From an uncultured Chloroflexia bacterium (lineage in GTDB: Bacteria; Chloroflexota; Anaerolineae; Anaerolineales; Anaerolineaceae): 32,000 bases of DNA. Below are positions 1-32,000 of the stretch, one piece after another. Position 1 is the stretch's first letter; every line of letters begins with the position of its first letter. Below the pieces are notes generated by a model, which saw only the letters and a program-made list of their open reading frames with translations, searched no databases and was not told where the DNA came from. Both the position numbers and the translations under genes were made by a program. The DNA lies in contig OY969938.1 of assembly GCA_963704755.1 (NCBI GenBank), positions 4,620,001-4,652,000 of the forward strand, in the 5' to 3' direction.

Positions 1-849
1 ATGCCTTATGGTGACCTGGTCAAACAGGCGGTTCAACGTTTTGCCGACTACAGCGACCTGGACAAGCATGACTGCACGATCGAGGAACGCGAGGAATATG
101 AACCCCACCTGGATAACGGGGTGATCGTCTATGCCGGTGTGGATTACGAGAAGATTTTGCGCCAGGCCGAGCAAGAGGTCGATATCATCCTCTGGGACGG
201 CGGCAACAACGATTTTTCATTCTATAAAGAGGACCTGTCTATTGTCGTGGCGGATCCGCATCGCGCCGGGCATGAACTCCGTTATCACCCCGGTGAAACC
301 AACGTGCGCAAGGCGGATGTATTCGTGATCAACAAAGTGGATACGGCCAATGCTGACGCCGTTTTCAGCGTGCGCGAGAACTTGCATTCGGTTAACCCGA
401 ATGCCGTGATCATCGAGGCCGCCTCCCCTCTGTTCGTGGACGACCCGGATGCCATCCGCGGTAAACGGGTGCTGGTCATCGAGGATGGCCCGACCCTGAC
501 CCACGGCGAGATGACTTACGGGGCCGGCTGGGTCGCTGCGCGCCGCTTCGGTGCCGCTGAAATCGTCGATCCCCGTCCGTTCGCGGTCGGCTCGATCCAG
601 GCGACCTACGCAAAATATTCCAAGACCGGCCCAATTCTGCCGGCAATGGGTTACGGGGCCGAGCAGATGCACGACCTGGAAGCCACAATCAATGATTCGG
701 ATGTGGACATGGTTCTATCCGCCACGCCGATCGACCTGACCCGGGTGATCAAGGTGTCTAAACCCATGCAGCGCGTCCGTTACGAACTGCAGGAAATTGG
801 CTACCCCACCCTGGAAGATGTTTTGAAGGAAAAGTTTGGGAAGGAATAA
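1..849 (+). CDS. COG2403-type predicted GTPase / cyclic 2,3-diphosphoglycerate synthetase-like protein, C-terminal part (5' end lies outside the window)
   Basis: The ORF is open from base 1 and the sequence looks mid-protein. Family-like stretches include DIILWDGGNNDF, ADVFVINKVD and VLVIEDGPTLTHGEM. Stop codon at 847-849. Confidence 0.55.
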   Translation: MPYGDLVKQAVQRFADYSDLDKHDCTIEEREEYEPHLDNGVIVYAGVDYEKILRQAEQEVDIILWDGGNNDFSFYKEDLSIVVADPHRAGHELRYHPGETNVRKADVFVINKVDTANADAVFSVRENLHSVNPNAVIIEAASPLFVDDPDAIRGKRVLVIEDGPTLTHGEMTYGAGWVAARRFGAAEIVDPRPFAVGSIQATYAKYSKTGPILPAMGYGAEQMHDLEATINDSDVDMVLSATPIDLTRVIKVSKPMQRVRYELQEIGYPTLEDVLKEKFGKE

Positions 850-1058
850 GAGATAATGGAGAAAAGAGAGTAGAGAATAGTTGATCATGGATAAGGTGCC
901 AGGGCTATAAGGCGATAGGCAAAGAGGAAAAGTGATCTGACTAAAGCGAGCAAGCCTTTTCACAAAATAATTCCTTAAGAATTGCTTTTTCACTTGTCGA
1001 CTGGTTACCTAATTTCCTTATAGACTTTTTTCTACTCTCTAATTTCTAATCTCTTCCT
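848..1058. repeat. Imperfect inverted repeats of about 33 nt bracketing an AT-rich spacer of about 145 bp (MITE-like insertion or long-range stem in the obg leader)
   Basis: Left arm 848-880 is AAGAGATAATGGAGAAAAGAGAGTAGAGAATAG. The reverse complement of 1025-1057 is GGAAGAGATTAGAAATTAGAGAGTAGAAAAAAG. They share AAGAGAT and AGAGAGTAGA cores. The spacer is much more AT-rich than the flanking genes. Confidence 0.3.
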
Positions 1059-1061
1059 GCT

Positions 1062-2330
1062 ATGTTAATTGACGAAGCTGAAATCTACGTACAGTCTGGC
1101 AAAGGCGGAGATGGGTTTGTCCATTTCCACCGGGAGAAATACGTTAACCGGGGCGGCCCGGATGGTGGCGATGGCGGCCATGGCGCTGACGTGATCCTTG
1201 AGGTCGTGCCCACCCTGAATACGCTGGTCAACTTCCGCTTCAAGCGGAAGTATATTGCTCCCAGCGGTGAAAAAGGCGGAGTCAATAACATGACCGGCAA
1301 ATCAGCCGAGAACCTGGTGATCCAGGTTCCTCCCGGCACAATTGTGCACGACGCGGACAGTGGTGAGCTGTTAGGTGACCTGACCGAACCGCACCAGCAG
1401 TTGACCGTGTGTAAAGGCGGCCGCGGCGGCCGCGGCAACACTCATTTTGCCACCTCGCGCGACCAGGCCCCGCGTACCGCCGAAAAAGGTGTGCCGGCCG
1501 AGCAACACAACCTGCGCCTGGAGCTGAAGTTGATCGCCGATATCGGCATTGTCGGCGTACCCAATGCGGGTAAATCCAGCCTGCTGGCAGCCGTGACGAA
1601 CGCGAACCCAAAAATTGCCGACTACCCCTTCACCACTCTGGAGCCCAACCTGGGCGTGGCCGAGCTGGATTTAGACACCAGCCTGGTCCTGGCCGATATT
1701 CCCGGGTTGATCGAAGGCGCCCACCATGGGGTGGGGTTGGGTGATTCATTTTTGCGCCACATCCAGCGGACCCGTGTGCTTATCCACGTGTTGGACGGCA
1801 TGTCCGAAGATCCACTGGCGGATTATTCACAGATCAACACCGAACTGGCCCTGTTCGACCCCGACCTGGCGCGTAAACCGGTACTGGTGGCGTTGAATAA
1901 ATTCGACATGCCCGAAGTGCAGCAGCGCTGGCCCGAAATCCAAAAAGTGCTGAAGTCCAAAGGGGTCAACGACCCCATGTGTATATCGGCCCTGGCACGC
2001 ACCGGCCTGGACGCCTTGCTGCGTAAAAGCCTGGAATTGCTACAAAATGCGCCCGAACCGGAAGTCGTGCGTGAGTTGCCGGTTTACCGGGCCGAGGAAG
2101 ATCCGCGGGCTTACAAGATCGAAAAAACTCCCGATGGCGGATACAAAGTGAACGGCGTGGCTATCGAGCGGGCGGCGGCGATGACTTACTGGGAATTCGA
2201 AGGATCGGTGAGACGTTTCCAGCGCCTGATCGAGAGCATGGGTATCGAAGACGAACTCCGTCAAATGGGCATCCAGAACGGCGATACCGTTTACATTGGG
2301 GAAGATTACGAGCTGGAGTGGCAGGAATAG
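1062..2330 (+). CDS. obg: GTPase Obg/CgtA with C-terminal OCT domain
   Basis: Glycine-rich Obg fold at the N-terminus (GKGGDGFVHFHREKYVNRGGPDGGDGGHGADV). G1 motif GVPNAGKSS, G3 motif DIPGLIEGA, G4 motif NKFD. OCT-like C-terminus. Confidence 0.95.
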   Translation: MLIDEAEIYVQSGKGGDGFVHFHREKYVNRGGPDGGDGGHGADVILEVVPTLNTLVNFRFKRKYIAPSGEKGGVNNMTGKSAENLVIQVPPGTIVHDADSGELLGDLTEPHQQLTVCKGGRGGRGNTHFATSRDQAPRTAEKGVPAEQHNLRLELKLIADIGIVGVPNAGKSSLLAAVTNANPKIADYPFTTLEPNLGVAELDLDTSLVLADIPGLIEGAHHGVGLGDSFLRHIQRTRVLIHVLDGMSEDPLADYSQINTELALFDPDLARKPVLVALNKFDMPEVQQRWPEIQKVLKSKGVNDPMCISALARTGLDALLRKSLELLQNAPEPEVVRELPVYRAEEDPRAYKIEKTPDGGYKVNGVAIERAAAMTYWEFEGSVRRFQRLIESMGIEDELRQMGIQNGDTVYIGEDYELEWQE

Positions 2331-2335
2331 CCAGT

Positions 2336-2959
2336 ATGGCGCGCATTGGCATCTTCGGCGGTACCTTCGACCCACCCCACGTCGGGCATCTCATCCTGGC
2401 GGATGAAGCGCTGTCACAGCTTGGCCTGGACCGTCTGCTGTGGGTGCTGACCCCTAACCCGCCCCACAAACGCGACCAACAGCTTACTCCCCTGGACCTG
2501 CGCCTGGAAATGCTTGAAGCGGTCATCCGCGACGACCGGCGTTTCGAGCTTTCGCGGGTCGAAATGGACCGGCCCGGGCCGCACTTTGCGGTTGATACGG
2601 TTCATTTATTAGCGGAGCAAATGCCTGGCGCCGAACTGGTATACCTGATCGGCGGCGATTCGCTGCACGATCTGCCTACCTGGCACGAGCCGCACCAGTT
2701 TCTGGCAGCACTATCTGCCCTGGGCGTGATGCGCCGGCCGGGCGATGCGATCGACCTGGCCACATTGGAAGCTGACTTGCCTGGCATCGAACACAAGGTC
2801 AAGTTTATCGAAGCGCCACTGTTAGAAATCGCGTCCCACCAGATACGTGACCGGATTATGGCCGGCAGCGGTTACCGCTATTACCTGCCGCCACAGATCT
2901 ATCAGATCATCGAACGGGAGTACCTGTACCGCCCGAAGCAAGCCAATCCGATTAAATAG
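2336..2959 (+). CDS. nadD: Nicotinate-nucleotide adenylyltransferase
   Basis: IGIFGGTFDPPHVGHL is the (H/T)xGH nucleotidyltransferase motif. ATG 2336 lies 8 nt after AGGAA and just after the obg stop. The ORF track starts at GTG 2318. Confidence 0.9.
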   Translation: MARIGIFGGTFDPPHVGHLILADEALSQLGLDRLLWVLTPNPPHKRDQQLTPLDLRLEMLEAVIRDDRRFELSRVEMDRPGPHFAVDTVHLLAEQMPGAELVYLIGGDSLHDLPTWHEPHQFLAALSALGVMRRPGDAIDLATLEADLPGIEHKVKFIEAPLLEIASHQIRDRIMAGSGYRYYLPPQIYQIIEREYLYRPKQANPIK

Positions 2960-2973
2960 CTAATGAAGTAAGC

Positions 2974-3999
2974 ATGCAAAATAATCCAAAACCAATAACC
3001 GCGAAAATCCCCGCCATACACCAGAATATACCCGCAGGGGGCGGCCGGGTCGATTATTCGGGCCGTACGGGGTTTAAACCAAAACCGGTGTGGATTGCCG
3101 GTTTGATTTTGATATTCAGCCTGGCCCTGATTTTGTCGGCTTGCTCGTCGAACAACAATTCGGCGGACAATGCGGATATCACACCCACTCCAACCTTAGC
3201 CATTGTGACCAAAGATAATTACAGCCTGGAGGCAGATCGCACCTGCGACCTGGTGGACCTGATCCCAATTCACAGCGACAAGCCCCAGGGAACGATGATT
3301 GCCTGGGCTCCGGATGGGCACCATCTGGCTTACGTAGCGCCGGCCGACCGTTTCTGGGGCTGGTATGAAGGTGACCTGGTCATCTATGATGTGGACGGCC
3401 GGAAAGAATTGCAATCCACCCGCGACGTACGAGTGGCCGGAGATATAACCTGGTCGCCAGACGGTACCAAGATTGCCTTCATTGCCTTGCATTCACCCGA
3501 AAATCGCTACACCGTCGAGATCTATAACCTGTCCGATGGCTCCCTGACCGATCTGTACCCGGACTTGCCGGCGACGGATAGTTTTGCCAGCCTGAAAGGA
3601 ATTGATGACTGGACCAGTAATACCACGCTGGACGTCAGCGAGACCTGTGGGATCGACTGTGTGGACGTGGTGGAGCATGACCTGACGACTGGCCAGGAGC
3701 AAAAAATCAAAGAGATCCGCGGCGATGAGGATACCAGCTTGAAGGTGATCACGAACCAGCAGTTCGCCACCAGCGATTTGCAATGGCTGTTGGCCAACTG
3801 GTCACCGGATATCAATTGGGTAGTCTTTGCAGATAGCAAAGATGTGGTCTGGATGGCCCAACCCAAGCAGCAGGTAAAATTTCCAATCGATATCCAAAAT
3901 GACGAGATGCAGGAATCGGCCTGGTCGCCGGATTCGCAGTACGTTGCCGTGCGCGGCCTGGAGCACATCTTTGTTTTTTCGGTGAATTGTAAAAAATAG
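2974..3999 (+). CDS. Lipoprotein with PD40/WD40-like beta-propeller repeats (TolB-like periplasmic domain)
   Basis: Hydrophobic segment ending in the lipobox LSAC. Repeated W(A/S)PDG motifs (WAPDGHHLAY, WSPDGTKIAF, WSPDINWV, WSPDSQYVA). The true start is uncertain. Confidence 0.6.
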   Translation: MQNNPKPITAKIPAIHQNIPAGGGRVDYSGRTGFKPKPVWIAGLILIFSLALILSACSSNNNSADNADITPTPTLAIVTKDNYSLEADRTCDLVDLIPIHSDKPQGTMIAWAPDGHHLAYVAPADRFWGWYEGDLVIYDVDGRKELQSTRDVRVAGDITWSPDGTKIAFIALHSPENRYTVEIYNLSDGSLTDLYPDLPATDSFASLKGIDDWTSNTTLDVSETCGIDCVDVVEHDLTTGQEQKIKEIRGDEDTSLKVITNQQFATSDLQWLLANWSPDINWVVFADSKDVVWMAQPKQQVKFPIDIQNDEMQESAWSPDSQYVAVRGLEHIFVFSVNCKK

Positions 4000-4008
4000 G
4001 TAGCCAGA

Positions 4009-4071
4009 ATACAGGATAAAAAAAACATGCCGCGGGCGTTGTTCGCCCGCGGCATGTTTTTTATCCTGTAT
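4009..4071. terminator. Bidirectional intrinsic terminator between convergent genes
   Basis: ATACAGGATAAAAAAAACATGCCGCGGGCG / loop TTGTT / CGCCCGCGGCATGTTTTTTATCCTGTAT. GC-rich core stem with an A-run on one side and a T-run on the other. Confidence 0.8.
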
Positions 4072-4073
4072 TG

Positions 4074-4925
4074 TTATTGTGAAACCAGGTCCAGGTTGCC
4101 GAGGCCCATATCCAGGGTGACATAAATCGTCGGGCCGGAGCCTTGGGTCGTGTAGACGTTGTTGGAGATATTCCAGCTCCCGGTCGGTTGGACGTTGTTC
4201 AACCCGCCGGTAATCGTGATTTCTGATGCGGTTCCCACAGGAATGTAGATCTTCAGGTTACACACACCAACTTTGGCAATCACGTTCATGTCCGCGGTCA
4301 GGTCGCCAGAAAAATCCAGGGTGTAAGATCCGGCGCCGCCGTCAAAACTGACATTGGCTGCCCGGGAATTGGCTAAACCGTACAAACTGATCTCGGAGGC
4401 GCCGGTCTTGTATTCCAGCGTCTGCATGGCGACCAGGTTGGGCTCGTCGAAGCGCACCTTGGCCTGGCTGGCGCCATCGGAGATGTACAGGTTTTCGAGG
4501 GATAACCCTCCCAGGTCGAGGGTGCCTTGATACGCGCCGGCTTGAATGTTAAGGTCCATCGGGACCGAACCCAGTTTGAAAATCCAATCGTTGACCACAT
4601 TCTTGGTGGAAATGTGGAGCGTATCGATGTTGGACTGCTGGATGGTGACATCGTCCTGGTTGGCTACCAGTTGTGGCTTCCAGTCGGATATGTTGTATTG
4701 CACATCGCCTTCGACCAATCCCTCGGATCCGCCGGAAACGTTGAGCGTACCGGCGCCTATCTTGATGGTGACCGAGTGCTGGCCGTCCGGATTTTCGACC
4801 GGTTGGTTAGCCGACCAGGTTTCAGTCGGCCCTACGTTTGATTGGGGCAAATTGACACTGACCGAACAGGCGACGCTGCTCAGGATCAGGATGGCGACCA
4901 GGAGAAAGATTGAGTACTTCTTCAT
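4074..4925 (-). CDS. Secreted beta-rich protein, DUF4097/toast-rack (LiaG/YvlB-like) type
   Basis: N-terminal signal peptide (MKKYSIFLLVAILILSSVAC). Repetitive G/S/N/V beta-strand pattern. Last gene of the ECF sigma operon. Confidence 0.5.
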   Translation of the reverse strand: MKKYSIFLLVAILILSSVACSVSVNLPQSNVGPTETWSANQPVENPDGQHSVTIKIGAGTLNVSGGSEGLVEGDVQYNISDWKPQLVANQDDVTIQQSNIDTLHISTKNVVNDWIFKLGSVPMDLNIQAGAYQGTLDLGGLSLENLYISDGASQAKVRFDEPNLVAMQTLEYKTGASEISLYGLANSRAANVSFDGGAGSYTLDFSGDLTADMNVIAKVGVCNLKIYIPVGTASEITITGGLNNVQPTGSWNISNNVYTTQGSGPTIYVTLDMGLGNLDLVSQ

Positions 4926-4951
4926 AATGAATCCTTCGCAGGTTCGAGAGA

Positions 4952-6073
4952 TTAAGGCTGCATTTCGTTTGGCGAGTCAGGTGCGGGGGATTCGGGTTCC
5001 ATCCGCGGCTCGTGAATATCGATGACCGGGCCGGCAGGAGAACTGGGGCCAAACGGTTGGGGAACGGTGCGAATAGTGGCGTTACCGCCAGGCCCGCCGG
5101 GTTCGTAAATGGTTGTGCCAAACCGGCTGAGGACCACGCCGCCCAGCCCCAGGCTGGCCACCACCACGGTGAGCAACCCGCCCAGGCAGAAGGCATAATT
5201 CAACAGCCAGACCGCCAGGCCTATGGCCAGTGTTCCCAAACCGGTGACCACAGCATCGGCCCAATGGGCCTTGAAGAGAACTTCGAGCCGTTCACCCAGG
5301 TAGGTACCCGCGGCTATCCAGCCGAACAAGGCGGCCAGGGCAAATATAATCGCGCCAATCAGGGTCAAGGGGATCAGGATTATGGTAATCGTGAGGATCA
5401 CCAGTAAGATCGGGAAGACGATGGCGGTCAGGATGCCGACCCCACCGCTCAAAAGGGGCTGGGCCGAAATGGTCCTGGTTACCGTTTTGACCGGCTTGGG
5501 CAGAATCAGGACCACGACCAGGGCCAATAAGGCGATCCCGAAAACCTTGAGGATGTTGAGCAAGCCGCCGGCAATAGCCCGGCCAAAGGCATGTAAAGCA
5601 CCGCTGCCGGCCGCCTGGCCGTTCAGGTTGAACTGGTCCAGGTTGAACAGGAGGGCACTGCGGCTGAGGGTGCGAATGCTGCCCTTGATGGTCGCCTGGT
5701 TCTCACCAGAAACGTTACCTCCGAAGGTTACAATGTCACCCATAACGACGGCTGTATCATTCAGCGATACGTTTCCTCCCAGAATACTGATCGTTCCCGT
5801 AACGGTTCCGGCCAGGTTGAGATTTCCGCCAACAATGGCGACATCACCGTTTACGGTAGCTCCGTCCTGTACTTCGGCGTTTCCTCCGAGCACAACCAGG
5901 GTACCGTTCAAAACCTGATCGGTTTTGAGGGTGTAGTTATTCCCCAGTACCAGTTGGTCGCCGGAGAAAGTTTGCGTTCCCGGGTTAGGTGTTTGCGCGA
6001 AAACCGTTACCGGTAAAGCGAACAAAATACCCAGGATGAGCAAAACAGGAAGGAATTTGATCACGTTTTTCAT
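4952..6073 (-). CDS. Membrane protein with signal peptide, extracytoplasmic G/N/V-rich beta-helix-like repeats, multi-TM C-terminal half and a Pro/Gly-rich tail
   Basis: Signal peptide MKNVIKFLPVLLILGILFALPVTVFA. Repeats such as VVLGGNAEVQDGATVNGDVAIVGGNLNLAGTVTG. Several long hydrophobic segments. Its start overlaps the anti-sigma stop by 4 nt. Confidence 0.5.
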   Translation of the reverse strand: MKNVIKFLPVLLILGILFALPVTVFAQTPNPGTQTFSGDQLVLGNNYTLKTDQVLNGTLVVLGGNAEVQDGATVNGDVAIVGGNLNLAGTVTGTISILGGNVSLNDTAVVMGDIVTFGGNVSGENQATIKGSIRTLSRSALLFNLDQFNLNGQAAGSGALHAFGRAIAGGLLNILKVFGIALLALVVVLILPKPVKTVTRTISAQPLLSGGVGILTAIVFPILLVILTITIILIPLTLIGAIIFALAALFGWIAAGTYLGERLEVLFKAHWADAVVTGLGTLAIGLAVWLLNYAFCLGGLLTVVVASLGLGGVVLSRFGTTIYEPGGPGGNATIRTVPQPFGPSSPAGPVIDIHEPRMEPESPAPDSPNEMQP

Positions 6074-6606
6074 TTATCCGTTACTCCTTGACGTTTGATC
6101 CGCAATAGTGTCAAAACCCAGGGTGTGAGCAACAAAAACGTCCAAAATACGATTAACGCGCCGGTAATAGCGAAAACCGGCGCAGGAATCTTGACGATCC
6201 AGAAGGATATGATGAAACGAAACTCGATCAGCCTTTGGGGAGCGTAGGTGATGAATTGAATTAAGGAGCCGATTAATTTCGTCAGTGAATAATGCGAGAG
6301 GAAATTTGCCAGAAAAATTCCGCTGGAGGTCAAAATAGCCCCCAGGAGGATGAGAATGACCGTTCGTATTTGCCGGCGTTGTTCTTCTTTTCTGCGGCGG
6401 GCCAGGTTGGCCTGGAAGCGGTCAGTAAATCCGATGGGGGCTAGCTGGATAGGGGTTTCTTCGAGAATCCGGTCGAGCCTCACCAGTGAAACGGAAAGCT
6501 GGCGGCATTGGGAGCACGTTTGGAGGTGTTGGCTCAACGCTCCTTTTTGCTCGGGGGTCAATTCCTCCGGTTCTATTAACCAGGTGTCAAAAGGCTGGTG
6601 ATTCAT
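6070..6606 (-). CDS. Anti-sigma factor (zf-HC2 type) with C-terminal TM segments
   Basis: HLQTCSQCRQ matches the Hx3Cx2C motif. The gene lies immediately downstream of the ECF sigma gene. ATG 6606 is preceded by GGAGAAAGG. The ORF track starts at 6630. Confidence 0.7.
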   Translation of the reverse strand: MNHQPFDTWLIEPEELTPEQKGALSQHLQTCSQCRQLSVSLVRLDRILEETPIQLAPIGFTDRFQANLARRRKEEQRRQIRTVILILLGAILTSSGIFLANFLSHYSLTKLIGSLIQFITYAPQRLIEFRFIISFWIVKIPAPVFAITGALIVFWTFLLLTPWVLTLLRIKRQGVTDK

Positions 6607-6640
6607 CTTGAATCCTTTCTCCAGGTACATCCTGTTCGGC

Positions 6641-7210
6641 TTAAATCAGGGCTGCTAATTTAAGCCGGGCGCGATGCAGGCGGCTTTTTACTGCACTGCC
6701 AGACATTTTTAGAGCCTGGCTTATTTCTTCCTCAGAAAACTCATACCAGTAGCGTAAAATTAACGCTGCTCGATCTTGTGGGTTTAATTCGGCCAGGAGC
6801 CGGTGAAGGGCCTGGTTCTGCTGATTCTGGCTGCTGACGTGTTCTGGGCTGGGTTCATTGTCCGGCAAGATTTCTTCCATCCAATCTTCGATATCCATAG
6901 ATGGCAAACGTCGTTTACGTTGCAAGTCGATGCAGTAATGGGCAGCAATCGAGAGCAGCCAGGTCGCGAAAGGGCGGGAGTTATCGTAACGGCGAATAGC
7001 CTGATAAGACCGCCAGAATGTTTCCTGAGCGGCATCTTCAGCTTCTTGAGGGTTCCCCAACATCCGGTAACAAAGGTTATATACCGGGTTTTGATATTGG
7101 GTTACAAGATTGGAGAAGGCCTCATCATCGCCGTTTTGTGCGCCAATGATCCAATCGGTTTCGCTGCTGGTCACCAAAGGTTCCTGTACCTTTCTATTGT
7201 CTATGACCAT
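6641..7210 (-). CDS. ECF-family RNA polymerase sigma factor (sigma-70 regions 2 and 4)
   Basis: Region 2 is recognisable (FSNLVTQYQNPVYNLCYRMLGNPQEAEDAAQETFWRSY, WLLSIAAHYCIDLQRKR). Region 4 HTH is recognisable (ALILRYWYEFSEEEISQALKMSGSAVKSRLHRAR). Confidence 0.9.
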   Translation of the reverse strand: MVIDNRKVQEPLVTSSETDWIIGAQNGDDEAFSNLVTQYQNPVYNLCYRMLGNPQEAEDAAQETFWRSYQAIRRYDNSRPFATWLLSIAAHYCIDLQRKRRLPSMDIEDWMEEILPDNEPSPEHVSSQNQQNQALHRLLAELNPQDRAALILRYWYEFSEEEISQALKMSGSAVKSRLHRARLKLAALI

Positions 7211-7460
7211 ATACGGATAATTCTTATCGGGGTTTCAGGATTGGTGGGAAATAATAGATTTCTTAACTTATTTTCATCTTACCAAAATTTTACCGCAGGG
7301 ATTATAACCCATCCTTGTTTTCAAGGTAGGAGTTCTTCACAGCTTTCGGAGGGGGCTAAATGGGATTCAATGCACTTGCCAGGTCGGGCTATCGGAGATA
7401 GGTAGCGACATTGTTTTTCGATAACGCGTCCCGATAAAGGTAAAATTGATTATGCTGCAA

Positions 7461-7520
7461 TTAAATTATGTCTATTGTTGTGTATAATAATTACACAGAT
7501 TGTGGTGCGATATTCTGTGT
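7461..7520 (+). promoter_or_regulatory. Putative TA promoter/operator
   Basis: TATAAT at 7483-7488 sits inside the palindrome TGTGTA-N7-TACACA (7479-7497). A second inverted pair is ACACAGA (7493-7499) / TCTGTGT (7514-7520). There is only a weak -35 (TTAAAT, 7461-7466). Confidence 0.35.
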
Positions 7521-7534
7521 ATTACGAGGTACCC

Positions 7535-7781
7535 ATGAGTGATTACGTAAGAACCCAAATTTTGCTAGATAAAAAACAGCGTTTCCAGTTGGATGAAATT
7601 GCCGAGAAGACCGGCGTTTCATTATCAGAAGTTGGTCCGTGAATTTCTGAATGCGCAGATACACGCCCGCACCTATGATGAAATGCGGCTTGCCGCAGAA
7701 AAGCTTTCCGAAGATTATGCAAACAATGAAGACCTGGTCGATATGACCGCATTGGATGGCGAGGATTTTATCAATGGATAG
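7535..7781 (+). pseudogene. Ribbon-helix-helix (MazE/CopG-like) antitoxin interrupted by a 1-nt frameshift
   Basis: Frame A from ATG 7535 (SD GAGGT) gives MSDYVRTQILLDKKQRFQLDEIAEKTGVSLSEVGP*, with its stop at 7640-7642. The next frame continues as (E)LVREFLNAQIHARTYDEMRLAAEKLSEDYANNEDLVDMTALDGEDFING and ends in ATGGATAG, overlapping the toxin start. Confidence 0.65.
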
Positions 7782-8124
7782 AGGGGAGGTTTGGTTGATT
7801 AATTTGGATCCAACCGTGGGGGCTGAAATCAGAAAATCGCGCCCGGTGGTGGTTGTCAGCAGTAATGCGGTCGGAATTCTTCCCCTGCGCGTAGTTGTGC
7901 CGCTCACCGACTGGAAAGACCGTTACGAGCAGGCGACCTGGATGGTGAAAATAAGCCCTAATGCTGGTAACAGACTGGCTAAAGATTCTGCTGCAGATAC
8001 CTTCCAAATACGATCGGTTTCTACAAACCGGTTTATTCAGAAAATGGGTGAAATCAGCCCGGAGATGTTGGATCAAATTGTTCGTGCCATTGGACTGGTG
8101 GTTGAGTATCCGCAAAACGATTAG
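7774..8124 (+). CDS. mazF: MazF/PemK-family endoribonuclease toxin
   Basis: MDRGEVWLINLDPTVGAEIRKSRPVVVVS is the typical PemK/MazF N-terminus. ATG 7774 overlaps the antitoxin stop. The ORF track starts at 7756. Confidence 0.85.
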   Translation: MDRGEVWLINLDPTVGAEIRKSRPVVVVSSNAVGILPLRVVVPLTDWKDRYEQATWMVKISPNAGNRLAKDSAADTFQIRSVSTNRFIQKMGEISPEMLDQIVRAIGLVVEYPQND

Positions 8125-8177
8125 ACATAAAATAGAGGAAGGGCCGGCGTCGCCGGCCCTTCCTCTATTTTATGTCT
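8123..8177 (+). terminator. Intrinsic terminator, perfect 27-bp palindrome
   Basis: AGACATAAAATAGAGGAAGGGCCGGCG t CGCCGGCCCTTCCTCTATTTTATGTCT, followed by a T-rich tract. It starts at the mazF stop codon. Confidence 0.8.
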
Positions 8178-8256
8178 TTGCCTTTTCGTTGGTCTTGCGG
8201 TGAGGTAAAATTGGCCCGGTGCTTTGCGCCGAAAAGCCAACGAGAAGGTCAACAGA

Positions 8257-9300
8257 ATGAAATTCGAGAATCCGCATCGCAGATTTAACCCATTAACCGG
8301 GGAGTGGGTTTTGGTATCTCCTCACCGGGCCCGCCGGCCTTGGCTGGGACAGGTTGAGAAAATGGCCCCGGAACAGATCCCGGCGTACGACCCAGATTGT
8401 TATTTGTGCCCCGGCAACCTCCGAAATACCGGTAACCGTAACGAAGCCTATACGGAGACCTTTGTCTTCGATAATGATTTTCCGGCATTATTGGGCAAAG
8501 AAGAATTGGATGCGCCGGAAGAAAATTTGCAAGGGCTGTTGGTGGCTAAACCTGATTATGGCACCTGTAAAGTGGTGTGTTTCTCGCCTCGCCACGATTT
8601 AACCCTGCCGGAACTGCCGCTCGAAGGGGTCGTCAAGGTGGTCCAAACCTGGCGGCGTTTGAGCGAGGAACTGGCTGCCAATCCTGATGTGGGCTACGTG
8701 CAGGTTTTTGAGAACAAAGGCGCGATGATGGGTTGTTCCAACCCGCACCCGCACAGCCAGGTTTGGGCAACCCACCTGGTCCCCAACCAGCCGGCGATGG
8801 AAGCCTTGCGCCAGGAGGAATATTTGCGCGAACAGGGCCGCTGCCTGTTATGCAACTACGTGGACCTGGAAACGGCCGATGGCAGCCGCACGGTGGCGCA
8901 AAACGAGCATTTCCTGGCGGTGGTGCCTTTTTGGGCGGTCTGGCCGTTCGAGATCCTGCTGATCTCCAGGCGGCACTTCCAAAACCTGGCCGACCTGGGC
9001 CAGGCCGAAGAGCAGGCCCTGGCGGATATATTGAAGCAAATCACCACCCGTTACGACAACCTTTTCGAAATCTCGTTTCCATATTCGATGGGCTTTCACC
9101 AGGCGCCTTGTGACGGGCAATCGCACGAGAGCTGGCATTTCCATGCCCATTTTTACCCGCCCCTGCTGCGCTCAGCTACCGTCCGAAAGTTCATGGTTGG
9201 CTTCGAGATGCTGGCTATGGCCCAACGCGATCTGACTGCCGAAACCGCGGCGGAACGCCTGCGCGGCCTTAGCAGCATTCACTTCAAATCGGCCAGGTAA
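8257..9300 (+). CDS. galT: Galactose-1-phosphate uridylyltransferase (HIT superfamily)
   Basis: N-terminus [22 protein letters not shown]. Zinc site CYLCPGN. Active-site motif [10 protein letters not shown] (HxHxQ). ATG 8257 follows GAGAAGG. The ORF track starts at TTG 8224. Confidence 0.9.
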
Positions 9301-9329
9301 ATTAACTACTCGGCTACCGCAAAAAAAGA

Positions 9330-9382
9330 GATGTGTTTATTGTTTTTCGTGTGCTTTGTAATTGAAAAACAATAAACACATC
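9330..9382. other. AT-rich 18-bp perfect inverted repeat with a 17-nt loop
   Basis: GATGTGTTTATTGTTTTT ... AAAAACAATAAACACATC, in the galT/DMT convergent intergenic region. Confidence 0.4.
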
Positions 9383-9406
9383 CTATTCGGAGTTGTGACC
9401 GTTTTT

Positions 9407-9445
9407 AGGCTGTCCCAAATCAGGTTGGGACAGCCTGTTTCTGTT
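9407..9445 (+). terminator. Intrinsic terminator (galT side of the convergent pair)
   Basis: AGGCTGTCCCAA / loop ATCAGG / TTGGGACAGCCT, followed by GTTTCTGTTTT. Confidence 0.6.
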
Positions 9446-10390
9446 TTATGCCGAGGGGAGTTGCTCTTCGGCGCCGGAAAGTTCGGCCTTGGAAGAGCGG
9501 CCCGGTTCACTGGGCCGAAGTTGGGAAAGGATAATCGCGGCCAGGATGAGCAGGCAGCCGAGGACCTGTAAGGGCTCGAGCGCTTCATGCAGGAACAGGA
9601 AGGCGCAAAGCGCGCCAAATACGGCTTCCATGCTGTAGATGATGGCTGCATCTGTGGTGGGGGCGTTGCGCTGCCCGATTACTTGCAAGGTGAAGCCAAT
9701 CGCGGCCGGGAAAATGGCCGAATACAGCACGGAAAGCCAGGCGGCCGGTAAAGGTGAAGTATGGCCCAGGTCGAAGAACAGGCTGAAAACCAGGTTGAGC
9801 AAGGCGCATGTTGCGAATTGCCCGAAGGTAAAAGCCAGGCTGTCCATCTCTTTGGATACCTTACCGATGAAGATCACCTGGCCGGTCCAAAAAATGGCTC
9901 CTACAAATTCGAGCAGGTCACCGATGGCAGGCTGGAATTTGCCGCCCGTGCTCAGAAACAGCGTCCCCGCGACTGCCAGGGCAACCGCCGCCCAAGTGAT
10001 CCAATTGACGTGCTGCCGTCCAAAGATCACCAGCGCAAGCGGGATCATAACCACATACAGGCTGGTGATAAAGCTGGCATTGGCGACCGAGGTGGTTTCG
10101 ATGCCGAGCTGCTGGAACATGCTTCCCCCGAATAACAGGCTGCCGGCGATGACAGTCCAGATTAATTGTTTGCGGTTGACCTTCCATTGGAAGCGGATCA
10201 GGGCGAACAGGATTAAGGCCGCGAGGCCAAAGCGCGCCCCGTTGAAGGTAAAGCTGCCCATCGATTCGGAAGCAATCCGCTGAGCGACGAAACCGCTGCC
10301 CCAGATTGCCGAGGTAAATAATAACAGGCCGTCCGATTTCAAACGGTTTTTGATTGGATTTGGCTGGATGGATAAATTATTTGAGGTCAT
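9446..10390 (-). CDS. DMT-superfamily (EamA-like) transporter
   Basis: About 10 hydrophobic helices in two internally repeated halves. Typical EamA-type sequence (LFTSAIWGSGFVAQR ...). Confidence 0.85.
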   Translation of the reverse strand: MTSNNLSIQPNPIKNRLKSDGLLLFTSAIWGSGFVAQRIASESMGSFTFNGARFGLAALILFALIRFQWKVNRKQLIWTVIAGSLLFGGSMFQQLGIETTSVANASFITSLYVVMIPLALVIFGRQHVNWITWAAVALAVAGTLFLSTGGKFQPAIGDLLEFVGAIFWTGQVIFIGKVSKEMDSLAFTFGQFATCALLNLVFSLFFDLGHTSPLPAAWLSVLYSAIFPAAIGFTLQVIGQRNAPTTDAAIIYSMEAVFGALCAFLFLHEALEPLQVLGCLLILAAIILSQLRPSEPGRSSKAELSGAEEQLPSA

Positions 10391-10405
10391 TGTATTTTAT
10401 AAAGG

Positions 10406-10436
10406 CACAGCAGGGCTTCAGCGAAGCCCTGCTGTG
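10406..10436 (-). terminator. Hairpin downstream of the dodecin gene
   Basis: CACAGCAGGGCTTC / GAAGCCCTGCTGTG forms a 14-bp stem. Only a weak T-tract follows on the minus strand. Confidence 0.45.
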
Positions 10437-10463
10437 ATATCCGCTATGGGAAAAACTTAGGGG

Positions 10464-10676
10464 CTATTCGTCCAGAGTGAACCCTATCTTGAGGGACACC
10501 TGCCATTGGCTTACGTGGTCTGCGTCAATACGGCCCCGTACTTCCGTGACTTCGAACCACTGCATGTTGCGCACCGTACGGGAAGCCCGGGCGATGGCAG
10601 ATTGAATGGCGTCTTCCACACCGGTGGGCGACGTACCGGTAATTTCGATTTGTTTATACACGCTGTTGTTTGCCAT
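10464..10676 (-). CDS. Dodecin-family flavin-binding protein
   Basis: The 70-aa sequence VYKQIEITGTSPTGVEDAIQSAIARASRTVRNMQWFEVTEVRGRI is typical of dodecin/DUF1458. Confidence 0.85.
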   Translation of the reverse strand: MANNSVYKQIEITGTSPTGVEDAIQSAIARASRTVRNMQWFEVTEVRGRIDADHVSQWQVSLKIGFTLDE

Positions 10677-10817
10677 TTTTTACCCTCTTTAAGGACCACT
10701 AATATAGATGATATTGTAACTCTTTCAGCGGGTTTTTAGGGGAAACCGTTCCCAGGTTAATTCGCCTTCACCCCTTTCAAGCGAATTCGCCAAAAGAGGA
10801 AATAGCCGCGGGGTCTG

Positions 10818-11309
10818 TCACCCGGCGCGATTGGCCGGCCAGGTACCCATGACCTGGCGCAAGATGGCAAACTCGCCAATGTGATAGGCGCTGTGATCGG
10901 CGACGACTTCAATCTCACGCAAAATGCAATAGCCGGCCGCATGGGGCAGGTCGCTGTACAGATCGGTAGCCGGGTCATTGACGATGGCCACCAATTCTTG
11001 CAGGTCGGCCCGGTAACCGGCCAGGGTCTTCTGCCAGTCATCCGGTGTGGCCTTTTGGCCTTCGGCCGGCCAGTAGTCCTCCGGCCAGCGCATGGCTTTG
11101 TAATTAGGGTTGCGGATGAAATCCAGAATATCCCATTGGGTGCGGCGAATATGCTCGAGCAGCGCCCAGGGCGAATATGTGACTTGGGGGGGCAGCTCGT
11201 TGATGCGCTCCATGGGGAAATCGGCGACGGCATCTTCGATCATCATGTGCGCCTGGCGGGCGGTGAGCAAAGCTACCAATTGTTTACGAACCGACGAATC
11301 AGCGTTCAT
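10818..11309 (-). CDS. DinB-family (DinB_2) four-helix-bundle protein
   Basis: Size and His-bearing helices (LLEHIRRTQWDIL, DHSAYHIGEF) fit the family. Confidence 0.8.
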   Translation of the reverse strand: MNADSSVRKQLVALLTARQAHMMIEDAVADFPMERINELPPQVTYSPWALLEHIRRTQWDILDFIRNPNYKAMRWPEDYWPAEGQKATPDDWQKTLAGYRADLQELVAIVNDPATDLYSDLPHAAGYCILREIEVVADHSAYHIGEFAILRQVMGTWPANRAG

Positions 11310-11416
11310 GGTTACTCCTTTTTACACTGAAGACCTGGCAGGAATTAGCTTGCGGGGCTGATGAACTTAATTTGTAACTTCTTGAGATGGCACTGAGCAG
11401 TTCCCTTGGTTTTTAG

Positions 11417-11755
11417 TTACTCCCACTCACTGGGATCATAGTGGCGCAGACGTTTGGTTTCGCCACGTTTCTTTTTTGACCCAACCCGGGCGGCTTTCGA
11501 GGTCAGCGATGGGCGGGTCGCTTTGCGCGCTTTGGGCGGCACCAGCGCTTCCCGGATCAACGTGACCAACCGTTGGGTGGCGTCCAGACGGTTCTGCTCC
11601 TGGGTGCGGTAACGTTTGGCCTCGATAATCAGCACACCTTCCTCGGTCAAACGGCTGCCGGCCAGCTTGGCCAGGCGTGTTTTGACGTCCAGGGCCAGGG
11701 CGGACGAGGAGCGCACGTCAAAGCGCAACTGCACCGCCGTGGAGACTTTGTTCAT
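11417..11755 (-). pseudogene. arfB: 5'-truncated arfB (peptidyl-tRNA hydrolase ArfB/YaeJ) lacking the GGQ motif; GC-rich, host-like composition
   Basis: NKVSTAVQLRFDVRSSSALALDVKTRLAKLAGSRLTEEGVLIIEAKRYRTQEQNRLDA...PPKARKATRPS aligns with the intact copy at 14453-14878 from its NKV codons onward. Upstream of codon N (11752-11750) homology to arfB stops and the duplicated flank begins. Confidence 0.75.
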
Positions 11756-11800
11756 GCCCTGTAGGAATTCCGGTGCACTTCTCGCTACCATTCTGCTACC
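11751..11800. repeat. Direct repeat copy 1 (arfB 3'-flank); matches copy 2 at 42 of 50 positions
   Basis: TTCATGCCCTGTAGGAATTCCGGTGCACTTCTCGCTACCATTCTGCTACC versus 14367-14416. Weaker similarity continues rightwards into the arfB remnant. Confidence 0.7.
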
Positions 11801-11836
11801 TTCGACAACCCGGTCCTAGAAGTCGGAAAAGAAAAG

Positions 11837-11977
11837 TCACTTCCAATCCTTCGGAACCAGGCGACGAAGCCGCTTGATTTCTCCTTGCTTCTTTTTGTCG
11901 CCTATCCGGGCCGCCTTCGCTGCGAGGCTCCGGCGGGTGGCTTTTCGCTATTTTGGCTTCTCCAGCTCTTTTTGGCT
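11837..11977 (-). pseudogene. arfB: About 46-codon C-terminal arfB remnant with an in-frame stop
   Basis: The minus strand reads SQKELEKPK*RKATRRSLAAKAARIGDKKKQGEIKRLRRLVPKDWK*. The intact copy reads IQKALNPPKARRATRPSLKAKATRVDDKKKHGEIKRTRQINPKDLE*. Confidence 0.7.
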
Positions 11978-11982
11978 ATTGT

Positions 11983-12246
11983 TTAATTATCAAATAAATT
12001 GCAACTGGTCGTGCAGTTTGGGTATGGCCCGCCACAAGCTCTACAGCCTACTGGCGTTTCCTCATCCTTATCATCATCGCAAAAATCATCATGGTTATCA
12101 AATATTATTTCGCTTTTCCCGATTTTGTTTGAATGACCACAATTCGAACATGTCCAATAGCCACAATAGGCATCAAATCCTGATTGGTCAGTTAAGTATT
12201 CATGGCATTCATCACAAAACCAATCATATTCCGATAGTTTTTTCAT
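11983..12246 (-). CDS. Small Cys-rich (zinc-ribbon-like) acidic protein, function unknown
   Basis: CDEC...CSNC and CRAC...C motifs. SD GGAGG lies 4 nt before the ATG. Confidence 0.55.
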   Translation of the reverse strand: MKKLSEYDWFCDECHEYLTDQSGFDAYCGYWTCSNCGHSNKIGKSEIIFDNHDDFCDDDKDEETPVGCRACGGPYPNCTTSCNLFDN

Positions 12247-12258
12247 TTTTCCTCCACG

Positions 12259-12444
12259 TCAATTATTTGTTTGTGTAAGTGCAATATCAACCGGTCCCAC
12301 TTTAACGTTTATGTCATAACGATGCTCTATTGCCATAAAAATGATTGTAGCTAAACACAGTAGGCATAAAACAGCCTCACTTTTACCTACATTTGGGCCG
12401 ATAATGTCTGTATAAATTTTTCTAATAGAATTTTCTGAATTCAT
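12259..12444 (-). CDS. 61-aa single-TM protein, function unknown
   Basis: ATG 12444 is preceded by GGAGGGG. One hydrophobic helix (AVLCLLCLATIIFMAI). It lies directly upstream of the Cys-rich gene. Confidence 0.45.
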   Translation of the reverse strand: MNSENSIRKIYTDIIGPNVGKSEAVLCLLCLATIIFMAIEHRYDINVKVGPVDIALTQTNN

Positions 12445-12594
12445 AGTACCCCTCCATTCGACAAGCACTTGTAATTTTCAGGTTTATTTGATACCATCAT
12501 TATAAAGAAATTAATGTCGGCAGTCAATATAAATTAAGCAAATGCGGATAAGACAATAATTACATAAATGTCCACACCTTGGAGGTGCACACAT

Positions 12595-12879
12595 ATGGCA
12601 AATAAGAAACTCAAAAAAGTTCTGTTAGACAGAGAATGTTTAATGGAAGCTTTACAGCTTAGAAATAGCAGTATAAGGAGCCTTGGAGCAGACTATGACT
12701 TTGGCTGGTCGTCCAAATCAGTTGAACGAGGAATAAAAATCGGAGAAGTATCTCCCGAGTTAATGGATGCACTTGGACAATATCTTAATGTGGACACCGA
12801 TTATCTTTCTGGAAAATACCATCGCGACGCTGAGAAGAGCAAGGATGAATTACTCTGTGTAATACTTAATCCCAATTAA
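12595..12879 (+). CDS. XRE-like helix-turn-helix protein (probably the N-terminal part of a longer frameshifted gene)
   Basis: SD GGAGG lies 9 nt before ATG 12595. HTH-like sequence: IRSLGADYDFGWSSKSVERGIKIGEVSPELMDALGQYLNVDTDYLSG. Confidence 0.6.
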   Translation: MANKKLKKVLLDRECLMEALQLRNSSIRSLGADYDFGWSSKSVERGIKIGEVSPELMDALGQYLNVDTDYLSGKYHRDAEKSKDELLCVILNPN

Positions 12880-13004
12880 AGGCAGAAAAATTCCCATACA
12901 TTCTAAAACAGCAACGCATTAAATATGACGGAAAGTTCCTGTATGACAGGTATTTAGAGTACATTCTTATTATTCATGATATTTCAAAGCGTCAATTTGA
13001 TGAG

Positions 13005-13274
13005 ATGCTATTTGAAAAGCAAAAAGCATTTCAACTGGACCTGGAAAAGGCAATTGCAGCAATACTAATAAAACATTTTCCATATAACGCCATGGGACAG
13101 GATCATTGGCCGGATATCGATAGAGTAAAGTATGAAATTGAGACGTATGACCAAGATGAGCCTGAAATCCGGGAAGATTTCATAAAGGTTGAAAGCGACG
13201 AAACCAATCCATTTGAAGGTAAATATTCAGATTTCCGGCCGACAGGAGAATCAAATAATGAAAATCAGAAATAG
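13005..13274 (+). CDS. ORF continuing the HTH gene in the -1 frame (frame open from 12870, first ATG at 13005)
   Basis: The frame reads SQLKAEKFPYILKQQRIKYDGKFLYDRYLEYILIIHDISKRQFDEMLFEKQ... with no start codon or SD before 13005. It overlaps the next gene by 17 nt. Confidence 0.4.
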   Translation: MLFEKQKAFQLDLEKAIAAILIKHFPYNAMGQDHWPDIDRVKYEIETYDQDEPEIREDFIKVESDETNPFEGKYSDFRPTGESNNENQK

Positions 13275-14286
13275 AATAGCTGAAATAAAAATATTGCAAG
13301 CTCACATTTTACAAGACTATTTTAGGATGGCTTTGACAGCGAATTTTAATGATGATGACACATGGAAATCAATACTTCATGAAGAGGTTCAAAGCGCCGC
13401 GAATGCTCATGATATAAACTCTCAAAGCTATGTTGGTGCATGGGAGAAAATGCAGTTAATAGGGATGGATCACTATTCAGTTGACGATATGGATACTACT
13501 ATCATTACAGCAATTCTTAAAAATTCCAAAAACCGCTATTTCTCCGGTTGTAAATTCAATAAGCTAGAACAGTATCTGGATTCTATTCAGGAGGATAGGA
13601 ATAATGATGCTCACACAACCGGTAATGAGACCGAATCAGAACTCTTACAACGGGCATATGGCTCGTTACATGGCATAAGCAGATTTATCTCCGCTGTTGC
13701 AAAAGCAAAAGTTAGTAAGGTGTCTGACGATGAAAGAAAGTCTTACGCCCGAAAATATCTGGCCGCGATAGACTCTCTACGCTTGCAGTTTGACAATGAT
13801 TATAAAGAAGCATTCAAATCAAATGATATTGAACAATCCATCAACCGGGATATTGAAAGAATTAAAACCAGCAAAGACCCTTTTAGAACATATGTCGAAA
13901 TTGAAGGACAGTACATCAATAAGCGAGATACCGAAGGAAAAATCGATTTAATCCTGCACAGAAAATTTATACAAACAGCAGCGGACGCAGGAATTGTTTG
14001 GGCCTGCCCCTTGATTGGAGATGTATATTTTGAGGGTTTATTAACAGATGTGGATTATATTAAGGCAGCCGAATACTATGAAAAGGGGTTTAGCCAAATG
14101 GGGCTACCGCAGAAATTGAGACTTGCAAGTATTTATATAAATGATCTTTGCAATTCTTCTCACTCAAAAGAGGAAGGAATGACAATTATAAAATCCTGTG
14201 AAAGCCCACAAAGGGAGATTATCACATACACCTCAAAAGATGGCTATGAGTTTTACTCATTAAAGAGGATTAAGCATAATTCCTAA
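13258..14286 (+). CDS. Swt1-like HEPN domain protein with C-terminal Sel1/TPR-like repeats
   Basis: SD AGGAG lies 9 nt before ATG 13258. MDTTIITAILKNSKNRYFSGCKFNKLEQYLDSIQEDRNNDAH contains an Rx4H motif (R114-H119, nt 13597-13614). Sel1-like stretch: AADAGIVWACPLIGDVYFEGLLTDVDYIKAAEYYEKG. Confidence 0.65.
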   Translation: MKIRNRIAEIKILQAHILQDYFRMALTANFNDDDTWKSILHEEVQSAANAHDINSQSYVGAWEKMQLIGMDHYSVDDMDTTIITAILKNSKNRYFSGCKFNKLEQYLDSIQEDRNNDAHTTGNETESELLQRAYGSLHGISRFISAVAKAKVSKVSDDERKSYARKYLAAIDSLRLQFDNDYKEAFKSNDIEQSINRDIERIKTSKDPFRTYVEIEGQYINKRDTEGKIDLILHRKFIQTAADAGIVWACPLIGDVYFEGLLTDVDYIKAAEYYEKGFSQMGLPQKLRLASIYINDLCNSSHSKEEGMTIIKSCESPQREIITYTSKDGYEFYSLKRIKHNS

Positions 14287-14313
14287 AACACACAACTCTG
14301 AAGAAAGGATGAA

Positions 14314-14352
14314 ACCCTGCTGGTCATTATGGCGGTCGGCAGGGTCTTTTTC
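14314..14352 (+). terminator. Probable intrinsic terminator of the HEPN gene
   Basis: ACCCTGC ... GCAGGGT stem followed by CTTTTTCTGTG. Confidence 0.45.
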
Positions 14353-14366
14353 TGTGTCTTTAAGTA

Positions 14367-14416
14367 TTCATACCTCGTAGGAATTCCGGTGCAATTCTCA
14401 CTTCCATTCAGCTAGC
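14367..14416. repeat. Direct repeat copy 2 (flank downstream of the intact arfB)
   Basis: TTCATACCTCGTAGGAATTCCGGTGCAATTCTCACTTCCATTCAGCTAGC. It matches 11751-11800 at 42 of 50 positions. Confidence 0.7.
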
Positions 14417-14452
14417 TGAGACAGCCAAAATCTGAACGTAGAAATGGGAAGG

Positions 14453-14878
14453 CTACTCCAAATCCTTTGGATTAATTTGCCGTGTCCGCTTGATCTCACC
14501 ATGTTTTTTCTTATCATCTACCCTTGTTGCTTTGGCTTTCAAACTTGGGCGGGTTGCCCTTCTGGCTTTAGGTGGATTTAGTGCTTTCTGGATTGTGGTC
14601 GTTAATCGAAGAATTGCATCCGCTCGATTTTGATCTTGAGTTCGATATCTTTTAGCTTGGATGATTAAAATACCATCTTCTGTCATCCGGCTGCCGGCAA
14701 GCTTGATCAGGCGTTCTTTGATATCTGGTTCCAATGAGGGGGAATTTCGAACATCAAACCTGAGTTGGACAGAGGTTGCGACCTTATTTACGTTTTGGCC
14801 TCCAGGACCAGATGCGCGGATAAAATCGTATTGTATTTCACTTTCATTGATTTTTATGGAAGTTGTAATCTCAATCAT
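14453..14878 (-). CDS. arfB: Alternative ribosome-rescue factor ArfB (class I release-factor-like peptidyl-tRNA hydrolase), intact, AT-rich
   Basis: 141 aa. Contains RASGPGGQNVNKV (GGQ motif) and a basic C-terminal tail (KARRATRPSLKAKATRVDDKKKHGEIKRTRQ). Confidence 0.9.
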   Translation of the reverse strand: MIEITTSIKINESEIQYDFIRASGPGGQNVNKVATSVQLRFDVRNSPSLEPDIKERLIKLAGSRMTEDGILIIQAKRYRTQDQNRADAILRLTTTIQKALNPPKARRATRPSLKAKATRVDDKKKHGEIKRTRQINPKDLE

Positions 14879-15273
14879 GCTCTAAGTTTACGGTCATTAT
14901 TTAAAATCCAATAGGGTTATTTTATAAATTCTCTCTTTTTTATTGGTTTCAAATCTTTAATCAACAAATAATAAACTCTGTAAGATTTCTAGATTTTGAC
15001 TCCGCCTTTGCCCGTTCCCATTCAGTTTTTGAGTAGATTTGGGTAAAAATGAGCAATTTTTGGTGAGCGTATTTTATTACCTTCAATGGATTAATTAACA
15101 TTCCTATCAATTATCGCCACTTGCTTTTTATGAAATTTTGCACCCCCTTTAGTATTTTTTGTTCATTGAGTTTTTTGTTTATGTAGTCAAAATCGCTATG
15201 TTTTATTCGCGGTCATTTTGTAGACTTAAATATTATTTTCCAAAAAAATATCTTATGGTTGATAATCCATAAA

Positions 15274-16107
15274 TTAAGGAACAATTCCGGAAACCAAAAT
15301 TTTCGCAGCTTTAATTAGTAATCCTACTTTCTTTTTATCAAATTCTTCATTTATTTCGAGATGAGCAGAAGATGGAGTGATATGGAATTTTCCTAACTTT
15401 CCAATCGAATCCTGATACTCTTTCACTTGTTTCTTCTGGAATCCGTTGTAAGTATTTAATACATTCCACGTAAATATTATCATTGCATTTTCTTTGGCTG
15501 ACCGAGGTGGATACAAACCGATTAATCTTAGCTTCTTTTTACCGTAAGGCGCTTCCAGAACAATGCACATTGGAGTAGTTTTTATGGATAAATTTTGTTT
15601 TTCCCATCCCTCTAATAATTGAATAATTATTTCACGTGCATGTGAATTACACAATTGGAGGACACCCATAATAATCTTGGTTTCCTCGGGAGTCATCTTA
15701 ATGTTAGGCAATTTAACACTATCATCTTGGTTATTACTATCATTTTGGATTTGAATAATAATTTCGAGAACTTTATTTCTAGTATTTTCAACTTCTTTTT
15801 GTAAATCATCCATAGACTTGGTATATTCGTCATTTGAACCATTTGGGATTAGTACACAATTAATGTTAAAGAGCGATTCCTGTAAGATAATGAAATGTGA
15901 ACCAGTTACACTATCTACCTTGTTAACTAAAAATTCTACCAACTCAGGAGTAACTGGAGGAACTTCTTCCGGTGAAAGGAGGATCGGTAAAAAATAAATT
16001 AAGTAGGATGTTTCTTTAGTGGTTCTTATAATGGAAATAAAACCATCATTATTCTTTAATTTCAAGACTTTAAATATGAGGGATTGTTTGAATTGTTTTA
16101 AATCCAA
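15274..16107 (-). CDS. 277-aa protein of unknown function, overlapping and coupled to the S1 protease gene
   Basis: A long ORF in DNA of about 30% GC. It starts at TTG 16107 inside the protease 3' end, with no SD and no ATG. I recognise no motif. Confidence 0.6.
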   Translation of the reverse strand: MDLKQFKQSLIFKVLKLKNNDGFISIIRTTKETSYLIYFLPILLSPEEVPPVTPELVEFLVNKVDSVTGSHFIILQESLFNINCVLIPNGSNDEYTKSMDDLQKEVENTRNKVLEIIIQIQNDSNNQDDSVKLPNIKMTPEETKIIMGVLQLCNSHAREIIIQLLEGWEKQNLSIKTTPMCIVLEAPYGKKKLRLIGLYPPRSAKENAMIIFTWNVLNTYNGFQKKQVKEYQDSIGKLGKFHITPSSAHLEINEEFDKKKVGLLIKAAKILVSGIVP

Positions 16108-17174
16108 TTTATATTTTTTAAGATGCCGGCCATAATTTCTATGGCATTATTTGGTAAAGCCATAATTTCAACAGGTTCAATCGGGCCTTTTTCTGGATGG
16201 TCATAATCAGCTTGGCAAATTGGACATTTATTTCCTGCTTTATTAAATTGTAAATCCCCACACCGTCTACAATATAAACTAGAAACACAGGTATTCCGTC
16301 CTTTTTCTAAATATTCATGGATTTTTTCTTTGATTAAGTCTGTTGGAACAGCGAACTTTAATGCGTCCGAGTTACCTTTGCCCCATAAATTGATACCAAC
16401 TACTTCACCATATTCGTTGATTAAAGGCCCGCCTGAATTACCGTGGTCTATCGCCGCATCAGTCTGCAGACATTTTACACCGTTAAATAATGCATCTGGG
16501 TTACTAATAATCCCACGCGACAAAGTGTTTGGCATTCCAAGCGGCGCGCCAATGGCATAAACAGTGTCGGATTGCTGCATATCAATTGAATTTCCCACTG
16601 CTACAACCGGAAAAGATTCGGTTCCTTCTAACCAAATAAAAGCGTAATCCATTTGCCTATTGGAAGCTATAACCATACCTTTATAAGATTTTTCTTCTGG
16701 TTTTTGTGGATGCAGAATTACATCAACCTCACGAAGTGAGATGTTTTCTTGATTTTCTACTACATGACGAGCTGTAATCAAGAGCCCACTTTCAGAAACG
16801 ATGAAACCCGAGCCGGAGAAATTACCCGCAATAACTACCACAGTAGCCCCAATTGCTTTTTTAATAGCAGTCCTCGAATCAATGGGATTATCTTTTATTT
16901 GCAAAGGTTTTTTTTGGGGTTCTTTTTGTAGATCTAATTGTCCGAGTTGAATTGTGATCTTATCGTCTAAATTGACAGGAAAACTTACAGATAATTCAGT
17001 CACTAAACCAACAGCTGATAATTGCTTATTTACCTGGTCAACTACGGTTTGGGTTCTGCGAGCGAACCCAAAGCCTTTTAATAATGTTCGTAATTTGATA
17101 TTTATTTTTTGGTCCTTCTTATCCTTGATTTGGATTACAAGATTTTGAGCATATGGTTTCAGACTTTCTGACAT
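16098..17174 (-). CDS. Cytoplasmic trypsin-like (S1C/HtrA-type) serine protease with an unknown N-terminal domain and a C-terminal zinc ribbon
   Basis: SD GGAGGG lies 5 nt before the ATG. Catalytic triad contexts are LLITARHVV, QMDYAFIWL and DHGNSGGPLIN. C-terminal motif CRRC-x11-CPIC. No signal peptide, TM segment or PDZ domain. Confidence 0.85.
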   Translation of the reverse strand: MSESLKPYAQNLVIQIKDKKDQKINIKLRTLLKGFGFARRTQTVVDQVNKQLSAVGLVTELSVSFPVNLDDKITIQLGQLDLQKEPQKKPLQIKDNPIDSRTAIKKAIGATVVVIAGNFSGSGFIVSESGLLITARHVVENQENISLREVDVILHPQKPEEKSYKGMVIASNRQMDYAFIWLEGTESFPVVAVGNSIDMQQSDTVYAIGAPLGMPNTLSRGIISNPDALFNGVKCLQTDAAIDHGNSGGPLINEYGEVVGINLWGKGNSDALKFAVPTDLIKEKIHEYLEKGRNTCVSSLYCRRCGDLQFNKAGNKCPICQADYDHPEKGPIEPVEIMALPNNAIEIMAGILKNINWI

Positions 17175-17575
17175 GATATCCCTCCAAATTAAATTACTTC
17201 TTAAAATCTGAGTTAAAAACTAATAAAACGTTCGTTTAAATCCTAATTGCGAAGAATATTTGATTATGATTAATTATTGTATCATTATCAATGAATTTGC
17301 GTTTTGAGTAGATTTCCATAATTTCTGGCTAATATTATTCTGGATTGTATAGGTGTTTCAGAAAGATTGAAATTATTATTGCATTATTATCCTGGTTTTT
17401 TGGGCTCAAGTAATATATTTTTAGAAAAGCCTTGTAATTGTTTAAAAAGCCAAGAGAAGTAAGAATCCCTTACAAAAAAGTATTCCGAGATTCCATGTTA
17501 AAATTTTTTTGCTAACATTTTCACACGACATGACGCTTCACTAAAATCGAGCAAAACAATGACCATTCTATATTT

Positions 17576-18766
17576 TTAAACAAATCCTTTTGGCACATAT
17601 TTATACGTCACATCAATTCGGGCATGCCCCAATAGTTCTGAGATTTGCCGACGAGCTCCACGATCATCCAATCCTTGGTCAAGAAATTCGAGATATCTAT
17701 TTTGAGCATAATTTGCACGCAACCGATGTACTCCACTTATTCCAATTCCTAGCTCTTTTGTAGTGTCTAGCATAGTTCTCCGAAAACCAGCCCGCCAGGA
17801 AGCACTCGGGGTAAATATAAATTGTTTGGAACGGTTTAACCTAAGGATCAGATCTTCTGGGATTGGCACCGGTCGATAGCGACCCCCTTTTCCGGTGATA
17901 TGCAGCAGGTTGTGCTCCACATCAATATTTTGCCCTTGCATTCCGGCCATTTCATCTTCCCGAAGCCCACAACGTAATGCCAGCTCTGCCGGCAACGCAT
18001 AAGCCGATTTTTTTTCCTTCAAGAATTCAACCACCCTTACAGAATCTTCTGTTCGATAGCCAAACCGTGGTGCGCGCACATCGCTATCATCCCGAAAGGA
18101 TTTCACCCATCCGCGCAATTCCGGAGTAATCGGCGATGGGTTTTTTGTCCAACCGAGTTTTGAGCATCCCGAATGGACTTTTTCGAGTGCTGCCAACAGC
18201 TTGTTCACAGTTCCAGGCGCAGAATAAGAGTAATGTTCTTCAAATGTTGTCATGATGATATCTGGATTCAGTAGTTTGACCAGTAAACCCTCGTCGGTAA
18301 TTTCCTCAGCGCGTTTGAAGAATAAGGTTGCCGTCTGAAAATATGTTCGCCGAGTGTTGATTCCCAAAATGACAGGTAATGCCTGAGTGGGATCTCCATC
18401 TGGTCGTAATGATTTCTTGACAGAGGTCACACCATGCTCAACCTTGTACTCTTCAATTTGTTCTTTATCCCAGGTTACTTTAGCAAGAGCATGATTGACC
18501 TGGTTGGAAATGGATGACAATGACAAGCTACACCGCCTTCGTCGGCTTTGGAACTCGCTTCCAGCCGTTTCTAGTATTACGGAAATATTTTTTTGTTGTG
18601 CCGTTAAGCCTTTCGTCGAGAAGATCTCGGCGTACGCGCCCCCATTTAGGGGTATTACAGGGGTTGCACTTCGCGATGCCGGCGACCCTGAAACGCCCTG
18701 CCTGGCATCTGCGGACTGGTTTTGGCCTGTCAAGAATGAACAGGCCGGCAAGCGCAGGTCTTGCAT
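17576..18766 (-). CDS. Tyrosine recombinase / phage-type integrase (true start probably TTG 18526)
   Basis: Catalytic contexts are LRCGLREDE (R), VHRLRANYA (HxxR) and LLGHARIDVTYKY (H...Y). The first 80 codons of the maximal ORF lie in a GC-rich patch and look non-protein-like. Confidence 0.85.
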   Translation of the reverse strand: MQDLRLPACSFLTGQNQSADARQGVSGSPASRSATPVIPLNGGAYAEIFSTKGLTAQQKNISVILETAGSEFQSRRRRCSLSLSSISNQVNHALAKVTWDKEQIEEYKVEHGVTSVKKSLRPDGDPTQALPVILGINTRRTYFQTATLFFKRAEEITDEGLLVKLLNPDIIMTTFEEHYSYSAPGTVNKLLAALEKVHSGCSKLGWTKNPSPITPELRGWVKSFRDDSDVRAPRFGYRTEDSVRVVEFLKEKKSAYALPAELALRCGLREDEMAGMQGQNIDVEHNLLHITGKGGRYRPVPIPEDLILRLNRSKQFIFTPSASWRAGFRRTMLDTTKELGIGISGVHRLRANYAQNRYLEFLDQGLDDRGARRQISELLGHARIDVTYKYVPKGFV

Positions 18767-18790
18767 TATGTCCTATCAATAACCTACGTT
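18527..18790. other. GC-rich patch of about 260 bp, stop-free in four reading frames, between int and the RHH gene (leader, att region or structured RNA; unresolved)
   Basis: Composition differs sharply from both flanks. Four overlapping ORFs occupy the same 260 bp. Several stable hairpins are present, for example CGCaGATGCC...GGCATCGCG, GGCCTGT-N9-ACAGGCC and CGAGA-TCT-TCTCG. Confidence 0.3.
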
Positions 18791-18951
18791 GAAATTAATC
18801 TTTCGTTAGGGGGAACCAACCAACGTTTAGAAAAGCAATTTGTCTGCCTATGATGCCAGTATCACTTGGTGATAGAGGATTGAGACAAGATGTACATTAA
18901 CTAAACCACAAATCAACCAGTTATTGCAAGTACCCTCTTTTTAATACCCCC

Positions 18952-18980
18952 TTGATTAAGTAATACATATGTATTACAAT
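18952..18980 (+). promoter_or_regulatory. Sigma-70-like promoter with a perfect 18-bp palindromic operator in the spacer
   Basis: TTGATT (18952-18957), 17 nt, TACAAT (18975-18980). The palindrome GTAATACATATGTATTAC occupies 18960-18977. AAGGAG lies 6 nt before ATG 19008. Confidence 0.5.
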
Positions 18981-19007
18981 TATATTTATCTTATCAAGGA
19001 GTTCAAA

Positions 19008-19235
19008 ATGCCCAAGAAAAACTCATCTATTAAACCAGTTCGTTCTTTCCGACTAAGTTATGAGTGTGTTCGCCAATTGAAAGATTTGGCTGTCAATATG
19101 GGACGAAGTGAAGGAGATGTGGTCGAGGTTTCTATCGACCGAATGTATCGAGAAGAAATCCGTTTTGGAAGTTTCATGATCGGTGAAGGTCAAAAACCTG
19201 AAGATAACTATAAGATCGAAAAGGCGGATGAATAA
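19008..19235 (+). CDS. Ribbon-helix-helix (CopG/Arc-like) DNA-binding protein
   Basis: KPVRSFRLSYECVRQLKDLAVNMGRSEGDVVEVSIDRMY fits a strand-helix-helix pattern. Strong SD. The ORF track starts at 18969. Confidence 0.6.
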   Translation: MPKKNSSIKPVRSFRLSYECVRQLKDLAVNMGRSEGDVVEVSIDRMYREEIRFGSFMIGEGQKPEDNYKIEKADE

Positions 19236-19237
19236 AA

Positions 19238-19696
19238 ATGATTGCGGGGTTTGTTCGCTTGGTTTGGAAGGTCATTTGGAATGCAGTTTTGGTTCTGGTA
19301 TGTGCCGGTTTGATTTTTATTGGGTATAAAGCCAATCAACCCATGAGTGTAGCCGGAGCACCAGAGGGGATGACTTTTGTTGAATTTATTAAAGAGCGCA
19401 TTGATGCTGCGAAAACTGTTGAGCCTTCGAGATGTGGTTGGGGAATGATGCTTTCCTTGGCGACATTGGGTCCGATCTATTCTTTCGTTTATACCGAAGT
19501 AGGAATCCACCCGGACGGATTTCTTGCTCGTGGCATCGCCCATGATCCAGATATTCCAAAGGATGTAGCCGGCGCGAAGTGGTATGAAGTGCCTGGTATT
19601 TGGTGGAATACGGTTGAAAAATTATCCTGGACGATGTTGGGAAAGCCGGCAGCATATGGGTGTAAGTTCAGACTGGTGCAATTTGTGAATGAATGA
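19238..19696 (+). CDS. 152-aa membrane protein, function unknown
   Basis: N-terminal TM segment (VIWNAVLVLVCAGLIFIGY). The start lies 2 nt after the RHH stop, so the two genes are co-transcribed. Confidence 0.5.
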   Translation: MIAGFVRLVWKVIWNAVLVLVCAGLIFIGYKANQPMSVAGAPEGMTFVEFIKERIDAAKTVEPSRCGWGMMLSLATLGPIYSFVYTEVGIHPDGFLARGIAHDPDIPKDVAGAKWYEVPGIWWNTVEKLSWTMLGKPAAYGCKFRLVQFVNE

Positions 19697-19927
19697 TTCT
19701 TAAATTTTGCCTACATCTGAAAAATGAGTCATGGATTCGGTCTTGTTAGCCTCAATGAAAAATTTAGAGAAAACATTCTGACACTCAGTATATAATGAGT
19801 ATAAGTTCAAGTTGCTGCAGGATTCCAGAATTATAGATGTGTACCCCAGATTTTGTAGAAATTAAAATCATAAAGTAACTATATCTACATCTAGTGAACC
19901 AGAAAACCAACCTTCGTAAGGAAAAGA

Positions 19928-21556
19928 GTGTTGATGACCTCGGATTTACTTCAAGACTTGGAAAAACAATTAACACGCATTCCTGAAGAAAGCCTAAAGA
20001 GTTTTTTTCCGGCTGCATTTTTTTTGGAGGAACGTCGAGAATATTTCGTAGAATTGCCCGGCATTACGCGATTGATGATTAACAACAATTATATTGATTC
20101 CAAACTTCCAGGAAGAGGCATTTTTCAAATATGTATTGCAGACAGGTTGGGTTTGACCTGTATCCAGCCGGTTAAAGATGGGCAGCAAGAAGGAACACCA
20201 CTTTGGGTTGAAGTGTATTCTACTAAATTTCCGGCTCCCTATGAACACCTGAAATTTTTTCAAGCCTTGGTCGACGATTTATACAGAAAGAGCGCCAATC
20301 TTCCTTTTACTTTTGAGAATCAAACACAACGAGGGGTTTCTGAAATACCACATACGCCAACGCTGCTATTCATTTATCACTTCTTACGATGTGCAGTTGT
20401 GTCTTTCGAGCAGGCGATTAACACCATTCTAGCTGAGCCACATCGGGTGTTATCCGATCATCCTGAACAAGTTTTGCTTTACCAGGCTTCTGAAGTAGAT
20501 AGTGATGTGATCCTGAGTATTCTTCAGGCGCCCGAATCCTGGGTAGAAACAAGTGAATTTCATCTTTCCAGGTTGCTTCAAACCGAAGGAAGATATTATG
20601 CTCCGGAACGCGTCTGGCAAAGGCAACCCGAAGAAACATATGATACCCCCGAAAACCGGTTTGTCCTCCACTTCCTGCGTCAAGTATTAACCGCAGCAGA
20701 TAAGTTACCAACGCTGGGTTGGTGGAAGAAATTAAGCTCAGATGGAACCAATAAAATTCGAGAATTATCTTCGGTTTTACGCGAGGCAGTTGCACACCCG
20801 ATGTTTGCCGAGGTTGGTGAACTTTACCACCTTCCTGCTAATTCGCAGGTGTTGATGCGTCGGGAAGGGTATCGTGAAATTTATAAATTATGGCAGCAAT
20901 TTAATTCTTCCTGGCAGCCATTGTTTGCCCGTTGGCAGCAAGCAATTGATATGCGAGAAATTTATTATTTATACGAATTGTGGGTGTTTTTCAAACTGGT
21001 CGATCTGGTAGGGTTAAATAATCCTTGTCAGAACCTGGAGATGACCATCTCGGATGAAAGGGGGGTCGAGTATAAATCCAAGGCTGTTTTTTGGAACAGT
21101 GAGGAATTGATTTACAACCAGACATTCCATCCCAAATGGAATGAGAATAAATCCTATTCTTTGGTCATGCGCCCTGATTATCTCTGGCGAAGTGTTAATC
21201 CAAAACGGCAAGTTGTACTGGACGCCAAGTTCAGTATGTCTATCACTGAAAAAGAGTTGGAAGATGAAAACAAGATCGAGGACGAGGCTTCCAGCACCAT
21301 TCGGGAAGGTTATCCAATACGCGATAACCTGTACAGAATGCACACTTACCGGGATGCGCTTCATGAAACACAGGCGGCAGTGATCTTGTATCCAGGAACA
21401 CAATCCATATTCATGTCTGTAAAAAATCATAAATTCATGGATGTAACTTTGGCAGAGGTGTTACACGGTACATGTGAACGCCATTCTACCCAATTTGAGA
21501 TTGAATCATTTTTATTGGATGGAATTGGAGCAATTCCCTTACGGCCTTACAACTGA
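19928..21556 (+). CDS. McrC-like PD-(D/E)xK nuclease subunit (DUF2357-type)
   Basis: Family-like stretches: YDTPENRFVLHFL, LYELWVFFKL, RPDYLWRSVNPKRQVVLDAKFS (D...D-x-K) and MHTYRDAL. The start is GTG 19928 or ATG 19934. Confidence 0.8.
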   Translation: MLMTSDLLQDLEKQLTRIPEESLKSFFPAAFFLEERREYFVELPGITRLMINNNYIDSKLPGRGIFQICIADRLGLTCIQPVKDGQQEGTPLWVEVYSTKFPAPYEHLKFFQALVDDLYRKSANLPFTFENQTQRGVSEIPHTPTLLFIYHFLRCAVVSFEQAINTILAEPHRVLSDHPEQVLLYQASEVDSDVILSILQAPESWVETSEFHLSRLLQTEGRYYAPERVWQRQPEETYDTPENRFVLHFLRQVLTAADKLPTLGWWKKLSSDGTNKIRELSSVLREAVAHPMFAEVGELYHLPANSQVLMRREGYREIYKLWQQFNSSWQPLFARWQQAIDMREIYYLYELWVFFKLVDLVGLNNPCQNLEMTISDERGVEYKSKAVFWNSEELIYNQTFHPKWNENKSYSLVMRPDYLWRSVNPKRQVVLDAKFSMSITEKELEDENKIEDEASSTIREGYPIRDNLYRMHTYRDALHETQAAVILYPGTQSIFMSVKNHKFMDVTLAEVLHGTCERHSTQFEIESFLLDGIGAIPLRPYN

Positions 21557-21571
21557 TTGAGGTGAAACACT

Positions 21572-23674
21572 ATGTCGTTAAACCAGAATAAATATTCACA
21601 ATTATTCGATGAATTGAAAGTTGCCCCCGAAGTAAAAAATGAGCTTTTACGTTTTTTTGTCGATCGTATTCAAAAAGCACATTCGATTAGCCCGAATGGG
21701 TGGGTAGTGTATGAAATTAAAGGAACCATTGTACTATCAATTTCATTTGTATATACCATAAGTATTGGCTTTGATTTGAGTGGGAAAAAAATTAACGGAA
21801 TTATGGCTATGGCGGCGCAAACTGAGCTGACAGATTCTGTAAAAAAGCAGCTAGAAGAACTAGGGTGCAAAATTGGAGAAGGATTTAAACACACTGGGGG
21901 CTCAAATTCGGTTTATATTCCATTTGAAAATACAGATAAATTTATAAAGGCGTTAAAAATTGCCCGCCCAATAAATGATCAATATATTTCTAATGTATTG
22001 AATCCTGGCAAGAAAACAAGTTGGCCAAAAAAGTACGATCCAGAACTTACCCGATTTCTGCGCGGTGAATTAGATATGGATATTCCAGACCCGGAATATT
22101 TTATTTCCCAAAAAGGGAAAGTGACTAGCAAAGTTGGAGGAAACCCTATGGAAATATTTAATGAAATCGATAATTATCTTCAATCCCAAGGTTATTATTT
22201 TACCCTCAACCAAATAACTTCTTTCTACACGGCTTTGCAAACCAAAGGTTTTGTCATCTTAAGCGGCATCAGCGGTACGGGGAAGACAAAACTGGCGCAA
22301 TTATTCGCGCAAATGCTGCCTGTCCCGACTCAAAGAAAAATTGAGAATCTTGAAAATTTGATTTCTATTACCCTGCAGCCGGATCATCTGTTAAGGCATC
22401 GTTTTATAATTCCCAAAAAGTACATTGGGTATTTTGAACCTATCGAACCCAACAAACGAGTGGATATTACTCTGATGTATCAAGGTAAGACTCAAAAGTG
22501 TTGGATGAAATCATACGAATATCCTGCTAGACCTCCTTACTTAATGTTTTGGTTGCAAGGCGATGCTATCGGGTGGGTCTCAGATAATTTCAAGGTCGGC
22601 GACACTATGATGTTACAGCCGGATTTTCAAGATGAAAAATTACTCGGGTTGACGATTTTATCAGAACAGACAGAAGTGGTTGCTGAAGAAGAAGGAGAAA
22701 ACTGTCTTTTCTTATCGGTTCGCACGGATTGGCGCGACAGCAAGAGTTTATTGGGATACTACAACCCACTCACGAAGCATTACGAGAGCACACCTTTTCT
22801 TGAGTTCGTAATAAAAGCAAGGAATAGCTTTGAATCAGGTGATAACCTAGCCTGGTTCATCATTTTAGATGAAATGAACCTGGCACGGGTGGAATATTAT
22901 TTCGCGGATTTATTGAGCGTTTTAGAATCAGGCCGGGATGATAAAGGAAATACTCGCGAGACCCTAAGGTTTATCTATGGGGATTTGGAAGAAGGCGAAG
23001 TACCCCCTCCTCCCGAAATAGCGTTACCTCCGAATCTGTATATTATTGGAACTGTCAATGTTGACGAAACTACCCAATCATTCAGCCCAAAAGTTCTCGA
23101 CCGTGCCTTTAGTCTGGAGTTCATGGATGTAGACTTTAATCGCTATACATCACCCGAACATGGGGACTGGCCTATATGGAAACGACAAGAAGCTGGGATG
23201 AAATTACTAACAGAATTTACACGTCAAAAAACTTTTGTGCAGATCAACAAAGGAGAAATTTTCGCTTTCGTTCAAGCCCATCCGGAATTTTCAGCAAAAT
23301 TACAAGACCTGAACCAGAAACTGCAACCTTTTAGCATGCATTTTGGATATCGAGTATTTGATGAAATCATGATGTTTCTCAAAAATTCTGAGGACAATAA
23401 AATTGAGATAGAGAGCGCTTTTGATCAGGCGGTATTGATGAAAGTATTACCCAAATTTCATGGATCGCGGGGAAAACTCGAAAAGCCCTTAGTGGCGATT
23501 CTTGTTTGGTGTTCAAAAGCCAAATCAGAAGAAACCGAACCCATAAAAACATTATTACAATTAGACCATAATACAGCAATCAACCCAGTTGAATGGGAAT
23601 GCCCGGCGACTGCTGGGCGTATTTTGCGTATGCTACAATCTTTGAACGACACTGGATTTGCCTCATTTGGATAG
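21572..23674 (+). CDS. McrB-like AAA+ (AAA_5) NTPase subunit with an unknown N-terminal domain and an insert between Walker A and Walker B
   Basis: Walker A is VILSGISGTGKTKLAQ (aa 228-243). Also SVRTDWRDSKSLLGYYNP. Walker B and family motif is FIILDEMNLARVEYYFADLLSVLE (aa 429-452). Also IIGTVNVDETTQSFSPKVLDRAF. Confidence 0.85.
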   Translation: MSLNQNKYSQLFDELKVAPEVKNELLRFFVDRIQKAHSISPNGWVVYEIKGTIVLSISFVYTISIGFDLSGKKINGIMAMAAQTELTDSVKKQLEELGCKIGEGFKHTGGSNSVYIPFENTDKFIKALKIARPINDQYISNVLNPGKKTSWPKKYDPELTRFLRGELDMDIPDPEYFISQKGKVTSKVGGNPMEIFNEIDNYLQSQGYYFTLNQITSFYTALQTKGFVILSGISGTGKTKLAQLFAQMLPVPTQRKIENLENLISITLQPDHLLRHRFIIPKKYIGYFEPIEPNKRVDITLMYQGKTQKCWMKSYEYPARPPYLMFWLQGDAIGWVSDNFKVGDTMMLQPDFQDEKLLGLTILSEQTEVVAEEEGENCLFLSVRTDWRDSKSLLGYYNPLTKHYESTPFLEFVIKARNSFESGDNLAWFIILDEMNLARVEYYFADLLSVLESGRDDKGNTRETLRFIYGDLEEGEVPPPPEIALPPNLYIIGTVNVDETTQSFSPKVLDRAFSLEFMDVDFNRYTSPEHGDWPIWKRQEAGMKLLTEFTRQKTFVQINKGEIFAFVQAHPEFSAKLQDLNQKLQPFSMHFGYRVFDEIMMFLKNSEDNKIEIESAFDQAVLMKVLPKFHGSRGKLEKPLVAILVWCSKAKSEETEPIKTLLQLDHNTAINPVEWECPATAGRILRMLQSLNDTGFASFG

Positions 23675-23900
23675 GCGGTCAGAAGAAAAGATTGGCAAAT
23701 TGACCCATTTATGGCCAGTCTGATGCTTTTCACTTTTATAACTGGGCAAACATATGCCTACATATTGGTAGCGAGAGTTTCGTCCTCGATCTGCTGCCGG
23801 TGAAGCAGAGCATAATAAGATCAATATAAATATTTGCACTGGAGTTTTTGATGCGCCCTTACTCGTTGCACCTTCAAAACAATTCACAAAAACATCCTAA

Positions 23901-26900
23901 ATGCCTATCCATCTATTAATCTCACCCCCTGCAACCGGAAAAACCCAGACTTGTTTTAATCTGGTAATCTCGGCTGTCCAAAACAATCCGCTCTCAGCGA
24001 TCTGGTATCTTGTCCCCGATCAAATGCAGGCAGATGCAGTACGCACACGCTTTTCTACCACTGGACAAACGGTGCCTGTCAGAGTTGCCACTTTTTATGA
24101 GCTGAACACAGAGATTCTGGAACGACTTGGTTGCAGTCTGCCTGTGGCGGGGAATAGCATGCTCCACCGCTTTTTGCAGGAGATTATTCGATCACTATGT
24201 GATGCCGGGCAAATCCCTCATTACGCTCCAATCTCAGATTTGCCGGGTTTCCTCAACGAAATCCGCGCCCGGGTAGCTGAATTGCAACTATCTTTGGTCA
24301 CACCGCAGCGCCTGACGGAGCTAGCACAAAAACAGTTCGATCCAGGCTTAATCGACCTCGCCAGGATCTATACCGAATATCAGGCTCAACTGCTGGACCT
24401 GGGATGGACGGACCCTGAAGGATTGGGTAAGAAGGCGCTTGAGGCACTCAAATCCGAGGAGAAAGCATTAACCGATATTGCCCTTATGATTGTGGATGGG
24501 TTCGACAACTTCAACCCTTCACAGCTTCAAGTGCTCGAAGTGGTTGCCAGTCGTGCGGAACAAACCTGGATCACCCTTCCAGGCACACCAACGATGGCGA
24601 GACCAGCTCATCGGCGATTTTCTCTGGCTGAATATAAACTGATTAAAATCCAGGGATTGGATGTTCAAACATGTTCAATCTCTCCGCATTTGCCGCCGAC
24701 ACTGCTCCAAGTGGAAGATAACATTTTTGCGACTTCCATCCAACCCTTCCATTCAGGTGTCGACCTACAACGGATTGAAGCTCGTTCGGCGGTTGAAGAA
24801 GCACGTGAAGCCCTTCGGTGGCTGAAAAGCCACGTTATACGAGATGGCCTAACGCTTTCTGCTTGTGCGGTTACCGTACCAGATCTGGAAACTTACCGAT
24901 CCGCTCTTCAGGATGCTGCATATGAATTTGGTCTTCCCCTTCAATTCAGTCAGGGTGTGTTATTGTCCACAACTCCGCTGGGAGCTGCAATATCGGATTT
25001 GCTAAGTTTGGCGTTTCAGGATTACCCCCTGCGCTCATTATTAGACACGCTCCGCTCTCCCTATTTCGACCTGGCTGGGCTTGGGTTGCAATCTTCAGAT
25101 GCCAAGTTGTTAGAAATTGCCAGCCGCTATGGCCAGGTGGTCCAGGGGTTGACACAGTGGGAAGAAACATTACAGGATTTATCCACTCAAGATTCAAGCC
25201 CGGAGGATTTGGGTGACTTGTCTGATGAAGGTGATGCTGCTCCGCGGCTTCCAACTGGCGCACTGGCTACCCGACTGCTAAAAGGTCTTCGTCTGTTATC
25301 TGACCGTCTCTCTCCACCGGTTGGTGAGATGAGCTATAAGCAGTGGGCAACGTGGTTGCAGGAGTTGCTTGAAAACCTGGGTTTCTACAATAATCTTGCT
25401 GCAGCCGGTGAAATCGAGCTGATCAGTGCCTTCGATCTTCTACTGTCGACCCTGGCGCACAGTGAAGCACTCACGGGTGCTTGCCCCACTGGATATGAAG
25501 GTTTTCTTAAAGAATGGGAAGGGTTGATGAGCGCGACATCTGTCCAGGATGAGCCTTCCAATGAATCAGGACCTTTTATCCGGGTTATGCGCCTGATGGA
25601 AGCACGTGGAATCCGAGTGGAGGCTCTTGCGGTTTTAGGTCTTTCAGAAGGAGTCTTTCCTGCTATCGAACGCGCAGATCCGTTTCTCAGCGAGGAGGTG
25701 CGCAACCAGTTGGGGATGGAAGCGTATCTTGGACAGGAACAGGCAGGGTTGTTTTACCAAGTGGTCACCCGTGCTGACCGCTATCTTTTACTAACTCGAC
25801 CATATCTGGCCAAAGATGGCGAAATTTGGGAACCCTCCCCCTATTGGAATGCGCTGCAGGAGTTGCTGATGGAAAAACCAGTGCGCATCCATCCGGATGA
25901 AGCCCGGCCGTTCTGTGAAGCAGCTTCTCCCAATGAACTGCTCTTTTGGGTCGCCGACCGCTGGTCACAAACTAAATTTGAATTACCGACTGCATTATCT
26001 GATAGATTTGGAGCACGTTGGCTGCATATTATGGGCACCCAAATCGTCTTGGCAAATCGCCTTCAAAAAGAAGCTAAGGGGGAATATGATGGTGATTTGT
26101 CAAAAATAGACCAAATCCTGGCTGTGCGTTATGGCGAAAAAGCTGGTTGGAGCGCTTCGCGTTTGGAAGCCTACGCCAGCTGCCCATTTTCCTTTCTAGC
26201 TTCAGCAGCACTCGGATTAGAAGTAATCGAAGCACCTCAAATTGGATATCAGGCTAACCAGCTTGGCTCGATCCTACATGAGGTGTTGGAGAAAGTATAT
26301 CCGGAGGTGGCTGATCCGTCTGACACCGCTTCAGTTTTATCACACCTGCCGGCAGTTGCCCAGCGCGTTTTCGAAGATGCTCCGAAGAACTTCCAGTTTA
26401 GACCTTCACCACTTTGGGAGACACAGCAAGCTGAACTGCTTCTTATTTTGGAAGCAACGGTGCAAGCGATTGCGGAAATGGATCCAGATCAGTGTTGGCA
26501 GCCGTTGGCATTCGAGGCAAAATTTGGCATGGGTGGCCAGCCACCGCTTGTCTTGAATACTCCCGGTGGAAAAATTCGGCTGCACGGTCTGGTCGATCGA
26601 ATTGACATTAACCCACAAAGGAAATTACGGGTGATCGATTACAAATCGGGTAGTTCTCATTTATCACCCCAGGACCTTATCGAAGGCCGTCGTTTGCAGC
26701 TTCCGATCTATGCACTGGCTGCCAGTCAGGCGTTGGATCTGGGTGAAACCGTAGAAGGATTCTATTGGAAATTGTTTCAAAAAGGGGTCAGTGCCCTGAA
26801 ACTCAGCACTTTCAAAAGTGACGTCGGAACCGGCCCTGAAGCGGCTTTTAAAATGGCAACCAATCATATTGAAACAATTGTCGCCAATATTCGTCGCGGA

Positions 26901-26990
26901 TTGTTTCAACCCTTACCACCACCTGGTGGCTGCCCAAGCTATTGTGTAGCGGCAGCCTGGTGTTGGCATTGCAAGGTGGTGAAGTATTGA
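23901..26990 (+). CDS. addB: AddB-type helicase-nuclease subunit B (inactive helicase-like N-terminus, C-terminal PD-(D/E)xK nuclease with Fe-S cluster cysteines)
   Basis: N-terminus LISPPATGKT. Nuclease motif RVIDYKSG. Cysteines at ASCPFSF and GGCPSYCVAAAWC match the C...CxxCx5C Fe-S pattern. Confidence 0.85.
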   Translation: MPIHLLISPPATGKTQTCFNLVISAVQNNPLSAIWYLVPDQMQADAVRTRFSTTGQTVPVRVATFYELNTEILERLGCSLPVAGNSMLHRFLQEIIRSLCDAGQIPHYAPISDLPGFLNEIRARVAELQLSLVTPQRLTELAQKQFDPGLIDLARIYTEYQAQLLDLGWTDPEGLGKKALEALKSEEKALTDIALMIVDGFDNFNPSQLQVLEVVASRAEQTWITLPGTPTMARPAHRRFSLAEYKLIKIQGLDVQTCSISPHLPPTLLQVEDNIFATSIQPFHSGVDLQRIEARSAVEEAREALRWLKSHVIRDGLTLSACAVTVPDLETYRSALQDAAYEFGLPLQFSQGVLLSTTPLGAAISDLLSLAFQDYPLRSLLDTLRSPYFDLAGLGLQSSDAKLLEIASRYGQVVQGLTQWEETLQDLSTQDSSPEDLGDLSDEGDAAPRLPTGALATRLLKGLRLLSDRLSPPVGEMSYKQWATWLQELLENLGFYNNLAAAGEIELISAFDLLLSTLAHSEALTGACPTGYEGFLKEWEGLMSATSVQDEPSNESGPFIRVMRLMEARGIRVEALAVLGLSEGVFPAIERADPFLSEEVRNQLGMEAYLGQEQAGLFYQVVTRADRYLLLTRPYLAKDGEIWEPSPYWNALQELLMEKPVRIHPDEARPFCEAASPNELLFWVADRWSQTKFELPTALSDRFGARWLHIMGTQIVLANRLQKEAKGEYDGDLSKIDQILAVRYGEKAGWSASRLEAYASCPFSFLASAALGLEVIEAPQIGYQANQLGSILHEVLEKVYPEVADPSDTASVLSHLPAVAQRVFEDAPKNFQFRPSPLWETQQAELLLILEATVQAIAEMDPDQCWQPLAFEAKFGMGGQPPLVLNTPGGKIRLHGLVDRIDINPQRKLRVIDYKSGSSHLSPQDLIEGRRLQLPIYALAASQALDLGETVEGFYWKLFQKGVSALKLSTFKSDVGTGPEAAFKMATNHIETIVANIRRGLFQPLPPPGGCPSYCVAAAWCWHCKVVKY

Positions 26991-27820
26991 TCGAAGGACC
27001 TCTTACCAATCTGTTTGATTTTTTAGGTTTGATCGGAAACCAGCGCGAGGCTGCTGCTGAAAGATCAAGCAATGTAGCTGTTACAGCTGGTGCCGGAAGC
27101 GGGAAGACACGCACATTGGTGGCACGTTACCTTCGTTACCTCAGCGAAGGTAAACTGCCACGCCAAGTGGTGGCGATCACTTTTACAGAGAAAGCTGCCC
27201 GAGAAATGCGCAGCCGCGCCCGAATTTGGTTGCGCCAGCTGGTGCTGAAAGCCGAAACGAATGCAGAACGCAGCCTTTGGGCACAATTGGACACTCAAAT
27301 GGATAGTGCCCGCATCGGCACCATTCACAGCCTATGCGCGGAGATCCTCCGCAGTCACCCAGCTGAAGCGCACCTGGATCCCCAATTTATCGTGATCGAA
27401 GAAAATAAAGCTACCGCGCTACGCGCCCAGGCAGTGGGAAATGCCTTGATTTGGGCGATTCAAGAGCCTGAAATGGCAATACTCTTCAAGCACTTCAATC
27501 TAAACCGGTTGGAAGGACTAAGCGGTTTGTTCCTGGAGAAACGACTGGATATGAACCCGGGTTCATTTGCCCCTGATCATTTGAATCAAGCAATTCTTAT
27601 AGCCCTTATGAGGTTTTTCCAGGATAAAACGGTTGCCAGTGTGCGCATTGAACTGCGTCAGGCTCAGTTAGATCGAAGTCTAGTTGCTGACTGCGGTGAA
27701 CCGTTTGCAAACCAGGTGATCGCTCTTCTGGAATTTCTGGACACTTCTGAAAACGCATTAACTAAAAAAAATCCACCGAATCCGCCCAGGCACTTTTTAC
27801 TGCCCGCCGTAGTCAAATGA
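26942..27820 (+). CDS. addA: AddA/UvrD-family helicase-nuclease subunit A, N-terminal fragment (motifs I, Ia, Ib)
   Basis: VTAGAGSGKT, AITFTEKAAREM and IGTIHSLCAEIL. The likely start is TTG 26984, after AGGTGG, overlapping the addB stop. The fragment ends just after an A8 tract. Confidence 0.8.
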   Translation: MCSGSLVLALQGGEVLIEGPLTNLFDFLGLIGNQREAAAERSSNVAVTAGAGSGKTRTLVARYLRYLSEGKLPRQVVAITFTEKAAREMRSRARIWLRQLVLKAETNAERSLWAQLDTQMDSARIGTIHSLCAEILRSHPAEAHLDPQFIVIEENKATALRAQAVGNALIWAIQEPEMAILFKHFNLNRLEGLSGLFLEKRLDMNPGSFAPDHLNQAILIALMRFFQDKTVASVRIELRQAQLDRSLVADCGEPFANQVIALLEFLDTSENALTKKNPPNPPRHFLLPAVVK

Positions 27821-30300
27821 GACTCAATTTTGGTCCAAGAGTTTGCAATACTAAGGAAGCTGTAAAAGCATTGCGCGAACGTTACGATGAACTTTTACAA
27901 CCCTGGTTGGGGGGCGCTAATAATGCAGATCCGTTGCTTGATCCCAACGTGGATCAACTGCTGGTTGAATTGTCCCCCCTCCTTGAAAAACTCTATACAC
28001 AGGCTTTGACTTTTTACCGGGCATCCCTGGATGAGCAGAGCAGTCTAGATTTTGACGATCTGGAAGCGGGAACTGTAGCCCTTTTACGCAATCCGGCTAT
28101 TCGCGCACACTGGCAGAAAGAAATTGCAGCAGTTCTGGTAGATGAATTTCAGGATACAAACAGCCGGCAACGTGAAATCATTATCGGGTTGTGTGGTGAT
28201 CAACCTGGGCGTTTGTTTGTTGTTGGAGATGCCCGCCAGAGCATCTACCGCTTCCGAGGTGCAGACGTAACAGTTTTTACCGACCTGCAGACCGAGATTC
28301 GCCGCCAGGGTGGGCGAAGCATTGATCTTGACCGTACATTTCGTGCTCATCCAGCTTTGCTGGAAAGCACCGGAGCATTACTGGCACCTGTCATGGGTAC
28401 CACCCCTGACCCGCTGCGTCCCTTTTACATTCCATATACCGGGTTGTATTCAGAGAGGAGTGAATCTCGAGAGGGAATGCAGTCGCCGTTTGTTGAATGT
28501 ATACTTGGGGCAGGCGAAGATAGCGAGGCGGCACGATCAGCTTCTGCACATGCCCTGGCCGGACGGCTGGTGCAGCTGAAAGCACAGAAAGAAATCCGGA
28601 AATGGGATGAAGTCGCTTTGCTCTTTCGCGCCTCTACCCCCTTTCCAATCTACGAACAGGCTTTGGAGGATTTAGGGATTCCTTTTGTTACGGTCGCCGG
28701 CAGCGGATTCTTCGAGCGGCCTGAAGTCCGTGACCTGCTTAATTTCTTGCGCGCCTTAGCAGACCCCTGGGACGACCAGGCACTAGCCGGGATGTTGCGC
28801 TCTCCAGCATTGGGTATTTCAGATGTAGGGCTATATCAGCTTCGACAAAGAAATCCTTCTCAGTCCAATTCGAGCAGTACAAATCGCCCACTACGTGAAG
28901 CACTCAACGCAGATTTGAGTTCTCTATCGGTCTCTGATCAAGACCATATCCGGCGTGCACTATTCATTTTAGAAGATCTCGAACCCCTGGTAGACCGGCT
29001 ACCAGTGGCCGAGCTACTTACGCGCGTTGTAGATCGAACAGATTATCGTGCAACCCTGGCAACCTGTGCTCACCTCCAAGGCAGTGCGCGATTATGGCGT
29101 AACGTGGACAAACTAATTAGCGATGCACAGAAAAGTGGTGCGGTGCGAGTACGAGCCTTCCTGGAATATATCGCAACCATGCGGGATGTGGGTGCGCGAG
29201 AGAGTGAAGCCGCATCAGAAGCGGAAGGCGTCGTACGTTTGATGACCATTCACAAGGCTAAGGGTTTGGAATTCCCAATTGTGGTCTTAGCGGATGCAAA
29301 CCGCCGCCCTAATAGGGGCAAAGGAATGGCTTACCAACTAGGCGAGAGTTGGACTTTTGAGGTCGATAAAGAGGAAGGCAATCCATTGGCTTTCCGGTTA
29401 GCACAGTGGCAGGACAGCCTCCAGGCTGATGCAGAGGACCAACGACTGTTGTACGTTGCCCTGACGCGTGCCCAGGAAAAGTTGATCATTAATGGGCATT
29501 TAACCATGAAGGACAATCACCTTAAAGCAGATGGTTGGTTAAGTGACTTACTGGATGCCGGGGGAATCCTCCCAGATTCATTGTCGACGGATGCTGGTGC
29601 CTGGAAACATGCTTCGCTGATCGATAAGGCTGAATGGGGAATCTGGCTGGAGCCAAATGCCATGGATGCTCCAACCGCTGAGCTTTTACCTGTACCTGAT
29701 TGGCCAGACTCTTTTGCCGAACCGCTCTTCTCTACACTTTCCATGCCATTGATTACTCCAGTCGCAATTCCAGAGCACCGGCATTTATCGTTTGACCCAC
29801 GTACACCACCTGCTCGAATAGTGGGTGAGATGGTACATAAAGCCTTGCAGCGTTGGCGTTTCTCCAACGATCCTTTACTTGAAACCCTACTGCGCACCCA
29901 GGCCCACATGGAAGGGCTGCTGAATGAAGATTTGGTAAACCAAGCGATCCACGAAGCTCAATCAATGCTGAATAGATTTCAAAGACATTCGCTGTTTGTG
30001 GAGATGAACACAGCAGTAGAGAGACACCATGAAATACCATTTATAGACCCAACTTCTCAAAAAGGTACAAGATGGGGATTCATGGATTGCTTATATCGCA
30101 CAGCAGCCGGTTGGGTCTTAGTCGATTTTAAGACAGATGAATTGCGCAGCCAGGCAGCACTAGAAGAAGCTGTGAATATGTATTCTTCACAACTACTGCG
30201 TTACAGTCAGGCTGCCACCGCGTTGTTGGGTAAAAAGCCCCTTTCGCTTATGTGTTTTTTGAACGCCAATCGGGCGGTTGAGGTGCGTGAGGTTGTGTGA
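27817..30300 (+). CDS. addA: AddA/UvrD-family helicase-nuclease subunit A, C-terminal fragment (motifs II-VI plus PD-(D/E)xK nuclease)
   Basis: VLVDEFQDTN, VVGDARQSIYRFRGA, VRLMTIHKAKGLEFPIV and LLYVALTRAQEKL. Nuclease motifs are FMDCLY...VLVDFKTD. This frame is open from 27766. Confidence 0.85.
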   Translation: MRLNFGPRVCNTKEAVKALRERYDELLQPWLGGANNADPLLDPNVDQLLVELSPLLEKLYTQALTFYRASLDEQSSLDFDDLEAGTVALLRNPAIRAHWQKEIAAVLVDEFQDTNSRQREIIIGLCGDQPGRLFVVGDARQSIYRFRGADVTVFTDLQTEIRRQGGRSIDLDRTFRAHPALLESTGALLAPVMGTTPDPLRPFYIPYTGLYSERSESREGMQSPFVECILGAGEDSEAARSASAHALAGRLVQLKAQKEIRKWDEVALLFRASTPFPIYEQALEDLGIPFVTVAGSGFFERPEVRDLLNFLRALADPWDDQALAGMLRSPALGISDVGLYQLRQRNPSQSNSSSTNRPLREALNADLSSLSVSDQDHIRRALFILEDLEPLVDRLPVAELLTRVVDRTDYRATLATCAHLQGSARLWRNVDKLISDAQKSGAVRVRAFLEYIATMRDVGARESEAASEAEGVVRLMTIHKAKGLEFPIVVLADANRRPNRGKGMAYQLGESWTFEVDKEEGNPLAFRLAQWQDSLQADAEDQRLLYVALTRAQEKLIINGHLTMKDNHLKADGWLSDLLDAGGILPDSLSTDAGAWKHASLIDKAEWGIWLEPNAMDAPTAELLPVPDWPDSFAEPLFSTLSMPLITPVAIPEHRHLSFDPRTPPARIVGEMVHKALQRWRFSNDPLLETLLRTQAHMEGLLNEDLVNQAIHEAQSMLNRFQRHSLFVEMNTAVERHHEIPFIDPTSQKGTRWGFMDCLYRTAAGWVLVDFKTDELRSQAALEEAVNMYSSQLLRYSQAATALLGKKPLSLMCFLNANRAVEVREVV

Positions 30301-30470
30301 ACCAATCAGTTTCATTCATTCCTGAAAGATAACCAAGTAAAAATAGGACCGGTAGTTTAGAAACCTGGGAAGTGGAATATCGCAATTGGATCATCTTTAT
30401 CAGCTATTTCAAGAATTGATAAATATCGGCGGATCTGCTCTGGCTGTTTCCGCTGCAAGCTGACGGGATA

Positions 30471-30851
30471 TTACGCCTTCGCAGGAACGTCACCCGCCTC
30501 TAAATGCATCGAACCATCGGGGCCTTGATGAAAGATCAGCTGCTGAGTTGTGGTGTGGACGCACTTATATTCCATTGGTCCCGGATAACCAATACAGGAA
30601 GCATCTGCGCAGTAACTATCTTCAATAAGTTTGCCGATGATTTCCAGCATGGCTGGGCTGAGGGTCGGCACACAGATACCTTTGTATTCCTCATATTCTG
30701 ATTGATATGCAACCTCAGCAGCCTCGCGATTTTCAAAGGATTTATATTAAGCGCCGTTGAAGCCCGTTACCTGCGCAGAGCATTCCTGCCAGTTGGAAAA
30801 CACTCCGGTTTGTCTACCTTTCCAAACGACATAATATTTTTGTTTTGGCAT
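30471..30851 (-). pseudogene. RNase H1-like gene remnant (N-terminal hybrid-binding/viroplasmin-like domain plus truncated RNase H domain) with an in-frame TAA
   Basis: The minus strand from ATG 30851 reads MPKQKYYVVWKGRQTGVFSNWQECSAQVTGFNGA*YKSFENREAAEVAY...SYCADASCIGYPGPMEYKCV...SMHLEAGDVPAKA*. The stop is codon 35 (30749-30747). The RNase H domain ends after about 50 residues. Confidence 0.65.
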
Positions 30852-30928
30852 ACTTCCCCTTTGTATATTTCCAAAAATACTCTAGAAGTAGTAGAGATTA
30901 ATCTGCAGCCCAGCGATATTCGAAACTT

Positions 30929-32000
30929 TCACGAGATAAGGTTAGTGTACCTTTTAATTGAAGACTTTAATTCTTTTGCTCCTTGCATTGGCAATGTGGG
31001 TAACATGCTGAAATACTGACGTATTGCGGCATTAATCGCTGCCAGACATGTCTTTGTTTTTACCCAGTTTTGTGGGCTAAAAACTCGATTTGGTGGCTGA
31101 GGCTCGTTGGCGGCGGCTTCTAATGCTGTGTTTAAGCAACTACCTGCAATCTTTATTATTTGCTCAACTTGATTCCGAGTTTGAGCTTGATCCCAAGCTG
31201 CCTTAGGGCTTGCAACCATCTCGGGTAGATTACTCGCGATTGAATAGCACATGGATACTGCATACAACTGGTGGTAGGGAGCATAAGATTTCATAGCTAA
31301 GAGGGTTTCATTCAATCCGAGAGTATTCTCCGATGTCCATCCTTTCATAATTTCCTGCATCCAATAATTTAAAGCTTGGGCATCATTTGGTGAGTAATCC
31401 CTTTTAAATAATTGCTCGAAATACTTATCGAAAATCTTGGTCTCACTATAAGCAATATTTGGTCTTTGTGAATGCCAAGAGATTAAATATTTTCCAAGAT
31501 CGGATAGGTCCAAGATCATGGTTTTATCTTTCGATGGAGGAGCTGCCTCTCCACGTTTTGAAATAAAATAACCGTTTGTGAAGGTTTGTTCAAACGAGTG
31601 TTTTAAGTTTAGTACCCGTTTATCATTGCTCCTTAGATCACGAGGTTTCACCACACTTTGTGAATTTGTCGAGATACTGATTCGGTCAGCTCGTTCAATT
31701 TGCGGAATTTCATAAAAACGGAACATGATATAGGCATCTTGAATTTGTTTGGTACGCTCACTGCAAGATAAGATTGTATTTAACGATTGACAGCCATTGA
31801 CAACACTTAAACCGTTGAGCTGCAAAACCCCGCTCTCAGAGAGGTGCATATGGTTGCATATTGCAGTAATGCCATTATGGAAAAAGTAGAAGTCTCGATA
31901 TTTATCACTGTAAATCGTAGATCGAATCGCTTTATTGACTGGATTATTCAAACCGAGCGATTGTCGCACATTCTTCCGAAATAATGTACCATCCTTAATT
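30929..32000 (-). CDS. AIPR-family abortive-infection protein, C-terminal two-thirds (5' end outside the window)
   Basis: FFHNGITAICNHM...LSVVNGCQSLNTI matches the AIPR NGIT / VNG-Q-(S/T) core. The frame stays open to base 32000 (IKDGTLFRKNVRQS...). Confidence 0.8.
   Translation of the reverse strand, partial: IKDGTLFRKNVRQSLGLNNPVNKAIRSTIYSDKYRDFYFFHNGITAICNHMHLSESGVLQLNGLSVVNGCQSLNTILSCSERTKQIQDAYIMFRFYEIPQIERADRISISTNSQSVVKPRDLRSNDKRVLNLKHSFEQTFTNGYFISKRGEAAPPSKDKTMILDLSDLGKYLISWHSQRPNIAYSETKIFDKYFEQLFKRDYSPNDAQALNYWMQEIMKGWTSENTLGLNETLLAMKSYAPYHQLYAVSMCYSIASNLPEMVASPKAAWDQAQTRNQVEQIIKIAGSCLNTALEAAANEPQPPNRVFSPQNWVKTKTCLAAINAAIRQYFSMLPTLPMQGAKELKSSIKRYTNLIS

What the first reader, a model, noticed from the sequence alone, without database searches (positions are those of the whole stretch)
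15274..17174. Cytoplasmic S1 protease/zinc-ribbon protein coupled to an unknown 277-aa protein: best candidate for an undescribed system
This two-gene minus-strand operon lies in the most AT-rich part of the island, between the recombinase and the island-borne arfB. It is flanked by intergenic regions of about 400 bp. Gene 1 (358 aa) has an N-terminal domain of about 100 aa that I cannot place, followed by a complete HtrA/trypsin_2-type catalytic triad. It has no signal peptide, no TM segment and no PDZ domain. Instead it has a C-terminal CxxC-x11-CxxC zinc ribbon, so it should be an intracellular protease. Gene 2 (277 aa) has no recognisable motif. It starts at a TTG buried in the last codons of gene 1, with no SD, which implies obligatory translational coupling or fusion. 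Intracellular trypsin-like proteases act as effectors or activators in several bacterial conflict systems. I do not recognise this particular protease/zinc-ribbon plus partner architecture as a named system.
Basis: partly seen in the sequence, partly recalled or inferred. Interest (0 to 1): 0.75.

Follow-up and report, generated by a model that had tools for sequence, protein, structure and literature searches.

The report
Frameshift-split protease fused to chaperone-like domains
The "two-gene operon" is one 634-residue gene for a cytoplasmic serine protease fused to peptide-binding chaperone-like domains, cut in two here by a single missing base; it belongs to a conserved, unnamed protease-plus-chaperone module that often sits among anti-phage genes.

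Summary
Both ORFs exist as described: catalytic triad, CxxC-x11-CxxC, and no signal peptide. They are one gene, not two. A 92%-identical Anaerolineaceae orthologue (635 aa, MHC1740136.1) is uninterrupted and has A7 where the window has A6 (16114-16119). Homology to single-polypeptide relatives crosses the junction.

A second single-base deletion in an A-rich run splits addA 11 kb away, so an assembly error is the likelier cause; a real recent mutation is not excluded.

The repaired protein has these domains:
- a winged-helix-like N-domain, weakly similar to the N-terminus of the validated anti-phage protein DS-11
- an S1C protease
- a zinc ribbon
- a YbjN/T3SS-type "TY-chaperone" domain
- a domain "B" with no Pfam, NCBIfam, PADLOC or PDB sequence match

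Relatives of the protease that lack the fusion have a YbjN-like gene directly adjacent on the same strand in all 17 evaluable fetched loci. The protease-chaperone link is therefore real and conserved.

Six of 11 annotated neighbourhoods contain known defence genes (BREX BrxL, GmrSD, McrBC, type I R-M, HEPN). No named system matches.

Verdict: a plausible new variant of protease-based conflict genes, inferred only in silico, and this copy is disrupted as assembled.

The parts
15274..17174 (-). One gene, 634 codons once repaired, for a multidomain cytoplasmic S1C protease. In this assembly it reads as two ORFs (16098-17174 and 15274-16107).
   Evidence: tblastn: the single polypeptide P0123 matches the gene-1 frame (E 8e-65) and the gene-2 frame (E 4e-28) colinearly. 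The intact 635-aa orthologue P0176 sits in the same 90% cluster. Inserting one A gives a 634-aa ORF.
16114..16119 (-). Frameshift site. The window has A6 (CATCTT-AAAAAA-TAT) where the orthologue has A7. A -1 shift is needed to continue into the gene-2 frame.
   Evidence: DNA alignment of window against L011. This is the only indel in the body of the gene. The junction peptide ...AIEIMAGILKKYKLDLKQFKQS... matches P0176 and P0128 across the shift.
16941..17174 (-). N-terminal domain (aa 1-78, motif RTLLKGFGxxRRT) with winged-helix-like topology a1-b1-a2-a3-b2-b3.
   Evidence: AF2 pLDDT 88. All top Foldseek hits are wHTH DNA-binding domains such as CtsR, MarR, RTP, RepE and CodY, but E is 0.3-2. 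17 of 29 family N-domains hit the first 47-72 positions of NCBIfam DS11_antiphage, best E 3e-4. No Pfam or PDB sequence hit.
16299..16862 (-). S1C (HtrA-like, Trypsin_2) protease domain. Catalytic residues: H137 (16764-16766), D176 (16647-16649), S247 (16434-16436).
   Evidence: Pfam Trypsin_2 E 3e-28. NCBIfam degP_htrA_DO scores 132 bits, far below its 416-bit cutoff. The triad is invariant.
16200..16277 (-). Zinc ribbon, C302xxC305-x11-C317xxC320.
   Evidence: The cysteines are >=90% conserved in the family. Weak Pfam rubredoxin-like and Zn_ribbon_3 hits.
15733..16169 (-). Domain A, a YbjN/T3SS-class-I-chaperone-type (TY-chaperone) domain. Its first helix is encoded upstream of the frameshift, in the gene-1 frame.
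   Evidence: AF2 pLDDT 91 with b-b-b-a-b-b-a topology. Foldseek hits: 2plg, ExsC, STM2138, SycT, SicP, SpcU at probability 0.9-0.99. hhalign of A against YbjN-like partners: probability 99%, E 3e-18.
15277..15720 (-). Domain B (about 150 aa, motif LPNIKMTP...W...W...SSAH). It is a conserved domain with no Pfam, NCBIfam, PADLOC or PDB sequence match. In most relatives it is followed by a second copy (B'), which is absent here and in the orthologue.
   Evidence: 54 homologues by exhaustive HMMER. 75 B/B' instances. No database hit. Conserved positions are mostly hydrophobic. No B' remnant lies downstream.
17180..17185 (-). Shine-Dalgarno GGAGGG, 5 nt upstream of the ATG of the gene.
   Evidence: Read directly from the sequence.
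17263..17291 (-). Promoter-like site TTGATA-17-CATAAT, at the upstream edge of the conserved module.
   Evidence: Consensus scan, 10 of 12 matches. The total count in the region does not exceed shuffles, so this is only a candidate.
15227..17263 (-). Extent of DNA shared with the orthologous locus L011 (91.6% identity). The flanks on both sides are unrelated, so the gene is a self-contained module of about 2.04 kb.
   Evidence: blastn. Identity profile.

Best explanation
Window 15274-17174(-) encodes a single multidomain cytoplasmic protein of about 634 aa. Its domains, in order, are a winged-helix-like N-domain, an S1C serine protease, a zinc ribbon, a YbjN/T3SS-type peptide-binding chaperone domain (A) and a novel domain B.

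In this assembly the gene is split by the loss of one A from an A7 run. That is more likely an assembly or homopolymer error (about 0.6) than a real recent mutation (about 0.35).

Shown:
- It is one gene, and the frameshift lies at the A-run.
- The catalytic triad is intact.
- The domain folds are as listed above.
- Across the family, the protease is linked to a TY-chaperone domain, either fused or encoded by the neighbouring gene.
- Defence genes are frequent neighbours.

Inferred mechanism:
- The chaperone-type domain(s) bind an extended peptide of a target or trigger protein, either a phage protein or a host protein altered by infection.
- Binding either delivers that protein to the tethered protease or releases the protease from an auto-inhibited state.
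- Proteolysis then neutralises the invader or shuts the cell down.
- The wHTH-like N-domain and the zinc ribbon would provide docking, to nucleic acid or to a partner, or oligomerisation.

Confidence by layer: single gene with frameshift about 0.95; conserved protease plus TY-chaperone module about 0.9; anti-phage or conflict role about 0.45.
For: One gene:
- Colinear tblastn hits of the single polypeptides P0123 and P0128 in both frames.
- The gene-2 frame is open upstream of the TTG, and homology continues there.
- The intact 635-aa protein P0176 is in the same 90% cluster.
- A6 against A7 in the DNA alignment. This is the only internal indel.
- dN/dS is 0.145 upstream and 0.19 downstream of the shift.

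Assembly-error pattern:
- addA is split into 292 and 827 aa at an A8 run. Bellilinea relatives at >=90% identity are intact at 1112-1119 aa and read ...TKKESTES... there.

Domains.

Conserved module:
- An adjacent same-strand YbjN-like gene is present in L001, L002-6, L012/13, L014, L015/16, L017 and L018.
- The same holds for 10 of 13 metagenome loci. The other three contigs are too short or fragmentary to judge.
- Fused forms exist: P0003, P0007, P0008, P0023, P0035, P0046, P0123, P0128.

Defence context:
- Window: DUF2357+PDDEXK_7 with an AAA ATPase, AIPR, integrase.
- L011: HEPN_Swt1 and a type I R-M system.
- P0128 contig: BrxL, GmrSD, NERD-UvrD, two ADP-ribosylglycohydrolases.
- L012: McrBC plus Dcm.
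- L017: PLD-SNF2 helicase, Eco57I-like methyltransferase, GmrSD.
- L018: BrxL and an integrase.
- The gene alone is shared at 91.6% identity between two otherwise unrelated islands.
Against: - There is no experimental evidence for any function.
- Four of 11 annotated neighbourhoods show no defence genes (L001, L002, L015, and the P0052 contig).
- The neighbourhood sample is small and was not compared with a background rate.
- The wHTH assignment rests on topology and non-significant Foldseek E-values.
- The DS-11 similarity is weak, with best E 3e-4.
- TY-chaperone+B+B' proteins also occur with no protease nearby (L007-L010). The chaperone/B part therefore has a life of its own.
- No model of the chaperone-protease contact could be computed.
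- Whether the frameshift is real cannot be decided without reads.
Confidence: 0.6

Rival explanations
1. A genuine two-gene operon. A 358-aa protease and a separate 277-aa (or 263-aa) partner are translationally coupled through the overlapping TTG.
For: The ORFs overlap by 10 nt. Natural split forms of the family exist, with the protease and a separate YbjN-like gene often overlapping by 4 nt. The database holds both products as called proteins of the source genome (P0001 358 aa, P0177 263 aa).
Against: The gene-2 frame is open and homologous to relatives for 13 codons upstream of the TTG. The first helix of domain A is encoded in the gene-1 frame. The orthologue at 92% identity is a single ORF that differs by one A. 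There is no SD. Natural split forms divide between domains, not inside one.
Confidence: 0.04
2. Programmed -1 ribosomal frameshifting or transcriptional slippage at the A-run. It would yield a short protease (358 aa, like the natural short forms) and a long protease-chaperone fusion from one gene.
For: The gene-1 frame reads A_AAA_AAU, which formally fits the X_XXY_YYZ heptamer pattern. The zero-frame stop follows 5 codons later. The family has both short and long forms.
Against: The orthologue is in frame with A7, so the shift is not conserved. The 96 nt around and after the site fold no better than shuffles (-7 kcal/mol, z +1.28). There is no internal SD-like stimulator. addA in the same window has an analogous deletion. 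That favours random or technical indels.
Confidence: 0.04
3. The frameshift is a real, recent inactivating mutation. This island copy would then be a pseudogene, or a truncated protease lacking its regulatory domains.
For: The sequence as given has A6. The gene lies in a horizontally acquired low-GC island where decay is common. A second small indel changes the last residues.
Against: Both halves show purifying selection (dN/dS 0.15-0.19). There are no further lesions. The conserved addA gene has the same type of single-base loss in an A-rich run, while at least six close relatives are intact. That points to systematic homopolymer under-calling in a 4.87-Mb single-contig assembly. That it is a long-read assembly is my inference.
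Confidence: 0.33
4. The protein is a cytoplasmic proteostasis or regulatory protease, an HtrA-like quality-control enzyme with a built-in chaperone. On this view it has no role in phage or plasmid conflict.
For: The best profile matches are HtrA/DegP/DegS-type S1C proteases. YbjN-family proteins are generic peptide-binding chaperones (PMC9503650). Several loci have ordinary metabolic neighbours.
Against: - The distribution is patchy: only about 55 full-length homologues turned up among 5.8 billion proteins, with no 1:1 orthology pattern.
- The gene has moved as a gene-sized unit between unrelated islands.
- Defence genes are neighbours in 6 of 11 loci.
- The C-terminal modules vary (A, TY-Chap3, B, B', TPR), which is typical of conflict genes.
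- The N-domain resembles that of the validated defence protein DS-11.
Confidence: 0.3

Closest known systems
HtrA/DegP/DegS (MEROPS S1C, 'Do' family) proteases
   Same: The catalytic domain is the closest match (NCBIfam degP_htrA_DO E 3e-38; Pfam Trypsin_2). It has a His-Asp-Ser triad and the GNSGGP motif.
   Different: There is no signal peptide or TM segment and no PDZ domain. The score is far below the family cutoffs (132 against 416 bits). It also carries an N-terminal wHTH-like domain, a zinc ribbon and chaperone-type C-terminal domains.
Trypsin-like protease effectors of known defence systems (UG/Abi RT-Protease class XI, Avs1b, protease-type LmuA of Lamassu)
   Same: The S1 protease domain is similar to theirs (PADLOC RT-Protease_XI E 1e-18, LmuA 3e-7, Avs1b 4e-5). 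It is cytoplasmic and located in a defence island.
   Different: Only the protease domain matches. No reverse transcriptase, STAND NTPase or SMC-like LmuB is in the protein or next to it.
TY-chaperone domains (YbjN, T3SS class I chaperones, TY-Chap1-3) predicted in ARG-centred conflict systems (Aravind lab, PMC9503650)
   Same: Domain A and the adjacent partner genes belong to this superfamily (hhalign 99%; Foldseek to ExsC, SycT, SicP and 2plg; Pfam TY-Chap1/YbjN/TY-Chap3 on relatives). One relative, P0128, sits next to two ADP-ribosylglycohydrolase genes.
   Different: The section of that paper that was read (3.8) describes chaperones coupled to ADP-ribosylglycohydrolases and phosphatases, not to a protease. 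The window has no ARG gene among the neighbours scanned.
DS-11 (one-protein CBS+HEPN anti-phage system, DefensePredictor, PMC13092281)
   Same: The first 47-72 profile positions of DS-11 resemble the HTH-plus-wing part of the N-domain in 17 of 29 family members. DS-11 is experimentally validated as a defence protein.
   Different: The effector and sensor parts differ entirely: CBS+HEPN against S1C protease, zinc ribbon and chaperone domains. The similarity is weak (19 bits against a 260-bit cutoff).

Membership tests
HtrA/DegP 'Do' family (S1C with PDZ) | S1C catalytic domain with a His-Asp-Ser triad | tested here: met
   Trypsin_2 E 3e-28. H137, D176 and S247 are invariant.
HtrA/DegP 'Do' family (S1C with PDZ) | One or two C-terminal PDZ domains | tested here: not met
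   No PDZ hit in Pfam at E<=0.1 on either ORF or on the intact orthologue. A zinc ribbon and chaperone-type domains are present instead.
HtrA/DegP 'Do' family (S1C with PDZ) | Export signal or membrane anchor; curated family score cutoff reached | tested here: not met
   Hydrophilic N-terminus and no TM segment. 131.9 bits against a cutoff of 416.2.
UG/Abi RT-Protease class XI (PADLOC RT-Protease_XI) | Reverse-transcriptase domain N-terminal to the protease | tested here: not met
   The match covers only profile positions 321-508, the protease part. Pfam finds no RT domain.
AVAST type 1 (Avs1b) | STAND NTPase and sensor repeats fused to the protease | tested here: not met
   The match is limited to about 100 aa of the protease (E 4e-5). 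The protein has no NTPase domain.
Lamassu (protease-type LmuA) | Adjacent SMC-like LmuB (and LmuC) | tested here: not met
   Among the ORFs of at least 88 aa that were scanned on both sides, none has an SMC_N or AAA_23 hit. LmuA similarity covers the protease only.
TY-chaperone superfamily (YbjN / T3SS class I chaperones) | a-bbb-a-bb-a fold with a five-stranded sheet | tested here: met
   AF2 model pLDDT 91. Foldseek probability 0.9-0.99 to 2plg, ExsC, STM2138 and SpcU, although E is only 0.03-0.3.
TY-chaperone superfamily (YbjN / T3SS class I chaperones) | Sequence-profile homology to recognised members | tested here: met
   hhalign of domain A against YbjN-like partners: probability 99%, E 3e-18. 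Those partners hit Pfam YbjN or TY-Chap1. The window's own domain has no direct Pfam hit.
TY-chaperone superfamily (YbjN / T3SS class I chaperones) | Binds an extended peptide of a client protein | not testable with these tools
   Requires binding assays or complex modelling.
ARG-centred TY-Chap conflict systems (PMC9503650) | Adjacent ADP-ribosylglycohydrolase, usually with a phosphatase and a Nudix or WYL regulator | tested here: not met
   None among the window neighbours scanned with Pfam. Present only next to relative P0128.
DS-11 anti-phage protein (NF053863) | CBS pair plus HEPN nuclease; curated cutoff of 260 bits | tested here: not met
   Only the N-terminal 47-72 positions match, at 19 bits.
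Programmed -1 frameshift sites | Slippery X_XXY_YYZ heptamer in the zero frame | tested here: met
   A_AAA_AAU in the gene-1 frame.
Programmed -1 frameshift sites | Downstream stimulatory structure or upstream SD-like element; conservation of the shift in orthologues | tested here: not met
   Fold z-score +1.28. The orthologue is in frame with A7.
Anti-phage defence system (generic) | Protection against phage when expressed | not testable with these tools
   Only genomic context is available. Defence genes are present in 6 of 11 neighbourhoods.

The most novel reading that the evidence does not exclude
The family is an unrecognised anti-phage or anti-MGE module, built either from one protein or from two. 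A YbjN/T3SS-type chaperone domain, with or without B, B' or TPR, acts as a peptide sensor for a phage protein. It gates a tethered or co-encoded cytoplasmic S1C protease, which carries a DS-11-like winged-helix N-domain. Domain B would be a new sensor fold. This would be the first case of a T3SS-chaperone-type domain used as an immune receptor for a protease effector.
Probability: 0.3. Interest if true: 0.7.

Novelty: new variant of a known kind. Interest (0 to 1): 0.5.

Why it matters
- **Candidate new mechanism.** If the module is defensive, it adds a new logic to bacterial immunity: a secretion-chaperone-type peptide binder coupled to a serine protease.
- **Two domains open to experiment.** The N-domain is shared with the validated but mechanistically opaque DS-11. 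Domain B has no Pfam, NCBIfam, PADLOC or PDB sequence match and occurs in about 55 proteins.
- **Under-studied host group.** The module comes from Chloroflexota (Anaerolineae), where almost no defence systems have been tested.
- **A caution for genome scans.** An apparent "coupled two-gene operon" with an SD-less overlapping start can be a homopolymer frameshift. Here a second frameshift in addA flags the quality of the assembly.

Tried and rejected
- **Word-indexed homologue search.** Gene 2 alone gave nothing, and a 36-sequence profile gave only 2 hits. Exhaustive HMMER was needed and found 54 homologues.
- **Exact look-up of the 358-aa product.** It gave no contig. The source genome was instead inferred from cluster membership to be a Bellilinea-like Anaerolineaceae.
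- **E. coli genomes megablast.** No match.
- **The search for related loci.** Narrower alignments worked.
- **Is B a diverged TY-chaperone?** The secondary-structure order is similar, but hhalign against A and YbjN-like domains gives probability below 1%. Left open.
- **Is B an enzyme?** Rejected, because its conserved positions are mainly hydrophobic.
- **Serpin similarity.** The weak match of B to serpin strand s3A (E 0.4) was judged chance.
- **PADLOC REase_II** (E 0.002) and **Pfam DUF5724** (E 0.07) on gene 2 were judged noise.
- **Second copy B'.** A remnant downstream of the stop was searched for and not found. The orthologue also ends after B, so this is not a truncation.
- **Phage origin.** No viral contig carries the N-domain. 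BFVD fold search gave nothing significant. PHROGs matched the protease domain only.
- **att repeats around the island.** Only short imperfect repeats were found.
- **Further frameshifts in the window.** The overlapping ORF pairs at 9.3-10.4 kb and 10.7-11.3 kb are intact single genes, EamA and DinB_2.
- **HEPN similarity.** The window's 365-aa neighbour against the HEPN_Swt1 neighbour in L011 is not significant (E 0.67), although the Rx4H motifs align.
Full report
**1. Observation**

The second starts at a TTG that overlaps the last codons of the first.
- The region is the most AT-rich part of a low-GC island, with GC 0.32-0.37 against about 0.54 in the flanks. It is bounded by non-coding gaps of 401 and 395 bp.
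- Gene 1 has a strong Trypsin_2 hit (E 3e-28) and no PDZ domain.
- The triad H137/D176/S247 is invariant across 23 homologues. A CxxC-x11-CxxC ribbon is at least 90% conserved.
- The N-terminus is hydrophilic, and no TM segment lies outside the protease core.
- Gene 1 has a GGAGGG Shine-Dalgarno sequence. The TTG of gene 2 has none.
- The descriptive part of the finding therefore holds.

**2. It is one gene, not two**

- A word-indexed search with gene 2 found nothing. An exhaustive HMMER search found 54 relatives.
- Several relatives are single polypeptides that contain both halves.
  - P0123 (706 aa) is protease, zinc ribbon, A, B and B'.
  - P0128 (967 aa) is N-domain, protease, zinc ribbon, A, TY-Chap3, B and B'.
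- By tblastn, P0123 matches the gene-1 frame (E 8e-65) and then the gene-2 frame (E 4e-28) colinearly. P0128 matches the gene-2 frame starting at 16122, upstream of the TTG.
- The two frames are simultaneously open between about 16146 and 16098. That stretch contains CATCTT-AAAAAA-TAT.
- The 90%-identity cluster of the 358-aa product contains a 635-aa protein, P0176. It is annotated "S1C family serine protease [Anaerolineaceae bacterium]", MHC1740136.1. Its junction reads ...AIEIMAGILKKYKLDIKQFKQS..., exactly what the window encodes if the run is A7.
- The DNA of that orthologue (L011) aligns with the window at 91.6% identity. It has A7 where the window has A6 at 16114-16119.
- That is the only indel in the body of the gene.
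- dN/dS between the two copies is 0.145 upstream and 0.19 downstream of the run. Both halves have therefore evolved as coding sequence in these frames.

**3. Real mutation, artefact or programmed shift?**

- The gene-1 frame formally contains an A_AAA_AAU heptamer, and the zero-frame stop follows soon after.
- Against a programmed shift, the orthologue is in frame. The RNA around and after the site folds no better than shuffled sequence (z +1.28).
- In the same window addA is split into 292 and 827 aa inside its UvrD-helicase domain.
  - The frames meet at an A8 run at 27764.
  - At least six relatives at >=90% identity, mostly Bellilinea sp. MAGs, are intact at 1112-1119 aa. They read ...ENALTKKESTESAQ... 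there.
  - The window has therefore lost the G of AAAAAAGAA.
- Two single-base losses in A-rich runs lie within 32 kb of a 4.87-Mb single-contig genome, one of them in a conserved recombination gene. This favours homopolymer under-calling (my estimate about 0.6) over two real mutations (about 0.35). Programmed frameshifting gets about 0.04.
- Other suspicious overlapping ORF pairs in the window turned out to be intact genes.
- Only the reads can settle this.

**4. Anatomy of the repaired protein (634 aa)**

- *N-domain (aa 1-78).*
  - The AF2 model has pLDDT 88 and topology a1-b1-a2-a3-b2-b3, the winged-helix order.
  - The best Foldseek matches are all wHTH DNA-binding domains (CtsR with TMq 0.53, MarR, RTP, RepE, CodY, FoxO). 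Their E-values of 0.3-2 are not significant on their own.
  - There are no Pfam or PDB sequence hits.
  - 17 of 29 family N-domains hit the first 47-72 positions of NCBIfam NF053863 (DS11_antiphage), best E 3e-4.
  - DS-11 is a validated one-protein CBS+HEPN defence system (PMC13092281).
- *S1C protease (about aa 105-292).* It is closest to HtrA/DegP/DegS but far below the family cutoffs.
- *Zinc ribbon (aa 300-325).*
- *Domain A.*
  - The gene-2 model has pLDDT 91.3.
  - Its first half matches YbjN-like 2plg and the T3SS chaperones ExsC, STM2138, SycT, SicP and SpcU at probability 0.9-0.99.
  - Profile-profile comparison of A with the YbjN-like partner proteins gives 99% probability, E 3e-18.
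  - The first helix of this domain is encoded upstream of the frameshift. This is further evidence that the split is not natural.
- *Domain B (about 150 aa).*
  - It has a high-confidence fold, (aa)-bbbb-(aa)-bb-a.
  - Most relatives have a second copy, B'. B' is absent here and in the orthologue, and no remnant lies downstream.
  - It has no match in Pfam, NCBIfam, PADLOC, PHROGs or PDB sequences.
  - It shows no profile similarity to A or YbjN.
  - Its conserved positions are mostly hydrophobic, plus two Trp, one Cys and one Glu. That suggests a binding module rather than an enzyme.

**5. The family and its partner**

- About 55 proteins share the N-domain, protease and zinc ribbon at 40-46% identity over about 90% of gene 1.
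- "Short" forms (324-358 aa) stop after the ribbon. "Long" forms carry A and/or B.
- Every short-form locus with enough flanking DNA has an adjacent same-strand gene encoding a YbjN-like TY-chaperone domain:
  - L001, upstream, 192 aa
  - L002-6, downstream, YbjN-like plus TPR, 623 aa, overlapping by 4 nt
  - L012/13, downstream, 171 aa
  - L014, downstream, zinc ribbon plus YbjN-like, 249 aa
  - L015/16, downstream, 171 aa
  - L017, downstream, 201 aa
  - L018, upstream, 176 aa, in addition to a fused A domain
  

- A metagenome scan seeded only with the N-domain returned 13 loci. Ten of them have the adjacent YbjN-like ORF. The other three contigs are too short or fragmentary to judge.
- The protease-chaperone link is therefore conserved both as a gene neighbourhood and as a fusion.
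- Conversely, TY-chaperone+B+B' proteins occur in Anaerolineae MAGs with no protease nearby (L007-L010).

**6. Context**

- Between the window and L011, only the gene itself (15227-17263) is shared. The flanks are unrelated. The gene therefore moves as a unit of about 2 kb.
- Neighbours in each locus:

| Locus | Neighbouring genes |
|---|---|
| Window | Tyrosine integrase, complete island-borne arfB, DUF2357+PDDEXK_7 with an AAA ATPase (McrBC-like), AIPR |
| L011 | HEPN_Swt1, type I R-M, SprT-like |
| P0128 contig | BrxL, GmrSD, NERD-UvrD, two ADP-ribosylglycohydrolases |
| L012 | McrBC plus Dcm, NYN |
| L017 | PLD-SNF2 helicase, Eco57I-like methyltransferase, GmrSD |
| L018 | BrxL, integrase |
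| L014 | SNF2 helicases, SMC/AAA_15 ATPase (suggestive only) |
| L001, L002, L015, P0052 contig | No recognised defence genes |

- That is six clear cases out of 11. It is suggestive, but it was not tested against a background rate.
- No copy was found on viral contigs.

**7. Mechanism (inferred)**

- TY-chaperones bind extended peptides of client proteins. This is established for T3SS class I chaperones and was proposed for the TY-Chap families (PMC9503650).
- The most economical model has the chaperone-type domain(s) recognise a peptide of a trigger or substrate protein. Recognition would either present that protein to the tethered protease or relieve auto-inhibition.
- The wHTH-like N-domain and the zinc ribbon would supply docking or oligomerisation.
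- The variable sensor-like modules (A, TY-Chap3, B, B', TPR), the horizontal mobility and the neighbourhoods fit a conflict role. I put that at about 0.45.
- A proteostasis or regulatory role remains a serious rival, at about 0.3.

**8. Comparison with known systems**

- It is not an HtrA/DegP family member: no PDZ, no export signal, and a score below cutoff.
- It is not RT-Protease class XI, Avs1 or protease-type Lamassu. Only the protease domain matches, and the defining partners are absent.
- It is not one of the ARG-centred TY-Chap systems, because the window has no ARG gene.
- It is not DS-11, because only the N-terminal module is similar.
- Searches of the paper library for YbjN or TY-chaperone together with protease and defence terms found nothing. 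That library is incomplete.
- I therefore class it as a new variant of a known kind: a protease-effector conflict gene with a novel domain combination and two uncharacterised domains.

**9. Verdict**

- The "operon" is a frameshift and probably technical.
- The underlying gene family is a coherent, unnamed protease plus TY-chaperone module with a suggestive defence context.
- Interest is 0.5. It is a good candidate for experiment. However, the evidence is purely genomic, it is one of many predicted candidates, and the copy in this window is disrupted as assembled.

Noticed in passing
window 26942-27820 and 27817-30300 (+); A8 run at 27764-27771: addA (the AddAB helicase-nuclease subunit A) is split into 292-aa and 827-aa ORFs inside its UvrD-helicase domain. 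Relatives at >=90% identity (Bellilinea sp. MAGs) are intact at 1112-1119 aa and read ...TKKESTES... there. The window has therefore lost the G of AAAAAAGAA. This is a second single-base deletion in an A-rich run.
   Followed up: yes
window 11417-11791 (-) and 14453-14878 (-): There are two arfB-like (RF-1 domain) genes. The high-GC chromosomal copy at the left edge of the island lacks its first ~27 codons, including the GGQ motif. The low-GC island copy is complete and 65% identical to it. The missing 5' part was not found elsewhere in the window. This suggests the island inserted into arfB and brought a replacement copy.
   Followed up: partly
window 15227-17263 vs L011 9913-11946: Only the protease gene, with about 90 bp upstream and about 45 bp downstream, is shared (91.6% identity) between two Anaerolineaceae genomes. 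Both flanks are unrelated and low in GC. This indicates gene-sized horizontal exchange between islands.
   Followed up: yes
window 13189-14286 (+): A 365-aa ORF has no family hit other than a weak Sel1 repeat. It carries an R-x4-H motif (RNNDAH) that aligns with the motif of the HEPN_Swt1 protein next to the orthologous protease in L011. Overall similarity is not significant (E 0.67).
   Followed up: partly
window 19928-23674 (+) and 30929-31969 (-): Other defence-type genes are present. A DUF2357+PDDEXK_7 protein is followed by a 700-aa AAA/nSTAND-like ATPase (a McrBC-like pair). An AIPR abortive-infection protein lies near the window end.
   Followed up: partly
L007-L010 (Anaerolineae/Chloroflexi MAGs), e.g. 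L009 7527-8933: Stand-alone proteins of about 470 aa, built of a TY-chaperone domain plus B plus B', occur with no protease within the available flanks. Domain B therefore defines a separate family with no Pfam, NCBIfam, PADLOC or PDB sequence match (54 proteins, 75 domain copies).
   Followed up: partly
L028 1377-1974 and L029 1502-1985 (metagenome contigs): In these two contigs the homologous protease gene also seems to be broken across overlapping ORFs in different frames. In L028 the N-domain and the protease hits lie in different ORFs. In L029 the N-domain hit is split over two ORFs. The frameshifts could be real or technical.
   Followed up: no
domain B, window ~15500-15590 (-): The B-domain profile gives a weak, non-significant match (E 0.4) to the strand s3A region of serpins B3 and B4 (VLEIPYKGKDLSMIVLLP...W). 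This is curious for a domain fused to a protease, but it is probably chance.
   Followed up: no
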